DNA of 55,371 bases, taken from NCBI GenBank assembly GCA_005808505.1, contig SYLX01000104.1, forward strand, positions 1 to 55,371, given 5' to 3'. Source of the DNA: Bdellovibrionales bacterium. GTDB lineage: Bacteria > Bdellovibrionota > Bdellovibrionia > Bdellovibrionales > JAMPXM01. Positions 1 through 55,371 of this stretch are shown piece after piece (positions within the stretch are counted from its first letter, which is position 1; the number at the start of each line of letters is the position of its first letter). Under the pieces are notes generated by a model. The model was not told the origin of the DNA. It saw nothing but the letters and a program-made list of their open reading frames with translations, and did no database searches. The position numbers and the translations under genes were made by a program.

Positions 1-90
1 AAACTAACAGCAAGCCGCAAAAACGACTTCATAAGACCTCCTTGTCATCATCTAAATCGATCATTGGCCATTCGAATCCAGTCAACCCGA

Positions 91-609
91 TCAATGAACT
101 CTCCCGCTCTCGGGAGTCACGGATCCAGTCCTCGACGCAGTTTCAGAGGAGTCTTCCTCCCCTAAAGCCCCTGCGCGCGAATCCTGATACCTTTCAACAA
201 CGCGAGCGAAATCCTCTTTAGCGCCGTGAATACATTCTTCAACGAAGGCATCGGGTGATTCTGAAGCTTCATCAAATTGCGAAAGCTGGTGCATCACGGT
301 TTCGAACTTATCGCGCATGGCGGAGAGTCGTTTGATCACCTCAGCTTCGGTTTTCTCATCTTGAATGGACTGTTCGATACGCTGAAGGTCCATCTCGATG
401 CGGCTGATTCGATCGCGGACCGATTGCCAGAGACGCCCTTGTTCGGAGGAGCCACGGGCGGAACCATCTTTTTTTTCTTTCATAGAGTACCCAGCCATCT
501 TCATCGAACGGTTTGCGGTGTCTTCGACTGCTTTCACTGCTCTTGTCCTCGATTGTCTATTTTCGCAGTTACAGCATTTTCCTACGCTGTTCGCCGCTTC
601 GACTCTCAC
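91..609 (-). CDS. hypothetical charged/coiled-coil protein; true start possibly the internal Met at about 504
   Basis: ORF with no recognisable motifs. The protein is helical and charged. A T8/A8 homopolymer sits inside the ORF at 469-476. Confidence 0.35.
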   Translation of the reverse strand: MRVEAANSVGKCCNCENRQSRTRAVKAVEDTANRSMKMAGYSMKEKKDGSARGSSEQGRLWQSVRDRISRIEMDLQRIEQSIQDEKTEAEVIKRLSAMRDKFETVMHQLSQFDEASESPDAFVEECIHGAKEDFARVVERYQDSRAGALGEEDSSETASRTGSVTPESGRVH

Positions 610-849
610 CGCATCCGTGCGCGTAGTACGGCTTCACCTTAAAAGTCGGTAGCCGCCTCGGCTCTGTCGCATCACCCACGGCATCACCCACGCCCATAGC
701 GCTTCCTTAAGGCGGCGCTAAGCTGACCTTCTTGTAAAGGAAAGAGTGAGACCCTCGCAACCTGCCGAGATGTTCTTGATGGAATCTCCACGGGTGCACG
801 AATTCGTGTGCTGATCTCTAGTGCGATCGACTACAGACAAAATAAGATT

Positions 850-1578
850 TCAAACGTGGTCTTCGCTCACACGTTCCTTAAGGAAGCGAAACTGAGCAAT
901 AACCGGAAGATGATCCGATGCCACGCGGGTAAGCGAAGTCCTCGGCACTTCGCAACTCAAATCGGCGACAGGTCCCGACAGATAAATTCGGTCGAGCGCA
1001 AAGCGCGGCCAATGCGCTGGGAACGTTGGGACTCGAGGTGATTTAAATTTGAAGGCTCGCTCTAAACGCAAAGCGTTTCCCGAAAAAGGAAACCATTCAT
1101 TGAAGTCACCGAGAAAGATCACCGGGTCGGCCAAATTTCCTTCGGGCCATACGAGTTGTGCAAGTAAGCGATCGATTTGGAACGACCTCTCCCAATACTT
1201 CAAACCGAGGTGTGTGTTGACGAGTCGAAACTCTCCCCAGGCCGCACGAAGTTGAATGGAGATAGCTCCACGAGGTTCAACGCGGCGGTAACTGAGATCA
1301 TGCTCATCGAACCGAGTGATTTCATATTTGGTCAGAACTGCATTTCCGTACGCGCCATAGTCGCGATCAAGCGTAGGTCCCATCACGGCATGCATGCCGA
1401 GATGCCGAGCTAAGTATATGAGCTGATTGGAACCATCCTCCGCTCGCAACGAAGAATCGATCTCTTGTAAGGCAATGACATCTGCATCGATTTCCTGCAG
1501 CACTTGAGCTACACGGGCGGGATCGTAGCGCCGATCGACGCCAAAGCAGCGATGAATATTCCAGGAAACGACTTTCAT
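850..1578 (-). CDS. endonuclease/exonuclease/phosphatase (EEP) family protein
   Basis: Motifs are MKVVSWNIH...DVIALQE...LVNTHL...GDFN...SDHLPV, typical of the EEP fold. An AGGAG sits 3 nt upstream of the ATG at 1578. Confidence 0.7.
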   Translation of the reverse strand: MKVVSWNIHRCFGVDRRYDPARVAQVLQEIDADVIALQEIDSSLRAEDGSNQLIYLARHLGMHAVMGPTLDRDYGAYGNAVLTKYEITRFDEHDLSYRRVEPRGAISIQLRAAWGEFRLVNTHLGLKYWERSFQIDRLLAQLVWPEGNLADPVIFLGDFNEWFPFSGNALRLERAFKFKSPRVPTFPAHWPRFALDRIYLSGPVADLSCEVPRTSLTRVASDHLPVIAQFRFLKERVSEDHV

Positions 1579-1767
1579 GAACTCCTGCGCGAATGGGGAA
1601 ATCAGAGGAAGCACGCTTTATTAGAGTGTTCCAAGCCGATCTTACCAGCCCCATCAACGAGACTTATTTAAAATCCTTGAAACTTTCATCACACCTCAGT
1701 GAGGCATCACGACGTACCCTAATGATAGCTCTTGCTGCGCGAGAGAACCCCCTGCTGGAGGCCCTGA

Positions 1768-2202
1768 GTGTCGGATTTGGTTAAAGAGGAAATCTTAGGA
1801 GAACAAACGATGGCGGAAAGCCTGAACGGCGCGAATAGCCGTGAGGATGAAGCTATCAGTTCGTCTCTTCAGAGCCTTGAGAACGTTGAAGAGCAACTAA
1901 ATCTTTTGCTCCAGGACCTTCAATCACTAAGACTTCCGCAGAACGCGATTGCGGATGAGACGATTTCCGATGAGCGATGGGAAAACGCGCTTGAAGGTTT
2001 CCGCGTGAAAGCGACGACGATTCGACGGATCCTTGATCGCTTTCATCAATCGGATCTCTCCACTCGACGTTATCTTCGATTCCATTTGGACGAAGAGTTC
2101 GCGCAGCTAAAGAGAGCCTACGATACTTTGCGCGAACAATTTACGGAGAAGAACCCGGATACAAATTCGAGAGATCAAGGAGGACGTCCATGGAATGGAT
2201 AG
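1768..2202 (+). CDS. hypothetical protein (possible start at 1810, MAESL)
   Basis: ORF only; acidic N-terminus. It overlaps the next gene by 13 nt. Confidence 0.35.
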   Translation: MSDLVKEEILGEQTMAESLNGANSREDEAISSSLQSLENVEEQLNLLLQDLQSLRLPQNAIADETISDERWENALEGFRVKATTIRRILDRFHQSDLSTRRYLRFHLDEEFAQLKRAYDTLREQFTEKNPDTNSRDQGGRPWNG

Positions 2203-2453
2203 CAGTCGCCATTATCGGCGGGATCATCGGTACTCTTGTTAGCTTCATCGGCCAAAGCGTGCGCATGCACCAAGCCGTCTCTATCTTGCTCGGTGTAATC
2301 GGCGGACTCGCCGGAGGAACACTGGCACGCATCACGGGCTTTTACTCATTCGGCGCGTGGACGTTTTATGCAGCCGGCGCGCTTGTAGCAATTGGATTCC
2401 TGGCGGGCGGGCTTCTCGCGCAGACGCTGACAAACAGCGAACGTCGAGTTTAA
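2190..2453 (+). CDS. GlsB/YeaQ/YmgE-family transglycosylase-associated stress membrane protein
   Basis: About 87 aa with three hydrophobic helices carrying GxxxG-type motifs (IIGGIIGTLVSFIG...LLGVIGGLAGG...GALVAIGFLAGGLLA), which is the characteristic family signature. Confidence 0.7.
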   Translation: MEWIAVAIIGGIIGTLVSFIGQSVRMHQAVSILLGVIGGLAGGTLARITGFYSFGAWTFYAAGALVAIGFLAGGLLAQTLTNSERRV

Positions 2454-2454
2454 G

Positions 2455-2676
2455 ATGGCAGACGTCGATCAAAGAAGTAACGATCCTTCCGGAAATGAAA
2501 ACCCAATGCCGAAAGGTGAGACTTCGGATTCAGGTACGGACCCGAAAAACTGGGAGGCTAACTCGCCTCAGTCTCCGGCTCATGACTCGAGTGAACCAAA
2601 GGCAACACAGAAAACGGAAGTTGAGCGCTCGCAGATTGAGACGACTCCGGGAGTCGATTCGATCATAAAAAGATAA
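2455..2676 (+). CDS. small acidic hypothetical protein
   Basis: ORF immediately after the GlsB-like gene, followed by a strong terminator. Confidence 0.3.
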   Translation: MADVDQRSNDPSGNENPMPKGETSDSGTDPKNWEANSPQSPAHDSSEPKATQKTEVERSQIETTPGVDSIIKR

Positions 2677-2706
2677 AGGTTCTGGGAATTCGAACTTTCA
2701 CAGGCC

Positions 2707-2740
2707 AAAAAAAAGCCCCGCTTCCGCGGGGCTTTTTGTT
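2707..2740. terminator. bidirectional rho-independent terminator
   Basis: A8 tract, a perfect 7-bp GC stem GCCCCGC/GCGGGGC (2715-2721 / 2726-2732) with a 4-nt loop, then T5. It lies between convergent genes ending at 2676 (+) and 2751 (-). Confidence 0.85.
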
Positions 2741-2750
2741 TCTCAATCTT

Positions 2751-3314
2751 TCACAATGCTGGCGAAGGAACCGTGCCGGTTCCAATATCCCCGACCGGTG
2801 TATGGCGATCCATACGGTCGCGATCAGATTGCGTATCGCGCGAAGGCATCACCGGAGTCGTCGGATCGTAGACACCGCTGTCTCTTGAGACAGGTTTATG
2901 ACCTTTTACAACTTCCATCGGATTCGGGGGCAAGACACCCGGCCAAGGTGCGAGAACCGCGTCCATCAATTCGTAAGACTTCGACATCTCGAGCCAACGC
3001 TTCTGATTGAAGGCAATGATGAGGCCGATACCCGAAACGAGCGCGAGGACGAGACCGATCACTAACAGGGTGATCGCCATACTAGTTGCTTCAATTGGAA
3101 GCAGCCCTACGATTCCGATGATTACGAGTAATAAGCCAGTAACAAGGATCGCGGAGACAGCGCCGATCCCGAACAAACCCATCAGCGCATAGCGGGCAAC
3201 ATTTACGCCTTGGATGTAGCCTTTCACGGCCTGGATCGAACCGCGACGGATTCGCTCTTTCACCATCTGACCAATCAACGCGCCGAAAGCCGTGTTCATG
3301 AATCGTTCAAGCAT
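2751..3314 (-). CDS. DUF1469 / phage-holin-like (YqjE-like) inner-membrane protein
   Basis: The N-terminal amphipathic segment and two long hydrophobic helices resemble E. coli YqjE (Holin-X/DUF1469). It sits 43 nt downstream of a YqjD-like gene, the same order as E. coli yqjD-yqjE. Confidence 0.5.
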   Translation of the reverse strand: MLERFMNTAFGALIGQMVKERIRRGSIQAVKGYIQGVNVARYALMGLFGIGAVSAILVTGLLLVIIGIVGLLPIEATSMAITLLVIGLVLALVSGIGLIIAFNQKRWLEMSKSYELMDAVLAPWPGVLPPNPMEVVKGHKPVSRDSGVYDPTTPVMPSRDTQSDRDRMDRHTPVGDIGTGTVPSPAL

Positions 3315-3357
3315 AAATCAACCTCTCCTGTTTATGTCCTACCGATCCGCGCTCGAA

Positions 3358-3810
3358 TTAGCGCTGGATCTCGCTGTTGCCGCCGCGACCGAGCAAAAAG
3401 CCCAGCGCGAACGTGCCCACGGCGATGCCGCCGATGACGGGCCACGGGTTGCTGCGAACGCGAGTGTCTACTTCTGAATACACCTCACGGCCGCGTGCGA
3501 GCGCTTCGTTGATCGTCTCTTGGTTCATGAGATTGGAAGACATTCCAGAGAACTGTCCCGAAATCTGGCTGATTGCTTGAGAACTGAAGTCTTTCAAGCG
3601 ATCCGAAACACCCGCCATGCCGCTAGCACCAGCGAGAGTGCTACGAGATGACATATTGCCGATTGCGGATTGGATGTTGCGGTAATCTTCAGTCACGAAT
3701 TCCTTTAAGTTCTCGGTTTGCCCTTGGAGAGCGTCATCGAGCGCGCGGAGCGCGTCCTTGATGGAATTTGGGTGATTCTTCCCGTTGGAATTCGAAGCGT
3801 CTTGAGCCAT
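3358..3810 (-). CDS. DUF883 (ElaB/YqjD/YgaM-like) membrane-anchored stress protein
   Basis: Hydrophilic helical body with a C-terminal NPWPVIGGIAVGTFALGFLLGR transmembrane anchor, the hallmark C-terminus of the DUF883 family. Confidence 0.7.
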   Translation of the reverse strand: MAQDASNSNGKNHPNSIKDALRALDDALQGQTENLKEFVTEDYRNIQSAIGNMSSRSTLAGASGMAGVSDRLKDFSSQAISQISGQFSGMSSNLMNQETINEALARGREVYSEVDTRVRSNPWPVIGGIAVGTFALGFLLGRGGNSEIQR

Positions 3811-4278
3811 GACTTTCCTCCTTAAATCGAGTGCGGAAAATTTCAGACCCGCCCGCCCCTTTATTCGTTCCTCCGGGAACTGATCCTTCCGGATCGTCCC
3901 AGACTCACTTTGCAGCGGGCGTCGGTTTTTGAAATGACGACGTCACCAAGTTAGATAAGCCCTTAGTGAGGCTTCAACGGTAAACTAGAGTTGTTGCCAT
4001 ATCTAGATAGGCGCTGCACAACTCACTTGGGTCGAATCATCCCGAAAGCGGACCATTTGAGAGACGTGAAGTCGCTCTCTGTAGCGGTTGTGGAGTGGAT
4101 TTGAAAGATTCGAAACGCTTCGACGGTTTGTTGAGATGGTTTTCTCACTGCGATTTTTTTGGCGTGCCTCTCCCTTCCCCATGAGTTCTCCTCGAAGGCG
4201 ATCTAGCGGCTCAAGGTTGACGCAAGCCAATTGTGTTCGGCCCCTGAACCGACGAGGTCATCCACAGGAGGGGTTGTT

Positions 4279-4461
4279 ATGCTTTACTGGGCGTTGGTTT
4301 TCTTTATCGTTTCGCTCGTGGCAGGAGTTTTCGGATTCGGCGAAATTGCTTCGGCAACTGCCGGCATCGCGCAGATCCTTTTCTACGTCTTCCTAGTCTT
4401 CTTCGTTGTGACATTGATCGCGGGTCTCGCAGGTGGCGGCACACGCCGGCGCCTCCCTTAA
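4279..4461 (+). CDS. DUF1328 (YtjA-like) small membrane protein
   Basis: [44 protein letters not shown] matches the DUF1328 consensus. AGGAGG lies 7 nt upstream of the ATG at 4279. Confidence 0.7.
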
Positions 4462-4480
4462 CCGCATCAACAGATAAGTT

Positions 4481-5437
4481 ATGTGGGGAGAAAAGGATTT
4501 TCTAAGCTCACTTCGGCGCCAAGCTGAACGCCTGGCGTATTTAACGACCGCAAGTTTGGAAGTTCGTCCGAACTTAGCTTGTGGCTTCGCAGTCCTTATA
4601 TTTAGTTTGACGTCAATCCAGTCTTCTCACGCCGATGCGCCTTTCGTTCTCTATGGCAACGATGATCGACGTGAAGTGTTCGAAGAAAAATCATCAATCA
4701 AACGCACGCTCGCGCGATCAGTTGCCGCCGTCTTCGCGCCGGGCGTTCTTAAGAAGAATCGCGACGGAAGCTACTCAGCCGATGCCGTGAGCTATCGATC
4801 TGAATACAATCTCTGTGAGACGGAGAGGTTTGCAGAACAATCGATCGCGTCTGATTGCAGCGCTTTCCTCATCGCGCCCGATGTTGTTGCGACGGCCTCC
4901 CATTGCATCATCGATGAGTGGAACTGCTCTCGGCTTCGTTTCGCTTTCGACTACGGCTACATGAAATTAGGTCAGGATCCCAACCTTCTTCCCGCCGAAA
5001 ATGTTTACCGCTGCGATCGAATCTTATCGATGAGTGATGCCGACAATTCCAAGCGCGATTTCGCAATCGTGAAACTCGATCGTGAAGTCACCTCACGAGA
5101 GCCGCTCAAGCTGAGAACTCAAGGGATGGTCAATGCCGGTGAGGAACTCTTCGTGATCGGACATCCTTCAGGACTCCCGATGAAGATCGCAAGCCGCGCT
5201 CGTGTCAGAGAAGTCCTAGCCGATAAGATCTTGGCCAACCTCGATACCTACGCTGGAAACTCGGGTTCGCCCATTTTCAATGCGAAAACATACGAAGTCG
5301 AAGGGCTGCTCGTCTCGGGTGAGCAAGACTTCGTCAAAGTCGGAAGCTGCAACATCAGCCGTAGATGTGACGATCATGCTTGTCGCGGTGAGGAAGTCAT
5401 GCCGATTGGAAAACTTCTTCCACTTTTACCGAATTAA
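4481..5437 (+). CDS. secreted trypsin-like (S1) serine peptidase
   Basis: Catalytic triad contexts TASHCI (His), DFAIVKLD (Asp) and GNSGSPIF (Ser). A hydrophobic signal-like segment precedes them. The exact start is uncertain. Confidence 0.7.
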   Translation: MWGEKDFLSSLRRQAERLAYLTTASLEVRPNLACGFAVLIFSLTSIQSSHADAPFVLYGNDDRREVFEEKSSIKRTLARSVAAVFAPGVLKKNRDGSYSADAVSYRSEYNLCETERFAEQSIASDCSAFLIAPDVVATASHCIIDEWNCSRLRFAFDYGYMKLGQDPNLLPAENVYRCDRILSMSDADNSKRDFAIVKLDREVTSREPLKLRTQGMVNAGEELFVIGHPSGLPMKIASRARVREVLADKILANLDTYAGNSGSPIFNAKTYEVEGLLVSGEQDFVKVGSCNISRRCDDHACRGEEVMPIGKLLPLLPN

Positions 5438-5605
5438 ATCGTTGCACCACAATGTCAAATTTTGTTTAGTCCGCCTTCGCCGCATGTCCGGGCGATCAAA
5501 GTAATTAATGCGAGCTTCGGCTATGTAGCTCGCTTCACTTGTGTCTTGCGCATTCCACATTTTTTATAACCGGCAGAAAAGAACTTCACCGAGCTCGCGC
5601 GTACG

Positions 5606-6259
5606 GTGACCCTCGAACGCGATCGCACCGAACTTATTTTGGAGGAGGCTTCATTCATGGAGATCATCAACAAGCACGGCAAAGTTCTCTTCGAGGATAA
5701 GAACGCGACGAGCGTCCGCGAAGTCCTTGAAGACGCCGTGGAAAAAGGAATCGATCTCTCCGACGCTGACTTGAGCCACCAAGATCTTTCGAACGCTAAT
5801 CTTGAAAGTGCGAATCTTGTTGGAGCTTGCTTCACGCAAGCGAATCTACAGAGCGCCATTCTCAGCCACGCGAAATTAAATGGTGCGGTTTTTACGAAAG
5901 CCGTGCTCAAGGAGGCCCAGCTAAGCGAGGCCACTTTAATTTGGTGCGACTTCGCTGAAGCTGATCTCAACAAAGCGGACCTTTCGGGCTCTCTCCTCCA
6001 GGGCGCCAATCTTAAAGGCGCTTCTCTGCAAAAGGCAGATCTCTCCCGAGCGAACCTCTACGGAGCTCATTTGAATGGCTCCAACTTGATGTGGGCGAAT
6101 CTCTGTGGTGTGGATCTTTCGGGAGCAGATCTCTCGGCTTGTGATCTTTATGGTGCTTTCATGGATATGCAGGCCGTTTTACGCACGAACTTCCGTTCGG
6201 TGAACCTGCAAAACACCCTTCTCACAAACACCTTGTTACAGCTCTCCCTACCGGTTTGA
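5606..6259 (+). CDS. pentapeptide-repeat protein
   Basis: More than 25 tandem A(D/N)LxxA(N/D)L pentapeptides. The alternative start MEIINK is at 5657. Confidence 0.75.
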   Translation: MTLERDRTELILEEASFMEIINKHGKVLFEDKNATSVREVLEDAVEKGIDLSDADLSHQDLSNANLESANLVGACFTQANLQSAILSHAKLNGAVFTKAVLKEAQLSEATLIWCDFAEADLNKADLSGSLLQGANLKGASLQKADLSRANLYGAHLNGSNLMWANLCGVDLSGADLSACDLYGAFMDMQAVLRTNFRSVNLQNTLLTNTLLQLSLPV

Positions 6260-6389
6260 GGGACTACCGACAAGATTGAATTTGGCACACGCATCAGGTG
6301 GAGCGGCATGATTTTCATTGGCCAGTTTACTCGCGCACGTTAGAGTGCGCGAAAACGCCATGAACTGTCCTTGACCGAGGAGCCGAGCC

Positions 6390-7790
6390 TTGAAGCCCGC
6401 CGCGAATTTTTCTGACTTTCAGCTGTCTCCGCCGCTCTCTGATGTCTTGAAGAAGATCGGATACAAGACGCCTACTCCTGTGCAAGCTCAGGCTATTCCC
6501 TTGATCCTCGAAGGCAAAGATGTTTTGGCAACGGCCCAAACCGGTACCGGCAAAACGGCCGCCTTTGTTCTTCCTCTTCTGTCAAAAATCCTCGCTGGCG
6601 AAAACAAACGCATCTTGATCGTAGCGCCGACTCGTGAACTTGCCGAGCAAATTGGTCGCGTGCTCGAAGAACTCACCTCTCTAACTCCCAGCGTGAAGGC
6701 TTGCGTGATCATTGGCGGTTTAGCTTACCAGAACCAAATCCGCGCTCTCCGTGAAAATCCCGCTTTTGTCATCGGTACTCCGGGCCGCTTGCTCGATCAG
6801 ATCGAGATGGGACATCTTAAGCTCCAGGAGTTTACGACTCTCGTTATGGACGAAGCTGATCGAATGCTCGACATGGGCTTTGAACCGCAGATGAAAGCCA
6901 TCGTCGCGCACCTACCGAGTGGGCGGCAGAGCCTTTTGTTTTCGGCGACCTTTCCGAGCGCGATTCAACGTCTGGCGCATTCCTTTTTATCTCAACCCGT
7001 GAGAGTTGAGATCGGCGCGACCACCAAACCGGTTGAGGCCATTGTTCAAGACGTCATCTACACGACGGGACCGGAAAAAGACAAAACGTTGATCAAACAG
7101 ATCGACCGGCTGGCGGGCTCGATCATCGTTTTCACAAGGACGAAGTTTCGGACGGAACACGTCGCGAAACTTTTGAGCGAAGCTGGTCATGAAGTTGTGC
7201 GCCTACACGGCGATCGGACTCAAAACCAACGAAGCAAAGCGATTGCGGCATTGAGAGATGAGTCAGCTCGAATCCTTGTCGCGACTGATATTGCGGCTAG
7301 AGGCATCGACATCCCGCATATCCAACACGTGATCAACTACGATCTTCCGATCGAAGAAGAAGATTACATTCACCGCATCGGTCGCACGGCTCGCGCGGGC
7401 GGCAAAGGCCATTCCCTTTCGCTAGTGATTCCCGAAGAAGTGAAACACTGGGCACGCATCTACAAAATGATTCACGGGCATTACCCCGAAGAAGTTTTAA
7501 AGATGCAGAAAGCAAAAAACTCACCTACGCGAACGGGTCAAAGCCAGAAGGAAAAGCCCTCAGCAAAAGGCGCCAAACGCGAGCACGGAAAAAAAGGAAA
7601 ACACGCAAAAGGACCGGCGACCCAAAAGTGGCTCAAGACCGATAGTTCAAATGCGAAGTCTGCGCGTAAAAACAAAGGCGGCTCGGCGGGCAACGCGAAC
7701 GAGGAGCGGCCTCTGGATAAGCCCCAAAATCGGGCCGAGCGTAGAAAGAGTCAGTTCAAGAAGAACTCGGCTCCCCGCCGAGGTCGATAG
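6390..7790 (+). CDS. rhlE: DEAD-box ATP-dependent RNA helicase with basic C-terminal tail (RhlE-like)
   Basis: Q-motif TPTPVQ, AQTGTGKT (motif I), DEAD, SAT and HRIGRTARAG (motif VI), plus a Lys/Arg-rich C-terminal extension typical of RhlE. Confidence 0.85.
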   Translation: MKPAANFSDFQLSPPLSDVLKKIGYKTPTPVQAQAIPLILEGKDVLATAQTGTGKTAAFVLPLLSKILAGENKRILIVAPTRELAEQIGRVLEELTSLTPSVKACVIIGGLAYQNQIRALRENPAFVIGTPGRLLDQIEMGHLKLQEFTTLVMDEADRMLDMGFEPQMKAIVAHLPSGRQSLLFSATFPSAIQRLAHSFLSQPVRVEIGATTKPVEAIVQDVIYTTGPEKDKTLIKQIDRLAGSIIVFTRTKFRTEHVAKLLSEAGHEVVRLHGDRTQNQRSKAIAALRDESARILVATDIAARGIDIPHIQHVINYDLPIEEEDYIHRIGRTARAGGKGHSLSLVIPEEVKHWARIYKMIHGHYPEEVLKMQKAKNSPTRTGQSQKEKPSAKGAKREHGKKGKHAKGPATQKWLKTDSSNAKSARKNKGGSAGNANEERPLDKPQNRAERRKSQFKKNSAPRRGR

Positions 7791-7793
7791 GAA

Positions 7794-8978
7794 TTACCGC
7801 GACGGAACGGGCGTATGGGGGAGATAAACCTCAAAGCATGCGCCTTTACCGAGCTCACTGTGAACACAGATCCGTCCCTGATGAAGAGCCGCGATTTGAT
7901 TCGAAATATACAGTCCGAGCCCTAGTCCGCCGTAGTGCCTCGCGGAAACGGCCCTTTCAAATCGATCAAAGATTCTCTTTTGGTCCATCTGAGAAATTCC
8001 GATGCCCTCATCGCGAACACGCAGGACAACCTCTTTCTCTAGCGCTTCGGTTTCAACCGTGATCGGTTTTCCCGCGCCGTACTTGATTGCATTGGTGAGC
8101 AGATTGATCACGACTTGCTCTAATCGCGACCCATCCCAGTAACCCCGCAATGACTTGTGCAATTTCGTTTGGATCTCGCAGCCCGCTTTTTTCAGCGAAG
8201 GTGCGTATCCCGTGATTACGGTTTCTACGAGCTCGGAGAGATCGATTTCTCCTCGCTGTAGAAGCAAGGCGCCGCTGGAGATGCGAGAGATATCCAAGAG
8301 ATCATCGATGATGCGGGCTAGACGGAGAACCTGCGCGTTCGAGGTTGAAAGCATCCGCTTCAAGCGTTCCGGATCCGCTTGAAAGAAAGTGCCCTCGTCC
8401 ATCATTTGAAGAAACGATTGCAACTGAAGAGTGAGCGGCGTGATGGGGGTTTTCAATTCATGCGCCGCAATCGAGATGAATTCGTCGCGAAGTTCGAGAG
8501 CTTTTTTCAACCAGTCGTTTTCACGCTCACGCATCTCTTTATCTTTGAGAAGCACGGCTTGGCGCTGAATCTCGAGGTTCTTTTCGTAGAGCTCAACGAA
8601 GATCGAAACTTTGGCTTGAAGAATTTCGGTATCGATCGGCTTGAAGATGTAATCAACCGCGCCGGCGCCGTAACCTCGATGCTCTTGCTCACGCGTCCGG
8701 TTGATCGCGGTGACGAAGATGATCGGTGTCGCGGTTGAGCGGGGCTCACGACGAATGCGTTCGGCCGTTTCGTATCCGTCCATTCCCGGCATCTGCACGT
8801 CGAGCAGGATCACCGCGAAGTCGTGCTCTTTCACTTTTCGGAGTGCTTCGGGTCCAGATAAAGCGCTGATCAGCTCGTAGCCCTGGTAACCAAGAGCCGC
8901 TTCGAGCGCGATGAGATTTTCTTCACGATCATCGACCATGAGAACTTTAATTGAACGTGTTGGAACTGTTGAAGCCAT
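7794..8978 (-). CDS. hybrid response-regulator receiver / histidine kinase (REC-HisKA-HATPase)
   Basis: N-terminal REC (VLMVDD...LLDVQMPGMDG), H-box IAAHELKTPITPL and G-boxes (GLGLGLYIS). ATG at 8978; the ORF-track start at 9053 is a TTG. Confidence 0.8.
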   Translation of the reverse strand: MASTVPTRSIKVLMVDDREENLIALEAALGYQGYELISALSGPEALRKVKEHDFAVILLDVQMPGMDGYETAERIRREPRSTATPIIFVTAINRTREQEHRGYGAGAVDYIFKPIDTEILQAKVSIFVELYEKNLEIQRQAVLLKDKEMRERENDWLKKALELRDEFISIAAHELKTPITPLTLQLQSFLQMMDEGTFFQADPERLKRMLSTSNAQVLRLARIIDDLLDISRISSGALLLQRGEIDLSELVETVITGYAPSLKKAGCEIQTKLHKSLRGYWDGSRLEQVVINLLTNAIKYGAGKPITVETEALEKEVVLRVRDEGIGISQMDQKRIFDRFERAVSARHYGGLGLGLYISNQIAALHQGRICVHSELGKGACFEVYLPHTPVPSR

Positions 8979-8994
8979 GACTTCGAATGGCGCC

Positions 8995-9372
8995 TTAAGC
9001 ACAGAATGCTTTAACGGCTTCGAGGAGCTTGTTGAGCTGAATGGGCTTTTCAATAACGGCCGCTGGTTTTACAGCTTTGGCACTTTCGCGATAAGCCGAG
9101 CAAATAATCACCGGGACTTGAGATAGATCTGGATGGCTTCGTTGGTAATCCAAGAACTGCCAGCCGTTTACTCCAGGCATCATCATATCGAGGAGAATGA
9201 CGCTCGGCCGAGGTTGCGTATCGCAGAGGAGGTTGAAGCCTTCTTTGCCGTCCCCAGCCGTAAGAATGCGGTACCCTTGAAGTTCAAGGACGTCCTGCAT
9301 GACTTCGCGGATGGCCGCGTCGTCATCGATAATCAAGACTGTTTTTGGGGTTTTTCCGCTCTCTACCTGCAT
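8995..9372 (-). CDS. single-domain response regulator (CheY-like receiver)
   Basis: VLIIDDD...ILLDMMMPGVNG... receiver motifs with no output domain. Confidence 0.8.
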   Translation of the reverse strand: MQVESGKTPKTVLIIDDDAAIREVMQDVLELQGYRILTAGDGKEGFNLLCDTQPRPSVILLDMMMPGVNGWQFLDYQRSHPDLSQVPVIICSAYRESAKAVKPAAVIEKPIQLNKLLEAVKAFCA

Positions 9373-9682
9373 CCGTCGAGAAAATTAGAGTCAATCAGTC
9401 GACATGTCAAATTGGCTCCTGGACCTCATAGGTTTTTCAATCGGAATTTTACAGGTAATAAACACTTCCGCGCCGATTGTTTAAAATCCTAAACATATAG
9501 GGGGCTTTCCTCGTGGCCGCGTGGAGGAGCCCACTCGGCACTGCAAAGACCTTCGGCGGGGAGACGACGGAACTACGCTGCTCGTACCACGCGTGAGTCA
9601 GACGAATCGCAACGTCCAGGTCGGAAGAACCGGTCCCCGCCCGCCTTGGCGCGGAGTTCATCGATACGCTAACCTAAAGACG

Positions 9683-10147
9683 ATGTTAAAAATCGAAGAG
9701 CCAAAAAACTTCTCTCAGGAATCTGTCCGCGAATTTCAAGACGGCGATTGCATCTTTGCTGAAGGTGACGAAAGCCGCGAGATGTACGTCGTTCTCGAAG
9801 GCAGCGTCTCGATCTCAAAGCGGTCTGCAAAAGGGGAAATCGAACTCGCCGTTCTCCGCAAAGGGGAATTCGTAGGCGAAATGTCGTTACTCGAATCGCT
9901 CCCGCGAAGTGCGACAGCCAAAGCAAAAGGTAAAACGAAACTTTTGGCGATTCATCCGGGCGGTTTTTTGCTGAAGATTCGCCGCGATCCCACGTTTGCC
10001 TTCGAACTCCTGCAAACACTTTCAAAACGTATTCGGGTAACGAACGAAAGCCTTATGAAAGAGCTCGGTCGCAATGGCTCGTCGACTGATTCGTTGAAGG
10101 CGATTCTGCAAGGTTCAGAATTCAATTCCGGAAGCGAACAGAAATGA
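9683..10147 (+). CDS. stand-alone cyclic-nucleotide-binding (CAP-effector) domain protein
   Basis: cNMP-binding fold motifs (FAEGDESREMYVVLEGSV...GEMSLL...RSATAKA) with no HTH. ATG at 9683; the upstream part of the ORF-track ORF is Arg-rich and probably non-coding. Confidence 0.7.
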   Translation: MLKIEEPKNFSQESVREFQDGDCIFAEGDESREMYVVLEGSVSISKRSAKGEIELAVLRKGEFVGEMSLLESLPRSATAKAKGKTKLLAIHPGGFLLKIRRDPTFAFELLQTLSKRIRVTNESLMKELGRNGSSTDSLKAILQGSEFNSGSEQK

Positions 10148-10962
10148 TCACGGAGATTCGCAACCGCAAACTCGCCGTCATCTCGGATTTGCACTTGGGC
10201 AACCCTTTTTCGAAAGCGAAAGGTCCAACCGTCGAGTTTCTCGCGTGGGCCCAACGCAACGATTACGACGTTGTCATCAATGGCGACGGCTTCGAGATCG
10301 CCCAGGTGTCGTTTTCAAAAATTGCTCGCGACGTTCCTGAGGTCTTTCACGCACTGAAAACTTTCACCGGCCGCGGGCGGAACGTCTACTACGTCATTGG
10401 GAACCACGACATTGTTCTCGAGCACTTCCTCAACGACTGGGGCGGCTTCAAGATGGCGCCGTTTCTCAACGTTTGGTCGGGAGACCAGCGGATCCGCATC
10501 GAGCACGGACATCTCTACGATCCCTTCTTTGTTAAACATCCAGCGCTTTACGAGTTTCTCACTTGGGCCGCGGGCATTCCTTTAGCGCTTCACCCGAGTC
10601 TGTATAAACTTTGGATCAAGTTCGAAAAGACGAAGTCCAAACTTCTCTGGAAAAAGCCTGGCGAAGAAGGTGGCATCGTCGGTGAACATCAAGCGTTTCG
10701 CGAAGCGGCCGTTGAGCTCTCTCGAAGAGGATTTGACGTCGTCGTCTTCGGACATACTCACCATGCGGGAACAGCCCCGCTCCCCGAAGGAAAGCGCTAT
10801 TTCAATTGCGGAAGCTGGTTGATGGGAACGCCTTTTGTAGAGATCAACGACGGCAAAGTGGAGTTGCGATTCTGGGACCGCGAAAAACGCCGGCTTGATG
10901 CCTCGTTTGCGCAAGAGCTTTCCGCCTCAGATCCGCCGCTTCTCAACGATCGAGTGGGTTGA
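10144..10962 (+). CDS. calcineurin-like metallophosphoesterase (LpxH/CpdA-type motifs)
   Basis: DxH (ISDLHLG), GD (INGDGFE), GNHD, EHGH and GHTHH metal-binding motifs. Its start overlaps the upstream stop (ATGA). Confidence 0.75.
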   Translation: MITEIRNRKLAVISDLHLGNPFSKAKGPTVEFLAWAQRNDYDVVINGDGFEIAQVSFSKIARDVPEVFHALKTFTGRGRNVYYVIGNHDIVLEHFLNDWGGFKMAPFLNVWSGDQRIRIEHGHLYDPFFVKHPALYEFLTWAAGIPLALHPSLYKLWIKFEKTKSKLLWKKPGEEGGIVGEHQAFREAAVELSRRGFDVVVFGHTHHAGTAPLPEGKRYFNCGSWLMGTPFVEINDGKVELRFWDREKRRLDASFAQELSASDPPLLNDRVG

Positions 10963-10981
10963 ACTCCCCCGCGAGCCGATT

Positions 10982-11380
10982 TCAATCCGCAGAGAATCGA
11001 CGGTTGCGTTTCTTCTCGCCGTGTTCTTTCTTCGCTTTCAAACGTCTTTGTTTAGACCCAAACGTAGGCTTGGTGGCTCTGCGTTTTTTAGGCGGGGCGA
11101 GAACCGCCGCAATCATTTCGCGTAGCTTATCCAAGCAATCGGAGGCGTTCTTCCCTTGATCACGATGCCGATCGCTCATGATCACGACTTCACCATCTAC
11201 GGTTAGTTTCGAGCGGTATCGTGCTAAAAACCGATCACGGACATCTTCTCTCAAGGCTCGCGACGTCGTGGGATTCCATCGCAGAATTGCTTTTGAATTC
11301 ACCTTGTTCACGTTCTGGCCGCCCGCACCCGAACTACGCGCGTAAGTGAAATGAAGCTCATCCTGCGGAAGCTGAATCAT
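10982..11380 (-). CDS. arfB: alternative ribosome-rescue factor ArfB (peptidyl-tRNA hydrolase, GGQ)
   Basis: SGAGGQNVNKVNSKA GGQ motif and a basic C-terminal tail; size about 130 aa. Confidence 0.85.
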   Translation of the reverse strand: MIQLPQDELHFTYARSSGAGGQNVNKVNSKAILRWNPTTSRALREDVRDRFLARYRSKLTVDGEVVIMSDRHRDQGKNASDCLDKLREMIAAVLAPPKKRRATKPTFGSKQRRLKAKKEHGEKKRNRRFSAD

Positions 11381-11820
11381 CAGTGGCTGCTCACTTTTTT
11401 CTTAAACGCCACCGCGCGGAGGGCCCAACCTTCCCGCTCATAAAATCTTTTGCCGTCTTCATTTTCGATTCCGGTGCAGAGACGCAGACCGCTGAGCCCG
11501 AGTCGGCGCGCTTCGCCCTCAGCAAAGCGCAAAAGCTCGGCACCGTGTCCCTGAGACCGGGCTTCGCTGGTCGTGACTAGATCGTCGATGTAGAGATGAG
11601 AACCGTGAACAAGATCATGGAGAATTCGGCAGCCCATGACGGCGATAAGTTTCCCGCTGAGTTCGCGTCCCACTAGACGATAGCCATCGGCTGCTTGCGC
11701 CAGCACGGTCAATCTCGTGAAGTCGTCGTAATTGACGTGGGGACGAAGCTCTTTCATGACCTCGTAAGCTTGTTCGAGGTCATCGGGGATTTCTAACTGA
11801 ACGGTGCGAGCCGCTTTCAT
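11380..11820 (-). CDS. GNAT-family N-acetyltransferase
   Basis: Acetyl-CoA-binding region (LYIDDLVTTSEARSQGHGAELL). Its ATG overlaps the pepA stop (ATGA) and its stop overlaps the arfB start. Confidence 0.6.
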   Translation of the reverse strand: MKAARTVQLEIPDDLEQAYEVMKELRPHVNYDDFTRLTVLAQAADGYRLVGRELSGKLIAVMGCRILHDLVHGSHLYIDDLVTTSEARSQGHGAELLRFAEGEARRLGLSGLRLCTGIENEDGKRFYEREGWALRAVAFKKKVSSH

Positions 11821-13550
11821 GCTTCGTCTTCCTCGCCGTTCAGAACTTCTGATTGTGCGCTCGCCAAACTCATGCGACTCAGAAGCTCCACAAGAGCTTG
11901 GACAGGCTGACCGTTTCCGCCCGCTTCGGCCCAGGCACCGCTTGCTGAGTCTCTCCACGAGTAAACGTCAAGGTGAGCCCACGGTACGCCTTTCACGAAG
12001 GACTCGAGGAAAAGCGCAGCTGAGATCGCTCCCCCGAACCCACCCTCTGAGCAATTGGCCATATCGGCAAACGAGCTTTTCAACATCGAACGATACGGTT
12101 GAAAGAGCGGCATACGCCACATGAGATCACCTTTAGCGAGGCTACATTCAGCAAGGAGATTCGCGAGCTCATCATCGTTTGAGAAAAGTCCCGCGACTTC
12201 AGCGCCCAAAGCGACTTTGATCGCGCCCGTAAGGGTCGCGATGTTGATGATTGCACTCGGCTGATCTTCGCCCGTTTGCGAGACCGCTACGTCAATCGCA
12301 TCGGCGAGTACCAAGCGTCCTTCGGCATCGGTATTTGTGATTTCAACCGTGGTTCCGCTACGAGCCATGATCACGTCGCCAGGGCGGAAGGCTCCCGCAC
12401 CAACGGCGTTTTCCGCAAGCGCAAGATAGATGTCGAGGGGTAGCGGAAGCTCCGTTCGTTCTGCCCACTTCGCGAGCCCAAGTGCGGCGGCCGAGCCACC
12501 CATATCTTTCTTCATCCAACGCATACCGGCCGACGGCTTGATGTCGAGACCGCCAGAATCGAAAGTGATCCCTTTGCCAACGATCGCGATCGGCTTTCGG
12601 TGAGTTTGCTTCGCCGGCCGGTAGCGCAAGTGAACGAGGCGCGGCTGTGCATCGGCGGCTTGTCCTACGGCGAGGAGCAAATTCATTCGCTCCTCAACGA
12701 GGCGATCGCCTTCCCAGACTTCAACGCTCACGGTGTCACTCTCCGCAAACAGCGCTTCGACACTGTTTGCGTAAGTTTCAGGATTCAGATCTCCACCCGG
12801 CAAGTTCACGTAGTGCCGCGCGATATTCATGGCGAGGCCTACCTCACCGGCGGCGCGAACTTCTCTTTCGGTCAACGCTTCGCTCGATTCTTTGATCAAG
12901 AGTTCAGGGAGTTTGCGGCGCGGTTTTCCGGGCAGACCACGGTTCTCTTGGAAGGAGTAGCAAGCTAACTCCATCCCGATCAGGATGCCGCGCTCTTCTT
13001 CTAACGTAAGACCGTGGGTTTCGAGGATCAACTTTTCTGGTTTATAGGCTCCAAGCTGACCAACGATGGCGCCACCGAGGTCGCGAAAACGCGCGTAACG
13101 ACTTTTTTCCAACGTGGAAGCCGCTGACAACGAAATGCGGCGTTCATCTTGCGGTCCGCGCAGAACCCAAACAGGCCCTTGTGCACCTTGGAACATCATG
13201 CTTTCGGCTTCGCTCTCGAGAAGCATCTGCATTTGCCACTTGTTCAAGTGGATCGAGAGCGCGCTCTTGAAAGTCTTTGCCATCTTGTTGTCGAGTGCGC
13301 GCTTCGCGAACGCGAAGATGAATGCGCGTCGACCCGAGCGAACATCACCGCCCTTGGCGCGGCGACTTGCTCCCACCCAAGTTCTCAATGGAAGACCCAT
13401 CGCGGTGACGGGACCGGTGGATCCTTTAGCTACCTCCCGCGCTCGAGGCTCGGCTGCCTTTTTGGTTGTGGCTTTTGCGCTCCTCTTGAGCGTTGCGGTT
13501 TTCGTTGTGGTAGCTTTCGTTGCCGCTTTTAACGTCGTTGCTTTTGCCAT
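11817..13550 (-). CDS. pepA: M17 leucyl aminopeptidase (PepA) with Lys/Ala/Thr-rich N-terminal extension
   Basis: M17 signature NTDAEGRLVLADA plus the conserved catalytic region. The N-terminus carries about 70 aa of KAATKATTTK-type low complexity; the true start is uncertain. Confidence 0.8.
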   Translation of the reverse strand: MAKATTLKAATKATTTKTATLKRSAKATTKKAAEPRAREVAKGSTGPVTAMGLPLRTWVGASRRAKGGDVRSGRRAFIFAFAKRALDNKMAKTFKSALSIHLNKWQMQMLLESEAESMMFQGAQGPVWVLRGPQDERRISLSAASTLEKSRYARFRDLGGAIVGQLGAYKPEKLILETHGLTLEEERGILIGMELACYSFQENRGLPGKPRRKLPELLIKESSEALTEREVRAAGEVGLAMNIARHYVNLPGGDLNPETYANSVEALFAESDTVSVEVWEGDRLVEERMNLLLAVGQAADAQPRLVHLRYRPAKQTHRKPIAIVGKGITFDSGGLDIKPSAGMRWMKKDMGGSAAALGLAKWAERTELPLPLDIYLALAENAVGAGAFRPGDVIMARSGTTVEITNTDAEGRLVLADAIDVAVSQTGEDQPSAIINIATLTGAIKVALGAEVAGLFSNDDELANLLAECSLAKGDLMWRMPLFQPYRSMLKSSFADMANCSEGGFGGAISAALFLESFVKGVPWAHLDVYSWRDSASGAWAEAGGNGQPVQALVELLSRMSLASAQSEVLNGEEDEA

Positions 13551-13905
13551 GGTGTCGACTCTCCTGGAGAAACTGTAGCTCGGCTCAAAATTCGTCCCGT
13601 TGATTGGCAGCAGCCGATAGAGCTTGAGGCCGGATGAACGGGCAAAACACGAGGCTAGCCGAGGGTTTGTGACCTGTCACTTCGAAGTAGATGGAGAATT
13701 CGCGTCTGATTGCCCTCGGATCGAGCGACTTCGCAAAGCCTCAAACTCGTGAGGCGTCGGGTGGCTCATGAATCGACACCGAACTACGACATCCTGCGAA
13801 AATCTGTAGGTGGCCCTCATTCGCGGAGACGGATCAAAGGTTGCACGGGGGTCAACCTGCATGCTACCGCAAAAAGACCACATCAACGCTCAAGGAGAAA
13901 GACTG

Positions 13906-14499
13906 GTGAAAAAGCCGCGCGCGCTCTCATTTCTAACGACGGTAATTCTCGTGAACGTTGCCTTCGTCGTGACCCCTTTTGCGTTACCGTTTCAAGGCAC
14001 GGTGGCTGAAGCTCGAACGAAAAAGAAAAAACGTGTCGTGCGTCCCCGTCCTGATCAGCTCATGAATGCGAGCTTCTGGACGAAGTACAAAAAGCCCGCT
14101 CCCATTTCGGTCGATCTTCCTGAAAAGCACATGCCGGAAGGTCAGCGGGAAATTCTTTTAGCGCTGGATGAGGGCAAAGGCCTTGATTTCGTCGAAATCA
14201 AGGGTGCCGAAGTTGTCCGGTTGCTACCGGATGATAACGAAGGGCGCCGTCATCAAAAATGGATTTTTGAGATTGCGGGCGGTCACCGGATCACCGCGAT
14301 TTACAACACGAGCTTTTCGGAAGCTGTCCCGCTGGAGATAGGCGACATTGTCAATGTTGGTGGCCAATACATCTTCGATAAGAACGGTGGCGTCATTCAT
14401 TGGCTTCACGTAGACCCGAAAAAAAATCGTCCTGACGGTTACGTTGAACTCAACGGCAAACGTTACGGCGAATTCAATCCTGAGTTCTCGGAAGAATAA
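13906..14499 (+). CDS. secreted DUF3465-family protein
   Basis: Signal peptide, then a conserved C-terminal block (GGVIHWLHVDP...). AAGGAG lies 8 nt upstream of the GTG at 13906. Confidence 0.5.
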   Translation: MKKPRALSFLTTVILVNVAFVVTPFALPFQGTVAEARTKKKKRVVRPRPDQLMNASFWTKYKKPAPISVDLPEKHMPEGQREILLALDEGKGLDFVEIKGAEVVRLLPDDNEGRRHQKWIFEIAGGHRITAIYNTSFSEAVPLEIGDIVNVGGQYIFDKNGGVIHWLHVDPKKNRPDGYVELNGKRYGEFNPEFSEE

Positions 14500-14517
14500 C
14501 GTTTCTAGGAGCGCTTC

Positions 14518-15159
14518 TCACTCAGCCTTAAGAGCGTAAACACAGGCGCGGCGATCTTTGATCACGCCCTGATGTTCGTGAAGATCAGCCTTCGTAAATC
14601 CCACCGTTATATGTGGATAGAACTTTGCCGGATCAAAAAGGTTCCGGCTTCCTCCCCGTTTTTCGTAGGTCTCCGCAATCTGCGCGCGGATCTCGCGAAG
14701 ACGTGTTGAATCCACGACGATGAAATAGGTGTTTTCTTCCCTACCTGCGAGGGATGCCGAGCCCTTTCCTAAACAAATCGGTACGATGTCAGACGCCTGG
14801 ATTTCTTTTGCTTGTGCGATTTTATTGAGATCATCGATTGAGAGCCGACTTTTTAAAACATCAAACTCTGGAGGCGTGATAACGGTGATGTGGGCTTCGC
14901 CTCTCGTGATGAGCACTTTACCCTCGCGGGTTTGAAGCTCATCGTGAAGTTTGCGAACTGGCTCATAAGGAGTTGTGAGGGAGAGATAATTCGGGTGTCG
15001 TTCGAATTGCTCTCTGTCGGCGGAGAAGGCCGCCTGAGAAATCGTGATCTCACGGGGGCTTCGCGTTTTCGATGGAAGACTCTGACAGCTGACAAGGCTT
15101 AACGCTACCGCGAGCGTAAGGATGGCTTGGGTACCGCTCACTGTACGATCCCCATCCAC
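14518..15159 (-). CDS. lipoprotein of the 2H phosphoesterase (LigT / 2',3'-cyclic phosphodiesterase-like) superfamily
   Basis: Lipobox LVSC, then two H-x-T-x motifs (AHITVITP and PHITVGFT) about 87 residues apart, the defining 2H-family pattern. Confidence 0.5.
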   Translation of the reverse strand: MDGDRTVSGTQAILTLAVALSLVSCQSLPSKTRSPREITISQAAFSADREQFERHPNYLSLTTPYEPVRKLHDELQTREGKVLITRGEAHITVITPPEFDVLKSRLSIDDLNKIAQAKEIQASDIVPICLGKGSASLAGREENTYFIVVDSTRLREIRAQIAETYEKRGGSRNLFDPAKFYPHITVGFTKADLHEHQGVIKDRRACVYALKAE

Positions 15160-16409
15160 GCTTTTAAGTAAGTGCCTTGCGGAAATTCGGGACGCTGCGG
15201 ATGATCGGGGCTATGTCCACCGCGCGCCAGCCAACGGATTTCGCCGTCGAACGAAGTGGAAACGCGAGCGAGCATGGAACGGAAGTCTTCTTCCGTAAAG
15301 AGACCGGAGCAGGAGCAGCTGACGTAAAGGCCTTGGCTTGCGACTTTGCGAATCGCTTCGCGATTCATTTTGAAATACGCTTGTCCACCGGTCGGCAGAT
15401 CTTTCTTCTTTTTGATGAAAGCTGGGGGATCGCAGATCACGATGTCGAAAGATCTTTTCTCAAGCCGAGTGATGGCTTCGAGAACGTCCATCTTCTCGAG
15501 GCGCGCAACGCCTCCATGTGTTTCGACGTTACGGCCCGCTAGCTCGAGCGCTTTTCCCGAAGCGTCGACGCAAGTTACCTCGGCGCGGCTTCCGCTTGCG
15601 CGCGCAAGGTGCGAAAGCTGCGCGCCCCACTGACCGATGTAGCAACAAAGATCAAGCACGCGGATCTCGCGCTTTGTCTTGGCAATTTCGCGCGCCATCC
15701 GCGAGACAATTTGAATGTTGAAACGTTGATCGAGGAAGAAACCTGTTTTTTGCCCGCCGATAAGATCTGCCGCAAACGTCAGCGGCTCAAGATCCGGAAG
15801 TCCGGGCTGAACGAGAAGCGAAGCATTTTCGGCGACGAAGTCCGCGGCGCTGCGAATGATGCGCTTGGGTTCTACGGCGATGTTCTCCATCGCGCGCGAT
15901 TTTGAATCGTTCGCGAGCACGATCGACGTGCGATCCCAGCTTGGAGATTGAGCATCGGTGTGCTCTTCCTTCGTTAAGCGTTCGAGCGCATCGAAAACGA
16001 GCGGAAGTTGCTGATCCATTCCGGCGGTCGAACTCTGCACGACGAAGACTTGTGCATCACCTATTAAGCGATAGCGGTCAATGACGAGGCCTGGGAGGGC
16101 ATCGCCTTCCGCAAAGCACAAACGGTGACTCTGCGCCGAGACGCCGGCGATTTGTCTGAGCTTCGATGCGCGACGCAAGCGATCGGTGAAGAAGTCGACG
16201 TCGATCCGTTCTTTTTCGCGCGTCGTGAGAGTGCGGAAGGAGATGAGCGAATTCGGATGCCCATAGCCCCGAGCGAGAAACACACCTTGATGATCGCGCA
16301 GGTCAACGAGTGCACCGGGCGGAAGCAGTTTTGGACTTTGAGAAAGTTCATTTGAAAAAACCCAGGGATGTCCGAATCGGAACTTTTTCTCGGACCCTTT
16401 TTTAAGCAT
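15138..16409 (-). CDS. rlmI: RlmI-like class I SAM-dependent rRNA (m5C) methyltransferase with PUA domain
   Basis: N-terminus KKGSEKKFRFGHPWVFSNEL aligns with E. coli RlmI (KGREKSLLRRHPWVFSG). Rossmann SAM motif (VLDLCCYIGQWG). Start uncertain (16409 / 16469). Confidence 0.7.
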   Translation of the reverse strand: MLKKGSEKKFRFGHPWVFSNELSQSPKLLPPGALVDLRDHQGVFLARGYGHPNSLISFRTLTTREKERIDVDFFTDRLRRASKLRQIAGVSAQSHRLCFAEGDALPGLVIDRYRLIGDAQVFVVQSSTAGMDQQLPLVFDALERLTKEEHTDAQSPSWDRTSIVLANDSKSRAMENIAVEPKRIIRSAADFVAENASLLVQPGLPDLEPLTFAADLIGGQKTGFFLDQRFNIQIVSRMAREIAKTKREIRVLDLCCYIGQWGAQLSHLARASGSRAEVTCVDASGKALELAGRNVETHGGVARLEKMDVLEAITRLEKRSFDIVICDPPAFIKKKKDLPTGGQAYFKMNREAIRKVASQGLYVSCSCSGLFTEEDFRSMLARVSTSFDGEIRWLARGGHSPDHPQRPEFPQGTYLKAWMGIVQ

Positions 16410-16692
16410 CCATGTGTGGGCTGGAAGACCGGCGTAACTGGAGTTCTGGTGCATTGAATTTCCCTGCATTGATGCCTTTCATGTGCCCGAGTGGCCTATC
16501 GAGGTCAAGCGCCCCAACGGCCCTTGTGAAGGAACTCAAATGCGATTAGCGGCAATTGGGTCAAGATTGGAGCGGGAGCCGTCAATTTCCGTTCACAGGT
16601 CGCAAATGATCTCACGCGAAATGAGGGAAATCGATGAATCTGGCGGCGGCGAAAAAGTTTCGAACGTTTGATAGCTTCGGGAGGTTTGAATC

Positions 16693-17730
16693 ATGAAATT
16701 CCATCGCACGTACTCGCAGATTCGATTGGCTTTAGCGGCCGTCGCGGTCGCGGTTTTGGCGCCGACGGCAGCATTTGCGGCTAACTTCTTTGTGCAAGAC
16801 ACCATCGTCGACGACGGCATTGATGCCGAGGCGGCTCGCGTCGCGACCAATCTTGTAAAGAACGCGGTTGCGGCGCGGGCTGCTGATCAACTCGTGGCGG
16901 ATGAATACCGCGCGAGCTACGTACTTCAGCCTCGCCTCATGCGCTTGGGCGACAGCTGGATTCTGACGGTGGAAAAAGTCCGCGGTCAGGAGACCTTGTT
17001 CGCGGCGCAAACGAAGGTGCGCCGAATCGACCAACTTGATCAGGCCGCGCGCAGCGCAACGGCTGCCGCGATTGATGAGCCTTCGCTTCAAGAAGGGCCT
17101 CGCAATTTAGCGGGCATTCAAGCGGACCCGGCGATCCCTTACCGCGTAGCGCCTTCGACGCGCGACCGGATCATCGTTGTTGATCCGTCGGGCTCGGTGT
17201 CGGGTACGACGACGGATTTGGAATCGGCGCGCAGTAGCGGCGAGATCCGTTCCGATCGCGCGGCGGACCTGTGGCCTGCTGAACGCAAAGTTAGCTACTG
17301 GACGATCGGGATTGGGCCGTTTCTCTCGCGCCGCCTTGAGAGCGATAGCGTGATGTATAACTTCGCGCTCGGACACACTTGGGACATCAACCCGCGTGCT
17401 TCCGTGAAGGCGATTGGAGAGGCGAACTTCTCGTCAAGCGGCGACGGCGCTCGCTTCTTTAACTTGGCGGCGGGTGCGAACTATTTCTTCCCGACTCGTG
17501 ACGTGGATACGTCACCGTACGTGACGGCGGATATTGGTTACGGATTCGCAACCAATGTGAGCCGCGATGAAGCTGAAGGCTTCAGCTTCGGGACCGGCGT
17601 GGGCTTCCAATTCTTCCGCACGACCGAAACGACGCTCGACCTCCTTCTCCGCTACGCCGTTATCTTCGATAACGTGAATGGCGAGGGGAACCCGGGGGTG
17701 GCGGGGTTGCGGATGGCCGTGAACTTCTAG
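16693..17730 (+). CDS. outer-membrane beta-barrel protein (hypothetical)
   Basis: Signal peptide (ALAAVAVAVLAPTAAFA) and an alternating hydrophobic C-terminal strand ending ...LRMAVNF. Its stop codon lies inside the left inverted repeat of the IS. Confidence 0.5.
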   Translation: MKFHRTYSQIRLALAAVAVAVLAPTAAFAANFFVQDTIVDDGIDAEAARVATNLVKNAVAARAADQLVADEYRASYVLQPRLMRLGDSWILTVEKVRGQETLFAAQTKVRRIDQLDQAARSATAAAIDEPSLQEGPRNLAGIQADPAIPYRVAPSTRDRIIVVDPSGSVSGTTTDLESARSSGEIRSDRAADLWPAERKVSYWTIGIGPFLSRRLESDSVMYNFALGHTWDINPRASVKAIGEANFSSSGDGARFFNLAAGANYFFPTRDVDTSPYVTADIGYGFATNVSRDEAEGFSFGTGVGFQFFRTTETTLDLLLRYAVIFDNVNGEGNPGVAGLRMAVNF

Positions 17731-18841
17731 AACTGGTCCACCTTTGTGCTTACGTCGGCGGGAGTTTGCAAGGGATGGCGATAGAAGATTGGCCAGATCC
17801 TTGCTTTTCCCACCGGCGTGCGTCCCGAATGCCCGTATCGCCATATTCATCCTCATACCGCGTCCGGCAATCGGAAGATCGTCCGACTTGGAAGTTACCG
17901 CCGTAAGTCCGATGGTCGTCGCGTGAAACGCTTTCGATGCAACGAATGCGGCAAGGGCTTTTCGCACGCAACTCGAAGCGCCTGCTACAAACAAAACAAA
18001 AGACATTTAAACGATCGGTTTCGCAAACTATTCGCATCGGGAATTTCTCAGCGCCGACTCGCGCGATTGTTTTCGGTCAGTCGCACGACGGTCGTGCGTA
18101 AGCACCTATTCCTCGCGAGTCAGTCTCGCGGAAAGGTACAACGTACTGAAACGACCGAACCCGTTTTTGAGATTGTTGAGTTTGATGATCTCGAAACCTT
18201 CGAACACACAAAGTTCAAACCTCTGTCAGTCTTTTTGGCCGTCGAGTATAAGACTCGCAGGGTCATCGATCTGGAAGTTGCGCGAATGCCAGCGAAGGGC
18301 AAACTCTCCGCAAGGGCTTTGAAAAAGTATGGTCCTCGAGAGGATGAGCGACCGGCTGCGCGACGTCGGTTATTCGAACGAATTCAATCGCGTGTTAGTT
18401 CTGTCGCGATTTTTAAATCCGATATGAATCCACACTACCCGCTCGATCTTAAGCGCGCGTTCCCGCACGCAGAACACCGACGCTTCAAAGGACGTCGTGG
18501 ATGCATCGTGGGTCAGGGTGAACTGAAGCGCGGAGGCTTCGATCCACTCTTTTCGTTCAATCATACAGCGGCGATGTTCCGGGCAAACGTGAACCGCCTA
18601 TTCCGAAGAACTTGGAACACGACCAAACGTCCAGATCGCTTGGCCGATCACTTGATGATCTACGCGCACTATCACAATTCGACTTTGATCTGATTTCGAT
18701 AAGTTACCTAAAAGCGAATTTTTTTTCGTCCGGACTGCTTTTATCGATAGGGCTGTTTCGTTACCGACTTAATTGGGTTCGAGTCCCGCCTACCCTGTCG
18801 ATTCCTCTCCAGTCGTAACCATCAAGGTGGGCCAGTTCTAG
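17727..18841 (+). mobile_element. IS1-family insertion sequence (about 1.1 kb) with about 33-bp imperfect terminal inverted repeats
   Basis: IRL 17727-17759 (ctagaactggtccacctttgtgcttacgtcggc) against the reverse complement of 18809-18841 (ctagaactggcccaccttgatggttacgactgg) gives about 26/32 matches. A single transposase ORF lies inside. Confidence 0.6.
17818..18693 (+). CDS. IS1-family transposase (fused InsA-InsB-like)
   Basis: N-terminal Cys/His zinc-finger (CPYRH...CNECGKGF), an HTH (ISQRRLARLFSVSRTTV), a DDE region (EFDDLETF...SVFLAVEYKTRRVIDLEVA resembling InsB EMDEQWGYVG...WLFYAYD) and a C-terminus (NVNRLFRRT...RLADHLMIYAHYHN) resembling the IS1 InsB tail. GTG start. Confidence 0.7.
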   Translation: MRPECPYRHIHPHTASGNRKIVRLGSYRRKSDGRRVKRFRCNECGKGFSHATRSACYKQNKRHLNDRFRKLFASGISQRRLARLFSVSRTTVVRKHLFLASQSRGKVQRTETTEPVFEIVEFDDLETFEHTKFKPLSVFLAVEYKTRRVIDLEVARMPAKGKLSARALKKYGPREDERPAARRRLFERIQSRVSSVAIFKSDMNPHYPLDLKRAFPHAEHRRFKGRRGCIVGQGELKRGGFDPLFSFNHTAAMFRANVNRLFRRTWNTTKRPDRLADHLMIYAHYHNSTLI

Positions 18842-18993
18842 GTGGTTAGGAGAGAGCCTCCACCCACCCCACCCAAAGTCCTAACCGCACAATCGAGACT
18901 CCCGCCCCTGCGGTCATTCTTGGCACAATGGAAGATGAGACCCACTCAATCTGCTTTTGCTTCCATTTCCTTATCCATAGGCGGTCGGCGTCC

Positions 18994-20871
18994 ATGACGA
19001 AATTTTCTTTGAGTTTGCTTCCCGTTGTCTCGCTCGCGGTTTCTGGCGTTCTACTTACGCCCGCAGCTCCAGCAAGCGCCACTGTGTATCGCCTTAATCC
19101 GATCGTGAAGGATATGCGATTAGCCCTCCCGATGGAGTTCGAGAAAGCCATGGAAAATGACTTCCTCGGTCTCGATCAGGAGTCCGATGCCGCAAAAGCC
19201 AAAGTCGCCGCGCAGACGGAAGAATACCTCAATTACCGCCGCGGCCGCATGAGCACCGCCCAAGCTAACGCTTGGCTCGAGAAGTGCGCAAAGTCCGAAG
19301 CCCAAGAAGACAACTACTTCTGCCGCTACGAAGTCTCCAAAAGCCAAGGCCGAGCTCACGCCTCCAAAGCCCTTGCGCGATCCGCCTCCGAGCGCCGCCG
19401 AATCCTTTCCGATCTGCGCGACTCGCGCTTCGAAAAAGTCTCCGGCAAAAATCACATGGACGTGGTCGGCGCCGTAAGCCTCCTCGAACAAGGAGGCCAT
19501 TTGAACGAAGTCGCCGAAAAAGTCGCAAACATGAAAGCGTGCGTTCCGACTTCCGTTTCGACAGCCCTTGGCTACAAGCTTGAAGAACGCTTCCCCGCTA
19601 CCGAAACAGTTGATCTCTCAAGCCGCCTCTATCGAAAATCAATCGAATGCGGAAAAGACGCCGCAGCCGCCCAAGCCAGCTTCCGACTTGGACTCATTGA
19701 GATCTGGCACAAACGCTGCGACGAAATTCCGGAGCTCATGGCCAAAGTAGAAGCCACGGCGGAAGCAAGTCAGTTCCATCCCCGCGCCAAATTTTGGCGC
19801 TATTACTGCGCAACCGTGAACGGCGATGCTTCGGGCAAAGAAGTCGCGAAAGCAACTTTGATGAAGGACCATCCGATGAGCTTCCAGACATTGGCAGCCA
19901 CCGGAGAAGACGATGACTCAATGGCGCGCATTCTCAGTGCAGAACCACCCCGCGTATCCGTGCGATCGGTCATCCGTCCAGATCTCAATGGCCTGTTGCG
20001 AGCCACTGAAGGCTTGATCCGCGCTGGCGCAACACCGTTCGCCGCGGACCTCGTCGATCGAAATCTCCGCGAAGTGAAGACGTTCGAGCCTGAAGTTCGC
20101 CTTTACGTAGCCGTGATGCTGAATCGGATTGGGTTTGCGCTTCCGAAATTCAAGATCATGTCGGATCTCTTCCAAGATTCGCCACGCATGGTAAGTGCGG
20201 CGACCCTCCGTTTATTCTTTCCACTTTGGTACTACGAAATGGTTCGCGCAAAGCAAGAGAAGGTAGACCCCCTGCTCATCCTCTCTCTCATTCGCCAAGA
20301 GAGCGCCTTCAACAAAGCCGCCCGTTCAATCGCCGGTGCGCGCGGCCTCATGCAAGTCATGCCCGCTACCGCGCGTACGGTCGCGAGCGTTCGGACACAG
20401 AAGCTCTTGGATCCTGAAACAAACATCGGGATCGGCACGAAGTACTTTTTAAAGCGGCTCGAGCAATACGACGGAGACGTCGAACTCACTCTCGCCGCCT
20501 ACAATGCGGGTTTCATGAGAGTCGATCAGTGGAAGAAGCGCTATCCTACCGACAACAAACTCCTCTTCCTCGACTTCATCCCTTTCAAAGAAACGCGTGA
20601 TTATGTTTCATCGATTTTGCGCAACTACTATTGGTACGTGAAATTATATTCGGCGGATGCATCGCTTGCCCAAGCAAACGACGGTGCGAAGATTCAGAAC
20701 ACAAGCGCCAAAGCGCTCGCCATCATCAGCGCCAATGCGGGTGCCGCCGCGATGCCTGCGATCGTGCCTCTCGAAACTCCGACGGGCGCAGCCGTCGAAG
20801 CTGCAGGCGCCACGACGATGAACGAAGAAAAAAGCGAAGCACCCGTTTCCGAAAAGTCGATCGAGAAGTAA
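18994..20871 (+). CDS. soluble lytic murein transglycosylase (Slt-family, superhelical N-domain + SLT domain)
   Basis: Signal peptide, and a C-terminal SLT catalytic block (LSLIRQESAFNKAARSIAGARGLMQVMPATA...AYNAG). Confidence 0.8.
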   Translation: MTKFSLSLLPVVSLAVSGVLLTPAAPASATVYRLNPIVKDMRLALPMEFEKAMENDFLGLDQESDAAKAKVAAQTEEYLNYRRGRMSTAQANAWLEKCAKSEAQEDNYFCRYEVSKSQGRAHASKALARSASERRRILSDLRDSRFEKVSGKNHMDVVGAVSLLEQGGHLNEVAEKVANMKACVPTSVSTALGYKLEERFPATETVDLSSRLYRKSIECGKDAAAAQASFRLGLIEIWHKRCDEIPELMAKVEATAEASQFHPRAKFWRYYCATVNGDASGKEVAKATLMKDHPMSFQTLAATGEDDDSMARILSAEPPRVSVRSVIRPDLNGLLRATEGLIRAGATPFAADLVDRNLREVKTFEPEVRLYVAVMLNRIGFALPKFKIMSDLFQDSPRMVSAATLRLFFPLWYYEMVRAKQEKVDPLLILSLIRQESAFNKAARSIAGARGLMQVMPATARTVASVRTQKLLDPETNIGIGTKYFLKRLEQYDGDVELTLAAYNAGFMRVDQWKKRYPTDNKLLFLDFIPFKETRDYVSSILRNYYWYVKLYSADASLAQANDGAKIQNTSAKALAIISANAGAAAMPAIVPLETPTGAAVEAAGATTMNEEKSEAPVSEKSIEK

Positions 20872-20884
20872 GAGTGGGAAAGTT

Positions 20885-20911
20885 CGTTGAGTGGAGAAAC
20901 TCCACTCAACG
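20885..20911. other. perfect 12-bp hairpin (cgttgagtggag-aaa-ctccactcaacg) between convergent genes
   Basis: Seen directly. There is no U-tract. It overlaps the 3' end of the nuclease gene. Confidence 0.5.
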
Positions 20912-21469
20912 CGAAGCGGGAGAGCGATCTAAAACTTGTCGAGCTTCTCCCCGAGCTACCGAACACCAGTCGACTTTCTTCTTCGTCCCGCCGTGATACT
21001 CGTAAGCTAAGCCGTTTCGCAAAAGTATCGCCTTCAAATCCGTATTATCGACTTGAACGTCCGCCAAGATGCGGAAGTACTTATCGCGATCGATTTTCAA
21101 GAGATCGATTCTTTTGGCGTTCTTCAATTTGCTCTCGACTAAATTCCGCGCGATTCGCGCACTTTGTTTTTCGCACTCATCCTTTGTTTTCACTTCGGGC
21201 GTGTCGAGCCCGTTGACACGAACGGAAATTTTCTCACCCAAAAGCGGATGCACGTTTGGAACGTTGAACGTGATCGTGTCGCCGTCATAATTTTGAAGAT
21301 ACTTCACACAGCGAAGCGTGTGAGCGTCGTGCTCGCAACCCTTTTCGACGCCCGCCACCGCTTGCTGCGAACCACCAGAGGTCTCATGGCGGGTGCACGA
21401 GACGCTGCCAAGGCTAGCCACGATGAAGCAAGCGACACTCGCAACGAGGACCGATGTTCTCTTTCTCAT
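20906..21469 (-). CDS. secreted thermonuclease (staphylococcal-nuclease/SNase fold)
   Basis: SNase motifs (YDGDTITF...VRVNGLDTPE...RIDLLKIDRDKYFRILADV...LLRNGLAYEY). Signal/lipoprotein-like N-terminus ...SLGSVSC. Start about 21469-21481. Confidence 0.7.
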   Translation of the reverse strand: MRKRTSVLVASVACFIVASLGSVSCTRHETSGGSQQAVAGVEKGCEHDAHTLRCVKYLQNYDGDTITFNVPNVHPLLGEKISVRVNGLDTPEVKTKDECEKQSARIARNLVESKLKNAKRIDLLKIDRDKYFRILADVQVDNTDLKAILLRNGLAYEYHGGTKKKVDWCSVARGEARQVLDRSPASR

Positions 21470-21697
21470 TTGCATACTAAGGCTCATTCGCATATTAGGC
21501 CTCTCCTCTGCGGTTGAAGTGCTCTGCATGCGCGGTTTATGGACGAAGGTCCGCACCGTTAGCTTCTGAATTGTACACATGCCTTCGTAAAAACAAAGAT
21601 GGGAAAACTCACCGAGAAGCTGAAAAATTGACTTTCGAGTCTTTCCGCCGGAACCTCGATAGAGCATTTTCATCACCGATTTTCAGAGGAAGTCAGC

Positions 21698-22897
21698 ATG
21701 CGTTTTGACCTCGTTTCCTTCTCGCGCGTCGCATCGATCTGCGCCCTTTTTGCGACATTCGCTTCGACACCCGTCGATGCCCGCGAAACGAACGGTAAGG
21801 TGCGCGTTCCTCAAGGCTCTCGCTTTTCGGCGCAAGCTACCGAAGAAAAAATTCTTGTTGAGCGAGCTCCCGCTTCAGAAATTGAGCTTGCACCGCCGTC
21901 GGCTTCGCCTGCACCCGAAACCAAAGCCGAGACAAAGCCGGCAGCTAAAGCAGAGAAGCCAGCAGAGAAACAGACCGAAGCACCCAAAAAAGCCGCAAAA
22001 GCAGATTCGAAACCGCTTGATCCATTCTCGCAGGACATTCGCAAACATTGCGAACGACACTTTCCTGGACAGATTCAAGCAGAAGTTCGTACCGCGTGCG
22101 CCTCGGCAGCACCTGAGTACGCAAAACTCGGAAAGAGTTTGATCCAAACTCGCTGCCGCCTCAACTACGGCGAAGAACCCCGTTTGGTGATGGCTTGTCT
22201 TGTTGGCTCCTCCGTTGCGGACGACGTCCTAGCTGGTCGCGAAGATTTCAAACGTAAGCTCCAACTCTGTGCCGAGAACTATCCCGTGCACAATGAGATC
22301 GACGCGTTTCTTCAAGAGTCTTGTCTGACCGGCATCCACATTTCAGACCTCATGAAAACGGACGGCAAAGAGAAGTTCGAAGCGTGCGCGCAAATCACAC
22401 CGGAGCGTTCGTTCATCGGTCCTTGCGCGGTGGGCTTGAGCTTAGCGAAAGAATCTTCAGGTGCAGTAAGTCCTGCCCAACAGAACAAAGCTTGCGAGCA
22501 GTACTTCAACTTAAAACAATTCCACAAAGGTTACCGCGCTTGCTTGAATGCGCGTAGCTTGGCTCCCGAACTCCCGACGAAGTACGCTGACGCTTTAAAA
22601 GGTTGCTCTAACATCATGGGCGACGCGAACAATGACACCGAACGCGCGGCATGCCTCGTGGGTTTAAGCATCTACCGACATCTGCAAAAAAACCAAGACG
22701 TCGCCGGTCGCTTCCAAAAGTGCGGCGAAAACAAGGTCACTTACCAAGATCGCGACGTCCTCGCATGTTTGACAGCGGCAAGTCTTCTTGATTTTACGGA
22801 TAGAGGCGGAGCCGAGTCCGGCTGCCGCGAAGTCTTCAAAGAAGCACGCAGCCGCGTACGTGGTGACTGCGTCAACTCCTTAAGCCTCTTTAACTGA
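21698..22897 (+). CDS. secreted Cys-rich hypothetical protein with Pro/Ala/Lys-rich linker
   Basis: Signal peptide, a PAPETKAETKPAAKAEKPAEKQTEAPKKAAKA low-complexity linker, then about 20 regularly spaced cysteines. Confidence 0.5.
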   Translation: MRFDLVSFSRVASICALFATFASTPVDARETNGKVRVPQGSRFSAQATEEKILVERAPASEIELAPPSASPAPETKAETKPAAKAEKPAEKQTEAPKKAAKADSKPLDPFSQDIRKHCERHFPGQIQAEVRTACASAAPEYAKLGKSLIQTRCRLNYGEEPRLVMACLVGSSVADDVLAGREDFKRKLQLCAENYPVHNEIDAFLQESCLTGIHISDLMKTDGKEKFEACAQITPERSFIGPCAVGLSLAKESSGAVSPAQQNKACEQYFNLKQFHKGYRACLNARSLAPELPTKYADALKGCSNIMGDANNDTERAACLVGLSIYRHLQKNQDVAGRFQKCGENKVTYQDRDVLACLTAASLLDFTDRGGAESGCREVFKEARSRVRGDCVNSLSLFN

Positions 22898-22908
22898 GTT
22901 TAGAATCG

Positions 22909-23700
22909 TTAGCGTCGCAGTTGCGAAAGCGCAGCTGCGGCAGCTGAACTCAATGCCGAGTTCTCGGATTTCGCCGCTCTCTCAAGGTCAGCGATTATGG
23001 ATGCCCGAGACGGATGCTCAGGATTCTTTTTTAGCCAGGGTACGAGCATCCTCACCGCAACCAGTTGCGGATAAGCGAGACTGACTTCTCCGCCTTGATC
23101 CCCTTCTCCGGCATGAATTCCTTCGTGAGCCTCACCCGATTCCTGAGGAGGCTTTGAACAGTCACCAAGACTCAAGCAAGGCGCTTCATCAAGAACTGCG
23201 CTTATGAAAGCGACGTCGTCATTTGTCGCCATTTCCCGGCCGATCAAGAAGACCGTAAGGCCACGCGCATTCCGTCTTTCCCGAGGAAAGGATTCGTACC
23301 GGGTGCGGAGTTGAGCTTTCGTTTCTGGCGCTAAATTTTTTAAAGTCGTATCGAGACGAGGGTCGTTGTCGTTCTTTGTGCGAATGATTTCGTCAAACGC
23401 GCGAACTTGAACAGATGGACTTACGTTTAAGGCTTCCGGCGAACGATCGTCATTCACCTGATCCGGCGATGCTGCAACATTTGCGGTTTGATTCGAGTCG
23501 CCACTGATCGAATCGCCAACACTTGGCTGTTGAATTTCCTGTCCATCTCCAGTCACTGATTTAGTTCCAGAGGACACCTTATCGTCATGGACTGTTGTTG
23601 TTGATCCATTGTTCGCGGACAACGCCCAGATCATACCGGCGAGGACCACGACGCCCCCGCCAATCACGATTTTCCACCAAGATTTTTTAGAGTAGAGCAT
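22909..23700 (-). CDS. membrane-anchored hypothetical protein
   Basis: Single N-terminal TM segment (WWKIVIGGGVVVLAGMIWAL), then a Ser/Asp-rich periplasmic region. Confidence 0.45.
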   Translation of the reverse strand: MLYSKKSWWKIVIGGGVVVLAGMIWALSANNGSTTTVHDDKVSSGTKSVTGDGQEIQQPSVGDSISGDSNQTANVAASPDQVNDDRSPEALNVSPSVQVRAFDEIIRTKNDNDPRLDTTLKNLAPETKAQLRTRYESFPRERRNARGLTVFLIGREMATNDDVAFISAVLDEAPCLSLGDCSKPPQESGEAHEGIHAGEGDQGGEVSLAYPQLVAVRMLVPWLKKNPEHPSRASIIADLERAAKSENSALSSAAAAALSQLRR

Positions 23701-24439
23701 TCAGGTCTTTTTCGATCTGATCCCGTGCGGAACGATTCGTAACGCGATTCATTTGATCGTTCCCGTAGAGGGCCGCGTCCATTTTCACTTTTTCAGAGCA
23801 AGATTCGCATTGCGTTTCAATGTTCTTGAGCATGACGACAGTCGAACCATACGCACCCACCGCGTGATCATCGCAACCGTCTTCGCCCGCAAGCGGCATG
23901 CCTGTCCAAATGCTCTTGATGTCGTTTCCATTTGAATCTTTGAACGGGACCGGACAAACTGCGTGCATCCAGAAGCCACTCTGACGTTCCGTATGTCGAG
24001 CCTCGTGGAAAACAACCATCAAACGCGCGATTTGCGGATGATCGAATTGAGTGAAGTTTTTGGTCAGAACCATCTGCGTCGCATCGACGAAAGGACTCAC
24101 GTAGGCTACGGCACCTCCGCTCATTGATCCGTCAAATGCCACGCTCTTAACGCGCGAATCAAAATAGGAATAGTAATTTGCGCCCGTCATTTCGCCGAAA
24201 ACTTGGCGATGGAGAGCCGAAGCTTTTGCACCTTGAACCGTCTTGATAAACTCAAGATCGTTCACAAGTTGCTCGCGTGTTTTCGCGGGAACAGACGGAT
24301 CAAAATTAACGCTTGTTGAAACCTGCGCGCTTGCCGCACTCGCGGCGAGAACCGCCGTAAAAAGAAAAGTCGCAACGCGTGCGACTGTAGGTACCTTCGT
24401 TGAATTTAAAACTTGAGAACGTCCTTCAAATCTCATCAT
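23687..24439 (-). CDS. secreted putative zinc metallopeptidase (HExxH)
   Basis: Signal peptide plus a VVFHEARHTE HExxH motif. GGAGGGGGAGA RBS upstream of ATG 24439. Confidence 0.5.
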   Translation of the reverse strand: MMRFEGRSQVLNSTKVPTVARVATFLFTAVLAASAASAQVSTSVNFDPSVPAKTREQLVNDLEFIKTVQGAKASALHRQVFGEMTGANYYSYFDSRVKSVAFDGSMSGGAVAYVSPFVDATQMVLTKNFTQFDHPQIARLMVVFHEARHTERQSGFWMHAVCPVPFKDSNGNDIKSIWTGMPLAGEDGCDDHAVGAYGSTVVMLKNIETQCESCSEKVKMDAALYGNDQMNRVTNRSARDQIEKDLNALL

Positions 24440-24654
24440 TCTCCCCCTCCGGCATCTTGCCCCGAGCAAAGTTCTAGCGCGGGTAAAACCGGAGAGTCTA
24501 AAGAAAATCGAATTCCTTCGGAATCAACGCTCTGTCCTCTAGGCTCTAGCTTATCGATCCTATAAGAACGCGTGCAGGTCGTGCGGGTTTCCGCTCTCCC
24601 TGCGCGCGTCGTCCGCTTTCGCGGCCCTTCATCTACCGAACACGGTCACTCAAT

Positions 24655-25176
24655 TTAATGTTTGAGTTCGATGTGCTGAGCACCCGTTTTGTCGTCGAGC
24701 GGTTTGCCCGTGATGGCCGCCTTCGCCATGCCGATCAAATGAACGATTGAGCTAGAGGGCGAATCCCAAATCTCGGCGCTGTCGACATCGACGCGAATCA
24801 AGCTGATTTCGGGATCTTCAAGGCCTTCCGGAAACCAGGCTTTCAGCGCAGGATTCCATAACTCCGCCATTTTGTTTTTATCGTGAACCATGTAGCCGCG
24901 ACCTGCGACGGAAACATAGTGATGCTTATCAGGATTCGCATACGCAACGTTGACGTGCTGATCCTTCTCGATCGAATTCACTTTGCCCGAATCTCCGCGC
25001 GTGAAGAACCAGAGCTCGCCATCGAACTCTGCGTCTTGCGTTGCCATCGGGCGGCTCCGCATAACGCCGTCTGGATCTGCCGTCGTGAGCATCGCGAACT
25101 TGATATCTTTGATCATCGATCCGAGCTTCGCGATCTTCTCTTCGCGTGTCTTTGGTTCTACTTGGGAAGTTGCCAT
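24655..25176 (-). CDS. pyridoxamine 5'-phosphate oxidase-like / general stress protein 26 family
   Basis: PNPOx-like split-barrel motifs (AMLTTADPDG...ELWFFT...HVNVAYANP). Confidence 0.65.
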   Translation of the reverse strand: MATSQVEPKTREEKIAKLGSMIKDIKFAMLTTADPDGVMRSRPMATQDAEFDGELWFFTRGDSGKVNSIEKDQHVNVAYANPDKHHYVSVAGRGYMVHDKNKMAELWNPALKAWFPEGLEDPEISLIRVDVDSAEIWDSPSSSIVHLIGMAKAAITGKPLDDKTGAQHIELKH

Positions 25177-25569
25177 GGAATTTCTCTCCTTTTTGTTCCT
25201 CTTCAAGCCATTCGGGTCAAATCTTTCGAGCGCACCGATTTTTCCGCTAGCTATTTTCCTCGAGAGGGTTGGTTCGGCTCAAGCGAACCTTCGGCATTTG
25301 GTCAAAGCTTGACGTGCGTTCCATGGTTTTTCCAAGCGATGTGCACAATGAACCACACTTCCGAGCCGGCGAAGTTTACACATTCTCGAACCTTGCTTGG
25401 CTAGGCGAATGGTGCTGTGATCGGCCTCCGACGGCACGGGTTAGCTCCGATGCGAAACTACTCGGCTCCAGAGTCCTCAAGTGCTTGGAGGCAAATGGAA
25501 TTGGCAGAACCTCGATCGGGAAACTGGGAAACTCCAGACACGCACTCGATCGAAGCAAGAGGATCGCGG

Positions 25570-26829
25570 ATGCAGCGCTTTACGGATCGACTTCGCGAAC
25601 GAAGTGAACGATCGAAGTGGCCCTTGCTCCTAGTTCTCGCCTTTGTGCAATTTGCGCACGTCCTCGATTTCGTCATCGTGATGCCTCTGGGCCCCCAACT
25701 CATGCGCGTCTTCGATATCGGAACAGCCTCGTTCGGTTTATTAGTCTCCGTCTACAACTTGTCGGCGGCAGCTGCAGGACTCGTTGGAGTTTTTTTCCTG
25801 GATCGTTTCGATCGCAAGAAAGCGCTCCTCTTTGTCTTTGCGGGATTCATCCTCGGAACCCTGGGTTGCTCACTCGCGGCTGACGAAAAATCACTTCTAG
25901 CCACTCGCGTGATTACGGGCGCCTTCGGTGGACTCATCCAAGCACTCCTGTTTGCCATCATCGGCGACTGCTTCGATGAAGGAAAACGCGGAGCCGCAAC
26001 CGGCACCGTCATGTCGGCATTTTCGCTAGCATCCATCGTGGGCGTACCGATCGCGCTTTCGCTGGCCGATCGGTATGATTGGAGAACGCCGTTCCTCATG
26101 CTGACGCTCATTTCCATCGCAACGTGGATCTGGGCGGCCCGCGTTCTCCCCACAATGCGCTCGCATTTACGTGAACTTCCCGTAGTCGAGCGTTTGCCGT
26201 TATTATCTTCGCTCAAGAATAACCTCGCCTCGACATTCCAGCTTTTCCGCGAGGAGAACACGCTCACGGCTTGCCTACTCATCATCTGTTTGATGTTTGC
26301 GGGTTTCACCGTCATCCCGTTCATGAGTGCGTACCTTGTTGCAAACGTCGGCTTACGCGAAGCGGATCTGGCAACGGTCTTTCTTGCGGGAGGAGCCGCA
26401 ACTCTCATCACATCTCGCTGGACGGGAAAGATCGCCGATCGATTCGGCAAAGAGCGTGTATTTACTTGGCTTGCGGCACTTTCGATGATTCCTGTTTTTC
26501 TGCTCACGCATTTACCGAAAGTTCCGATCCTCGTGGCGATCGGGATCGCCACCCTCTTTACGATCCTGATTTCGGCTAGGGCGATCCCGGCGCTAGCGAT
26601 GATTACTTCGAGCATCGAAGGTTCACGCCGTGGAGCTTTCCTAAGTTTAACTTCAAGCGTTCAGCAATCCGCGAGCGGCGTCGCTTCATTTCTAGCAGGC
26701 TCGTTTTTAATTTTGGGCCCCCAAGGTGAGATCCGACGCTACGATCTCGCCGGGAATTTTGCCGTGTTTGCTACTTTGCTTGCGATCATCGCTGCCCGTC
26801 GCTTGCGACGACCCGCTGTCTTAAAATGA
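25570..26829 (+). CDS. MFS transporter
   Basis: Twelve predicted TM segments and an MFS loop motif (GxxxDRxGRK-like: FLDRFDRKKAL). Confidence 0.8.
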   Translation: MQRFTDRLRERSERSKWPLLLVLAFVQFAHVLDFVIVMPLGPQLMRVFDIGTASFGLLVSVYNLSAAAAGLVGVFFLDRFDRKKALLFVFAGFILGTLGCSLAADEKSLLATRVITGAFGGLIQALLFAIIGDCFDEGKRGAATGTVMSAFSLASIVGVPIALSLADRYDWRTPFLMLTLISIATWIWAARVLPTMRSHLRELPVVERLPLLSSLKNNLASTFQLFREENTLTACLLIICLMFAGFTVIPFMSAYLVANVGLREADLATVFLAGGAATLITSRWTGKIADRFGKERVFTWLAALSMIPVFLLTHLPKVPILVAIGIATLFTILISARAIPALAMITSSIEGSRRGAFLSLTSSVQQSASGVASFLAGSFLILGPQGEIRRYDLAGNFAVFATLLAIIAARRLRRPAVLK

Positions 26830-26945
26830 GACACCTGCTCAGCGGGTTTCCGCCTATCGCTCTAGCGCTAGGGGTAAGGCCTTAGAATTCCTCATCATTC
26901 CAATGGCACATTCCTTGGACCTCTCAGCCTCTAAGGCGGTGTCCA

Positions 26946-28388
26946 TTGGTGACTCGTATCGCGCGCCCGTTCATGTACGCTCTGCGCGCATTAAACATTT
27001 TATCTTTAGTTGCGGGTCTCATCGGCTCTCCGGTGAGCCATGCCGTGGAGATTAAGCTCAACCGCTCCTTGCGGATGAGTATGGTTTCCAATGAAAACGG
27101 TAAGGCTGAGTCTGCCGTTGGGCTGCTCAAGGCCGGCAGTATCGTGGATGTTCCGGATGCTTTTCGCGTTAAGAATGCCAAAGGCGAAACGGATGCGGAA
27201 CTCACGCTCAACAATTGGCTAAAGACGGCAGGTCAAATCGGCTACAAACAAGAAAAACGAGCCGGTGGGGTCGTGATGAAAAACGACACGCACATCGATT
27301 ATTTTTATCCCATCAAAGTTGTTCGTGCTGCCGAAGGTTCAAATTTGCCGACTTACAAAGGTAAGTCGTACTTCATGGCGCTTCGGATGTTGCGCCAAAC
27401 TCCTAGCGGACTCATGGTAACCGAAGACGCTCCACTCGAAGATTTAGAAGCCAGCCCGGTGACCCTGCGGGAAATCGAAGGACGCGCGTGTGCCGAGGGT
27501 CGGTGCGGAAACGCTCGCCCCGGCGCGATTACTGAGCTCGTCAATGACCTCAAGCCGGCCCTCGTTGCGGCCGAGCAAAAACGTGGGCTCACGGCTCGCC
27601 GAACATCATTGGATTTCGAGAAGCTTCGCGAAAAGTTCCGCAACTCCTGTGGTTTCAGCCTCGACTCTTACGTACCGCTCGTGAAAAAGCGTGCTGCGAG
27701 CGCAGGAATTCCGGCTGACATTCTCCTCTCCATCATGGTGCAAGAATCCTCTGGCCGCTGCTGGGCGCGGAACGTGAATGGCGATTCAAGTCGCGATTCC
27801 GGCCTCTTCGGCGCAAACTCGAACACGGCCCGCATGCGCCACTGTACGAATGCTGAGATCGAGATCATGCGAAACTCCCGCGTTGCGGATTTGGACCGTG
27901 GCCCACGTTGCATCGAAAATCCCGCGATTAACCTCGATCAAGCTGTGAAAACTCTGCTCGACAAAGCAGATGCCCTGACCAGTGACCTCCGCATCGGACG
28001 AACCCGACTCAAAGGCTTTGAAGACGATCGGCTGCGCGATTCGAAAGGCCAGCTCACGCGCGACGGATGGCGCCTCGCGGTTTCCGCATACAACGGTGGT
28101 GAGCGGTGGGTGCTTCAGGCAAAGAGCGACTTGGAGTCCTTCAATCGGCGACGCGGAACTCGATTGGATCCCTACAAATGGGAAGATCTTCGCCTCTTCT
28201 ACCTGAGAAGTTCGCTCGATGGGTCCCAGCAAGAAGACCATTTTGGTAGCGCGCGAGAAGGCCGTTGGACCCGGAACTCAATTCTGAATCTTGCTTACAC
28301 CGAAAACGTGGTTCCGCGTCGCCGCTCGTCTCCTCGTGAGGCCATGACAATCGCCGAGCACTGGCGCGGCTACGGAACCAAACTTTAA
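26946..28388 (+). CDS. secreted lytic transglycosylase (SLT-domain) protein
   Basis: Signal peptide and an SLT core (LLSIMVQESSGRCWARNVNGDSSRDSGLFG...AYNGG). Confidence 0.65.
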   Translation: MVTRIARPFMYALRALNILSLVAGLIGSPVSHAVEIKLNRSLRMSMVSNENGKAESAVGLLKAGSIVDVPDAFRVKNAKGETDAELTLNNWLKTAGQIGYKQEKRAGGVVMKNDTHIDYFYPIKVVRAAEGSNLPTYKGKSYFMALRMLRQTPSGLMVTEDAPLEDLEASPVTLREIEGRACAEGRCGNARPGAITELVNDLKPALVAAEQKRGLTARRTSLDFEKLREKFRNSCGFSLDSYVPLVKKRAASAGIPADILLSIMVQESSGRCWARNVNGDSSRDSGLFGANSNTARMRHCTNAEIEIMRNSRVADLDRGPRCIENPAINLDQAVKTLLDKADALTSDLRIGRTRLKGFEDDRLRDSKGQLTRDGWRLAVSAYNGGERWVLQAKSDLESFNRRRGTRLDPYKWEDLRLFYLRSSLDGSQQEDHFGSAREGRWTRNSILNLAYTENVVPRRRSSPREAMTIAEHWRGYGTKL

Positions 28389-28427
28389 AACTCGTTGGCG
28401 GAACCGTAAGCAACGCGATACTTTCAT

Positions 28428-29267
28428 TTGCGCATGTCCGCCACGGTTTGCCTCCTTATTTCAGGTCTCTGCTTTGCGCTTGTTCACTCAAGCGTTAAAT
28501 TTCTTCCGCACATTCCGGCGCACGAGCTTGTGTTCCTGCGTGCCGTGGTTTCAACGATCTTAAGTCTCGGTGCACTTCGAGCAGCGAACCTCTCGCCTTG
28601 GGGAAAAAACAAGCCGATGCTAATCGCGCGAGGTCTTGCGGGAACCGCAGCGCTTCTCCTGTACTTCTACACTCTCCAGCATATGCCGCTCGCGAGCGCA
28701 GTTACGATTCAATACTTGCATCCGATACTGACGGTGATCTTAGCGGGACTCCTGTTGAGAGAATCACCGACTTGGCTTCAATGGGTGTTTTTCACGATCT
28801 CATTTGCCGGAGTTCTTCTCGTACGAGGATTTGATCCTCGGGTGAGCGGCATCGACGTCATGATCGGAGTTCTCTCCGCTTTCTGTTCTTCTTGCGCTTA
28901 CACCCTAATCCGGATGCTACGCCACGAAGATCACGCGCTTGTCGTGGTCTTTTATTTACCGTTCGTGAGTCTTATTGTAATCGGCCCGTTTACATTAACC
29001 CATTGGGTGACTCCCCACGGTTGGGACTGGCTCGTTATTTTGTTCATCGGAGTTTTCACGCAGATTGCCCAGTATTTCATGACCAAAGCCTACCAAGCGG
29101 ACACGGCAGCAAATATCTCGAACCTGAATTATCTCGGAATCGTTTACGCCCTGATGATTGGACTGATCTTCTTTGGCGAATCCGTCGAAGCGCTTGCTTT
29201 AGTTGGAATGGGTTTGATTGCGTTCAGCACCATTTTGAGTACCCGCTTTCGCAAAGCTCACACTTAA
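28428..29267 (+). CDS. DMT-superfamily (EamA-like) transporter
   Basis: Ten TM helices in two EamA-like halves. Confidence 0.7.
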   Translation: MRMSATVCLLISGLCFALVHSSVKFLPHIPAHELVFLRAVVSTILSLGALRAANLSPWGKNKPMLIARGLAGTAALLLYFYTLQHMPLASAVTIQYLHPILTVILAGLLLRESPTWLQWVFFTISFAGVLLVRGFDPRVSGIDVMIGVLSAFCSSCAYTLIRMLRHEDHALVVVFYLPFVSLIVIGPFTLTHWVTPHGWDWLVILFIGVFTQIAQYFMTKAYQADTAANISNLNYLGIVYALMIGLIFFGESVEALALVGMGLIAFSTILSTRFRKAHT

Positions 29268-29432
29268 TGCCTCGATTTGTCACCGCTTGCGCGAATCGTC
29301 CCTAGCGGCTCGCGCAAACGCGAAATTCCGCACTGGTTTCGCATATAACGGAGCTTATCGATGATGCGATGGCATGTGCCTTGAACTCTCAATCTCGGTT
29401 GAGATTCAAGTCCCATTTGCTTTGGAGCTAAG

Positions 29433-30020
29433 ATGAAAAACCTCTTTGATCATCGAAAGATCGCGCAGATCATCTGCGTTTACCTCTTTGCTTTAATCGC
29501 GGCTGTAGCTTGTGGCGACAGCTTCTCGCCTCGTAAGGACATGAAGCCGCCCGTGGGTCAAAAAACTGAAACGTCTTCTCCCCAGGAACTTCCGGCAAAC
29601 GCGTTTAAGCCTAACCTCGTTTCGGCAAAACGTTCGAGCGAATCGCTGAGCGGTCCGGTCTTAATCGAATTTGCTTTCAGCGACAAAGAGCAACAGTTAG
29701 CCCTTTCGGTTGAACACTCGTCGCAACAACTGCAAGCTTCCAATTCCACGAACGTGGGGACAGTCAAATACACGGTCATCAGCTTCTGTGAAACAGATAG
29801 CTGCGATTCCGTAGCGGCTCTCATCGAAAAACACGATGAGAGCGTTGAGCCCGCAAAAGTAGAACAAAGTGCTTTCGTTCTTGTCGGAATGAGTGTTGAG
29901 GGCGACCAAAGCGTTGAAGACGCAAGTCAACTAACCGTTGAGCAATCGAAGCATGCGACCACTTTTGACGATGCTCAAAAGGCCTTGCAAGCGCTCCGAA
30001 AGAAAACAGAGAAAAATTAA
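29433..30020 (+). CDS. hypothetical lipoprotein / secreted protein
   Basis: Signal peptide with a Cys (AAVACGDS), then acidic low complexity. Confidence 0.45.
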   Translation: MKNLFDHRKIAQIICVYLFALIAAVACGDSFSPRKDMKPPVGQKTETSSPQELPANAFKPNLVSAKRSSESLSGPVLIEFAFSDKEQQLALSVEHSSQQLQASNSTNVGTVKYTVISFCETDSCDSVAALIEKHDESVEPAKVEQSAFVLVGMSVEGDQSVEDASQLTVEQSKHATTFDDAQKALQALRKKTEKN

Positions 30021-30046
30021 AGTCGCGTCGTCGTGAGATCTTTTGA

Positions 30047-30086
30047 AAAGGCCCTTCCTGCCGGACGCTAGAAGGGCTTTTTCGTT
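30047..30086. terminator. bidirectional rho-independent terminator
   Basis: Stem gcccttc/gaagggc (30052-30058 / 30071-30077), a 12-nt loop, then T5. It lies between convergent genes ending at 30020 and 30094. Confidence 0.75.
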
Positions 30087-30093
30087 TTGAACC

Positions 30094-31125
30094 TCAAACC
30101 TTGAAACGCTCAACGGCTGACATCAGCTCACGAAGAGTTCCGGGCTCATCAAAAGCGTGCCCGCCATCGGGAACGATCTTGAACTCGGCCTCTGGCCACG
30201 CAGCGTGAAGATCGAACGCATTCTTAATCGGGCAAACCACGTCGTAGCGCCCGTGAACAATCACCGTCGGGATGTGACGGATCTTTGCAACATTCTCGAT
30301 GAGATAATTGTCAGTCTTAAAGAAAGCTTTGTTCACGAAGTAATGGCATTCGATTCGCGCCAGCGAAACGGCCATATGGTCCGAAGTGAATTTTAAATAA
30401 GTCGATTCATCCGGCACGAGATGAACGGTCGCGCCTTCCCATCCGCTCCAAGCTTTTGCCGCATCCAAACGAGTGTTTTCGTCTTCGCTTGTGAGCCGCT
30501 TGTAGAACGCGTTCACTAAATCATGGCGCTCCGCCTGCGGAATCGGCTCGAGATACTTCTCCCATACATCGGGAAAGATCCAGTGAGCACCTCGCTGATA
30601 AAACCATTCGATCTCTGATTCACGACAGAGAAAAATTCCGCGTAGAACCAAGTGACTAACGGAATCAGGGTGAGTTTCGGCATACGCAAGTGCAAGTGTA
30701 CTTCCCCACGAACCGCCGAAGACGAGCCACTTCTCGACACCGAGGTGTTTTCGAAGTTTCTCGATATCGCTGACGAGATCCCAAGTCGTGTTGTCACGAA
30801 GCTCGGCGTGTGGGCGACTTTTTCCTGCACCTCGTTGATCCATCAAAATAATGCGAAAATGTTTGGGATCAAAGATGCGCCGGTGTTTAGGGCCGAAGCC
30901 CGCGCCGGGCCCTCCATGGAGAAAAAGCACCGGTTGTCCTTTGGGATTTCCGCATTCTTCTACGTAGAGTTCGTGAAGGTCAGAAACTCGAAAGTGAAAC
31001 GATTGATTAGGCTCGATCTCGGGAAAAAGCGCTGGCCCTTCTAGCTGGATGCAAGGCGCACTCACTTGTCGAGTGCTGCCCGGACGCTTTTCGGTTGAGC
31101 GATCTTTCGTTGAGTGCTCGGACAT
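30094..31125 (-). CDS. pip: proline iminopeptidase (alpha/beta hydrolase, S33)
   Basis: HGGPG oxyanion motif, GGSWGSTLALAYA nucleophile elbow, and overall Pip-like organisation. Confidence 0.8.
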   Translation of the reverse strand: MSEHSTKDRSTEKRPGSTRQVSAPCIQLEGPALFPEIEPNQSFHFRVSDLHELYVEECGNPKGQPVLFLHGGPGAGFGPKHRRIFDPKHFRIILMDQRGAGKSRPHAELRDNTTWDLVSDIEKLRKHLGVEKWLVFGGSWGSTLALAYAETHPDSVSHLVLRGIFLCRESEIEWFYQRGAHWIFPDVWEKYLEPIPQAERHDLVNAFYKRLTSEDENTRLDAAKAWSGWEGATVHLVPDESTYLKFTSDHMAVSLARIECHYFVNKAFFKTDNYLIENVAKIRHIPTVIVHGRYDVVCPIKNAFDLHAAWPEAEFKIVPDGGHAFDEPGTLRELMSAVERFKV

Positions 31126-31188
31126 CTTCCCTCCTCGGCGATGATTTGGCTCGTGGTGGGGAATGATAAAAACCTAAGAGAGAAAGGG

Positions 31189-32358
31189 CTACTCCAAAAG
31201 CTCTGGCTTGATCCTTTTGTTCGGTGCAGCACCGAGCTCCCGGAGAAGTTCAATCTTGCGGAAGACGTTTCCTGGCCCATCGCGAAGCTTGCGGCGTGCT
31301 TCTTCATACTGATTCAAACCTGATTCGAAGACTCGCCCGATTTTTTCAAAATCATCGTGAAAGCCCACGAACTTGTCGTAGAGCTTCGCCGCTTCCTGCG
31401 CGATTTCTTGAGCGTTGCGATTTTGATGCTCCAGGCGCCAAATACTTGCGACAGTTTTTAAAGAAGTAAAGAGTGTGGTCGACGTCACGATCGCAACTCC
31501 CTTCTTCCAGGCGCGCGTGGCGAGATCAGGATCGTGTCGCATCGCCATGAGGTACGCGGGTTCAATCGGGGTGAATAGAAAAACGAATTCAGGTGTCTTG
31601 AGGCCCTTAAGCTTCGGGTAATGTTTTTCAGCGAGATCTTCGACGTGATTCAGAAGCGACTCTACGTGCGCCTTGAGATGGCGCTCACGCTCAAGAGGGT
31701 CTTGCGAACTGCAATGGAGCTCATAGGCTTTCAAGCTGACCTTTGAATCTATTATGATTTGCTTGTCGTCAGGCAAATTGACGAGAACATCAGGGCGATA
31801 CCGATCTCCTTCTTCGCTATCGAGCGATGTCTGTGTCGAATATTCGATGCCGTTGCGGAGCCCGGAAGACTCGAGGATGTTCTCGAGCACGAGCTCGCCC
31901 CAATCTCCTTGGAATTTAGAGTCGCCCTTTAAAGCCTGGGTGAGATTGTTCGTTTCAAATGCCATCTTTTCGTTAAGCTGAATAAGCCGTTCAACTTCAG
32001 CTTTCAAAACGTGACGTTCACGGCCTTCGGTTTGGTAGGTGTCATCGACTTTTTTCTCGAAGTCTTTGAGCCGTTCTTTAAGCGGAACGAGAAGCCGCTC
32101 AAGACCTTTCTCGCTCGATTCCTGAAATTGCCGCGTTTCTCGCTCGATTACACGAGTCGCTAGATTTTCAAATTCGGCTCGCGCGGCGGCGCGCAGAGTC
32201 TCCTCTTGATTCGCACGATCGGTTAATCGCGCTTCGAGAAATTTTACTTGAGCATGCGCCTCGCTCAATCCCTGCATTGCACTGATGAGTCGATAGACGA
32301 CAAAGGCTAAAACAATAAACAGTAGAAAGGCCACCGCAGATACTAGGCTAAGCGCCAT
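31189..32358 (-). CDS. rmuC: DNA recombination protein RmuC
   Basis: N-terminal TM segment, a long coiled coil, and the conserved RmuC C-terminal block (FVFLFTPIEPAYLMAM...IVTSTTLFTSLKTVA). Confidence 0.8.
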   Translation of the reverse strand: MALSLVSAVAFLLFIVLAFVVYRLISAMQGLSEAHAQVKFLEARLTDRANQEETLRAAARAEFENLATRVIERETRQFQESSEKGLERLLVPLKERLKDFEKKVDDTYQTEGRERHVLKAEVERLIQLNEKMAFETNNLTQALKGDSKFQGDWGELVLENILESSGLRNGIEYSTQTSLDSEEGDRYRPDVLVNLPDDKQIIIDSKVSLKAYELHCSSQDPLERERHLKAHVESLLNHVEDLAEKHYPKLKGLKTPEFVFLFTPIEPAYLMAMRHDPDLATRAWKKGVAIVTSTTLFTSLKTVASIWRLEHQNRNAQEIAQEAAKLYDKFVGFHDDFEKIGRVFESGLNQYEEARRKLRDGPGNVFRKIELLRELGAAPNKRIKPELLE

Positions 32359-32472
32359 CGAAGCGACTCCCAGGTTGAGTTCTGAGCTTTATTCGGAGCG
32401 ATTCTAGCAAATTACCACTGCGGGCGTTGGTGTCGCAAGAGAGCGTCCATCTCGCCGCTCTCCTGCCGAAGT

Positions 32473-32937
32473 TTACTTCTTCTTTTTCTTAGGAGCCGAA
32501 GTTGCGGCTGGCGCAGTCGATGAACCACGGAAGAAACGATCGAGACTGAAGCGGCCACCACCGATGATCATGAACGCAAAAGCGATCGAGAGATAGAGAA
32601 GCGAGAGCTCTTTGTTTTGAAAAGGATCGGCTGCGTGCGCAACGAAGGCCGCTACGCACATGGTGGAAAGGATGCCGAACGACGAGAGTCGCGTGAGAAA
32701 ACCAAATGCGAGTCCGAGCCCGCCCAGGAATTCGGCGCTGGACGCCAGCCACGCAAAAACTTCGGGGGCGGGTAAACCCATCTCACCAACCCCGCTCACA
32801 AATTTTTCGCTCGGTGGAAATTTGCCTTTCCCATGCGCAAGTGACATGGCAAGGCCCGCGAATACGCGCGGAACTAACAGAGCCAACTCGGCGGTCGATG
32901 AAGGAAACGGGAGCGATCCAAAAAGTAGGCGCTTGAT
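32473..32937 (-). CDS. DoxX-family membrane protein
   Basis: Four-TM DoxX pattern (RVFAGLAM...EFLGGLGLAFGFLTRL...). Confidence 0.65.
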   Translation of the reverse strand: MKRLLFGSLPFPSSTAELALLVPRVFAGLAMSLAHGKGKFPPSEKFVSGVGEMGLPAPEVFAWLASSAEFLGGLGLAFGFLTRLSSFGILSTMCVAAFVAHAADPFQNKELSLLYLSIAFAFMIIGGGRFSLDRFFRGSSTAPAATSAPKKKKK

Positions 32938-32994
32938 CATTCGTACATCCTTTGAAGCTTGGAACTTAGATTCCACTAGATGCGCAAAGCCGAA

Positions 32995-33864
32995 TCAAGC
33001 GAGCAAGATAAAAATACCGATCCCGATTGCCACCACCGCTATGATCTTTGCTTTCGTGAGCGGCTCTTTGAAGACCATGAGACCAAGACCTAAGGCGGCA
33101 ATCAAACCAAATGAGCGCTTGAGCGCGTCGAAGTGACCAACCGGAACCTCTCGAATTGACCAAAGCTGCGTAAACAGCGCTAGGGCCGCGAATCCCACGG
33201 CGGTGGCCAGCCAGACGCCATTGCTCAAAGCCCCTTTGAGATCGAGAGGCTGGCGCCGGACTTTCAAGACTGAAGCAAGAACGGCCGCACTCGCGATGCT
33301 CTGAATGAAAGCGTGTTGAGAGGAAGGAAGCGACTCTAAGCATATTTTGTCGAAGACTGGCGTAACCGCGAAGAGAAAGGCGACGACCGCCATGAGCGCT
33401 AGGCCCTTCACCACGCGAGATCGTTCCTCAACCGAAGGGTGTGCACGGCTGGAAGCGCGGCCTAAGAAAAATGTACTCGCCACGATGATCACGATTCCGA
33501 GGGCCTGACGAGCACTCGTCTTTTCACCGAGTAGCAAGAACCCACCAAGGGTAGAAAAAACGGGAGTCAAAGACAAAACCGGTACGGCGAGACTAAGTGG
33601 AGCTAAGCGAACAGCCTGAATGAACCAAATATTCCCGAGCAAATTGAGAGTCAGGCTCGCGAGAGCGGGCCACCAATAAGATGAGGACGGATGGGTCCAA
33701 GGTTCAATCAGCGCAACGCCTGCGAAAAGAGGGGCTTGTAAAAGCATGAGCCAAACGACTGCAGCAGCTGGCGAGACGCTCGATGAAAGTCGCTTGCGAC
33801 TCATATCGAACAGCGACCACGAGAGACTCGAAACAAAGATCACTAACAAAACGAACGCGGACAA
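32995..33864 (-). CDS. DMT-superfamily (EamA-like) transporter
   Basis: Ten TM helices in two EamA halves. Confidence 0.7.
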   Translation of the reverse strand: MSAFVLLVIFVSSLSWSLFDMSRKRLSSSVSPAAAVVWLMLLQAPLFAGVALIEPWTHPSSSYWWPALASLTLNLLGNIWFIQAVRLAPLSLAVPVLSLTPVFSTLGGFLLLGEKTSARQALGIVIIVASTFFLGRASSRAHPSVEERSRVVKGLALMAVVAFLFAVTPVFDKICLESLPSSQHAFIQSIASAAVLASVLKVRRQPLDLKGALSNGVWLATAVGFAALALFTQLWSIREVPVGHFDALKRSFGLIAALGLGLMVFKEPLTKAKIIAVVAIGIGIFILLA

Positions 33865-34008
33865 CTCAACTCCCCCGTGAGCGCGAAAAACTTCGGTGCC
33901 AATCTATGTGCACACGGAAATTGTCCGCCCTCACGAAGGGATTTGGCAAGCTCGTCGAGAGCCTTTGAAACTTTCAAATCTCGACCGACGTGCTTTAGAC
34001 GAAATTTT

Positions 34009-34329
34009 TTAGCGGTCTTCCGGAGACTGACGGTGACCATCCGAAACTTGATCACGCGCGCCTTCAGCTGGATCATCCGTTGAAGTGTAGCGTTCCGACG
34101 GGCGCTGATGATCACGTCCTTGATCGGGCCCGAGATTTTCCGCAACGTCACTGCGATTCGTATCGTTTGAAATCTCGTTTGCCTCTCTTTCAGAGACATC
34201 GACACCAGGTTTTCCCGCACTCATCTCACGATTTGCACGATTCATCATCCGCTCAATTCTTGCTCCACTCGGGTGAGCTTCAGGATTGATTTCAGAATTT
34301 TGAGCATTCGGTTCAGAACGTGTAGCCAT
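34009..34329 (-). CDS. possible acidic, low-complexity (disordered) protein; coding status doubtful
   Basis: ORF in a 700-bp region with several overlapping weak ORFs; no motifs. Confidence 0.2.
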   Translation of the reverse strand: MATRSEPNAQNSEINPEAHPSGARIERMMNRANREMSAGKPGVDVSEREANEISNDTNRSDVAENLGPDQGRDHQRPSERYTSTDDPAEGARDQVSDGHRQSPEDR

Positions 34330-34608
34330 GACTACCCCCATTTGGTTTTCCGAGCCTGAGAATTCCAAAACGCGGACGAAAATGAATGAGTGACGTGTGA
34401 AGTTCATTTCAGGATTTTTGCAGATGTGCTTCTCTCCGACCGTGTCTGTCGGCCTCAACAATCAGTTCATGTCGCGACGACTCGCGACAAGTCGGCCCAA
34501 ATTCACTTCATCTAGACAATTTCGACAACGAGTGGAAAAGCGCTCTTAGATCTCATGAATGAAGATAGTTGTGCGAGTTCAACCCGCGCAGGCATGTGAA
34601 GGAAGACG

Positions 34609-35417
34609 ACGTGAGATCTTTGTTCCTGCTTTTCATGACCGCAGTCATTATCGGATCCAGTGTCGGGAACGTTGGCTGCACGTCAACGCCGACGGCAGTT
34701 GGTAACAACGAACTTGCTCCTGTCTCTCCCTCCGCACCAGAAACGGCCGCAAATCTCGAGGCCGCGGCGAACCGCATTCGCGAAATCAAACCGACGACCT
34801 ACGCTGTGCCAGACGCTACAGATCGCAAGGGTCGCGTCGACGTACGCAACCTCGGAGTTCAGCAACTGCGAACTAAAGAGCGAGGCGGCACCTTACCAGC
34901 CATCCACATCGAGATGACCGTCGCGAACAATCGCGGCGATTTAGGTTGGAACATCGATGCCCGCCTTCAACAACTCGTTCTCGATGATGGCAAAAAACTA
35001 CGGCCCGCATTTGTTTCAGTATCAAGAAGTGGTCAGCAAACTCGACGCGCGACAAACCTTCCGTTCATCCCCATCCTCCAAAACGAGACTAAACAAATTC
35101 ATCTCTTTTATCCGCTACCCGAAGATCGCAGAAGCCCAGGGTCAATCCAGGCTTTCGCCTTTGACTGGCAGTTGATCAGCGGCAATCAGCTTGTTAGTCG
35201 CATCACTGATTTCGGCAGCCTCGGATTGACAAGCGAACAAGTCGATATCGGCAGCGTGAGACCTCCTGAAGGTTTTTCGCGTGAGAGCGAAAGTGGCTCC
35301 ACGCTCGGTCCGGACTCAGACCCTTCAACTCCATCACCACCGATCGGTATTCAAACAGATTGGTGGCAGGATCCTTTTGCTGATCTTCCTTTTCCCTGGC
35401 GAGATGTGGTGCGCTGA
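34609..35417 (+). CDS. hypothetical lipoprotein
   Basis: Signal peptide with lipobox-like NVGC. Start assigned to the GTG at about 34609. Confidence 0.45.
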
Positions 35418-35772
35418 TGAGTGTGAAGATGACGAAATCAGCAACTAGACCAAAGTCTGTTTACCCTAGGAAAACCCATTCTGTTTGTTTGCGAATGAAT
35501 TGGATCGAGTGTGACTTTTTTCAAACGCGACCTTGCAATTCTCAACGAACACTCGACATCACTCCACATGGAAGTGTGCTGCTTCTGCAACACTTCTCGG
35601 GCACTCGTGACAAGAAGCTGACGCATTGCCGGGCTTCGCAAAAAAATTTCATCGCCGCGCACGAAAGCCTCTTGCCAATCTATCAAAGAACAAATGATGC
35701 TCAACACATAGAACAACATCAATGGTTGGCGACGGCATGGTTGCTGTCGTCCGTCATGAAGGAGTAACAGTA

Positions 35773-36924
35773 ATGGCTTTGTTCAACAAAGTTACAGTTG
35801 CAGCACTCGGCGCTACCGTAGCTGCTTCTTCGGCAATGGCACAAACGGACTGGAAAGATCGTTTCACACTCGGTGGTGAAATCCGCGTTCGTGAGCAACG
35901 CGAGGTCAACGGTCAAAACGCCGGCTTAACTGGCACGACTGACAATTGGCGAACACGCCTCCGCACGCGTTTGTCGGTTTCCGCTAAGGTTAACGACATG
36001 CTGACTGCAAACATCCGCATGGCAACAAACGTGGGTATTGGCTCTAACGGAACACACAATGTAGACTTCACTCAATGGGGCAGCAACAAACCCTTCGATC
36101 TCAACCTGGGTTACCTCGATTACAAGCCGATGGCGGGAATCAACCTCCACTTCGGTAAAAACCCCAACATCTTCTGGACTCCCGGAAAAACTCCGATGGT
36201 TTGGAACGCAGACCAAACTTTCGAAGGTTTGAACGCAAAGTGGATGGGCGACTTCGGCAGCATGAAGCCCTGGGTCGGTTTGAGCTACGCGCAAATGTGG
36301 GAACGAGTTAACAACGCAGGTAATGTTGCTGCAGACGCATCCAACGGCGCTGACGTTGCGATGTTCGGCGCTCAAGCTGGTTTGAAGTGGGCTGCTGATC
36401 CTGTAGACGTGACTTTCGGCGTTGGTAGCTACAACTACAACAACATCAAAGGTCTGCTGACTTCGACAGTAGGAACTTCTACACTCGGCAACTCTGCTGA
36501 AGGCACCGCACCAAACACGACTTTCCGTTACGACTATAAACTTCTCAATGCAGGCCTCGAAGTTGGTTACAACCTCGGCTTCGCTCCTTTGACTGCATTC
36601 TTTGATTACGTAACTAACTCTGACACGAGCGAAGGCAACAACGGCATGCTCGCTGGTTTCCGCCTCGGACAGTTGAAAGACCAAGGTTCGTGGACAGTTA
36701 TGTACAACTACCGCGACGTGGCTCGCGACGCCGTCTTTGCACGCGTGTCGGATACGACGTTCCTCGCTGGTACGTCGGACGTTCGTGGTCACGAAATGCA
36801 AGTTGGCTACCAAGCTTGGCAGAGCGCGGCTCTTGGCCTGACTTACAGCTCGGGTAACCGTAACATCTCGGCTGCTAACTACACTTACGAAGCTTACTAC
36901 CTCGATCTCGTTGCTGCGTTCTAA
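35773..36924 (+). CDS. outer-membrane beta-barrel (porin-like) protein
   Basis: AGGAG RBS, signal peptide (AALGATVAASSAMAQ), alternating amphipathic strands and a C-terminal ...LDLVAAF. The long antisense ORF at 35926-36993 is judged spurious. Confidence 0.6.
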   Translation: MALFNKVTVAALGATVAASSAMAQTDWKDRFTLGGEIRVREQREVNGQNAGLTGTTDNWRTRLRTRLSVSAKVNDMLTANIRMATNVGIGSNGTHNVDFTQWGSNKPFDLNLGYLDYKPMAGINLHFGKNPNIFWTPGKTPMVWNADQTFEGLNAKWMGDFGSMKPWVGLSYAQMWERVNNAGNVAADASNGADVAMFGAQAGLKWAADPVDVTFGVGSYNYNNIKGLLTSTVGTSTLGNSAEGTAPNTTFRYDYKLLNAGLEVGYNLGFAPLTAFFDYVTNSDTSEGNNGMLAGFRLGQLKDQGSWTVMYNYRDVARDAVFARVSDTTFLAGTSDVRGHEMQVGYQAWQSAALGLTYSSGNRNISAANYTYEAYYLDLVAAF

Positions 36925-36954
36925 TCGCAACGACGTTTGAAATTTCGGTTTCAG

Positions 36955-36986
36955 AAAAACGGGAGCGGCGACGCTCCCGTTTTTTA
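36955..36986. terminator. bidirectional rho-independent terminator
   Basis: Stem GGGAGCG/CGCTCCC (36961-36967 / 36972-36978), a 4-nt loop, T6; A-tract upstream. Confidence 0.85.
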
Positions 36987-37002
36987 TTTCCAAATCGCGA
37001 AG

Positions 37003-37512
37003 TCAATGGCGAGGCGGATCCTGATCCAGCGGATGCAAACGCTTCCCTTCCTCCGCCCCGACTCCCGCAGATATTTTCGAAGTCAGCCATTGCCGATATA
37101 CTTCAGCTTCGATCGCTTTTCCACCCCAACGAGCCCGATCAAACATCGTGAGCGCCAACGTTAAGGCGTGATGTTGCCCGGCTCGGTCGCGCTCTTTTTC
37201 AAATTGAGAGTAGTGACTTTCTAAGAACTCAACGCCGGCTCGCGCCGCTGCTTCATCTTTGAAGCCCAGCTTCTCGCTGAAAATCTTCGAGTAAATATTC
37301 ATCGGGTGAGCTGAGTGAGTATAAAGATCAAAATACCCGGACAACAATCCTGACTCCTGCAGAACAGACGCTACGTAACTCGTGCGAGAGTCGGTTAAGT
37401 CGGCGAGTTCTTCGATCTCGGTTACTCCATTCACGTAGAGCGCGACAATTTGCGCCTTCTTCGTTCGCGGCGTTTTCTCATCCAGATTTCCATCGTTAGC
37501 TGAACGTTCCAT
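37003..37512 (-). CDS. hypothetical protein
   Basis: ORF with a plausible start; no recognisable domain. Confidence 0.45.
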   Translation of the reverse strand: MERSANDGNLDEKTPRTKKAQIVALYVNGVTEIEELADLTDSRTSYVASVLQESGLLSGYFDLYTHSAHPMNIYSKIFSEKLGFKDEAAARAGVEFLESHYSQFEKERDRAGQHHALTLALTMFDRARWGGKAIEAEVYRQWLTSKISAGVGAEEGKRLHPLDQDPPRH

Positions 37513-37649
37513 AGTGGCCCTCCTGCGCTGATGATCCTAACGGAGTTCCTACGATCACGGAGTAAGCCAACAGCGATTTAGTTCGAATCTTCTCAACCGT
37601 TACAACGCGACTCCATGCCCCTAATCACAAATAAATTTAGATTGGCCAC

Positions 37650-38090
37650 ATGGCTCATAAAGCGCGCGTCGTGATCATCGAAAAAGATCGAATCGCCTTC
37701 ATCAAACGGCAAAGGATTGATCGAACTTATTTCGTGTTCCCAGGCGGGACACTCGAAGCCGGTGAAACTTTGGAACAAGCCGCGATTCGGGAGGCCCGCG
37801 AAGAGACTGGCCTAGAGGTCGAACTGCAATCTTTGATTGCCCGGGTTCTCTACAAAGGTAACTGGCACGCCTTCTTCGTAGCTCGACCGATCGGAGGAAC
37901 TTGGGGAGACTGTCATGGTCCGGAGTTTACCGAAGAACGTCGTCGAACCAGCGGAACCTACGAGCCTGTTTGGCTTTGTCGAAAGGAAATGGGCACGGTC
38001 AGCATTCACCCCGATGTGATGAAAGATGTTGCACTCAAGGGAATCCGGCATGGTTGGCCGGGCCAAATCCTTGAATTCATCGCGAACTGA
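37650..38090 (+). CDS. NUDIX hydrolase
   Basis: Nudix box GGTLEAGETLEQAAIREAREETGLEV. Confidence 0.8.
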   Translation: MAHKARVVIIEKDRIAFIKRQRIDRTYFVFPGGTLEAGETLEQAAIREAREETGLEVELQSLIARVLYKGNWHAFFVARPIGGTWGDCHGPEFTEERRRTSGTYEPVWLCRKEMGTVSIHPDVMKDVALKGIRHGWPGQILEFIAN

Positions 38091-38117
38091 CAGAGCCCAG
38101 GAAGCCAAATACCGACC

Positions 38118-39323
38118 TCACACGTCGATCTTGATTTCAGGTCGAGCCTGGTTCCCCTTCTCGAGTTCTTTGATGGTCTTTTCTGCGTCGGACGTGATTT
38201 TGTCGAGTTCCAGGACTGTCGACGCCATCTGCGGGAGCGCATTAACTCGGAACTGCGAGAGATCCGTGAGCGCCTGATTGATATCCGCGAACGCCGATTT
38301 GAGTGAGTTCATATCGATTTGCGCCGAAGCCGCCTGCTTTTGGATTTGAACGCCTTGGGTTTTGAGACGCGCCGATGTGTTCGCAATCAAATCCGAAGTC
38401 GTCTTGTTCACCGATTCAATTTTATCGAGAACAATTTTTTGATTCGCGAGGGCCATCGCAACCGTAGCTGCAACTTGCAGTGCGTTTACGGTTACGTTGA
38501 GAGCCCGGTCCACACCCCGCGCGAGCTCTTTGTTATTTCGCACGATCAGTTCCGTCGCAAGAATGCCCTGTTGATTGACCGCAAGCTGCTGTTGAAGATC
38601 GATGATTCGCTGGCGGAGCGGGAACATGAGTTCTTCTGCGATGAACTTATGCTTCGGATCTGTCGGTGCAATCTCTCGATCGAGTTTGTATTGAAGCTTT
38701 TGATCGATCAGCTGACCGAGCTTAATGGCTTTCTCGAGTCGCACGGTCATCTCACGCATGCGTTTTTGATCTTCACCGAGGGTGATATTGTCACGAAGGA
38801 GTTGATCCTTACCTTGCTCAAGCGAACGCACGACAGAGGCGATCACGGTCTGCGCGCTTTCAAACTTTGTGAAGTAGCGCTTCAGAGGCGAGCCGATCCC
38901 CGGTAACGCTCCAAGAGCGCGCGAAAACCAACCTGGTTCAAAATCGAATTTTGCGGGGTCAAGCTCCTCGACCTTCATCTTCAGGTCAATCAAGGCATTC
39001 GCAACGTCGCCTCCGTCTTCGGCTCGGCCGGAGAGTTTTTTCACGGGCTGTTGCAAGAGACTCATTTGCCGACCCGCCTCTTTTTGAACTTCAGCTCCCA
39101 TGGTTTCGACGGCGGTTTTGCCCTCTTCGCCCGCCGTTGGCGCTTGCGGATCTAAACTCGCAAGAAGGTTTGCGAAGTGATCAGCTTTCGCGTCGAGATC
39201 TTGATCCTGACCTGGGCGGATTTCGATCGCCTGCGGTTTTGTCAGCTGAAGGTCTTTTACGATTTCCGTAGGGGTCGCTACCTTCAACGCAGTTCCGGGC
39301 GCCGTGTTTGCCGTGTCAGCCAT
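38118..39323 (-). CDS. TelA/YaaN-like toxic-anion-resistance family protein
   Basis: About 400-aa all-helical protein whose size and organisation resemble Bacillus YaaN/TelA. It is paired with an XpaC-like gene, as in B. subtilis xpaC-yaaN. Confidence 0.45.
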   Translation of the reverse strand: MADTANTAPGTALKVATPTEIVKDLQLTKPQAIEIRPGQDQDLDAKADHFANLLASLDPQAPTAGEEGKTAVETMGAEVQKEAGRQMSLLQQPVKKLSGRAEDGGDVANALIDLKMKVEELDPAKFDFEPGWFSRALGALPGIGSPLKRYFTKFESAQTVIASVVRSLEQGKDQLLRDNITLGEDQKRMREMTVRLEKAIKLGQLIDQKLQYKLDREIAPTDPKHKFIAEELMFPLRQRIIDLQQQLAVNQQGILATELIVRNNKELARGVDRALNVTVNALQVAATVAMALANQKIVLDKIESVNKTTSDLIANTSARLKTQGVQIQKQAASAQIDMNSLKSAFADINQALTDLSQFRVNALPQMASTVLELDKITSDAEKTIKELEKGNQARPEIKIDV

Positions 39324-39388
39324 GAGCAGATCCTTTCTCGTTATTCTTTGCCATTACTCAATATGAGGTCGCCGCGCCTGGAAAAATT

Positions 39389-40246
39389 TTAGCGCGGCTT
39401 TGAATACTTACTCACTCGCTTTGCGAGTTCTTCGAGGTCTTTCACTGATTGATCGAGGTCTCGCGACGCTTGGCCGCGTCCCGTGTCGATCTCGTTCAGC
39501 GCCGAGGTAATGCGCTGGAGTTCCAAAAGTGCTTTTTCATTTGCCTGCAATCGATCGATGAGATCTGAAAGTGTCTTCTCCCGAACGGCGAGCTGATCTT
39601 TCACGATTGCAAGTTCACGCCTTTCCTTCTCCGGTAAATCGTTGCGGTCCGCAAGACTCTGAACGCGCTTTAAGAGATGCCTTGAATCGATCGATGTGAG
39701 GTTTTGAAAAAGACCCACGACACTCTGCAGACTATCCATCACGCCGAGAAAAACTTGTTCACCCGCTCCGAGGTAGCGGTCGTAAGTGATCTCACCGCGA
39801 TCAAACTTTTGGTCAAGACTCGAGCGGAAGTTTTTGTATCTCTTTAGGGCCTGATCGTACTGAGTTTGCGCGCGAGTCACGTTCTCTTCGTCGAGATTTT
39901 CGAGAAACTGACTTTTCGAAAGAGCGCGCCGAATACCTTTATGCACGTCCGTTTCAAAACTTTGCGCCTGCGCCAGCTGCGCCGCCTCGATGGATTCGCG
40001 ATTTTTTAAGTAGAGGATCCACCCTGGAACAGCGAGAAAGAAAAATCCGAAAGCAAGAACCCATGCAAACGGCGATCCCGTGAAAAGCGCCCCAACAACG
40101 ATGATCGAACCAGTCACAAAAGGAATTTTGAAGTCGCCGTCTTTCACGATCTTCGAAACAGGTAAGCCTGACGCGCGAGTTTGCGGCAAACGGCTTTTTC
40201 CTGAATCTGCTGCATTCCCTTGTTTGTTCTGCGGAAGGTCGGCCAT
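39389..40246 (-). CDS. XpaC-like membrane protein (5-bromo-4-chloroindolyl phosphate hydrolysis protein family)
   Basis: Two adjacent N-terminal TM helices followed by a coiled-coil domain, lying immediately upstream of the TelA-like gene. Confidence 0.4.
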   Translation of the reverse strand: MADLPQNKQGNAADSGKSRLPQTRASGLPVSKIVKDGDFKIPFVTGSIIVVGALFTGSPFAWVLAFGFFFLAVPGWILYLKNRESIEAAQLAQAQSFETDVHKGIRRALSKSQFLENLDEENVTRAQTQYDQALKRYKNFRSSLDQKFDRGEITYDRYLGAGEQVFLGVMDSLQSVVGLFQNLTSIDSRHLLKRVQSLADRNDLPEKERRELAIVKDQLAVREKTLSDLIDRLQANEKALLELQRITSALNEIDTGRGQASRDLDQSVKDLEELAKRVSKYSKPR

Positions 40247-40555
40247 TGTTTACCTGGTTCTCAATTCAATCTTCGCTGAGGAAGCGATCTTCGAAACCCA
40301 CTGCTTAGAAGATCAGATTTTTGGAGCCTCACCACAAGCGTTTCCTGTGAGTCTTTCGCAAATTAGCTCGGAAATCCACCTTCGAGAAGCCATCCTGAAC
40401 GAAGGATGATCAATCTGCGCGGATTGTAGGCAATTTGTTTAATGCGTTTTCGCAAGAGCTAACTTTCGCGTCGCACAAACCGCTAGCCATGCGGCCTATT
40501 TCCTATTTACGCTTGAGTCGAAACGATAAACGAGCCTGGAAGGGAATGGTGTTGC

Positions 40556-41560
40556 ATGGGTCTTTTCAGCTTCTTCAAAAAACAGTTTCTCGATGTTTTG
40601 GAGTGGACCGAAGACTCAAACGGAGTTCTCGCCTTCCGGTTCCCCATGCAGGATCGCGAAATTCAGAATGGCGCTCAACTGACCGTTCGGGACACGCAAG
40701 TGGCCCTTTTCGTTAACGAAGGCGAAATTGCCGATCTTTTTGAGCCAGGTCGCCACCAGCTGAACACCGGAAACTTGCCGATGCTCACGAATCTGAAGAA
40801 CTGGGACAAGTTCTTCGAATCCCCGTTCAAATCGGATGTGTACTTTTTCTCAACGAGAGAACAGCTAGACCAACGTTGGGGAACGACAACACCGATCACC
40901 GTGCGCGATAAAGAGTTCGGACCTATCCGCCTACGTGCGCACGGAACGTATTCGTTTCGCATCAAAAACCCACGCGTGTTTTTCAAGAAGGTCAGCGGAA
41001 CAAGAGACCTTGTGACGGTTGAGGATCTCCAAGGTCAGCTCCGTGCCACGGTCCTGACGTCGCTTGCGACATTCTTCGGTTCGGGTCAGGTCGCTTTCCT
41101 TGACATGGCCGCAAACCAGACAAAGTTCTCTGAGACTTTGAAAGAAGCGCTTGATCCTGCCTTCAATGAATATGGGCTCGCGCTCGCTTCATTCTATGTC
41201 CAAAGCATTTCGCTTCCGGATGAGCTTCAAGCTCATCTCGATAAGGTGGCCGGAATGCGCATGGTGGGCGATCTTCGCAAATACGCTCAGTTCCAAACAG
41301 CCGACAGTCTCACCGCGGCGGCTACGAACCCCGGCGGAGCTGCTGGCGCAGGCGCAAGTTTAGGCGCTGGCCTCGCGATGGGCCAAGCGATGGCGAATGC
41401 GCTTTCGGGTCCAGGCTCCGGCTTTGGGGATAATTCAGGAACTCCGTCCGAAGATCCGCTCACGACGATCAGCAAGCTCCACGATTTGATGACGAAGGGT
41501 GTGATTTCGCAGACTGAGTTCGAGGCAAAGAAAGCAGAGCTTCTCAAGAAGATCACATGA
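40556..41560 (+). CDS. SPFH/Band-7 domain protein with C-terminal SHOCT domain (YdjI-like)
   Basis: N-terminus MGLFSFFKKQFLDVLEWTED typical of the YdjI-type Band_7 family. C-terminal SHOCT (ISKLHDLMTKGVISQTEFEAKKAELLKKI). Confidence 0.7.
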   Translation: MGLFSFFKKQFLDVLEWTEDSNGVLAFRFPMQDREIQNGAQLTVRDTQVALFVNEGEIADLFEPGRHQLNTGNLPMLTNLKNWDKFFESPFKSDVYFFSTREQLDQRWGTTTPITVRDKEFGPIRLRAHGTYSFRIKNPRVFFKKVSGTRDLVTVEDLQGQLRATVLTSLATFFGSGQVAFLDMAANQTKFSETLKEALDPAFNEYGLALASFYVQSISLPDELQAHLDKVAGMRMVGDLRKYAQFQTADSLTAAATNPGGAAGAGASLGAGLAMGQAMANALSGPGSGFGDNSGTPSEDPLTTISKLHDLMTKGVISQTEFEAKKAELLKKIT

Positions 41561-42195
41561 AACTTCTTTGCCCAGCTTGCGGCGGCGAAGTCGCGTTCAA
41601 ATCGAAGTGGTCCGTGTTCGGAGTTTGCCCTTACTGCGCCTCGATGCTTGTGCGTAGGGACCTGGACGTGGAAAACTTGGGCAAACAAAGCGCGATGCCC
41701 GCTGACTTTAGCCCTTTGCAACTAGGTACACGGGGCCGTATTGAGTCCGCTTCTTTTGAACTCGTTGGCCGACTGAAAATTGGTTGGGTCGACGGAAACT
41801 GGAACGAGTGGTATGCCGCTTTCGACGATGGACGCGATGGTTGGATCTCAGATGCCGAAGGACTTTTTACTCTCTCGTTTCAAAAACGAGACGTCTCGAG
41901 GACTCCGGGAGTTTCCGACTTCAAAGCCGGCGACCAGATCACGTTGTTGGGGAAAACTTTCGAAGTGAGCGACATTAAACAAGTCACTTGTCTTGCAACG
42001 GAAGGTGAACTCCCGTTTGCAAGCCGTGCCGGGCGCAAAAGTACGAGCATTGACCTGCACGGCTCCGACGACACGTTCTGTACGCTCGATTTTGGCGACG
42101 ATGAGAAATCCGAGCCGCCGATCATCTATCTCGGGACTTCGCGCGAATTCGAAGATTTTCAATTCAATCACTTGAGGGAATTCGATGGCTGGTGA
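41557..42195 (+). CDS. zinc-ribbon + DUF4178 domain protein (YdjG/YdjH-like)
   Basis: CPACGG...CPYCAS zinc ribbon, then a W-rich DUF4178-like core (NWNEWYAAFDDGRDGWI). ATGA overlap with the upstream stop. Confidence 0.6.
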   Translation: MKLLCPACGGEVAFKSKWSVFGVCPYCASMLVRRDLDVENLGKQSAMPADFSPLQLGTRGRIESASFELVGRLKIGWVDGNWNEWYAAFDDGRDGWISDAEGLFTLSFQKRDVSRTPGVSDFKAGDQITLLGKTFEVSDIKQVTCLATEGELPFASRAGRKSTSIDLHGSDDTFCTLDFGDDEKSEPPIIYLGTSREFEDFQFNHLREFDGW

Positions 42196-43891
42196 ACTAA
42201 AGGTGGGGTCACCAGGCGCGCCCTCGGCGACCCCGCAGCCAAAGGTTTTCGCTTGCCCCTCGTGCGGCGCAAACATCACGATCCGTGCCGTTGGTTTAAC
42301 GATTTCCGCAGCCTGCGGGTCTTGCGGCTCCGTCATCGATGTCGCTGACGAGAATCACAAGATTCTCTCGAAGGCCGCAAAGAATCTAAACATCGAGCCT
42401 CTCATTCCCCTTGGAACGAAGGGAAAGTTCAAAGGAAACGTTTGGCAAGTCATCGGCTTCATGAGGAGATCCGACGACACGGGCTCGTTCGTTTGGGAAG
42501 AATACTTTCTCTTCAATCCTCTGAAAGGGTTTCGTTGGCTCACTCAGGGTGAAGGTCACTGGAACTTCGTTCTTCGCACTACAAACAAACCTTCAAACAA
42601 TTTTCATCGGGGCGTTCATTATCTCGACAAAGATTATCGTCTCTTCCATTCGGGTTCGGCGAAAGTTCTCTTCGTTGTCGGAGAGTTCAGCTGGCGCGTA
42701 AAGGTCGGCGATCAGGCGGTGGTGAAGGACTTCATCAATCCTCCCGAAATTCTCTCGATGGAGAAGCTCAAAGATGAAGTGAGTTGGAGCATCGGTGAGT
42801 ACGTCGAGCCAGAGGATGTGCAGGCAGCTTTTTCGATCGATCAGACAAAGATGCCAGCACGTTGGCGAACAGCTCCTAACCAACCTTCTGCGGCTTCGCA
42901 ATTGGCGCCCACACTTTGGAAGTACGCGGTCTGTTTTATTGGGCTGCTCTTCTTCATCCAGTTGCTGACGATGATCTTCTCGCGCGGTGAACAAATCTTC
43001 GCGCAGAAGTTCACGCTGAACAGCATGGATAAAGATGTCGTGCAAGTGAGCCAACCTTTCGACCTCAAAAAAGCGCGGAATACCCTCGCTTTCCAGCTCT
43101 GGGCTGACGTGAACAACGCTTGGCTCGCCACCGAAGTTGATTTGGTCAACGAATCAAACGGCGAAACGGTCTCGTTTGAACAAGGAGTTGAGTACTACAG
43201 CGGCTCTGATTACGACGGACATTGGAGTGAAGGAACACGTACGCACGAAGCGGTGCTGTCCGACATCCCTGCGGGTCGGTACCACCTAGTGTTGCGACCT
43301 CAGGGCTCGATGCTCGAATCGAATTCATCGGTAGTTCCCGCAACGGCGCCGCCTCCTGAGCCAGCTTCTGTACTTCCCGAACAAAATCCTGGTGCGACGG
43401 TGCAGCCCGATCTCATCAAACAATCTTGGCCTAACGGACAAGTGAAGTCGCTCGAGCCTCTCAAAGACGGGAAATTCGACGGAATCGCGCACTACTATCA
43501 CGACAACGGAAAGATGTACGCGTCGATTCCGTGGGTGCAAGGTCGCAAACACGGACACTTCACCTTGTTCCGCTCTGATGGATCACGCGAACAAGAACTC
43601 AGTTACAAACATGGTTTGCCTCACGGACAAATCATTTTCTTCGATAACAACGGCACCGTTTCAGCCATTCAAAATTACGAAAATGGCGTCCTTGTCGATC
43701 GTGCGCAGCCAACGGCAGCGAACTTTTCGATCTCCGTTATCCGCGGCGTGGTGATTTGGCAGAACTTCCTCATTGCATTGCCTCTCCTCGCGCTGATCCC
43801 GCTCTTTATCGCTTGGCGACGGCATTCGGTTGAGTATGAACGTTGGTCTCAAAGCGACTACTCCCCCTACCCGAGCCACCACGGAGAATAA
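42185..43891 (+). CDS. multidomain membrane protein: zinc-ribbon + DUF4178 + TM + MORN-variant repeats + C-terminal TM
   Basis: FACPSCGAN...CGSCGS zinc ribbon, a DUF4178-like block (EEYFLFNPLKGFRWLTQGEGHWNFVL), TM helix (YAVCFIGLLFFIQLLTMIF), MORN-variant repeats (GIAHYYHDNGKMYASIPWVQGRKHGHFTLF...) and a terminal TM. GAGGGA RBS. Confidence 0.6.
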   Translation: MAGELKVGSPGAPSATPQPKVFACPSCGANITIRAVGLTISAACGSCGSVIDVADENHKILSKAAKNLNIEPLIPLGTKGKFKGNVWQVIGFMRRSDDTGSFVWEEYFLFNPLKGFRWLTQGEGHWNFVLRTTNKPSNNFHRGVHYLDKDYRLFHSGSAKVLFVVGEFSWRVKVGDQAVVKDFINPPEILSMEKLKDEVSWSIGEYVEPEDVQAAFSIDQTKMPARWRTAPNQPSAASQLAPTLWKYAVCFIGLLFFIQLLTMIFSRGEQIFAQKFTLNSMDKDVVQVSQPFDLKKARNTLAFQLWADVNNAWLATEVDLVNESNGETVSFEQGVEYYSGSDYDGHWSEGTRTHEAVLSDIPAGRYHLVLRPQGSMLESNSSVVPATAPPPEPASVLPEQNPGATVQPDLIKQSWPNGQVKSLEPLKDGKFDGIAHYYHDNGKMYASIPWVQGRKHGHFTLFRSDGSREQELSYKHGLPHGQIIFFDNNGTVSAIQNYENGVLVDRAQPTAANFSISVIRGVVIWQNFLIALPLLALIPLFIAWRRHSVEYERWSQSDYSPYPSHHGE

Positions 43892-43893
43892 GA

Positions 43894-44085
43894 GTGAAGC
43901 TTCTTCGTTTTTACGCCGCTGCAGCTTTCGTCCTGTGCACATACGTCGCGTGGTCGAACTATTCGGGCTACATGCCTCTTGGGGGCACGGCTACCGAAAA
44001 ATGGGGACCTGAAGGAAAGAAAAACACCGGAGCCTCGCGCGGCGGCAGCTATGGCCGCTCATGGGGCGGCGGATATCACAAGTAA
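43894..44085 (+). CDS. small single-TM protein with Gly-rich tail
   Basis: GGAGAA RBS 5 nt before GTG 43894. N-terminal TM (FYAAAAFVLCTYVAW), then ...GGSYGRSWGGGYHK. Confidence 0.4.
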   Translation: MKLLRFYAAAAFVLCTYVAWSNYSGYMPLGGTATEKWGPEGKKNTGASRGGSYGRSWGGGYHK

Positions 44086-44103
44086 TCAAAGGAGAGTACA
44101 ATC

Positions 44104-44325
44104 ATGGAAGGTATGATCGTGAATCCGCACGCAGTTGCGAATGCATTGGTTTTCTCAGTTCTTGGGCTCGGGATGCTCGCAATTTCATTTATCGTTTTCG
44201 ATAAGCTGACGCCGGGCCACCTTTGGAAACACATTGTTGAAGATCAGAACGTCGCTCTAGCGATCACCGCCAGTGCCTTCGTGATTTCCATGTCGATCAT
44301 CATCGCGATGTCGATCCGCGGATAA
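44104..44325 (+). CDS. DUF350 small membrane protein
   Basis: AAGGAGAG RBS. Two-TM, 73-aa protein matching the DUF350 pattern (ALVFSVLGLGMLAISFIVFDKLTPG...). Confidence 0.65.
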   Translation: MEGMIVNPHAVANALVFSVLGLGMLAISFIVFDKLTPGHLWKHIVEDQNVALAITASAFVISMSIIIAMSIRG

Positions 44326-44329
44326 AGAC

Positions 44330-45826
44330 ATGTCGTTTGTTCTTCTCTTTTCGGTTTTCGTCATTGCAACCTGCGGGTTGATCTACGAGCTGATCGCGAG
44401 CGCGCTTGCGAGCTATCTCCTCGGGGACTCGATCACTCAATTTTCGACGATCATCGGCGTCTATCTTTTCTCGATGGGGATCGGATCCTTTCTTTCTAAG
44501 TACGTGAGCCGCAACCTTATCTCCGTCTTTGTTCGCGTCGAGTTCTTGATCGGACTTGTCGGTGGCACATCGGCAGCATTGCTTTTTCTACTTTTTGAGC
44601 AGGTCTCGTCCTTTCGGATCCTACTCTACTCGATCGTTTCGCTCACCGGAACGCTTGTTGGACTAGAGATCCCATTGCTCATGCGAATTCTGCAAGAGAA
44701 GTTCGAGTTCAAAGATCTCGTGGCGCGTGTGTTCACGTTCGATTACATCGGCGCTTTGCTTGCTTCACTCCTCTTCCCGCTCGTGCTCGTTCCGCATCTG
44801 GGCCTGGTTCGATCGGCGTTTCTCTTTGGTGCCGTCAACGTCATCGTTGGCCTATGGACGCTTCATCTTTTTAAAAGCGATGTGGCCTGGCCGAGAGCTC
44901 TTCGCGCAGGCGCTATCGGAATTTTGATCTTCCTCGTGACTGGTTTTGTCCTCTCCGATCGCATCATGAGTTTTGCGGAGACGTCGAGCTATCCGGATAA
45001 AGTTGTGTACGCGAAGTCGTCGCCTTATCAGCGCATCGTACTTACGCGCTCGCATAACGACACGCGCCTCTTTCTGAACGGCAATCTTCAGTTCAGCACG
45101 CGCGATGAATACCGCTATCACGAAGCGCTCGTTCACGTGGGCCTCGCTACGCTTGAGAATCCTAAAAAAGTTCTCGTGCTCGGCGGTGGAGATGGTCTCG
45201 CCGTTCGCGAGATCCTGAAGTATCCGAGTGTCGAGTCGATTACGCTTGTCGACCTCGACGCCGCGATGACTTCTCTCTTTCATAATCACGCGGACCTTTC
45301 AGCTCTCAACGGCGGAGCATTGCGCTCTCCGAAAGTGAAGATCATTAACACCGACGCGTTTTTATGGATCAAAGAGAACCGCGAAGTCTTTGATTTCATC
45401 GCCGTGGACTTTCCGGATCCTTCGAACTTCTCGATCGGCAAGCTCTATACGACAAGCTTCTACAAGAATCTGATCGCAGCCGTGCATGATAATGGCCTCG
45501 TTGTCATTCAAAGCACATCTCCTTACGTTGCTAAAAAATCTTTCAGCTGCATCAACACCACGCTTGAAGCGGCGGGCTTTATGACAACTCCGTATCACGC
45601 GTTCGTTCCCTCGTTTGGGGAATGGGGCTACGTGATCGGGACTAAGAAACCTTTTACTGCTCCGACTCGCTTTCCTGAGGGTTTGAAGTTCGTCAATCCC
45701 TCGACGGTCGCTACGATGCTTCAGTTCCCGCCGGATATGATGGTGGCTAAGACCGAGGTGAATCGTCTGAATAACCAGATCCTCGTGAGATATTTTGAAG
45801 ATGAGTGGTCCGAATACGTCAGATAA
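44330..45826 (+). CDS. membrane-embedded polyamine aminopropyltransferase (spermidine/spermine-synthase-like)
   Basis: About 200-aa multi-TM N-terminal domain fused to a spermidine-synthase fold (VLVLGGGDGLAVREIL...VDLD...DFPDP). Confidence 0.75.
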   Translation: MSFVLLFSVFVIATCGLIYELIASALASYLLGDSITQFSTIIGVYLFSMGIGSFLSKYVSRNLISVFVRVEFLIGLVGGTSAALLFLLFEQVSSFRILLYSIVSLTGTLVGLEIPLLMRILQEKFEFKDLVARVFTFDYIGALLASLLFPLVLVPHLGLVRSAFLFGAVNVIVGLWTLHLFKSDVAWPRALRAGAIGILIFLVTGFVLSDRIMSFAETSSYPDKVVYAKSSPYQRIVLTRSHNDTRLFLNGNLQFSTRDEYRYHEALVHVGLATLENPKKVLVLGGGDGLAVREILKYPSVESITLVDLDAAMTSLFHNHADLSALNGGALRSPKVKIINTDAFLWIKENREVFDFIAVDFPDPSNFSIGKLYTTSFYKNLIAAVHDNGLVVIQSTSPYVAKKSFSCINTTLEAAGFMTTPYHAFVPSFGEWGYVIGTKKPFTAPTRFPEGLKFVNPSTVATMLQFPPDMMVAKTEVNRLNNQILVRYFEDEWSEYVR

Positions 45827-47519
45827 AAAACTCCTCACCCGTCGGCAAGTCACGGCTCTTTTGGGTCTTGCCGGAGTCGGAACGGTCGCTGCAGCCGTCG
45901 CAAAGACGGCGGGCTTCGAGCGATTGTCTTCTTTGGTTGGCGGCAGCTCGACGGCTGCAGGACAAGTGATTCCGGGTCAGCTTCTAGGCGCGTCCCACAA
46001 AGTTGGACACATCCTGCGTCAACTTCCGAAAGATAAACCAGCACGGACGATCACGACTGGAATCGCGATCGTTGGCGGAGGGATCTCGGGCCTCTCCGCT
46101 GCCTACATGTTGAAGAAAAAAGGGTATGAAGATTTCCAACTTTTTGAACTTGAGAACGAGGTTGGTGGAAACTCAAGTTCAGGAGAAAACGGAGTTTCAG
46201 CGCATCCTTGGGGTGCGCACTATGTGCCTCTTCTAGGCAATGATGCCACCGAAGCTCACGAACTTTTCAAAGACCTCGGAATTATCGAAGGCGTCGATGC
46301 CGAAGGACGAGCGATCTACAACGAGGATTATCTTTGTGCCGATCCGCATGATCGTCTATTCCACCATGGCATTTGGCAAGAGGGCTTAGTGCCTAAATCG
46401 GGTCTTACGGATCACGAACAATCGCAATACCAGCAGTTTTTTTCGTTTTTGGAGAGACTCAAACACACTCGTGGAAAAGACGGAAAACCAGCCTTCACTA
46501 TTCCGGCCGATCGAAGTTCTCGAGATCCTGAATTTTTAAAGTACGACCAGATCACGATGGCGGAGTTCATGCGCCAAAATGGTTGGGAGGCGGGTTCGCT
46601 TCTCTGGTACGTCGAGTACTGTTGCCGCGACGATTATGGAACAGGAATTGATCAGGTCTCCGCGTGGGCGGGTCTCCATTATTTCGCTTCGCGAAGCGGT
46701 ATAGCTGCAAATGCGGATTCGCAAACGGTCCTCACGTGGCCCGAAGGAAACGGCTGGATCGTAAAAAAGCTGCGCGAAAAAGTTTCCTCCCAGCTTCGCT
46801 GCGGACAACTTGTTTACAATGTCGAAACGGATCAAAGCACCGGGGATGTCTTAGTCGACACGATCACGACTGGCTCGGGCGAAACTCTACGCATTCGCGC
46901 AAAGAGCGCGATCTTCGCAGCTCCCCAATTCATTGCGGGTCGAGTGGTAAAGAAGTTGCGTGAAGCTCCGCCCGAATACCTTCGTGACTTCACTTATGCG
47001 CCCTGGCTTGTCGCAAACGTCACTTTGAAGTCGGTGCCGCCTGGACCTGGTGTTGGTCTTTGTTGGGATAACGTGAGCGTCGCGAGTCGATCACTGGGAT
47101 ACATCAATGCGACTCACCAGTTGATTCCGCTTACGCCTGGTCCGACCGTAGTTACGTACTACCGACCGCTTGATGAGCGCGATCCTTTGACCGAACGGCG
47201 TGAAGCCTTGACCAAGACTCAAGCGCAATGGGCGGAGGAAGTCGCAAAAGATCTTGAATCGATGCACCCTTCCATTCGCCGCGAAATTTTGAATATTGAT
47301 GTTTGGGTTTGGGGTCACGCGATGCTTAGGCCCTTACCTGGTTTTATCACGGGAGAAAGTCGCAAGAACGCGGCTCGGCCTCTCGACCGAATCCTTTTCG
47401 CTCACTCGGATCTCTCCGGCATTCCGATTTTTGAAGAAGCTCATGCTCGCGGAACTCAAGCCGCTTTAAAGGCGCTGGAGTTTCTTTCGCGTCCGCGGAA
47501 CAATTTGGCGGGGATCTGA
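45801..47519 (+). CDS. Tat-exported FAD-dependent amine-oxidase-family oxidoreductase
   Basis: Twin-arginine signal (TRRQVTALLGLAGVGTVAAAVA) and an FAD dinucleotide fold (IAIVGGGISGLSAAYML). It overlaps the upstream gene by 26 nt. Confidence 0.65.
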   Translation: MSGPNTSDKKLLTRRQVTALLGLAGVGTVAAAVAKTAGFERLSSLVGGSSTAAGQVIPGQLLGASHKVGHILRQLPKDKPARTITTGIAIVGGGISGLSAAYMLKKKGYEDFQLFELENEVGGNSSSGENGVSAHPWGAHYVPLLGNDATEAHELFKDLGIIEGVDAEGRAIYNEDYLCADPHDRLFHHGIWQEGLVPKSGLTDHEQSQYQQFFSFLERLKHTRGKDGKPAFTIPADRSSRDPEFLKYDQITMAEFMRQNGWEAGSLLWYVEYCCRDDYGTGIDQVSAWAGLHYFASRSGIAANADSQTVLTWPEGNGWIVKKLREKVSSQLRCGQLVYNVETDQSTGDVLVDTITTGSGETLRIRAKSAIFAAPQFIAGRVVKKLREAPPEYLRDFTYAPWLVANVTLKSVPPGPGVGLCWDNVSVASRSLGYINATHQLIPLTPGPTVVTYYRPLDERDPLTERREALTKTQAQWAEEVAKDLESMHPSIRREILNIDVWVWGHAMLRPLPGFITGESRKNAARPLDRILFAHSDLSGIPIFEEAHARGTQAALKALEFLSRPRNNLAGI

Positions 47520-47522
47520 AAG

Positions 47523-48623
47523 ATGTTGAGTCAGGCGCAAAGGTCTCGCCAACCGTGGATCCACTCGGCCGCTTTTGATCTCGTCTTCATTTTAGCGCCG
47601 GCGCTTCTGGTGACTTTGTTCGTTCTGGCGCGGCCGGATTGGTTTTCCGGCCCTGTAGCCGTTTCGCCGCTTGCATGGCTTTTGCTCGTTTTGTGCGTGG
47701 ATGTGAGCCATGTCTACTCGACTCTATACAAAACTTATTTTGATCCCGCGGAGTTCCGTGAACGGCGCACGCTCTACACTCTTGTTCCTCTTTTCGTGTG
47801 GCTTGCGGGAGTTGTGCTTTACTCGTTCGGCGCGTTGGCTTTCTGGCGCACGCTCGCTTACTTAGCCGTGTTTCACTTTGTCAGGCAGCAGTACGGCTTC
47901 ATGCGCTTATACTCGGTGGAAGACAATCGCGGTGCGCGATTGTTGAACGCGGCCGCAATCTACGCGGCGACTCTTTATCCACTCGTCTATTGGCACACCA
48001 ATCTCCCCCGTCAGTTTCAGTGGTTTGTTGAAGGAGACTTCGTTTCACTGCCTTGGTCGTGGCTTGAGTCGGTTGCCTTCATCGCTTATGTTGCCGTGCT
48101 CAGTTTATATCTCTTGAAAGAAGTGTGGGTAGGATGGCGGCGGCGAAGTGTGAACTTACCGAGGAATCTCCTGCTTATCGGAACGGCGCTTTCTTGGTAC
48201 GTCGGAATTGTGACCTTCAACGGTGATCTCGCGTTTACTGCTACTAACGTGATCGCGCACGGGCTTCCGTATCTCGCGTTGATTTGGATCACGGGACGCA
48301 AGCGCGAAAGCTCCTTGATCTTCGGAGTAAGGCGCGGATGGGTTTTCGGCGCGATGGCAGCGCCGCTTTTCGTGGGCTTTCTAGTAGTTTTAGCTTTCGT
48401 TGAAGAAGGCTTTTGGGATGCGCTCGTTTGGCGCGATCACACATCGATCTTTGGATTGTTCTCTTTCCTGCCGCAACTTACGGACGCGGCTCTACTGGCG
48501 TTCGTCGTTCCGCTTCTCGCCGTGCCGCAAGCGACTCATTACGTCTTAGACGGATTTATTTGGCGTCGCGGTCGCGTTGTCGCGGCCAGTGAAACAGCGG
48601 CACCAGTTCGTGCGGCTTCGTGA
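47523..48623 (+). CDS. polytopic His-rich integral membrane protein (unknown function)
   Basis: About 9 TM helices with conserved-looking His positions (VDVSHVYS, FHFVRQQYGF, VIAHGLPY, ATHYVLDGF). Starts 3 nt after the upstream stop. Confidence 0.5.
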   Translation: MLSQAQRSRQPWIHSAAFDLVFILAPALLVTLFVLARPDWFSGPVAVSPLAWLLLVLCVDVSHVYSTLYKTYFDPAEFRERRTLYTLVPLFVWLAGVVLYSFGALAFWRTLAYLAVFHFVRQQYGFMRLYSVEDNRGARLLNAAAIYAATLYPLVYWHTNLPRQFQWFVEGDFVSLPWSWLESVAFIAYVAVLSLYLLKEVWVGWRRRSVNLPRNLLLIGTALSWYVGIVTFNGDLAFTATNVIAHGLPYLALIWITGRKRESSLIFGVRRGWVFGAMAAPLFVGFLVVLAFVEEGFWDALVWRDHTSIFGLFSFLPQLTDAALLAFVVPLLAVPQATHYVLDGFIWRRGRVVAASETAAPVRAAS

Positions 48624-48652
48624 TGGTTTAAAGTTCGCCGCGGTGGCGCGAT

Positions 48653-48684
48653 GCATCTCCACAAGGTGCCAGGCACCTTTGTGT
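48653..48684. repeat. copy A of a 32-33-bp palindrome-containing repeat (gcatctccacaaggtgccaggcacctttgtgt)
   Basis: Core perfect inverted repeat AAGGTGCC-A-GGCACCTT (48663-48679). It matches copy B at 51275-51306 in 31/32 positions. Confidence 0.8.
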
Positions 48685-48766
48685 TCACTTCCCGTCCGGA
48701 GCTCGTTACCGATTGGTGGCGCGGCGCTTCTGCAAAAGGAAACTGGTACCGCGGCCCCCGACCCTC

Positions 48767-51124
48767 TCAGCGAAATGGCCGCGCCTGCTTAATGATGATC
48801 GTGCGTGAGGGGCCGTAGATCTTCCACTCAACGTCGATCGCGAAGTCATAAAAATCCTTCTGATAGATCTTCGCGAGTTCGCCGTGTACGTAATGAAGTG
48901 CACGTGCAAGCTCCCGCAGCTCATCGCGCTTTCCCGCGTCAGAGGACTGACCAGAAATCTCGCCCGCTGCTTTTAAAACGGTTTCGCCGTTTTTAACTGA
49001 AGAGGATCGGACACGTTCGAACGGCCACTTCTTCCACGCACCAGCCTTCGCATTGTCGTCGGGGTTCGCGAGGAACGTTGTAACCAACGTCTCCTCTGTC
49101 ACGTAGGACTTCGTTGGATCTTCGCCGACTTCGACCAATTCCTCCTTGGTCGGAGGGTTCGTCACTGCAAGATCATAGTGTTGAGCGTTGATGTAGATCT
49201 TGCCGTCTTCTTCAAAGTTGTAAATGTTTGCGGTGATCGCGACGCCGTTTGCAACTTCCCCTTCTTTGCCGTCGAAATCCAAGCGCGGGAAGGCGCCGTG
49301 AACCGCCAATCCGACTTTGATGTCTAGATGCTGAGAACCGTTCATCGAGTACCACTCGCGCTCAAGGAAAGCGCGTTCGTTCCAGACACCTGCGTAGAGG
49401 CTTGGGATATCTTTGCGAAGATCTTCTTCAATCTTCTCCCACTTCTTCGGCTCGTTGCGATCGAAGCCCTTCTTCTTTTTATAGAGGTTGATCCCGAGCG
49501 AGTCGTAGAGACCTGCGCCCGTGAAGCCTTCTAGGTCTTCGGAGTTCGTGCTGCTGCGGAAGCGGAGGCGCGGATGCTTCGAGATATAAAGAGGCGACGT
49601 CGTATCTTCCATGATCGCGTGGCGAAGAAGATCAACTAAACGCTGCGGGAGTTGCGCACGTGAAACTACGGCGCGAACTTCTTCCAGCGTCGGGCGCACG
49701 ACCGAAATCGAATGAATTTTATCTGGATTGAGCAGATCGCCCTTGTTCAAAATCTCAACGATTCTCTCCTGTGGAGTCATCACCCGCTCAGGATTGGCGG
49801 AGTCGAGACCTTTTTGTTTCAAGTTGATGAATTGCTCATAGAAGTTAAAAGGAATCCCAACCGTATCGGGTGAGATTAAAGTTTCGCTCTTCACGCGGCT
49901 AATGACTTGCGAGAGAACACCGAGGTTCGCCGCTTTTGCTCCCACGATCTGAACCAGACGCGAGTGCTCCTTGCGCGTCGGGCGTTTTTTAAAATACGTG
50001 TCGAGACGGACCAGCTCATTGTCGTAGCGTGGATCAAGAATAAAGCTTGGCTTTCCATTAAGCTTTGGCTTTTTCGATTTCCAGAACGCGGCGATTTGCG
50101 CTTCGGCCTTTGCAGAATCAAGTTCGCGGATCGTGTACTTCGAACCTTCCACACGCAGCTCCACGGCTTTTCCTTCGTACGCACGTAAGGCTTGCTTCGC
50201 GTCTTTCAGATACATGTTCGCGGTGCCGCGGTTCATGCTCTTGACGTTGACGTGCGAGAGCGGTGTTTGCGGCTCCGCCGTCACTACTCCGCCGACAAGG
50301 CCAATTTCGTTCGGAACTTGATCGAACACAGCAATGTCTTTGATTTCAAGTGGCGAAATTCCTGGTCCGCTCACGTTGACGAAACGGACGTATCCGTAAG
50401 CCACTCCCTCGTTCAAAGCCAGATAAGTGATATTTCCCAGAAGATCTTTGGTGAGAACGTAATCCGCCGGAGCAAAGTTCTTCACGACCATTTGCTCCTG
50501 CTCAACACTGAGAGGATGAATCTTCAACTTCAAACTTTTCGGAAGAGAGTCCTGGATATCGCTCGCGAGGCTCAAGAGACCCTGAGCATCCATCGTATCC
50601 CCGCTCCAGAGTTCTAAAAGTGCCGGAGCGCCAACCTTCGTCGGAAGAATCACCGAAGCCAAAGCATATTCACGCTCTGTCAAAGGCCCACTATAGTTAC
50701 GATTGAACTCTTCATTGCCGCGGTTGAAGCCGAGCACTTCACTCGCGTACGAAAAGTGATATTGATACTTCTTCGTGTTGATGAAATGAACTTTACGACC
50801 CGACTTCGCATTGACGTCGTAAACAACTTTGACGACAAGATTTTCGCTCACGCCGATTTTCATACGGCGAGCAAGTTTCTCAAGACCTTCGACTGAAGAG
50901 TCATTCGTTACGTCCGCGACGACTCCGGCCTTCGGTGCTTTTTGAAGTGAGGGCGGAGCGAAACCAGCTGCAGGCGCTTGCTGAACCTGAGAGCGTAAAG
51001 GTTCCAGGCAAACCTGGGGTCCGACGGGACGCTTAGGTGTACCGGGCGGACATTCAGCTCCGTAAGCGTAAGTGCTGTGAACAACGATCGTCATCAGCGC
51101 AAGGAGCAGGCGGCGAGCTGTCAT
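48767..51124 (-). CDS. secreted PEP-utiliser-type protein: phosphohistidine (mobile) -like domain + PPDK_N ATP-binding domain
   Basis: Signal peptide, a mobile-domain-like block (GGVVTAEPQTPLSHVNVKSMNRGTANM), PPDK_N hallmarks (IVGAKAANLGVL; RFRSSTNSEDLEGFTGAGLYDS; C-terminal ...IIIKQARP). GGAGG RBS. Confidence 0.65.
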   Translation of the reverse strand: MTARRLLLALMTIVVHSTYAYGAECPPGTPKRPVGPQVCLEPLRSQVQQAPAAGFAPPSLQKAPKAGVVADVTNDSSVEGLEKLARRMKIGVSENLVVKVVYDVNAKSGRKVHFINTKKYQYHFSYASEVLGFNRGNEEFNRNYSGPLTEREYALASVILPTKVGAPALLELWSGDTMDAQGLLSLASDIQDSLPKSLKLKIHPLSVEQEQMVVKNFAPADYVLTKDLLGNITYLALNEGVAYGYVRFVNVSGPGISPLEIKDIAVFDQVPNEIGLVGGVVTAEPQTPLSHVNVKSMNRGTANMYLKDAKQALRAYEGKAVELRVEGSKYTIRELDSAKAEAQIAAFWKSKKPKLNGKPSFILDPRYDNELVRLDTYFKKRPTRKEHSRLVQIVGAKAANLGVLSQVISRVKSETLISPDTVGIPFNFYEQFINLKQKGLDSANPERVMTPQERIVEILNKGDLLNPDKIHSISVVRPTLEEVRAVVSRAQLPQRLVDLLRHAIMEDTTSPLYISKHPRLRFRSSTNSEDLEGFTGAGLYDSLGINLYKKKKGFDRNEPKKWEKIEEDLRKDIPSLYAGVWNERAFLEREWYSMNGSQHLDIKVGLAVHGAFPRLDFDGKEGEVANGVAITANIYNFEEDGKIYINAQHYDLAVTNPPTKEELVEVGEDPTKSYVTEETLVTTFLANPDDNAKAGAWKKWPFERVRSSSVKNGETVLKAAGEISGQSSDAGKRDELRELARALHYVHGELAKIYQKDFYDFAIDVEWKIYGPSRTIIIKQARPFR

Positions 51125-51274
51125 GGAACCTCCGACCGGAGCAGGTTTTCCTTGGAGAATTCAATGATTAGGCCAATATGGTGGCCGTTAAATCCTGTCT
51201 CGACGGCCGCACGAATGATCAACTTTTAGACGTCCTGCCGATGAACGGTACCAGTTACCTTTTGCTGAAGCACC

Positions 51275-51306
51275 GCATCTCCAAAAGGTGCCAGGCACCT
51301 TTGTGT
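51275..51306. repeat. copy B of the 32-33-bp palindrome-containing repeat (gcatctccaaaaggtgccaggcacctttgtgt)
   Basis: Perfect inverted repeat AAAGGTGCC-A-GGCACCTTT (51284-51302) in the divergent promoter region between the PPDK_N gene and the SDR gene. Confidence 0.8.
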
Positions 51307-51379
51307 CCCCCCGCCCGCACGTTGACACGGGAAATCTCGCAAGATGAAAGTGGATCGACGCTCTTTCGCAGGAGACCCC

Positions 51380-52267
51380 ATGAACCGCAGATCTTCGAAC
51401 CGACGTCTCTCGATTTTGGTAACCGGAGCCTCAACCGGAATCGGTCGCGCGCTCGTAGAGAAGTTCGCTTCCGACGGCCATCAAGTGTTTGCCTCCGTCC
51501 GCAAACCTGAAGACGGCGACTCGCTCAACGCTCTCGCGGGAGAAATTATCCCACTCTTCTTCGATGTGACCGACACGGAGGCCGTCTTTCGATGCGCGAA
51601 GGAAGCCGAGCACAAGAGATATCGCGACCGCGCCTTTTGCATCGTTAACAATGCGGGAATCGCGGTAGGCGGCCCACTCGAAATTCTCGACCTAAAAGAT
51701 TTCAAGCGGCAGTTCGAAGTCAATGTGTTCGGAGTTTTTGCGGTCACTCAGGCATTTTTGCCTTTGGTTCGGGCGATGGAAGGCGGACGCATCGTGAACA
51801 TGAGTTCCGTAAGCGGAAAGTTCGCCTCACCTTTCTTGGGTGCTTATTCTTCATCAAAATACGCGCTTGAGGCTTACTCCGATGCCCTCCGCCGCGAACT
51901 CGCCGTCGACGACATCAAAGTCTTGATCATCGAGCCCGGACCGGTCGCAACGCCAATCTGGGATAAAGGATTGAAGATGCCTCGTCCGGAAGGAGCAAAG
52001 CGCTACGAACAAGCGCTTGATCGCTTCGAGCGTTACGTGGATCACATCGTTAAACGCGCGCTTGAGCCCAAACACGTCGTGCGTGCCGTTGAGCGCGCTT
52101 TACTCGAAAACGATCCTCCGCTTCGCCAAATAGTAACAAGCATCGCGAGTAGAGCCGAGTATCAGCTGATGAACCTGCTCCCCGATAAATGGATTGATAA
52201 AGCTCTCGTTCAGCAGCTCTTCAAACCGACGAAGGCCGAAGCCGCTCAGCGGACCGCGCAGTCTTGA
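51380..52267 (+). CDS. short-chain dehydrogenase/reductase (SDR)
   Basis: TGASTGIGRA cofactor motif, NNAG, and the YSSSK catalytic Tyr/Lys. GGAGA RBS. Confidence 0.85.
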   Translation: MNRRSSNRRLSILVTGASTGIGRALVEKFASDGHQVFASVRKPEDGDSLNALAGEIIPLFFDVTDTEAVFRCAKEAEHKRYRDRAFCIVNNAGIAVGGPLEILDLKDFKRQFEVNVFGVFAVTQAFLPLVRAMEGGRIVNMSSVSGKFASPFLGAYSSSKYALEAYSDALRRELAVDDIKVLIIEPGPVATPIWDKGLKMPRPEGAKRYEQALDRFERYVDHIVKRALEPKHVVRAVERALLENDPPLRQIVTSIASRAEYQLMNLLPDKWIDKALVQQLFKPTKAEAAQRTAQS

Positions 52268-52833
52268 AGTTTAGCCGTGAGGGCTACGCCTTCTACTTCC
52301 GCTTCACCCGAGGCGGATGCTGCAGCTTTTCTAGCAAGAGCCGTGACGTTCGCACGCAAAATCGTGGTTGAACCACACTCGGCTTCGATCGTCTCACTTT
52401 CTCTTGCATAAAAGTCGCGCGCCACCTTTTGAGATCCGTTGAATTCCTTCGAAGCTTTCGGACCTTTCTGACCGGCTTCGAAGACTTCGGCTTCAACAAG
52501 CAGCGAAGCTTGATCCGAGAGTTCAACGCGCCCGAAGACCGCGGGTTTTCCGAGGCTCAACGTTTTTCCGGGAGGCAGCACAATCGGAAGCGCGAGGCTG
52601 CAAGCCTTGCGATCAATTGAACGATCACTGAGCTCGACTTTCATGGAGTTGAAGTAAACGAGCAGCCGGCCCGATCGTTCGCTGTATTGAACTTTTGGTG
52701 CATCAGCGGTTGCCGGACAACCGGGACCAGCAAGTTGCAGCTTCGACCAATCCAAAACTTTGTCCTGAGCGACTGCGTTGAGTCCGAGACCAACACCACC
52801 TAAAAGCAAAGCGAACGCGAAAATTTGTTTCAT
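52246..52833 (-). CDS. secreted hypothetical protein
   Basis: Signal peptide (FAFALLLGGVGLGLNAVAQ) and four Cys; no recognised domain. Confidence 0.45.
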   Translation of the reverse strand: MKQIFAFALLLGGVGLGLNAVAQDKVLDWSKLQLAGPGCPATADAPKVQYSERSGRLLVYFNSMKVELSDRSIDRKACSLALPIVLPPGKTLSLGKPAVFGRVELSDQASLLVEAEVFEAGQKGPKASKEFNGSQKVARDFYARESETIEAECGSTTILRANVTALARKAAASASGEAEVEGVALTAKLQDCAVR

Positions 52834-52960
52834 CTTCTTTCCCCTCCGGAAAGCGCTTTTGGCACCACGAACCTACCCCATCTCATATTCCTGCAGAGTT
52901 TGTGCCGGTAGATTGTGAGGAAAGTGGGATCAGAATGCGTTCAAGAAAGACACTTAGACT

Positions 52961-54727
52961 TCAAAGTGTCGCTTTGAGAACGGATGCTTGAGACGAAGAA
53001 GAGGAAGACAACGGAAGCGTCAGAATGAACGTTGTTTGAGACTCGGTGTTGTCGAGCCGCAACGTGCCACCATGAGCTTCCGCGATGCCTTTCGACACGC
53101 TGAGCCCGAGGCCCGATCCTCTACCACTCTTCTTCGTCGTAAAAAATGGTTCGAAGAGGTGCGCTCGAGCTTCCGCCGAAACACCTGGTCCACTATCGCG
53201 CACGCGAATCTCGATCCAATCGCCTTGGCGTACGGCGGAAACTTCCACCCAACGAAGAGGTGCCGGTGAACCTTCTTCGAAAACAACTTCGCCGATTGCA
53301 TCGTGTGCGTTATTCAAAAGATTCACCAAAATTTGTCCGATCTGAACGAGACGGCAATTGACGATCAGATCCGGGGGAAACGCTTGAATACGAAGCTGGA
53401 TCCCATGAGCCCGGAGCCGCTCGCGACAAAGCTCAACCGCTTCGTTGATCACTCTTTCCAACGGAACGGGCTCGACGGAATCTTGCTCTCCGTTTCGCGC
53501 CATCGTTCGGATCGACCGCACGATCTTTGCGATCTTATCAGTCATTTGCGCGATTTTCTGCGCCGATTTCGAGAGGTCGCGCTGAGCCTGGTCGTTCGAT
53601 TTCTCAACGACCCGTTTGATGATGTCCGAATTTCCGCGAATCACCATAAGCGGATTGTTAATCTCGTGCCCGATCGTGCTCGTCATTTCTCCAAGAGCTG
53701 ACATCTTGAAATTATTGATCATCATGGCACGCTGCTGTTTGATCGTTTCTTCTGCTCGAATGGCTTCGGTGCGATTTCGCATGATGATGATGACCTCATC
53801 TTCGCCAGCGCGCACGCAACGAACTTCAAAAAACTTCGCGTTGTCTTCATTCGACGATGACGACGCCAAATGAAGTTGAAATTCAAGAGATTCGGGACGA
53901 GGACTCTTCGCGAACGCTATGGCCTGCTTGAATCCTGCGTCGAGAAGAGTTGGCGTTGGAATTTCTTCCAACCTACGCCCGATCACGCGCTTGGCTTCAA
54001 GGCCGAGAGGAGTAGAGTCGATCCGGTGGCAGTCGACGACCACACCGTCTTTCCGAACGCGTAAAATTCCGTCCGGAATAGCCGAAAGCAGTGCCTGGTT
54101 CCTAAAGTGCGTCTGTTTCAACTGCGACAAACTCGAAGTGAGCTTGCGATCTGCTTCGCTATAAACAAATCGTGAATACGCCGCTTTCGCCAAGAGCAAC
54201 GTGAACACCAAACCAATGTTCACGTCGTGCAGAAAGCTAGGCGGAGCCATCGGCTGAAGAGAGAGTCCTAGAGTATAGCCTGTGGCTTCCAGCGCGCTAT
54301 AGGGAACCACCGCCGCAAGCACTCCAAAAAGCGTCGCCTTCTTTTCGTGAGAATCAAAAATAAGAAAAGGAACGGTGACAAGCAAAAGAAAGCTGAACTG
54401 CCCACCTGCCTCGCGCCCGTATGCGACGCATGAGACGACGGCGCCGAAACTTAGAGCCAAGATCAAAATGAACCTAGAAAGAAACGTTCGCCCAATTTTG
54501 TTTAGCAGTAGAGTCGCCAGATAGACGAGTGTGAATGCGACTCCGCCCAAAGCCTGTGCGAAGAGGCCGGAAAGAGCATAGGGAATCGCCAAAACGAAAG
54601 CGCAAGACGAGATAAGCACGGCGATGAAGTTCGACTGCCGAATTCTTCGAGCCAAAGACGCCGACGTCGAAGATTGAATACCGACGTCGATAAGTTGTTG
54701 AAAGGCTCTCACGATTTTGGAATGCAT
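52961..54727 (-). CDS. membrane sensor histidine kinase (multi-TM sensor + PAS-like + HisKA + HATPase)
   Basis: About 6 N-terminal TM helices, H-box TIGHEINNPL, and N/G-boxes (LLNNAHDA...DSGPGV...GSGLGLS). Confidence 0.8.
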   Translation of the reverse strand: MHSKIVRAFQQLIDVGIQSSTSASLARRIRQSNFIAVLISSCAFVLAIPYALSGLFAQALGGVAFTLVYLATLLLNKIGRTFLSRFILILALSFGAVVSCVAYGREAGGQFSFLLLVTVPFLIFDSHEKKATLFGVLAAVVPYSALEATGYTLGLSLQPMAPPSFLHDVNIGLVFTLLLAKAAYSRFVYSEADRKLTSSLSQLKQTHFRNQALLSAIPDGILRVRKDGVVVDCHRIDSTPLGLEAKRVIGRRLEEIPTPTLLDAGFKQAIAFAKSPRPESLEFQLHLASSSSNEDNAKFFEVRCVRAGEDEVIIIMRNRTEAIRAEETIKQQRAMMINNFKMSALGEMTSTIGHEINNPLMVIRGNSDIIKRVVEKSNDQAQRDLSKSAQKIAQMTDKIAKIVRSIRTMARNGEQDSVEPVPLERVINEAVELCRERLRAHGIQLRIQAFPPDLIVNCRLVQIGQILVNLLNNAHDAIGEVVFEEGSPAPLRWVEVSAVRQGDWIEIRVRDSGPGVSAEARAHLFEPFFTTKKSGRGSGLGLSVSKGIAEAHGGTLRLDNTESQTTFILTLPLSSSSSSQASVLKATL

Positions 54728-54829
54728 CCAATATACGCATCGAGTAGAGTAGCTCGAAACTTAAGTGATTTGCTCGGAAGTAAGAAGATCGTTGTTCCAG
54801 CCTGAAACACAGATCCTAGATACAATTAT

Positions 54830-55303
54830 TCAACGTTTGAGATTGTTCTTAGCGCGAATACGTGCAATCGCGCTGCGAAGGTCTTCCACCGGCTCATGAT
54901 TCGCCTCGAGACGTAAGACCACGCGCTGCTGGCTTTCGCTCAGCTCCTTCGCTCGGCTCAAAACTTCGATGAGATCTTCGCCGCCGATTGGCTTTTCGAA
55001 ATAATCGAAAGCCCCTAGGCGTAAGGCTTCTTTCATGTGCGAAATTTCACCACTCGCGGTGAGGAACACGAAGGGAATGTTGTTACCGCTCAACCGAACG
55101 GCGTTCATGAATGCCATTCCGCCGAGCACCGGCATCGTGATATCGCAGATGACGACATCAAAAGTACAACGCTTCAGAACCGCGAGCGCTTCGATCCCGT
55201 TTGCGGCAGTCTCGGCGCTCCACCCGTTATCGTGAACGTGGCGGAAGATCAGCTCTGTGATCTCCGGCTCGTCATCTACGATGAGGATGTTTTTCTTTTC
55301 CAT
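54830..55303 (-). CDS. single-domain response regulator (receiver)
   Basis: ILIVDDE...VICDITMPVLGG... receiver motifs; no DNA-binding output. Confidence 0.8.
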   Translation of the reverse strand: MEKKNILIVDDEPEITELIFRHVHDNGWSAETAANGIEALAVLKRCTFDVVICDITMPVLGGMAFMNAVRLSGNNIPFVFLTASGEISHMKEALRLGAFDYFEKPIGGEDLIEVLSRAKELSESQQRVVLRLEANHEPVEDLRSAIARIRAKNNLKR

Positions 55304-55371
55304 CGCGCTCCCGCCCGTTTCTGTGACCTTAAACTCTTCGGCACAAATCGAGCGCAGGTTGAGGAAAAGGC

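Follow-up and report, generated by a model that had tools for sequence, protein, structure and literature searches.

The locus described here occupies positions 40556-48623 on the plus strand of the window, by which we refer to the entire analyzed stretch of 55,371 nucleotides from a Bdellovibrionales bacterium. It consists of eight co-directional open reading frames, designated g1 to g8, which either overlap or are 2-18 nt apart, and it is preceded by a divergent intergenic region:

Upstream gap, 40247-40555, no strand assigned: divergent intergenic region of 309 nt between a minus-strand 285-aa ORF and g1, presumed promoter or regulatory region.
g1, 40556-41560, plus strand: soluble SPFH protein (Band_7_1); a weakly hydrophobic linker rich in Gly and Ala leads to a SHOCT-like helix at the C-terminus.
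g2, 41557-42195, plus strand: soluble protein with zinc ribbon and DUF4178.
g3, 42185-43891, plus strand: zinc ribbon and DUF4178 (predicted cytoplasmic), TM segment, predicted extracytoplasmic segment with MORN_2, TM segment and short cytoplasmic tail.
g4, 43894-44085, plus strand: 63-aa protein; its N-terminal part is a hydrophobic helix (signal peptide or anchor), and it carries N-x-x-G-[YWF], a tail rich in Gly and Ser and the C-terminus ...YHK.
g5, 44104-44325, plus strand: DUF350 protein (YjfL family) in a 2-TM, half-size form.
g6, 44330-45826, plus strand: dcSAM-type aminopropyltransferase domain (PRK03612 family), preceded in the same protein by a 7-TM domain in which acidic residues within the membrane are conserved.
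g7, 45801-47519, plus strand: flavin amine oxidase with a predicted MAO/putrescine-oxidase fold and Tat signal.
g8, 47523-48623, plus strand: polytopic membrane protein of ~10 predicted helices whose family has no name; six His are invariant, as are Asp, Glu and Arg residues.

The compact organization of the locus is reflected in its junctions. The genes g1 and g2 have a common ATGA (41557-41560), g2 and g3 overlap by 11 nt (42185-42195) and g6 and g7 by 26 nt with the ATG of g7 located at 45801, and the latter two overlaps are identical in a Bdellovibrionales MAG. The stop of g3 at 43891 is separated by 2 nt from the GTG start of g4 at 43894, which is preceded by a GGAG 8 nt upstream, and gaps of 4 and 3 nt are found between g5 and g6 and between g7 and g8. 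In a first-pass annotation of the sequence, all junctions had been described as overlapping or within 1-12 nt, which is accurate for the overlaps and for the three short gaps but slightly off as a range, since g4 and g5 are 18 nt apart, in a gap carrying AGGAG. No match to a sigma-70 consensus and no Rfam family at E<=1 was detected in the 40247-40555 gap, and between 39300 and 49300 matches to promoter- and terminator-like consensus sequences are no commoner than in shuffled sequence. The base composition of the locus is ordinary. A TelA gene is located divergently upstream, both here and in the closest relative.

The eight genes constitute one tightly packed, conserved operon unit, and the coupled eight-gene unit proposed initially is thus retained, with an order that is kept across phyla. 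Its conservation was analyzed in 54 species-level genomes with informative loci. In all 54, which are distributed over many phyla, order and strand are the same, placing the arrangement far beyond chance and bearing out the conserved gene neighborhood that the first-pass annotation had named in advance as a test. In 52-54 of the 54 genomes, representing >10 phyla, the DUF4178 protein is followed in order by the small ORF, the DUF350 protein, the 7-TM aminopropyltransferase and the Tat flavin amine oxidase, with hosts that include Nitrospirota, Bacteroidota, Verrucomicrobiota, Melainabacteria, Alpha-, Beta- and Gammaproteobacteria, Leptospiraceae, Bdellovibrionota and Acidimicrobiia, and the operon neighbors in related genomes are of housekeeping type. 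Other genes are accessory, namely those encoding the 10-TM protein g8 (40/54), AdoMetDC (37/54) and the SPFH protein (27/54). Based on its frequency, AdoMetDC is a common but not obligatory constituent of this operon type. None was found in the 55-kb window, where tblastn searches with the 37 operon-linked AdoMetDCs gave chance matches only; the one that recurred, near 14.8 kb, corresponds to a 2H phosphoesterase. Ralstonia and Burkholderia have kept SpdSyn, oxidase, Band-7 and a 4-TM DUF350 protein, and no small Lys-ending ORF was found near their enzyme pair.

A Pfam run on each ORF recovered all the domains that had been predicted, namely Band_7_1, SHOCT, DUF4178, MORN_2, DUF350, Spermine_synth and Amino_oxidase, although SHOCT in g1 (1e-05, 25.5 bits) remains just below its gathering score of 27. 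The assignment of g1 to the SPFH proteins is based on Band_7_1 (1.9e-74) and Band_7 (3.7e-14). The protein is 69% identical to the copy in the Bdellovibrionales MAG and does not contain an N-terminal TM segment, and the low hydrophobicity of its Gly/Ala-rich stretch (about 255-290) leaves the '2TM' part of its architecture uncertain. Wherever a homologue of g1 is found, it is the first gene of the operon, and g2, which contains DUF4178 (1.9e-11) and a CPAC...CPYC pattern, is present in 26 of the 54 loci and co-varies with g1. In contrast, g3 (DUF4178 3.5e-19, MORN_2 30.8 bits) is found in 52 of the 54 loci. Its hydrophobic cores lie near 250-259 and 530-538, and its homologues are mostly about 425-440 aa long and devoid of MORN; judged by sequence comparison, the MORN_2 segment is a lineage-specific insertion.

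The most informative component of the operon is its smallest protein. The gene for g4 is absent from the annotation of the public source contig and the protein has no match in Pfam, NCBIfam, PADLOC or PHROG. It had been regarded as a passive Gly-rich TM protein, a view that we abandon, as g4 belongs to a conserved and so far unannotated family of 40-70 aa proteins, recognized here, in which a predicted hydrophobic helix at the N-terminus is followed by a tail of low complexity and the last residue is always Lys. An equivalent ORF ending in HK is found in 64 of 65 related genome loci, and the same ending in 170 of 172 database relatives, and the terminal Lys is also kept in 46 metagenome loci. 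In an alignment of 48 sequences with a mean identity of 18%, this His and Lys form the sole invariant columns. The charges flanking the hydrophobic helix predict an extracytoplasmic location of the tail. The HK ending is confined to oxidase-containing loci, whereas in those lacking the oxidase it is found in 0 of 22, which instead terminate on GK or VK, with one on TK, an association that is confounded by phylogeny.

The next two genes encode a DUF350 protein and the presumed transferase. In g5, DUF350 (3.6e-14) covers profile positions 5-66 of 133 and contains two hydrophobic cores, and a DUF350 protein is found in 53 of the 54 loci. The assignment of g6 is based on NCBIfam PRK03612 (668.9 bits compared to a cut-off of 472) and Spermine_synth (3.9e-40), whereas its score of 25.4 bits against the fused MFS/SpdSyn subfamily NF037959 is below the cut-off of 40. 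In alignment, g6 keeps every aminopropyltransferase active-site motif. Its residues Q254, DE260-261, YHE264-266, GGGDG285-289, D308xD310 and D360xxD363P align with the motifs of E. coli SpeE and comprise the Q...DE..YHE pattern, the dcSAM-binding GGGDG, the acidic ribose binder and the catalytic DxxDP, and they are at least 90% conserved in homologues. The second Asp of the latter motif, D363 in g6, binds the distal amine of the diamine in canonical enzymes. In 74 sequences, even loops of the membrane domain contain 9.4 Lys and Arg residues compared to 2.1 in odd loops, suggesting an intracellular N-terminus and, by the positive-inside rule only, an aminopropyltransferase domain that probably resides in the periplasm.

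Export is also predicted for g7. This protein matches Amino_oxidase and NAD_binding_8 (7.4e-13) and contains VGGGISG as N-terminal GxGxxG Rossmann motif for FAD-binding. Its AF2 model (pLDDT 79) displays the two-domain architecture of MAO-type enzymes, with bacterial MAO, putrescine oxidase, MAO-A/B and SpdH as top Foldseek matches at 14-18% identity (E 2e-22 and TM 0.60/0.75 for bacterial MAO and putrescine oxidase). The sequence TRRQVTALLGLAGVG... contains the twin arginine, in TRRQV, followed by a hydrophobic h-region as expected for a Tat signal, although it is off consensus at positions +2/+3; a canonical RRxFL motif is present in 15 of 24 homologues, several of which continue with a lipobox-like Cys. 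The last protein, g8, had been called His-rich, which does not describe a sequence with 7 His in 366 aa, though six of them are invariant in 32 homologues and, together with invariant acidic residues, suggest a metal site. For g8, neither a Pfam match nor a structural relative in the PDB was found.

Collectively, these features support the proposed union of an SPFH/DUF4178 module with an aminopropyltransferase and a flavin amine oxidase that is predicted to be exported. We favor, with moderate confidence, a mechanism where dcSAM-dependent aminopropyl transfer and flavin-dependent amine oxidation take place at the cytoplasmic membrane beside an SPFH scaffold, with the terminal Lys of g4 as possible acceptor. 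The first-pass annotation had envisaged that a polyamine-like compound is synthesized and turned over by oxidation, which is plausible, but the acceptor may not be a free polyamine. In the proposed mechanism, a sub-membrane SPFH/DUF4178 complex, anchored by g3, would consist of g1, g2 and the N-terminal portion of g3 on the cytoplasmic side, akin to YdjI recruited by YdjG/H. AdoMetDC, in this genome presumably encoded outside the window, would supply dcSAM, and the 7-TM aminopropyltransferase would act on a membrane-tethered amine instead of free putrescine, with its catalytic domain probably facing the periplasm and its acidic 7-TM domain delivering the cationic substrate. As leading candidate acceptor, the C-terminal Lys of g4 would be aminopropylated at its epsilon-amino group to give a spermidine-like tail, which the exported oxidase might then oxidize or trim with participation of the adjoining His, which occurs only in oxidase-containing loci. 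g8 and the DUF350 protein would serve as membrane partners. The mechanism draws on the conserved gene order, the AdoMetDC found within the operon in 37 of 54 loci, the intact motifs of g6 and the MAO fold and Tat signal of g7, and also on the invariant Lys of g4, the linkage of HK to the oxidase, the charge-based predictions of an extracytoplasmic location for parts of g4 and g6 and the parallel to the E. coli yjf operon. It is challenged by the absence of AdoMetDC from the window and by the periplasmic location of the catalytic domain, which would necessitate an export of dcSAM that is, to our knowledge, unprecedented. The retained D363 would be better suited to a free diamine or polyamine than to a Lys with its alpha-carboxylate, and the lack of a small Lys-ending ORF near the enzyme pair of Ralstonia and Burkholderia implies that the g4 peptide is not a universal acceptor unless it is encoded elsewhere. 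In its most specific form, g6 would be a protein-modifying enzyme at the periplasmic face, which uses exported dcSAM to aminopropylate the C-terminal Lys of g4 on its epsilon-amine, and the Tat oxidase would erase or convert the resulting tail with involvement of the adjacent His. Although this version is speculative and rather unlikely in all its parts, it would, if true, define a novel post-translational modification in bacteria, be the first case of dcSAM being used outside the cytoplasm and reveal a purpose of 'polyamine-independent' AdoMetDC/SpdSyn pairs.

The same evidence can be read in other ways. Metabolism of free polyamines at the envelope is a possible but not a likely explanation. 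In this case, g6 would use a free diamine to produce spermidine, norspermidine or a similar polyamine, which would be exported through the 7-TM domain of the enzyme. The oxidase in the periplasm would break the product down or interconvert it, as from spermidine to 1,3-diaminopropane, and the small protein, DUF350 and g8 would play accessory roles. Such metabolism would account for the conservation of every canonical aminopropyltransferase residue, both Asp of DxxDP among them, for the nearest solved folds of g7, which include the Tat-exported SpdH (a spermidine dehydrogenase), putrescine oxidase and a bacterial MAO that binds putrescine, and for the enzyme pair of Ralstonia and Burkholderia that persists without the small ORF. 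A precedent is found in surface-localized spermidine, which, according to the reference to Johnson et al. (2012) in PMC11107197, protects the outer membrane of P. aeruginosa. This explanation leaves open why a variable small protein would carry an invariant terminal Lys beside the enzyme in >100 loci and why DUF4178 and DUF350 are strictly linked. It is also at odds with the related fusions of Li et al. (2019), which reportedly occur in organisms without spermidine and fail to rescue an E. coli speE mutant. A short peptide that varies except for a constant C-terminal dipeptide, and that is encoded next to modifying enzymes, is a typical sign of peptide-derived natural products and cofactors. 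The dipeptide of g4 would fit this pattern if the protein were the scaffold of a RiPP-like pathway, whose C-terminal (His-)Lys is aminopropylated and oxidized and whose product is released as diffusible small molecule or cofactor, with g8, which follows the oxidase in 40 of 54 loci and contains the suggested metal site, as membrane-embedded processing enzyme. We consider such a pathway improbable, as no protease, radical-SAM or other recognizable RiPP enzyme was found, and as g8 shows no detectable similarity to any peptidase fold and is missing from 14 of 54 loci that still carry HK peptides.

Two further proposals relate the locus to stress and defense. In a reading offered by Ravi et al. 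(2024), the enzymes would mainly act as ligand sensors of a PSP-type stress system, in which SPFH/DUF4178 proteins monitor the polyamine or membrane state, with PspA encoded elsewhere. Although homologous enzyme genes are found in PspA-CesT/Tir operons of other bacteria, YdjI-type SPFH proteins recruit PspA in B. subtilis and the TelA gene lies upstream in divergent orientation, as in the closest relative, the strong conservation of the g6 active site and of the FAD-binding region of g7, as in working enzymes, the lack of the SPFH gene in half of the related loci and the absence of PspA from the window make a primary sensory role appear quite doubtful. A function in anti-phage defense or as cargo of a mobile element is effectively refuted already. 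SPFH and SHOCT domains do occur in some defense islands and g6 shows a weak PADLOC match to mad2, a methyltransferase-fold protein, but PADLOC matches are confined to this generic fold and to a FAD-fold, PHROG matches are restricted to the SHOCT and SPFH segments of g1, and the ordinary base composition, vertical conservation across phyla and housekeeping-type neighbors argue against either origin.

The preferred mechanism of aminopropyl transfer and amine oxidation at the membrane can be placed among known systems. The resemblance of the first three genes to B. subtilis pspA-ydjGHI (samGHI), which had been noted initially, probably holds for g1 and, more generally, for the pairing of a soluble SPFH protein with membrane proteins bearing cytoplasmic zinc ribbons. 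It does not extend to g2 and g3, where no TPM_phosphatase but only DUF4178 was found, whereas the published architectures, with which they were compared, describe YdjG as ZnR+NTF2-like+TM and YdjH as TPM-domain protein (Ravi et al., 2024, PMC11237479; Scholz et al., 2021). In B. subtilis, the membrane proteins YdjG/H recruit the SPFH protein, which in turn recruits PspA, as described by Scholz et al. (2021). YdjI, which was likened to g1 by description, ends in a zinc finger and g1 in SHOCT, and the B. subtilis operon does not contain enzymes. No PspA_IM30 match was obtained among the 40 ORFs scanned in the window, in agreement with the first-pass annotation. The flavin amine-oxidase fold is common to g7, P. 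aeruginosa SpdH and bacterial putrescine and monoamine oxidases, but sequence identity is just 14-18% and similarity is limited to ~80-105 N-terminal residues covering the FAD-binding region and, in SpdH, also the signal region.

Among aminopropyltransferases, g6 resembles MFS/TM-fused SpdSyn-like proteins that are reportedly clustered with class 1b AdoMetDC and DUF350 (Li, Kurihara, Kim, Liang and Michael, 2019, Biochem J 476:2579). These are said to make no spermidine and have reportedly been proposed to aminopropylate a substrate other than putrescine. The likeness concerns the N-terminal polytopic domain preceding a SpdSyn-like domain and the clustering with AdoMetDC and DUF350, whereas g6 is a member of PRK03612 and not of NF037959. 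A sister operon type is found in E. coli, where yjfIJKLMC (and ygiBC) combine DUF350 (YjfL) and DUF1190 (YjfM) proteins with the ATP-grasp peptide-spermidine ligases YjfC/YgiC (Pederick et al., 2023, Biochemistry 62:899). There, as in our locus, the DUF350 gene yjfL adjoins a gene for an anchored low-complexity protein with Gly/Ser/Arg-rich C-terminal tail (yjfM), followed by a potential peptide-polyamine enzyme, YjfC, annotated as peptide--spermidine ligase. However, the E. coli chemistry is an ATP-dependent amide ligation of spermidine instead of dcSAM-dependent aminopropyl transfer, YjfM ends in ...GHWGG and not in Lys, and the operon contains PspA (YjfJ) and CesT/Tir (YjfI) but no oxidase, DUF4178 or SPFH protein.

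The closest correspondence is to operons described by Ravi et al. (2024, mSystems, PMC11237479), where 7TM-spermine-synthase, DUF350 and DUF4178 accompany PspA and where, in PspA-free variants, Band-7+2TM+SHOCT replaces the PspA dyad and AdoMetDC and polyamine oxidase are added; the same authors cite Li et al. (2019) for aminopropylation of other substrates. The first-pass annotation had considered the combination to be uncharacterized, which is correct for experiments, as our literature search found none on any operon member, but not for computation, where it is on record in that study. Its passages on these operons name the small partner in Shewanella 'lipoprotein (Ctha_1186 domain)+low complexity' and make no mention of an invariant C-terminal Lys; this partner may belong to the same family as g4. 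Our locus differs from the PspA-free variant in the lack of AdoMetDC in the window and in its two DUF4178 genes, the MORN insertion and the 10-TM protein g8, which is not mentioned in those passages. It agrees in the 7TM-spermine-synthase-like enzyme, DUF350 (YjfL), DUF4178, the low-complexity exported protein adjoining DUF350, Band-7/SHOCT in place of the CesT/Tir-PspA dyad and the polyamine oxidase (g7). The locus is thus one member of a widespread family, whose operon class has already been described computationally.

The operon at 40556-48623 belongs to a known, computationally defined family, and its novel aspect resides in an overlooked small protein whose invariant C-terminal lysine makes it a candidate target of polyamine-independent aminopropyltransferases. 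This view is based on a reading of the window against about 170 related loci. As proposed in the first-pass annotation, the eight-gene operon is real, with eight open reading frames on the + strand filling the interval exactly, as evident from the ORF list and the junction sequences. The junctions described there are all correct except for the gap between g4 and g5, which spans 18 nt and not at most 12. The domains predicted for the encoded proteins (Band_7_1, SHOCT, DUF4178, MORN_2, DUF350, Spermine_synth and Amino_oxidase) were all matched in searches of Pfam and NCBIfam, in which g4 and g8 gave no match, and zinc ribbons of the form CxxC...CxxC are visible in the translations of g2 and g3.

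Genes of the operon with junctions and domain matches
g1, 40556-41560, + strand: SPFH protein; Band_7_1 1.9e-74, SHOCT 1e-05 (25.5 bits, just under the gathering score); ATGA overlap with g2
g2, 41557-42195, + strand: DUF4178 protein; DUF4178 1.9e-11; 11-nt overlap with g3
g3, 42185-43891, + strand: anchored DUF4178 protein; DUF4178 3.5e-19, MORN_2 30.8 bits; 2-nt gap before g4
g4, 43894-44085, + strand: small protein; GTG start with GGAG 8 nt upstream; 18-nt gap containing AGGAG before g5
g5, 44104-44325, + strand: DUF350 protein, half-length with 2 TM; DUF350 3.6e-14; 4-nt gap before g6
g6, 44330-45826, + strand: aminopropyltransferase; Spermine_synth 3.9e-40, NCBIfam PRK03612 668.9 bits (cut-off 472); 26-nt overlap with the g7 ATG at 45801
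g7, 45801-47519, + strand: oxidase; NAD_binding_8, Amino_oxidase, DAO; 3-nt gap before g8
g8, 47523-48623, + strand: polytopic membrane protein; next gene convergent

Consensus promoter-like and terminator-like sites between 39300 and 49300 were at or below shuffled expectation, and internal promoters or terminators were thus rejected, as was a regulatory RNA upstream of g1, where the 309-nt divergent region matched no Rfam family at E<=1. A reading as defence system was rejected after a PADLOC scan. PspA/IM30 was detected in none of the 40 window ORFs scanned against Pfam, in line with the PspA-less character assigned to the locus earlier. Searches of the window for AdoMetDC by tblastn with 37 operon-linked sequences and by Pfam found none; a candidate at 14.8 kb, which had given repeated weak tblastn matches, was dismissed as its ORF is a 2H phosphoesterase by Pfam. 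On its 5' side, the operon is flanked by a divergent pair (38118-40246, - strand) consisting of one gene of the TelA family (401 aa, Pfam 1.1e-66) and another for a 285-aa two-TM/coiled-coil protein that matches no Pfam model. The pair occupies the same position in the related Bdellovibrionales MAG locus L002 and occurs in none of the other 54 loci, with a homologue of the 285-aa protein also located upstream in locus L030, and it may constitute a lineage-specific envelope-stress partner. On the 3' side, a convergent gene (48767-51124) for a 785-aa PPDK_N-domain protein with signal-like N-terminus replaces the genes following g8 in L002 (12795-14230), where an AdoMetDC and an Acyl_transf_3 membrane acyltransferase each overlap the preceding gene by 4 nt.

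The conservation of the neighbourhood was surveyed in one genome per species with a profile of g7, which yielded 596 confirmed loci, the best 80 of which were kept and annotated by phmmer with the window proteins. In the 54 loci with enough flank for counts, gene order and strand are kept across phyla, with all counted components co-directional and their order unchanged. These comprise DUF4178 (52/54 loci), DUF350 and the 7TM-SpdSyn protein (53/54 each), g8 (40/54), AdoMetDC (37/54), Band_7_1 (27/54) and a second, soluble DUF4178 protein (26/54). The operon is distributed over Nitrospirota, Bacteroidota, Verrucomicrobiota, Melainabacteria (Obscuribacterales), Alpha-, Beta- and Gammaproteobacteria, Leptospiraceae, Bdellovibrionota/Oligoflexia, Acidimicrobiia, Acidobacteriota and Elusimicrobia, and its hosts include the genetically tractable soil bacteria Novosphingobium, Pedobacter, Hymenobacter and Labrys. 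Scored relatives number 7,830 for g7 and 5,388 for g8, at about 50-55% identity across phyla, and both often share contigs. An identical gene order was found in three neighbourhoods with precomputed Pfam calls, from Pontibacter (Bacteroidota), a Bdellovibrionales MAG and a Thermodesulfovibrionales MAG. The closest relative, L002 (g1 69%, g6 70% and TelA 64% identical), contains the eight genes as in the window, including the 11-nt and 26-nt overlaps.

A reduced, split form is found in plant and human pathogens, on the megaplasmid of Ralstonia solanacearum (L086) and on a chromosome 2-type replicon of Burkholderia cenocepacia (L088). There, aminopropyltransferase and oxidase reside on one strand and a 4-TM DUF350 protein and the SPFH protein are divergent, joined in Burkholderia by a soluble DUF4178 protein and AdoMetDC; the membrane-anchored DUF4178 protein, the small Lys-ending ORF and g8 are absent from both. 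A further architecture is represented by five oxidase-less metagenome loci (L129, L131, L137, L143 and L146), where a multi-repeat DUF350 protein of ~283 aa is encoded about 800 nt 5' of the aminopropyltransferase and the small Lys-ending ORF is missing.

The feature that defines g4 is its C-terminus. An ORF of 39-71 aa ending in HK-stop is located between the anchored DUF4178 gene and DUF350 in 64/65 genome loci, the sole exception ending in HGK. Such endings are rare, occurring in 67 of 7,802 ORFs of 35-80 aa in the surveyed loci, nearly all of which are g4 genes themselves. An alignment of 48 sequences, with 18% mean column identity, is invariant only in the last two columns, and the preceding residue is a tyrosine in 34/62 and aromatic or His in 45/62 sequences. 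When 1.84 billion representative proteins were searched with a profile, 180 clusters were retrieved, and 170 of the 172 sequences retrieved in two protein-database searches end in HK, a proportion that is partly circular as the profile contains this dipeptide. None of the 172 relatives carries a name or Pfam domain, the family has no match in Pfam, NCBIfam, PADLOC or PHROGs, and a word-seeded database search for a family name gave only 28 'hypothetical' proteins. On the source contig, a metagenome record in ENA (ERZ27257035, 67,277 bp), g4 is missing from the public annotation (window 43894-44085; L092, 8091-8304); homologues have been called in Pontibacter, a Bdellovibrionales MAG, a Thermodesulfovibrionales MAG and Novosphingobium ('hypothetical protein').

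The architecture of g4 consists of a short positive N-terminus, a single hydrophobic helix, a semi-conserved N-x-x-G-[YWF] motif and a Gly/Ser/Asn-rich tail with the terminal dipeptide. The charges flanking the helix (+2.3/-0.2 before, +1.0/-1.2 after) favour an orientation with the N-terminus inside and the C-terminus outside. A signal-peptidase site was rejected as the -3/-1 residues preceding the NxxG[YW] motif are inconsistent, and the helix could thus be a signal anchor or else a signal peptide that is cleaved off. Sampling of the wider 7TM-SpdSyn family began at a Tritonibacter locus that lacks the oxidase; of the metagenome loci with DUF350 adjoining the SpdSyn gene, 46/58 contain a small hydrophobic ORF with a terminal Lys.

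C-terminal dipeptides of the small ORF
Oxidase absent: GK 19, VK 2, TK 1 (an ORF that may be spurious), HK 0
Oxidase present: HK 7, GK 8

These counts point to the C-terminal lysine as the universal feature of the small protein, while the preceding His appears to track the oxidase, in an association that is confounded by phylogeny. The full-length 4-TM DUF350 variants found in Ralstonia, Burkholderia and several metagenome loci are accompanied by neither the small ORF nor the anchored DUF4178 protein; a fusion of the former to the long DUF350 was rejected since the 4-TM proteins do not end in Lys.

The two enzymes of the operon offer a candidate chemistry for this lysine, which would be aminopropylated by g6, with dcSAM from AdoMetDC as donor, before oxidation of the product by g7. 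The C-terminal domain of g6 aligns with E. coli SpeE and contains Q254, D260-E261, Y264-H265-E266, G285GGDG289, D308-x-D310 and D360-F-P-D363-P, each with a conservation of 90% or more among family members. With these motifs kept, it looks like a working dcSAM-dependent aminopropyltransferase. Its 7-TM domain is strongly conserved too, with acidic residues inside hydrophobic segments (E20, D33, E71, E113 and D138), which suggests a role in binding or conducting a cationic substrate and not that of a passive anchor. The model of g7 (pLDDT 79) best matches a putrescine-binding bacterial monoamine oxidase, putrescine oxidase, MAO-A/B, cyclohexylamine oxidase and spermidine dehydrogenase SpdH in the PDB (E 2e-22 to 1e-19, TM 0.55-0.62 on the query, 14-18% identity), with sequence-level matches confined to the ~80-105 N-terminal residues that form the FAD-binding region and, for SpdH, also the signal region. 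At its N-terminus, TRRQV precedes a hydrophobic stretch; a canonical S/T-RRxFL is found in 15/24 homologues, several with a lipobox-like Cys following, and Tat export is thus probable at the level of the family. In homologues of the Nitrospirota type, the Tat signal is followed by a lipobox-like (I/L)-S-C-(N/R/K), and the oxidase in these taxa may be a Tat-exported lipoprotein; g7 of the window has no Cys at this position.

Many bacterial genomes encode 'spermidine synthases' that are fused to membrane domains and accompanied by an AdoMetDC of their own. Related TM-fused SpdSyn proteins reportedly yield no spermidine, and a non-putrescine acceptor is said to have been proposed. The small protein makes the question of this acceptor directly testable by mass spectrometry.

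Less certain is the side of the membrane on which the reaction would proceed. In g6, which contains seven hydrophobic segments, the mean number of K+R in 74 homologues is 2.2, 4.1 and 3.1 in loops 2-3, 4-5 and 6-7, compared to 0, 1.0 and 1.1 in loops 1-2, 3-4 and 5-6. By the positive-inside rule, the N-terminus would be cytoplasmic and the catalytic domain following TM7 extracytoplasmic. The aminopropyltransferase domain, the Tat-exported oxidase, the tail of g4 and the central segment of g3 would then lie on one side of the membrane, with AdoMetDC, g1, g2 and the Zn-ribbon/DUF4178 part of g3 on the other, an arrangement that would require dcSAM to cross. Since such crossing of a membrane is, to our knowledge, unprecedented, we give the extracytoplasmic arrangement about an even chance of being correct.

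In g3, the MORN_2 repeats (residues about 420-510) fall within the predicted extracytoplasmic loop and constitute a lineage-specific insertion, the protein measuring 568 aa in the window and 425-440 aa in most relatives; homologues from Nitrospirota, where a single fused DUF4178 gene is found, reach about 640 aa. Across distant lineages, the short cytoplasmic tail following the last TM of anchored DUF4178 proteins carries an R-W-x-x-S-D-[YW] motif, as in the window (43800-43891, ...YERWSQSDYSPY), Tritonibacter (...RRWAKSDWTDEE) and Gemmatirosa (...RRWAESDAGSK). Outside the window, the tails compared lie at about 7500-7567 of L087 and about 7420-7480 of L089. The motif may serve as docking site for the SPFH or the soluble DUF4178 partner.

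The description of g8 as His-rich does not hold, with only 7 His in 366 residues. Six of these are invariant, and invariant Asp, Glu, Arg and Gln also occur, which suggests a catalytic or metal-binding membrane protein. Its AF2 model is confident (pLDDT 87.7, pTM 0.85) and shows about ten long helices. A Foldseek comparison with the PDB gave no meaningful match (best E 0.43, TM <0.23), phmmer against PDB sequences was uninformative, and six family members matched no Pfam model consistently at E<=10. No model match stands behind the names 'Tic20 family' and 'lycopene cyclase domain' given in the source, and both were discarded. With more than 5,000 relatives, the family is unnamed and has no Pfam model or solved structural relative. 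It adds to the value of the locus, as does the possibly periplasmic site of the dcSAM chemistry.

The functional reading of the first-pass annotation is reasonable in outline, although its novelty claim and the homology to YdjGHI were overstated. Working from comparative genomics alone, Ravi et al. (2024; PMC11237479) describe operons that encode PspA and CesT/Tir together with DUF350 (YjfL), DUF4178, a spermine/spermidine-synthase-like enzyme fused to a 7TM domain, and a 'novel lipoprotein (Ctha_1186)+low complexity'. They also describe variants free of PspA, in which a Band-7+2TM+SHOCT protein substitutes for the PspA dyad and AdoMetDC and a polyamine oxidase are encoded as well, essentially the family of the window. 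The type had thus already been described computationally; no paper was found that characterises any family member experimentally, in agreement with the earlier statement. Our literature searches also found nothing on bacterial protein aminopropylation and nothing useful on the topology or function of Rv2599-Rv2601. The proposed mirroring of ydjGHI by the first three genes holds, at the family level, only for g1. B. subtilis YdjI is a soluble SPFH protein with C-terminal zinc finger, and two membrane proteins, YdjG and YdjH, recruit it (Scholz et al., 2021); Ravi et al. (2024) give these as a ZnR+NTF2-like+TM and a TPM-domain protein, respectively. By these descriptions, the relation of g2 and g3 to YdjG and YdjH is one of analogy only, as zinc-ribbon membrane partners of an SPFH protein. 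The operon system is linked to SPFH and PspA envelope-maintenance modules.

A parallel for g4 is offered by a sister operon type, listed by Ravi et al. (2024) as ATP-grasp GspS-like ligase, DUF350 and DUF1190. In E. coli K-12 (locus L173, 4410133-4414191, yjfIJKLMC), yjfL, which encodes the DUF350 protein, is followed by yjfM and yjfC. YjfM, a DUF1190 protein, is anchored at its N-terminus and has a Gly/Ser/Arg-rich tail that ends in ...GHWGG and resembles the g4 tail in composition. YjfC, named 'peptide--spermidine ligase' in RefSeq, has this activity according to Pederick et al. (2023). YjfM could be the peptide that YjfC modifies physiologically, with YgiB in the same role for YgiC. It is a weakness of the parallel that YjfC is cytoplasmic whereas a periplasmic location is predicted for the tail of YjfM. 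N-epsilon-aminopropyl-lysine comprises an aminobutyl-aminopropyl chain and thus a spermidine-like moiety. We therefore infer that the two sister operon types could reach a common end point, a spermidine-like C-terminal tail on a tethered low-complexity protein, which would be obtained by amide ligation in the E. coli type and by aminopropylation in the g6 type.

Follow-up and report, generated by a model that had tools for sequence, protein, structure and literature searches.

Two repeats bracketing a secreted PPDK_N-domain gene in a Bdellovibrionales genome are probably copies of a REP/TIR-type hairpin element

Classical REPs are lineage-specific, imperfect palindromes of 20–40 nt that number tens to hundreds per genome. 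They are short extragenic palindromes, present in many copies per genome and mostly intergenic, that occur singly, as doublets or in clusters and are paired with RAYT (TnpA-REP) genes, each enzyme clade having its own hairpin (Nunvar 2010, PMC2817692; Bertels & Rainey 2011, PMC3116915). The E. coli RAYT has been solved as 4er8 (Messing 2012, PMC3479197), and classical REPs are marked by a conserved 5′ tetranucleotide, GT[AG]G, where the hairpin stem begins (PMC6006769, PMC3733652). A second group, the TIRtrons with their TIRYT genes (Di Nocera 2013, PMC3733652), has been equated with TnpA-Y1 subclass 2.1 (Quentin 2018, PMC6006769). These RAYT-like Y1 genes are longer than RAYTs and are flanked by inverted repeats, at times partly or wholly self-complementary, which can form moderately abundant dispersed families of singles, dimers and clusters. 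Subclass 2.1 is defined by a C-terminal HTH (Bac_DnaA_C, HTH_23 or HTH_28), and Quentin et al. describe no REP-like sequences near its genes (PMC6006769). In IS200/IS605 elements, a dimeric Y1 HUH enzyme recognizes hairpins on single-stranded DNA, and we use peeling and pasting beside the hairpin as a model here; the ends of these elements differ from the repeats described below in being two unlike imperfect hairpins inside the element, with no dispersed solo palindromes.

Here we analyze a 55,371-nt stretch of DNA from a Bdellovibrionales bacterium (the window; a whole contig), in which two short repeats bracket a gene for a PPDK_N-domain protein. We consider it probable that they are copies of a non-autonomous hairpin element of the REP/TIR type, a relic of a known kind of mobile DNA. 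The wider family of this palindrome shares with REP/RAYT systems short, mostly intergenic palindromes in single, doublet or clustered arrangement and a separate hairpin for each enzyme clade, and with TIRYT systems RAYT-like Y1 genes, longer than RAYTs, between inverted repeats.

Repeats in the window

The initial annotation had described two direct repeats of 32 nt, and both the coordinates it gave (Table 1) and its description hold: copies A and B match at 31 of 32 nt, share one orientation and start 2622 nt apart, and each contains the palindrome AAGGTGCC-A-GGCACCTT, whose symmetry is broken solely at the centre base. Both are intergenic, A between a convergent 366-aa gene (stop at 48623) and the PPDK_N gene (stop at 48767), and B between the divergent PPDK_N start (51124) and an SDR gene, again as annotated. 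The peptide RCQAPLC is indeed common to ORFs at both sites (the ORF at B spans 51178–51510), which is trivial because the DNA of the two copies is identical there. The 17-nt palindrome AAGGTGCCNGGCACCTT has only these two sites in 55 kb even when 2 mismatches are tolerated, with 0.01 expected from shuffles, and a profile search with the element family returned A (E 8e-8) and B (E 1e-8) as the sole significant copies. If one bulge is allowed, the arms reach ~11–12 nt (8 bp, bulge and 3 bp in A; 9 bp, bulge and 2 bp in B). Folded as single-stranded DNA, the hairpins have predicted energies of −7.9 kcal/mol (z −3.4) for A and −7.4 kcal/mol (z −3.1) for B. With perfect arms of 8–9 bp, they are short and imperfect compared with their counterparts in other genomes, whose arms are ~20 nt.

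Table 1. Features around the PPDK_N gene (window coordinates)
Feature	Position	Strand	Description
Copy A	48653–48684	none	GCATCTCCACAAGGTGCCAGGCACCTTTGTGT; 5′ asymmetric tag GCATCTCCA plus palindrome; core 48662–48680, CAAGGTGCC-A-GGCACCTTT; convergent 3′ intergenic region
Spacer	48685–48707	none	between copy A and arm X′; forms with X′ a module of ~65 nt
Arm X′	48708–48751	none	holds a degenerate tag in reverse complement (TTGGTGGCGC); ends in core-like AAAGGAAAC-T-GGTACC (~48731–48749)
Bracketed gene	48767–51124	−	785-aa protein; signal-peptide-like N terminus; PPDK_N (PF01326) domain
Arm X	51246–51274	none	starts with core-like AACGGTACC-A-GTTACCTTT (51244–51262)
Copy B	51275–51306	none	GCATCTCCAAAAGGTGCCAGGCACCTTTGTGT; tag GCATCTCCA plus palindrome; core 51284–51302, AAAGGTGCC-A-GGCACCTTT; divergent promoter region

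A second repeat, which had escaped the initial annotation, likewise brackets the gene. It is an inverted repeat of 39–44 nt (48708–48751 and 51246–51289; 39 nt in a local alignment) whose arms, X′ and X, are 82% complementary, and it is the longest in the window. The right arm, X, is fused straight into copy B. We considered the core-like motifs in X and X′ as degenerate cores; they carry 4–5 mismatches and are not significant in the profile search, and we therefore treat them as a suggestion only. For the 103-nt left junction, the predicted fold is no more stable than those of shuffled sequences (z −0.45); the two arms lie on opposite sides of the gene in the window.

Rfam 15, searched with gathering and permissive thresholds, gave no match at the window elements or in 16 loci from other phyla. 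Exact-protein look-ups with two window proteins found nothing, and searching the literature with the sequence turned up nothing beyond unrelated matches to primers and UTRs of eukaryotes.

The palindrome family and its Y1 transposase genes

The core, AAAGGTGCC-W-GGCACCTTT, occurs well beyond this locus, and the two window copies belong to a family found in many genomes. The 19-mer AAGGTGCCAGGCACCTTTG has more than 107 exact-match loci in public genomes (596 Gb, both strands), where we estimate that ~4 would be expected; it is present many times over in single genomes of Planctomycetota, Atribacterota, Actinomycetota, Acidobacteriota and other groups. In the contigs examined, a MAG from the Planctomycetota has at least 24 GTGCC-W-GGCAC tip sites, one from the Acidimicrobiales at least 12, and several from the Atribacterota 5–8 each. 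Among the matches listed, 105 of 135 core sites are intergenic (78%, versus 17% of random positions), and 74 of the 85 sites that could be classified lie downstream of at least one gene, gaps between divergent genes holding only 11. Part of the invariance of the core in this large set is a consequence of requiring exact matches; copies outside the search selection retain the core as well. The outer arms vary by lineage yet remain complementary: 11–16 nt from the centre, 72–87% of sites are Watson-Crick complementary, as against 32–49% in shuffled controls, and each position has three or four kinds of pair. In AT-rich Atribacterota, A-runs and T-runs flank the hairpins, which thus resemble bidirectional terminators. 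The outer arm in Planctomycetota, TGTTTCAC, looks like one half of a parS site, but a parS identity was rejected, as the arms differ in other lineages.

A metagenome scan for tag plus core (GCATCTCCANAAGGTGCCWGGCACC) gave 0 matches, and a second scan with CACAAAGGTGCCWGGCACCTTTGTG gave 4, in other lineages and none with a Y1 gene. Viral contigs yielded a single match, and the element is therefore not regarded as phage-borne.

In other genomes the same core brackets Y1 transposase genes in a REPtron-like manner, as mutually inverted copies bracket the Y1 HUH gene of REP/RAYT systems; the 55-kb window, by comparison, encodes no Y1 transposase (best tblastn E 0.08). All seven Y1 genes in loci selected by the motif are bracketed on both sides, within ~60 nt. 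The centre bases of the bracketing pairs are mostly opposite, which marks those copies as mutually inverted. Six of the seven proteins score above the PF01797 cutoff; the seventh (locus L043) has no Pfam match, and tblastn suggests that its frame is disrupted. Among NCBIfam models, that of the REP-associated tyrosine transposase (REP_Tyr_transpos) scores best, at 29–73 bits and thus below its 80-bit equivalog cutoff, and the proteins score closer to this RAYT model than to transpos_IS200. In an alignment of six bracketed proteins with five homologues, the motifs H-x-H (HUH), Y-x-x-x-N-P (containing the Tyr) and Y-x-W-S-S are invariant. The profile of this alignment matches 4er8 (E 2e-4), which the profile alone reached; a single-sequence search of the PDB returned nothing. 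As an independent test, a homologue picked by its protein alone (P0046; an eighth locus, L125) was examined, and three GCGC-GGTGCC-W-GGCACC-GCGC palindromes flank it. Homologues further removed carry other palindromes or TIRs, each its own, which is what co-evolving pairs of enzyme and hairpin should show.

How do these genes and hairpins compare with the described systems? From classical REPs they differ in that GTAG or GTGG is found neither at the foot of either window copy, which has the tag GCATCTCCA instead, nor in the family consensus. Outside the window the element is a near-perfect long palindrome, and its conserved part is the hairpin apex, identical across several phyla. The six complete Y1 ORFs encode 273–316 aa, and the associated proteins (~270–316 aa) are thus longer than the 165 aa of 4er8. 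In this they resemble the TIRYTs, and homologues carry the kind of C-terminal HTH that defines subclass 2.1 (PF08299, PF13384 or PF08281), with a mixed profile matching the DnaA C terminus (E 0.009). In the core-associated proteins themselves, by contrast, such a domain is only weakly detectable (C-terminal halves: HTH_28, E 0.023; HTH_AraC, E 0.16). Moreover, GGTGCC-W-GGCACC does not fit the published GGGGWSAS flanking motif, GGGGTCA(A/T)G flanks being found only at more distant homologues (L120, L122–L124), and neither PMC3733652 nor PMC6006769 contains the palindrome in its text or supplements. Dispersed copies, which contrast with the report on subclass 2.1, are plentiful here.

Among the origins offered by the initial annotation, a REP/MITE-like hairpin is the one supported by the recurrence of the core in many genomes, its mostly intergenic position and its bracketing of RAYT/TIRYT-type Y1 genes. 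A different source within the window is scarcely credible, namely that the copies are a MITE derived from the terminal inverted repeats of an IS1-like element at 17727–18841. The 28-bp TIRs of this element contain CACCTTTGTG, a 10-mer of the right outer arm in both copies, and the TIR and the two copies account for all three occurrences of this 10-mer in the window. However, the best alignments of TIR and junction score 20–21, at about the 95th–99th percentile of random window segments, the TIR is without the GGTGCC-W-GGCACC tip, and the conserved part of the palindrome is central rather than terminal as in TIR-derived MITEs. The IS1-like family is also absent from the other palindrome-carrying loci examined.

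Module order and copy retention in relatives

The same repeat junctions recur in L113 (ERZ27257035), which was assembled independently from the same strain and is 99.8% identical; they are therefore no assembly artefact. A diverged relative (L114; JGI 3300045146) has the same gene order and orientation. Since the orientation of the gene relative to its flanks is equal in the window and L114, inversion between the two palindromes was ruled out. In the left copy of L114, the orthologue of A, the 19-nt core is unchanged and the outer stem has a compensatory change from CAC/GTG to CGG/CCG; the right copy, the orthologue of B, is interrupted and decayed. Two positions separate the tag of the window (GCATCTCC) from that of L114 (GCATCCCG), and they are the same two at either junction.

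Arm X is conserved in L114, whose left junction has a 65-nt gap opposite window positions 48686–48750, and the homologous 65-nt module is found at the other junction, on the opposite side of the gene. With P for the palindrome, the order is a / tag-P / spacer-X′ / gene / X-tag-P / d in the window and a / tag-P / gene / X-tag-P*-spacer-X′ / d in L114, and the two are circular permutations of one another. The right junction of L114, X-tag-P*-spacer-X′, is an inverted doublet of ~145 nt with the core at its apex, a layout that can be compared with that of a REPIN, in which two inverted REPs on either side of a short spacer make a single long hairpin. The pair of genomes offers what may be a natural before-and-after case of the relocation of a module beside such a hairpin.

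It is conceivable, if unlikely, that the palindrome acted as an att-like recombination site and that a circle carrying the PPDK_N gene and a complete element (X-tag-P-spacer-X′) was taken up through crossover in the palindrome, leaving tag and P as direct repeats at both ends. The window order is exactly that expected if a circle of gene plus X-tag-P-spacer-X′ integrated at a chromosomal tag-P site, and L114 displays the other circular permutation. PPDK_N homologues (59% and 50% identity) occupy other, unrelated neighborhoods without the palindrome. The only significant copies in the window sit at one gene, in adjacent intergenic gaps (P ~0.06), which is a weak hint of something locus-specific. 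Against such an entry, no empty site was found, the nearest 5 kb hold neither an integrase nor a recombinase, the GC content of the gene is similar to that of adjacent genes, with no compositional anomaly, and the two genomes agree in gene order and orientation. Their difference is explained equally well if one arm was lost differentially or if the 65-nt module moved by itself, and at more than 100 loci elsewhere the neighbors of the palindrome are unrelated genes, or a Y1 gene instead of cargo. An integron gene cassette was rejected as well, the repeats lacking the RYYYAAC...GTTRRRY core sites of attC and the neighboring genes an integrase. The PPDK_N gene is cargo or a neighbor and lies outside the machinery of the element.

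Could the repeats instead be maintained for a role in RNA? Copy A might be a bidirectional terminator or a 3′ stabilizing stem-loop under selection on transcription, its similarity to sequences elsewhere being incidental. Copy A follows two convergent genes, most classifiable sites elsewhere lie downstream of a gene, the Atribacterota hairpins have terminator-like flanks, it is the left copy that L114 has kept, and REPs are reported to affect termination and mRNA stability (PMC3733652). However, a terminator scan calls neither copy, and the tail after copy A is only TTTGTGTT (CCGCACCC in L114) and lacks the U-run of an intrinsic terminator. RNA folds of the surrounding 61–141 nt are no stabler than shuffles, a terminator has no need of a 19-nt core conserved across phyla, and copy B is in a promoter region. 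As the primary function this is improbable; it is compatible with a hairpin element of the REP/TIR type as a secondary role, and does not replace it.

The initial annotation had also proposed the operator of a dimeric transcription factor, which here would co-regulate the PPDK_N and SDR genes. The site is two-fold symmetric with half-sites of 8–9 bp, and copy B has divergent genes on either side and a conserved TTGACA 16 nt downstream. This proposal finds no support and is very unlikely: across many phyla the genes beside the identical core are unrelated, covariation of the arms extends well past any plausible operator, copy A sits at the 3′ ends of two convergent genes, and in L114 decay has struck the promoter-side copy and spared the 3′-side one, which is useless as an operator. 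Nor is there an adjacent regulator gene. A sigma-54 promoter (TGGCAC-N5-TTGC) was dismissed by eye, the −12 element being absent on either strand.

Proposed origin of the window copies

We favor a REP/TIR-type element whose unit is a short DNA hairpin with a near-invariant apex, AAAGGTGCC-W-GGCACCTTT, and the tip GGTGCC-W-GGCACC, and which in the window lineage also carries the asymmetric 5′ tag. By analogy with IS200/IS605 and the E. coli RAYT, a dimeric Y1 enzyme of the RAYT/TIRYT type, the gene for which an equal hairpin directly brackets in genomes where the hairpin is dispersed through intergenic DNA, may bind this hairpin when it is single-stranded, for example at a replication fork. By cutting and rejoining the DNA beside the hairpin, the enzyme would seed new copies or relocate existing ones. 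The window copies, which occupy both intergenic regions around the PPDK_N gene alongside the second module, X/X′, may have arisen in this way; they would be non-autonomous, since the 55 kb encode no such enzyme. Their appearance as 32-nt direct repeats would be due to tag and hairpin forming the repeat unit of this lineage and to neighboring copies having evolved in concert. Any effect on the host would be secondary; copy A, for example, may serve as a 3′ stem-loop for two convergent transcripts. If so, the palindromes are generic hairpins of mobile DNA and no evidence of dedicated regulation of the secreted PPDK_N protein.

More speculatively, GGTGCC-W-GGCACC may belong to an undescribed pair of Y1 nuclease and hairpin, of ancient origin and spread by horizontal transfer, within the HTH-bearing Y1 subclass. 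Because the 65-nt module is always directly 3′ of the tag and hairpin unit in both genomes, the hairpin at this locus might also be a crossover or insertion point that moved the module or even the whole PPDK_N gene. We consider this combined proposal a tentative one. For research on REP/RAYT systems and HUH enzymes, a palindrome apex common to at least six phyla and tied to a clade of long, probably HTH-bearing Y1 proteins could be of use; the literature searchable here lists no dispersed repeats for that clade. From Atribacterota to Acidimicrobiia, the putative DNA target is identical over 19–33 nt and would be far better conserved than the enzymes, which share 28–42% identity. An identical target paired with enzymes that have diverged by ~70% would make a convenient system for determining how Y1 nucleases read hairpins.

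Composite junctions around the PPDK_N gene

The two direct repeats that the initial annotation placed on either side of the PPDK_N-domain gene, copies A and B, are present as claimed, with 31/32 positions identical and a start-to-start distance of 2622 nt. Each consists of an asymmetric 5′ tag (GCATCTCCA) and a palindrome, P (AAGGTGCC-N-GGCACCTT), which occurs at just two sites in the 55,371-nt window when up to two mismatches are allowed (0.01 expected). The gene, whose GC content is unremarkable, is also bracketed by an inverted repeat, longer than any other in the window, which the annotation did not contain and which makes both junctions composite. Its arms, X′ and X, are 82% complementary along 44 nt; the best local alignment spans 39 nt. 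On the left, tag-P is followed by a 23–28-nt spacer and then X′, part of which is the reverse-complemented tag in degenerate form (TTGGTGGCGC); on the right, X is followed by tag-P without a gap. A terminator scan predicted neither copy as a terminator, and RNA folds of the wider regions around both showed nothing exceptional. Copy A may have a modest function as the 3′ stem-loop of the two transcripts that converge on it.

Features of the window and of loci from other assemblies (L)
Feature	Position	Strand	Description
Copy A	48653-48684		direct repeat, tag + palindrome
Copy B	51275-51306		direct repeat, tag + palindrome
X′	48708-48751		inverted repeat arm
X	51246-51289		inverted repeat arm
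PPDK_N-domain gene	48767-51124	minus	785 aa; between copies A and B
Neighbor, one side			366-aa membrane protein ending a Band_7/spermidine-synthase/amine-oxidase gene row
Neighbor, other side			short-chain dehydrogenase
9-nt direct repeat GGTGGCGCG	48643-48651; 48716-48724		just upstream of copy A tag; inside X′
IS-like element	17727-18841		28-bp TIRs, CTAGAACTGGTCCACCTTTGTGCTTACG + imperfect mirror, 86%
IS-like element ORF	17818-18693	+	291 aa; Cys-rich N terminus, HTH
25-nt inverted repeat	39962-39986; 41333-41357		TTGCGCCTGCGCCAGCTGCGCCGCC / GGCGGAGCTGCTGGCGCAGGCGCAA
Core arrays	L084 3720-3960; L101 2689-2735; L105 806-852; L074 1186-1231; L078 ~6260-6330		tandem or nested
33-nt palindrome	L097 550-600 and 1540-1580		compared with L049, L063
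P0050 locus	L119 ~9900-10000 and 10838-10880		Actinomycetota-like context next to dapB and pnp
P0047 locus	L126 240-1987		directly downstream of DDE_Tnp_1 (IS4/IS5-like) transposase gene

Two relatives carry the same locus. L113, a different assembly of the same strain (99.8% identity), has identical junctions. In L114, gene order is that of the window, PPDK_N is at least 90% identical in amino acids, and intergenic DNA shows ∼72–77% mean column identity in three-sequence alignments. The L114 left junction (GCATCCCGGAAAGGTGCCAGGCACCTTTCCGC) retains the 19-nt core of the palindrome unchanged, has an outer stem of CGG/CCG versus CAC/GTG in the window, folds as ssDNA into a hairpin of 11 pairs with a 3-nt loop (−12.7 kcal/mol), and lacks the 65-nt spacer-X′ module. 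Since the right junction runs from X-GCATCCCGAAGAGGTACCAG through ∼35 nt to X′, X and X′ are neighbors there, forming a ∼145-nt doublet with a decayed core at its apex. The 3′-side copy is thus conserved at the orthologous site and the promoter-side copy is not, which argues against the suggestion that the repeats are a transcription-factor operator. The same two positions distinguish the tags of the two genomes (GCATCTCC versus GCATCCCG) at the left junction and at the right, indicating that the tag is part of the repeat unit and that the copies evolve in concert. Just before arm X, L114 (∼760–800, reverse strand) carries a 14-nt insertion relative to the window that creates a second GGTACC-containing motif (GAGCGGTACCGAAGATTGGTACCAG), a sign of further local turnover.

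Between outer flanks a and d, the window reads a, tag-P, spacer-X′, gene, X-tag-P, d, and L114 reads a, tag-P, gene, X-tag-P*-spacer-X′, d, where P* is the decayed palindrome. In both genomes, a tag-P unit is followed immediately on its 3′ side by the spacer-X′ module, to the left of the gene in the window and to its right in L114; the two arrangements are circular permutations of each other. How could this permutation arise? One possible explanation is differential arm loss, the ancestor having carried a full element on either side of the gene; others are hairpin-targeted relocation of the module, and excision of a gene-plus-element circle with re-integration by crossover at the palindrome. 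The 9-nt direct repeat may be a product of the same module shuffling, or of chance. PPDK_N homologs (59% and 50% identity) occur in different gene neighborhoods that contain no core.

A dispersed intergenic palindrome

The window is a complete NCBI contig, so the core was sought in other genomes. In the species-representative genome collection, >107 stretches match the 19-mer core (AAGGTGCCAGGCACCTTTG) exactly, where by our calculation ∼4 would do so by chance (596 Gb, both strands). The core clusters by genome: judging from record titles, the matches listed include 14 contigs of one Planctomycetota MAG, 10 contigs of one Acidimicrobiales MAG, many Atribacterota MAGs and SAGs, Ca. Phoenicimicrobium, and several Collinsella species, as well as Gaiellales, Solirubrobacteraceae, Acidobacteriota, Caldiserica, and Omnitrophota. 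Counting the fetched pieces alone, there are 5–24 sites per genome of the tip, the GTGCC-W-GGCAC or GGTGCC-W-GGCACC apex. Core sites are mostly intergenic (105/135, versus 17% of random positions) and under-represented between divergent genes (11 of 85 classifiable); no Rfam family matches them. This recurrence across genomes and intergenic bias, together with the bracketing of Y1 transposase genes, support the proposal of a REP/MITE-like hairpin.

The core is the center of longer palindromes whose outer arms vary with lineage (AAAAGTTAACCA...TGGTTAACTTTT, GAAAGTGAAACA...TGTTTCACTTTC, CCACCACA...TGTGGTGG, and CCTACACA...TGTGTAGG). The arms covary: across 151 distinct sites, positions 11–16 from the center are Watson-Crick complementary in 72–87% of sites versus 32–49% when shuffled, each with three or four pair types. 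As requiring exact 19-mer matches biases the set of loci, a control was drawn from the same loci: 27 additional palindromic copies not picked by the search. GTGCC-W-GGCAC is kept nearly throughout this group, and 18–23 of the 27 also keep the four positions beyond it (G, A, A, A). Some Actinomycetota, Acidobacteriota, and other loci contain BIME-like tandem or nested arrays of 2–3 cores within 25–50 nt; L078 has a palindrome nested within a second one.

Y1 transposases flanked by the palindrome

Clustering the ORFs of 107 core loci in search of co-travelling proteins yielded one cross-phylum cluster in which every gene lies between two cores. Its members come from Atribacterota (L043, L049, L063, L064, and L010), Acidimicrobiales (L097), and a gammaproteobacterial MAG (L074); tblastn of these proteins against all loci returned the same seven genes and no others. 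In 7/7, a core lies within ∼60 nt of both ends, and the center bases of the two cores are usually opposite, so that they are mutually inverted. Six proteins match Y1_Tnp (PF01797) above cutoff (E 1e-6 to 1e-17); that of L043, apparently frame-disrupted, has no Pfam match. The best NCBIfam model is REP-associated tyrosine transposase (RAYT), with scores below the equivalog cutoff. When the six bracketed proteins were aligned with five homologs, HUH, the catalytic Tyr (Y-x-x-x-N-P), and a downstream Y-x-W-S-S were invariant, and the profile of these 11 proteins matched 4er8, the solved complex of E. coli RAYT with REP (E 2e-4), with a weak hit to the C-terminal domain of DnaA (E 0.009). Enzymes sharing the AAAGGTGCC-W-GGCACCTTT core are just 28–42% identical between phyla. 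An identical 33-nt palindrome (GTTAACCAAAGGTGCC-W-GGCACCTTTGGTTAAC) surrounds Y1 genes in the Acidimicrobiales MAG and several Atribacterota MAGs, where the products are only 28–32% identical: conservation is much stronger in the DNA than in the protein.

A protein search gave homologs that JGI often names "REP element-mobilizing transposase RayT", several of them with C-terminal Bac_DnaA_C, HTH_23, or Sigma70_r4_2 domains. Six were fetched blind to the DNA motif. P0046, which shares 35% identity with the L097 protein across 93% of its length, is flanked by three palindromes, one upstream and two downstream (GTTGYTGCGC-GGTGCC-W-GGCACC-GCKCARCATGTT), which independently confirms the tip. P0050 has GTGTCAACTGGGGTC-W-GACCCCAGTTGACAC on both sides, and P0080, P0057, and P0123 have flanking repeats GGGGTCA(A/T)GTCTT... 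The flanks of P0047 contain no recognizable palindrome; the region may be rich in IS elements, or the copy may have decayed. One hairpin per enzyme clade, as seen among these homologs, has likewise been described for RAYT/REP pairs (PMC6006769). The P0050 palindrome resembles two published TIRYT ends (GGGGWSAS) joined head to head, with the architecture of GGTGCC-W-GGCACC, hinting that such palindromes may arise from abutted TIR ends.

Mechanism and relation to known elements

By analogy with IS200/IS605 TnpA and E. coli TnpA-REP (PMC3479197, PMC6006769), a dimeric HUH enzyme would recognize the hairpin on single-stranded DNA and cleave and rejoin beside it, dispersing copies. Since the apex is invariant and the outer stem covaries freely, we suggest that sequence reading by the protein is confined to the top 9 bp and loop, with pairing alone needed below these. 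We speculate that a C-terminal HTH could read the 9-bp duplex, the same sequence serving as hairpin and duplex. As no Y1 enzyme of this type is encoded in the 55,371 nt, the copies in the window are non-autonomous.

REP/RAYT systems are already known (PMC2817692, PMC3116915). Especially close to our element is the class that Di Nocera et al. call TIRtron/TIRYT, in which RAYT-like genes lie between inverted repeats; some of these repeats are self-complementary, and they form moderately abundant families of singles, dimers, and clusters (PMC3733652). For Quentin et al., the class corresponds to TnpA-Y1 subclass 2.1, whose long proteins end in a DnaA_C/HTH_23/HTH_28-like domain and whose genes have GGGG[AT][CG]A[CG] flanks; near these genes they found no REP-like sequences (PMC6006769). 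The core-associated proteins, which may belong to subclass 2.1 proper, on their own show weak HTH matches (HTH_28, E 0.023; HTH_AraC, E 0.16). Our palindrome contains neither the GT[AG]G tag of REP/RAYT nor the TIRYT GGGGWSAS motif, and we did not find it in the text or accessible supplements of PMC3733652 and PMC6006769 or by literature sequence search. We therefore file it as new within a known kind of element.

The window also contains an IS-like element, whose ORF best matches the NCBIfam IS1 family transposase model (54 bits, below the 100-bit cutoff). The 10-mer CACCTTTGTG is common to its left TIR and the outer arm of copies A and B, but the overall alignment is not significant. Finally, a 25-nt inverted repeat (92% complementary, arms 1346 nt apart) may lie within coding sequence.

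What the first reader, a model, noticed from the sequence alone, without database searches (positions are those of the whole stretch)
48767..51124. Secreted 785-aa protein with reversed PEP-utiliser architecture (phosphohistidine-like domain upstream of PPDK_N ATP-binding domain)
The clear N-terminal signal peptide (MTARRLLLALMTIVVHSTYAYGA) is unexpected for PEP-synthase/PPDK/rifampin-phosphotransferase-type enzymes, which are cytoplasmic. PPDK_N hallmarks are unambiguous (GAKAANLG; RFRSSTNSEDLEGFTGAG; terminal KQARP). A mobile-domain-like segment (GGVVTAEPQTPLSHVNVKSM) precedes rather than follows it. If this organism is a predator, an exported ATP-dependent dikinase/phosphotransferase-like protein could act on prey components or on xenobiotics outside the cytoplasm. 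The gene is flanked by the palindromic repeats described above.
Basis: partly seen in the sequence, partly recalled or inferred. Interest (0 to 1): 0.6.

Follow-up and report, generated by a model that had tools for sequence, protein, structure and literature searches.

The report
Exported bacterial dikinase, unknown target
This gene encodes an ATP-using, histidine-relay phosphotransferase, built in the same domain order as the plant starch-phosphorylating enzyme but carrying an export signal and an unrecognised front domain, and it belongs to a large uncharacterised family that bacteria apparently send outside the cytoplasm, where ATP is scarce.

Summary
ORF 48767-51124 (-) encodes 785 aa behind a strong Shine-Dalgarno. 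It has a tripartite Sec-type signal peptide, a Pro-rich linker holding the only two cysteines, a 155-aa N-terminal domain, a central swivel phosphohistidine domain (invariant His291) and a C-terminal PPDK_N ATP-binding domain with every nucleotide/Mg motif conserved.

The family is large (1,343 clusters at 50% identity; at least 554 genome loci) and spans Myxococcota, Bdellovibrionota, Bacteroidota, Verrucomicrobiota, Planctomycetota and others. Export signals occur in about 84 of 101 full-length members, against 0 of 112 controls.

I read it as an exported water-dikinase with an unknown extracytoplasmic acceptor. The flanking palindromes are an incidental REP-like element. The acceptor and the ATP source remain open. 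Verdict: new variant of a known kind; interest 0.6.

The parts
48767..51124 (-). Complete ORF, 785 aa plus TGA stop: exported dikinase-like protein
   Evidence: ORF list. An identical protein, P0001, is in the public collection.
51129..51133 (-). Shine-Dalgarno GGAGG, 4 nt upstream of the ATG
   Evidence: Read directly from the sequence.
51059..51124 (-). Signal peptide, residues 1-22 (n: MTARR; h: LLLALMTIVV; c: HSTYAYG; predicted cut AYG|AE)
   Evidence: Tripartite layout and -3/-1 rule. The ortholog P0002 has ...TASA|ANCPPG. Family-wide heuristic: 84 of 101 against 0 of 112 controls.
50903..51058 (-). Low-confidence Pro-rich linker, residues 23-74, containing the only two cysteines (C25, C39; CPPGTP..GPQVC loop shared with P0002)
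   Evidence: pLDDT below 50 for residues 41-71. Cys positions.
50435..50902 (-). N-terminal alpha/beta domain, residues 75-230: presumed acceptor-binding domain with no recognised fold. H123 is invariant in both alignments. D176 is invariant in the 25-sequence set and near-invariant in the 67-sequence set. Y144 and R151 are near-invariant in the 25-sequence set and invariant in the 67-sequence set. K99, F126 and F140 are near-invariant in both, P204 in the 25-sequence set and E171 in the 67-sequence set.
50075..50431 (-). Swivel phosphohistidine (phosphoryl-carrier) domain, residues 232-350, with 7 strands and 3 helices
50252..50254 (-). Codon of His291, the predicted phospho-accepting histidine (motif QTPLSH291VNVKS), at the first residue of helix 291-299
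   Evidence: Invariant in 35 of 35 sequences and in A3. Helix start. Same placement as H992 of StGWD1, which is preceded by the conserved V989-L990.
48770..49975 (-). C-terminal PPDK_N-type ATP-grasp nucleotide-binding domain, residues 384-785 (G395-x-K397; R523-S-S-T-N-S-E-D530; E766; Q780-x-R782)
48642..48751 (.). Downstream flank: two copies of a ~36-nt unit, including the perfect palindrome AAGGTGCC-A-GGCACCTT (48663-48679). REP-like or terminator-like, and not part of the gene's function.
51246..51306 (.). Upstream flank: the same unit plus an inverted degenerate copy (palindrome 51285-51301). With 48708-48751 it forms a 44-nt, 82% inverted repeat bracketing the gene.
   Evidence: The same palindrome lies 3' of an unrelated ORF on contig SXGS01310386.1. 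It is absent from the 84 other loci fetched by then.

Best explanation
The gene encodes a Sec-exported, catalytically competent histidine-swivel 'water dikinase' with the GWD domain order.

Proposed mechanism:
1. After signal-peptide cleavage (about AYG|AE), the mature protein of roughly 85 kDa sits in the periplasm, on the cell surface or in the medium.
2. ATP binds the C-terminal ATP-grasp domain.
3. His291 of the central swivel domain attacks the beta-phosphate, giving phospho-His and AMP, while the gamma-phosphate goes to water as Pi.
4. The His domain swings to the N-terminal 155-aa domain.
5. There, conserved residues (His123, Asp176, Arg151, Tyr144, Lys99) bind and deprotonate a hydroxyl group of an extracytoplasmic acceptor, which receives the phosphate.

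Shown here: the three-domain anatomy, conservation of all ATP/Mg and phospho-His residues, export signals across the family, and the obligate link between the N-domain and the dikinase module.

Inferred: the dikinase chemistry (from homology to PEPS, PPDK, RPH and GWD), the N-domain's role as acceptor site, and the ATP source (prey-derived or released extracellular ATP).

The acceptor is unknown. My preferred guess, at about 0.2, is a carbohydrate polymer of prey or of the cell envelope.
For: ATP domain:
- Pfam PPDK_N 46.7 bits against a cutoff of 27.
- Family profile against PEP synthase, E=8.8e-29 with motif-for-motif alignment.
- Invariant G395, K397, R523, S525, N527, E529, D530, E766, Q780 and R782.

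His domain:
- His291 is invariant and sits at the start of helix 291-299, as H992 does in StGWD1.
- GWD1_pHisD hits in 12 of 102 relatives, down to E about 1e-6, against a single PEP-utilizers hit.

Export:
- Strong SD before the ATG and a tripartite signal peptide with no other TM segment.
- 84 of 101 relatives carry a signal peptide or lipobox, against 0 of 112 controls.
- Only 2 Cys, both in the N-terminal linker.
- Relatives carry fused Dockerin, Big_5, CarboxypepD_reg, ADAMTS-spacer, TSP3 and LTD modules.
- In about 10-12 of 80 loci the gene follows two lipoprotein genes on the same strand.

N-domain as a functional partner:
- pLDDT 95, with invariant His, Tyr and Arg and near-invariant Asp and Lys.
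- 64 of 67 full-length proteins found with the N-domain profile alone carry PPDK_N, and the short hits look like fragments.
- An Asp base plus His residues in the acceptor domain is the arrangement reported for the dikinase BsPPS (PMC13553574).

Against: - No experiment exists for any family member, and no paper describing the family was found.
- The periplasm and medium hold little ATP. Nanomolar levels are reported, whereas, from my own knowledge, characterised dikinases have micromolar or higher Km values.
- For this protein the Pfam pHis hit is below threshold (14.8 against 27 bits), and a His-domain-only HMM finds no solved swivel domain. The assignment therefore leans on a predicted structure.
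- The N-domain has no fold relative and there are no conserved neighbours in this clade, so the acceptor is a guess.
- Signal peptides were scored with my own heuristic, not with SignalP.
- A few family members seem to lack a signal peptide (P0021, P0022, P0120, P0140).
Confidence: 0.6

Rival explanations
1. It is an extracytoplasmic glycan dikinase. Like plant GWD on starch, it phosphorylates an insoluble or polymeric carbohydrate (prey peptidoglycan or LPS, chitin, cellulose, exopolysaccharide) to loosen or mark it for hydrolases. This is a specific version of the best explanation.
For: - GWD-type domain order and His domain.
- The family is concentrated in predators and polymer degraders: Myxococcota, Bdellovibrionota, Bacteroidota, Verrucomicrobiota, Planctomycetota and Chitinispirillaceae.
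- Relatives carry fused Dockerin, Big_5, CarboxypepD_reg and LTD modules, which are typical of extracellular glycan-active enzymes.
- The conserved N-domain motifs are rich in aromatic and polar residues (YHYDF, FNxNY, ELWxGD).
Against: - No CBM or any carbohydrate-binding family was detected.
- The N-domain has no fold match to any CBM or to the GWD central domain.
- No glycoside hydrolase or transporter is conserved next to the gene.
- The ATP supply problem applies here too.
Confidence: 0.2
2. It is a small-molecule (xenobiotic, antibiotic or phenolic) phosphotransferase acting in the periplasm. This would be an exported analogue of rifampin phosphotransferase, BsPPS, HpeHI or phenylphosphate synthase, used for defence or for inactivating competitors' compounds.
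For: - Dikinases of this branch phosphorylate hydroxyls of rifampin and polyphenols using an Asp/His or Glu/Arg acceptor site.
- The compact 155-aa N-domain, with its conserved His, Asp and Arg, could form a small-molecule pocket.
Against: - The domain order differs from RPH and BsPPS, and the N-domain is unrelated to the rifampin-binding domain.
- Known resistance dikinases are cytoplasmic, where ATP is available.
- There are no resistance-gene or catabolic-gene neighbours.
Confidence: 0.12
3. It is an extracellular-ATP-consuming or ATP-sensing enzyme. The phospho-His is simply hydrolysed, or passed to a partner protein, giving ATP -> AMP + 2 Pi. This would serve nucleotide or phosphate scavenging from lysed prey, or signalling.
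For: - Export combined with an intact ATP site.
- One relative has a fused histidine-phosphatase domain (P0061).
- Partner lipoproteins occur in some operons.
Against: - Ordinary nucleotidases and phosphatases do this more cheaply.
- The PHPT1 similarity is below any significance level.
- No partner is conserved in this clade.
Confidence: 0.08
4. It is not exported. On this view it is a cytoplasmic PEP-synthase-like enzyme, with a hydrophobic N-terminus that is a mis-called start or a membrane anchor facing inward.
For: - All characterised relatives are cytoplasmic or plastidial.
- A few family members lack a signal (P0021, P0022, P0120, P0140).
Against: - A strong SD sits at the annotated ATG, and the next Met (residue 11) lies inside the h-region.
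- Positive charges precede the h-region, so the orientation is N-in and C-out.
- 31 relatives have lipoboxes, and others have a Tat motif or extracellular-type modules.
- The domains are nearly Cys-free.
- It fails the PEP synthase equivalog models (24 against 598 bits) and has no PEP/pyruvate TIM-barrel domain.
Confidence: 0.05

Closest known systems
Alpha-glucan water dikinase / phosphoglucan water dikinase (GWD1, PWD; EC 2.7.9.4/5) of plants and algae
   Same: - The order is phosphohistidine domain followed by a C-terminal ATP-binding domain.
- The His domain matches Pfam GWD1_pHisD and not PEP-utilizers.
- The His domain has 7 strands and 3 helices, with the catalytic His opening a short helix and preceded by hydrophobic-Leu-x.
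- In both, the ATP domain resembles RPH more than PPDK.
- Water-dikinase chemistry is predicted.
   Different: - No CBM45 or CBM20, and no ~440-aa all-helical central domain. A 155-aa alpha/beta domain of unrecognised fold takes their place.
- About 785 aa, against 1,387 numbered residues in mature StGWD1.
- Bacterial, with a Sec signal instead of a plastid transit peptide.
- StGWD1's His domain carries C1003 and C1007, a pair I recall as redox-regulatory. This protein has no Cys outside the N-terminal linker.
- The acceptor is unknown.
Rifampin phosphotransferase (RPH-Lm) and its homolog BsPPS (polyphenol dikinase)
   Same: - A swivel His relay phosphorylates a hydroxyl acceptor.
- The acceptor sites use Asp/His or Glu/Arg residues.
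   Different: - The order there is ATP domain, then substrate domain, then a C-terminal His domain.
- Those enzymes are cytoplasmic.
- Their substrate-binding domain is unrelated to the N-domain here.
PEP synthase (PpsA) and pyruvate phosphate dikinase (PPDK)
   Different: - No PEP/pyruvate-binding TIM barrel.
- Opposite domain order.
- Far below the NCBIfam equivalog cutoffs (24.2 against 598 bits; 19.1 against 739.75 bits).
- Exported.
[quoted passage not shown]
   Same: It is an ATP-requiring enzyme family that uniformly carries an N-terminal signal peptide, which raises the same question about the ATP source outside the cytoplasm.
   Different: The fold and chemistry are unrelated (nucleotidyl transferase acting on DNA).

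Membership tests
Histidine-swivel dikinase superfamily (PEPS/PPDK/RPH/GWD) | PPDK_N-type ATP-grasp nucleotide-binding domain | tested here: met
   [not shown]
Histidine-swivel dikinase superfamily (PEPS/PPDK/RPH/GWD) | Conserved ATP/Mg-binding motifs (G-x-K; R-S-S-x-x-x-E-D; acidic residue in the D-x-E-W/F strand; Q-x-R-P) | tested here: met
   G395, K397, R523, S525, N527, E529, D530, E766, Q780 and R782 are invariant in 35 sequences and align to the same PEPS motifs.
Histidine-swivel dikinase superfamily (PEPS/PPDK/RPH/GWD) | Swivel phosphoryl-carrier domain with the catalytic His at the start of a short helix | tested here: met
   [not shown]
Histidine-swivel dikinase superfamily (PEPS/PPDK/RPH/GWD) | ATP-dependent autophosphorylation on His and release of AMP plus Pi | not testable with these tools
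   Needs biochemistry.
Glucan water dikinase (GWD/PWD) | His domain immediately N-terminal to a C-terminal ATP-binding domain | tested here: met
   Residues 232-350, then 384-785. StGWD1 architecture is described in PMC13553574.
Glucan water dikinase (GWD/PWD) | Match to the GWD1_pHisD model (PF22973) above the gathering score | tested here: inconclusive
   This protein scores 14.8 bits against a cutoff of 27 (E=0.022). Six of 35 and 6 of 67 relatives match, with best E values of 4.5e-6 and 1.2e-6.
Glucan water dikinase (GWD/PWD) | N-terminal starch-binding modules (CBM45 or CBM20) | tested here: not met
   No CBM hit in this protein or in the 102 relatives scanned.
Glucan water dikinase (GWD/PWD) | Large all-helical central (acceptor) domain | tested here: not met
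   [not shown]
PEP synthase / PPDK | C-terminal PEP/pyruvate-binding TIM-barrel domain, in the order ATP-His-TIM | tested here: not met
   No such Pfam domain was found, and the ATP domain is C-terminal. NCBIfam PEP synthase scores are 24.2 against 598 and 19.1 against 739.75 bits.
Rifampin phosphotransferase / BsPPS | N-terminal ATP-grasp, then a substrate-binding domain, then a C-terminal His domain | tested here: not met
   Only the ATP domain aligns to 5hv1, and the order is inverted.
Sec-exported (extracytoplasmic) proteins | Cleavable N-terminal signal peptide (positive n-region, hydrophobic h-region, small residues at -3 and -1) | tested here: met
   MTARR / LLLALMTIVV / HSTYAYG|A. It is conserved in orthologs and 84 of 101 relatives are positive, against 0 of 112 controls. 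This is a heuristic result, since SignalP was not available.
Sec-exported (extracytoplasmic) proteins | Demonstrated location outside the cytoplasm | not testable with these tools
   Needs fractionation, proteomics or reporter fusions.

The most novel reading that the evidence does not exclude
This family may be a bacterial extracellular counterpart of starch phosphorylation. On this reading, the enzymes are secreted or surface-anchored dikinases that use ATP leaking from prey or lysed cells to add phosphate to insoluble glycans outside the cell (prey peptidoglycan or LPS, chitin, cellulose, exopolysaccharide). The substrate would be bound by a previously unseen domain, and phosphorylation would loosen or tag the polymer for degradation. 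That would be a new enzymatic strategy in predation and polymer turnover, and a rare case of ATP-driven chemistry outside the bacterial cytoplasm.
Probability: 0.15. Interest if true: 0.85.

Novelty: new variant of a known kind. Interest (0 to 1): 0.6.

Why it matters
Histidine-swivel dikinases (PEP synthase, PPDK, GWD, rifampin phosphotransferase) are regarded as cytoplasmic or plastidial enzymes because they consume ATP.

Here a large, phylogenetically broad family has an intact ATP site and phospho-His relay, yet is almost always fitted with Sec or lipoprotein signals and sometimes with dockerin, Ig-like or other cell-surface modules. It comprises 1,343 clusters at 50% identity and at least 554 loci in species-representative genomes. 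Its acceptor domain has no recognisable fold relative.

If the enzymes are active outside the cytoplasm, two things follow. There would be an unappreciated use of extracellular or prey-derived ATP, and an unknown phosphorylated extracytoplasmic product (glycan, envelope component or small molecule).

The question is directly testable. The protein is a single soluble polypeptide. Cultivated carriers exist, including Cystobacter fuscus, Nannocystis radixulma and Polyangium jinanense, and the family also turns up in an Akkermansia muciniphila MAG. The key mutants are obvious: H291, K397, H123 and D176.

Tried and rejected
- Single-sequence phmmer against the PDB found nothing. The family profile was needed.
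- Conserved gene neighbourhood in the close clade: none. The window, P0002 and P0004 contexts all differ.
- Systematic neighbour clustering over 80 loci gave only two lipoprotein families of unknown function, in about 10-12 loci, and they are absent from this window.
- Flanking palindromes as cassette borders or as a gene-specific operator: rejected. The same palindrome lies 3' of an unrelated ORF on another contig, and none of the other 84 loci has it.
- Tat export: the RR in MTARRLLL is not conserved in the closest relatives (P0002 and P0039), so Sec is more likely.
- Rfam: no RNA family anywhere in the window.
- Literature: five searches found no description of an exported dikinase of this type. 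Two candidate papers were irrelevant.
- Standalone N-domain proteins: the short hits end inside family motifs, so they are fragments.
Full report
**1. The observation**

The minus-strand ORF at 48767-51124 exists and encodes 785 aa with the quoted N-terminus and motifs. Its ATG is preceded by GGAGG at a 4-nt spacing. The next in-frame Met is residue 11, inside the hydrophobic core, so the start call is sound.

The N-terminus has the classical signal-peptide layout: MTARR (n, +2), LLLALMTIVV (h) and HSTYAYG (c), with A-Y-G|A obeying the -3/-1 rule. No other segment is hydrophobic enough to span a membrane. The whole protein has only two cysteines, C25 and C39. Both lie in a Pro-rich, low-pLDDT linker just after the predicted cleavage site.

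**2. Domains**

- **C-terminal ATP domain.** Pfam gives PPDK_N at 46.7 bits (cutoff 27) over residues 392-784, and a sub-threshold hit (E=0.022) of residues 277-339 to GWD1_pHisD, the phosphohistidine domain of alpha-glucan water dikinase. NCBIfam sees only the N-terminal third of the PEP synthase models, far below their cutoffs. A 35-sequence family profile matches the ATP-binding domains of PEP synthases and rifampin phosphotransferase at E=1e-22 to 9e-29, with motif-for-motif correspondence: GAKAAN/GGKGAN, RSSTNSED/RSSATAED, DVEW/DIEW and KQARP/VQSRP.
- **Caveat on the His domain.** A His-domain-only HMM does not reach any solved structure. This assignment is therefore structural plus Pfam-based, not a strong sequence match.
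- **Active-site conservation.** All residues expected for ATP/Mg binding are invariant across the 35 sequences.

**3. The "reversed" architecture**

The order is reversed relative to PEPS and PPDK (ATP-His-TIM barrel) and to RPH (ATP-substrate-His). It is nevertheless the standard order of glucan and phosphoglucan water dikinases, where the His domain is followed by the C-terminal ATP-binding domain. Among 102 family members scanned, 12 hit GWD1_pHisD (best E about 1e-6) and only one hits the PEP-utilizers mobile domain.

The protein is still not a GWD. No CBM45 or CBM20 is present, and there is no helical central domain.

**4. The N-terminal domain**

H123 is invariant in both alignments. D176 is invariant in the 25-sequence alignment and near-invariant in the 67-sequence one, while Y144 and R151 show the reverse pattern. 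K99, F126 and F140 are near-invariant in both, P204 in the 25-sequence set and E171 in the 67-sequence set.

A profile of this domain alone, run against 1.84 billion cluster representatives, finds 1,343 proteins (726 at E of 1e-10 or better). The domain is always near the N-terminus. Of 67 full-length hits, 64 carry PPDK_N, and the short hits end inside family motifs, so they are fragments.

The N-domain is therefore an obligate partner of the dikinase module. By position and by analogy with the acceptor domains of other dikinases, it is the likely acceptor site. BsPPS, for example, uses an Asp base plus His residues.

**5. Export is a family trait**

My heuristic finds Sec-type or lipobox signals in 84 of 101 full-length members, against 0 of 112 aminopeptidase controls. 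Most of the 16 apparent negatives show a visible lipobox, a Tat motif or a mis-called start.

Relatives carry N-terminal Dockerin plus Big_5, CarboxypepD_reg, ADAMTS spacer, TSP3 and LTD modules, all typical of extracytoplasmic proteins. In about 10-12 of 80 loci (Myxococcota, a spirochaete, a Thermoanaerobaculia genome) the gene follows two lipoprotein genes of unknown function on the same strand.

A small subclade seems to lack signals (P0021, P0022, P0120, P0140).

**6. Distribution and host**

Myxococcota dominate. Bdellovibrionota, Bacteroidota, Verrucomicrobiota (including Akkermansia muciniphila), Planctomycetota, Fibrobacterota, some Actinomycetes and others are also represented. Cultivated carriers include Cystobacter fuscus, Polyangium jinanense and Nannocystis radixulma.

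The window's organism is an uncultured Bdellovibrionota member. The family is not predator-specific. Within the close clade the gene stands alone and its neighbourhoods are not conserved.

**7. Mechanism**

The best-supported reading is an exported water-dikinase:

1. ATP binds the C-terminal domain.
2. His291 takes the beta-phosphate, giving AMP, with the gamma-phosphate going to water.
3. The swivel domain delivers the phosphate to an acceptor held by the N-domain.

The anatomy, the residue conservation and the export signals are shown here. The chemistry is inferred from homology (GWD mechanism as summarised in PMC7569903). The acceptor and the ATP source are unknown.

Low ATP outside the cytoplasm is the main objection. 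Lig E, a periplasm-targeted ATP-dependent ligase, is a documented precedent, and nanomolar extracellular ATP has been measured. From general knowledge, a predator or a lytic community would also meet ATP released from prey.

Candidate acceptors, in my order of preference, are a glycan or envelope polymer, a small xenobiotic, and water or a partner protein.

**8. Flanking palindromes**

The perfect palindrome AAGGTGCC-A-GGCACCTT occurs only twice in the window, once on each side of the gene. It is part of a ~36-nt unit present three times, and a 44-nt, 82% inverted repeat brackets the gene.

The same palindrome lies about 25 nt past the stop codon of an unrelated cardiolipin-synthase-like ORF on another metagenomic contig. 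It is absent from the 84 other loci fetched by then. It is best read as a lineage-specific REP-like or terminator-like hairpin and is incidental to the gene's function.

**9. Novelty and score**

No paper describing this family was found. Public annotations say "hypothetical protein" or, in two distant relatives, "pyruvate, water dikinase" and the PPDK_N domain description.

It is a new variant of a known kind: a histidine-swivel dikinase in GWD order, but exported and carrying an unrecognised acceptor domain. I score interest at 0.6. An ATP-dependent relay enzyme that is consistently exported across phyla would surprise a specialist, and the key experiments are straightforward. Function, however, remains inferred.

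Noticed in passing
window 48642-48751 and 51246-51306; L085 114-137: A REP-like element (~36-nt unit, with the perfect palindrome AAGGTGCC-A-GGCACCTT) occurs only at the two flanks of this gene in 55 kb. The same palindrome lies 3' of an unrelated cardiolipin-synthase-like ORF on metagenomic contig SXGS01310386.1. It is probably a lineage-specific intergenic hairpin (terminator or REP).
   Followed up: partly
L020, L024, L055, L057, L068, L070, L079 and others (genes directly upstream of the dikinase at about 3600-5750): In about 10-12 of 80 diverse loci the dikinase is the last gene of an apparent lipoprotein A - lipoprotein B - dikinase operon. Lipoprotein A has no Pfam family, and lipoprotein B hits DUF1554 only weakly. 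These are possible partners or substrates. They are absent from this window.
   Followed up: partly
P0027, P0028, P0030, P0032; loci L069 and L080 (Pseudobdellovibrio): A ~950-1025-aa subfamily, found in Bdellovibrio-like genomes, keeps the signal peptide, His domain and ATP domain but replaces the 155-aa N-domain with a different N-terminal region of about 480 aa. This may reflect a different acceptor specificity.
   Followed up: no
P0021, P0022, P0120, P0140: A small subclade has the same three-domain core but no recognisable signal peptide. One member is annotated 'pyruvate, water dikinase' by JGI. It could be a cytoplasmic ancestor or a derivative.
   Followed up: no
P0061 (947 aa): This family member has an N-terminal histidine-phosphatase (His_Phos_1) domain fused in front of the N-domain, and a weak PPDK_N match.
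   Followed up: no
window 44330-48623 (+): Three co-directional genes end convergently on the dikinase: a 498-aa protein with a spermidine/spermine synthase domain, a 574-aa FAD amine-oxidase-like protein with a Tat-like N-terminus (TRRQVTALLGLAGVG) that overlaps it by 32 bp, and, 3 nt further on, a 366-aa multi-pass membrane protein with no Pfam family. This may be an extracytoplasmic polyamine-related module.
   Followed up: partly
window 52246-52833 (-), 52961-55303 (-): A signal-peptide-bearing DUF4360 protein, and a histidine kinase (MASE7/HisKA/HATPase_c) with a response-regulator gene, lie beyond the divergent SDR gene (51344-52267). No link to the dikinase was found.
   Followed up: no
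L046, L015, L007, L036: Some Myxococcota loci contain two dikinase-family ORFs within a few kb of each other, which suggests tandem paralogs and lineage-specific expansion.
   Followed up: no
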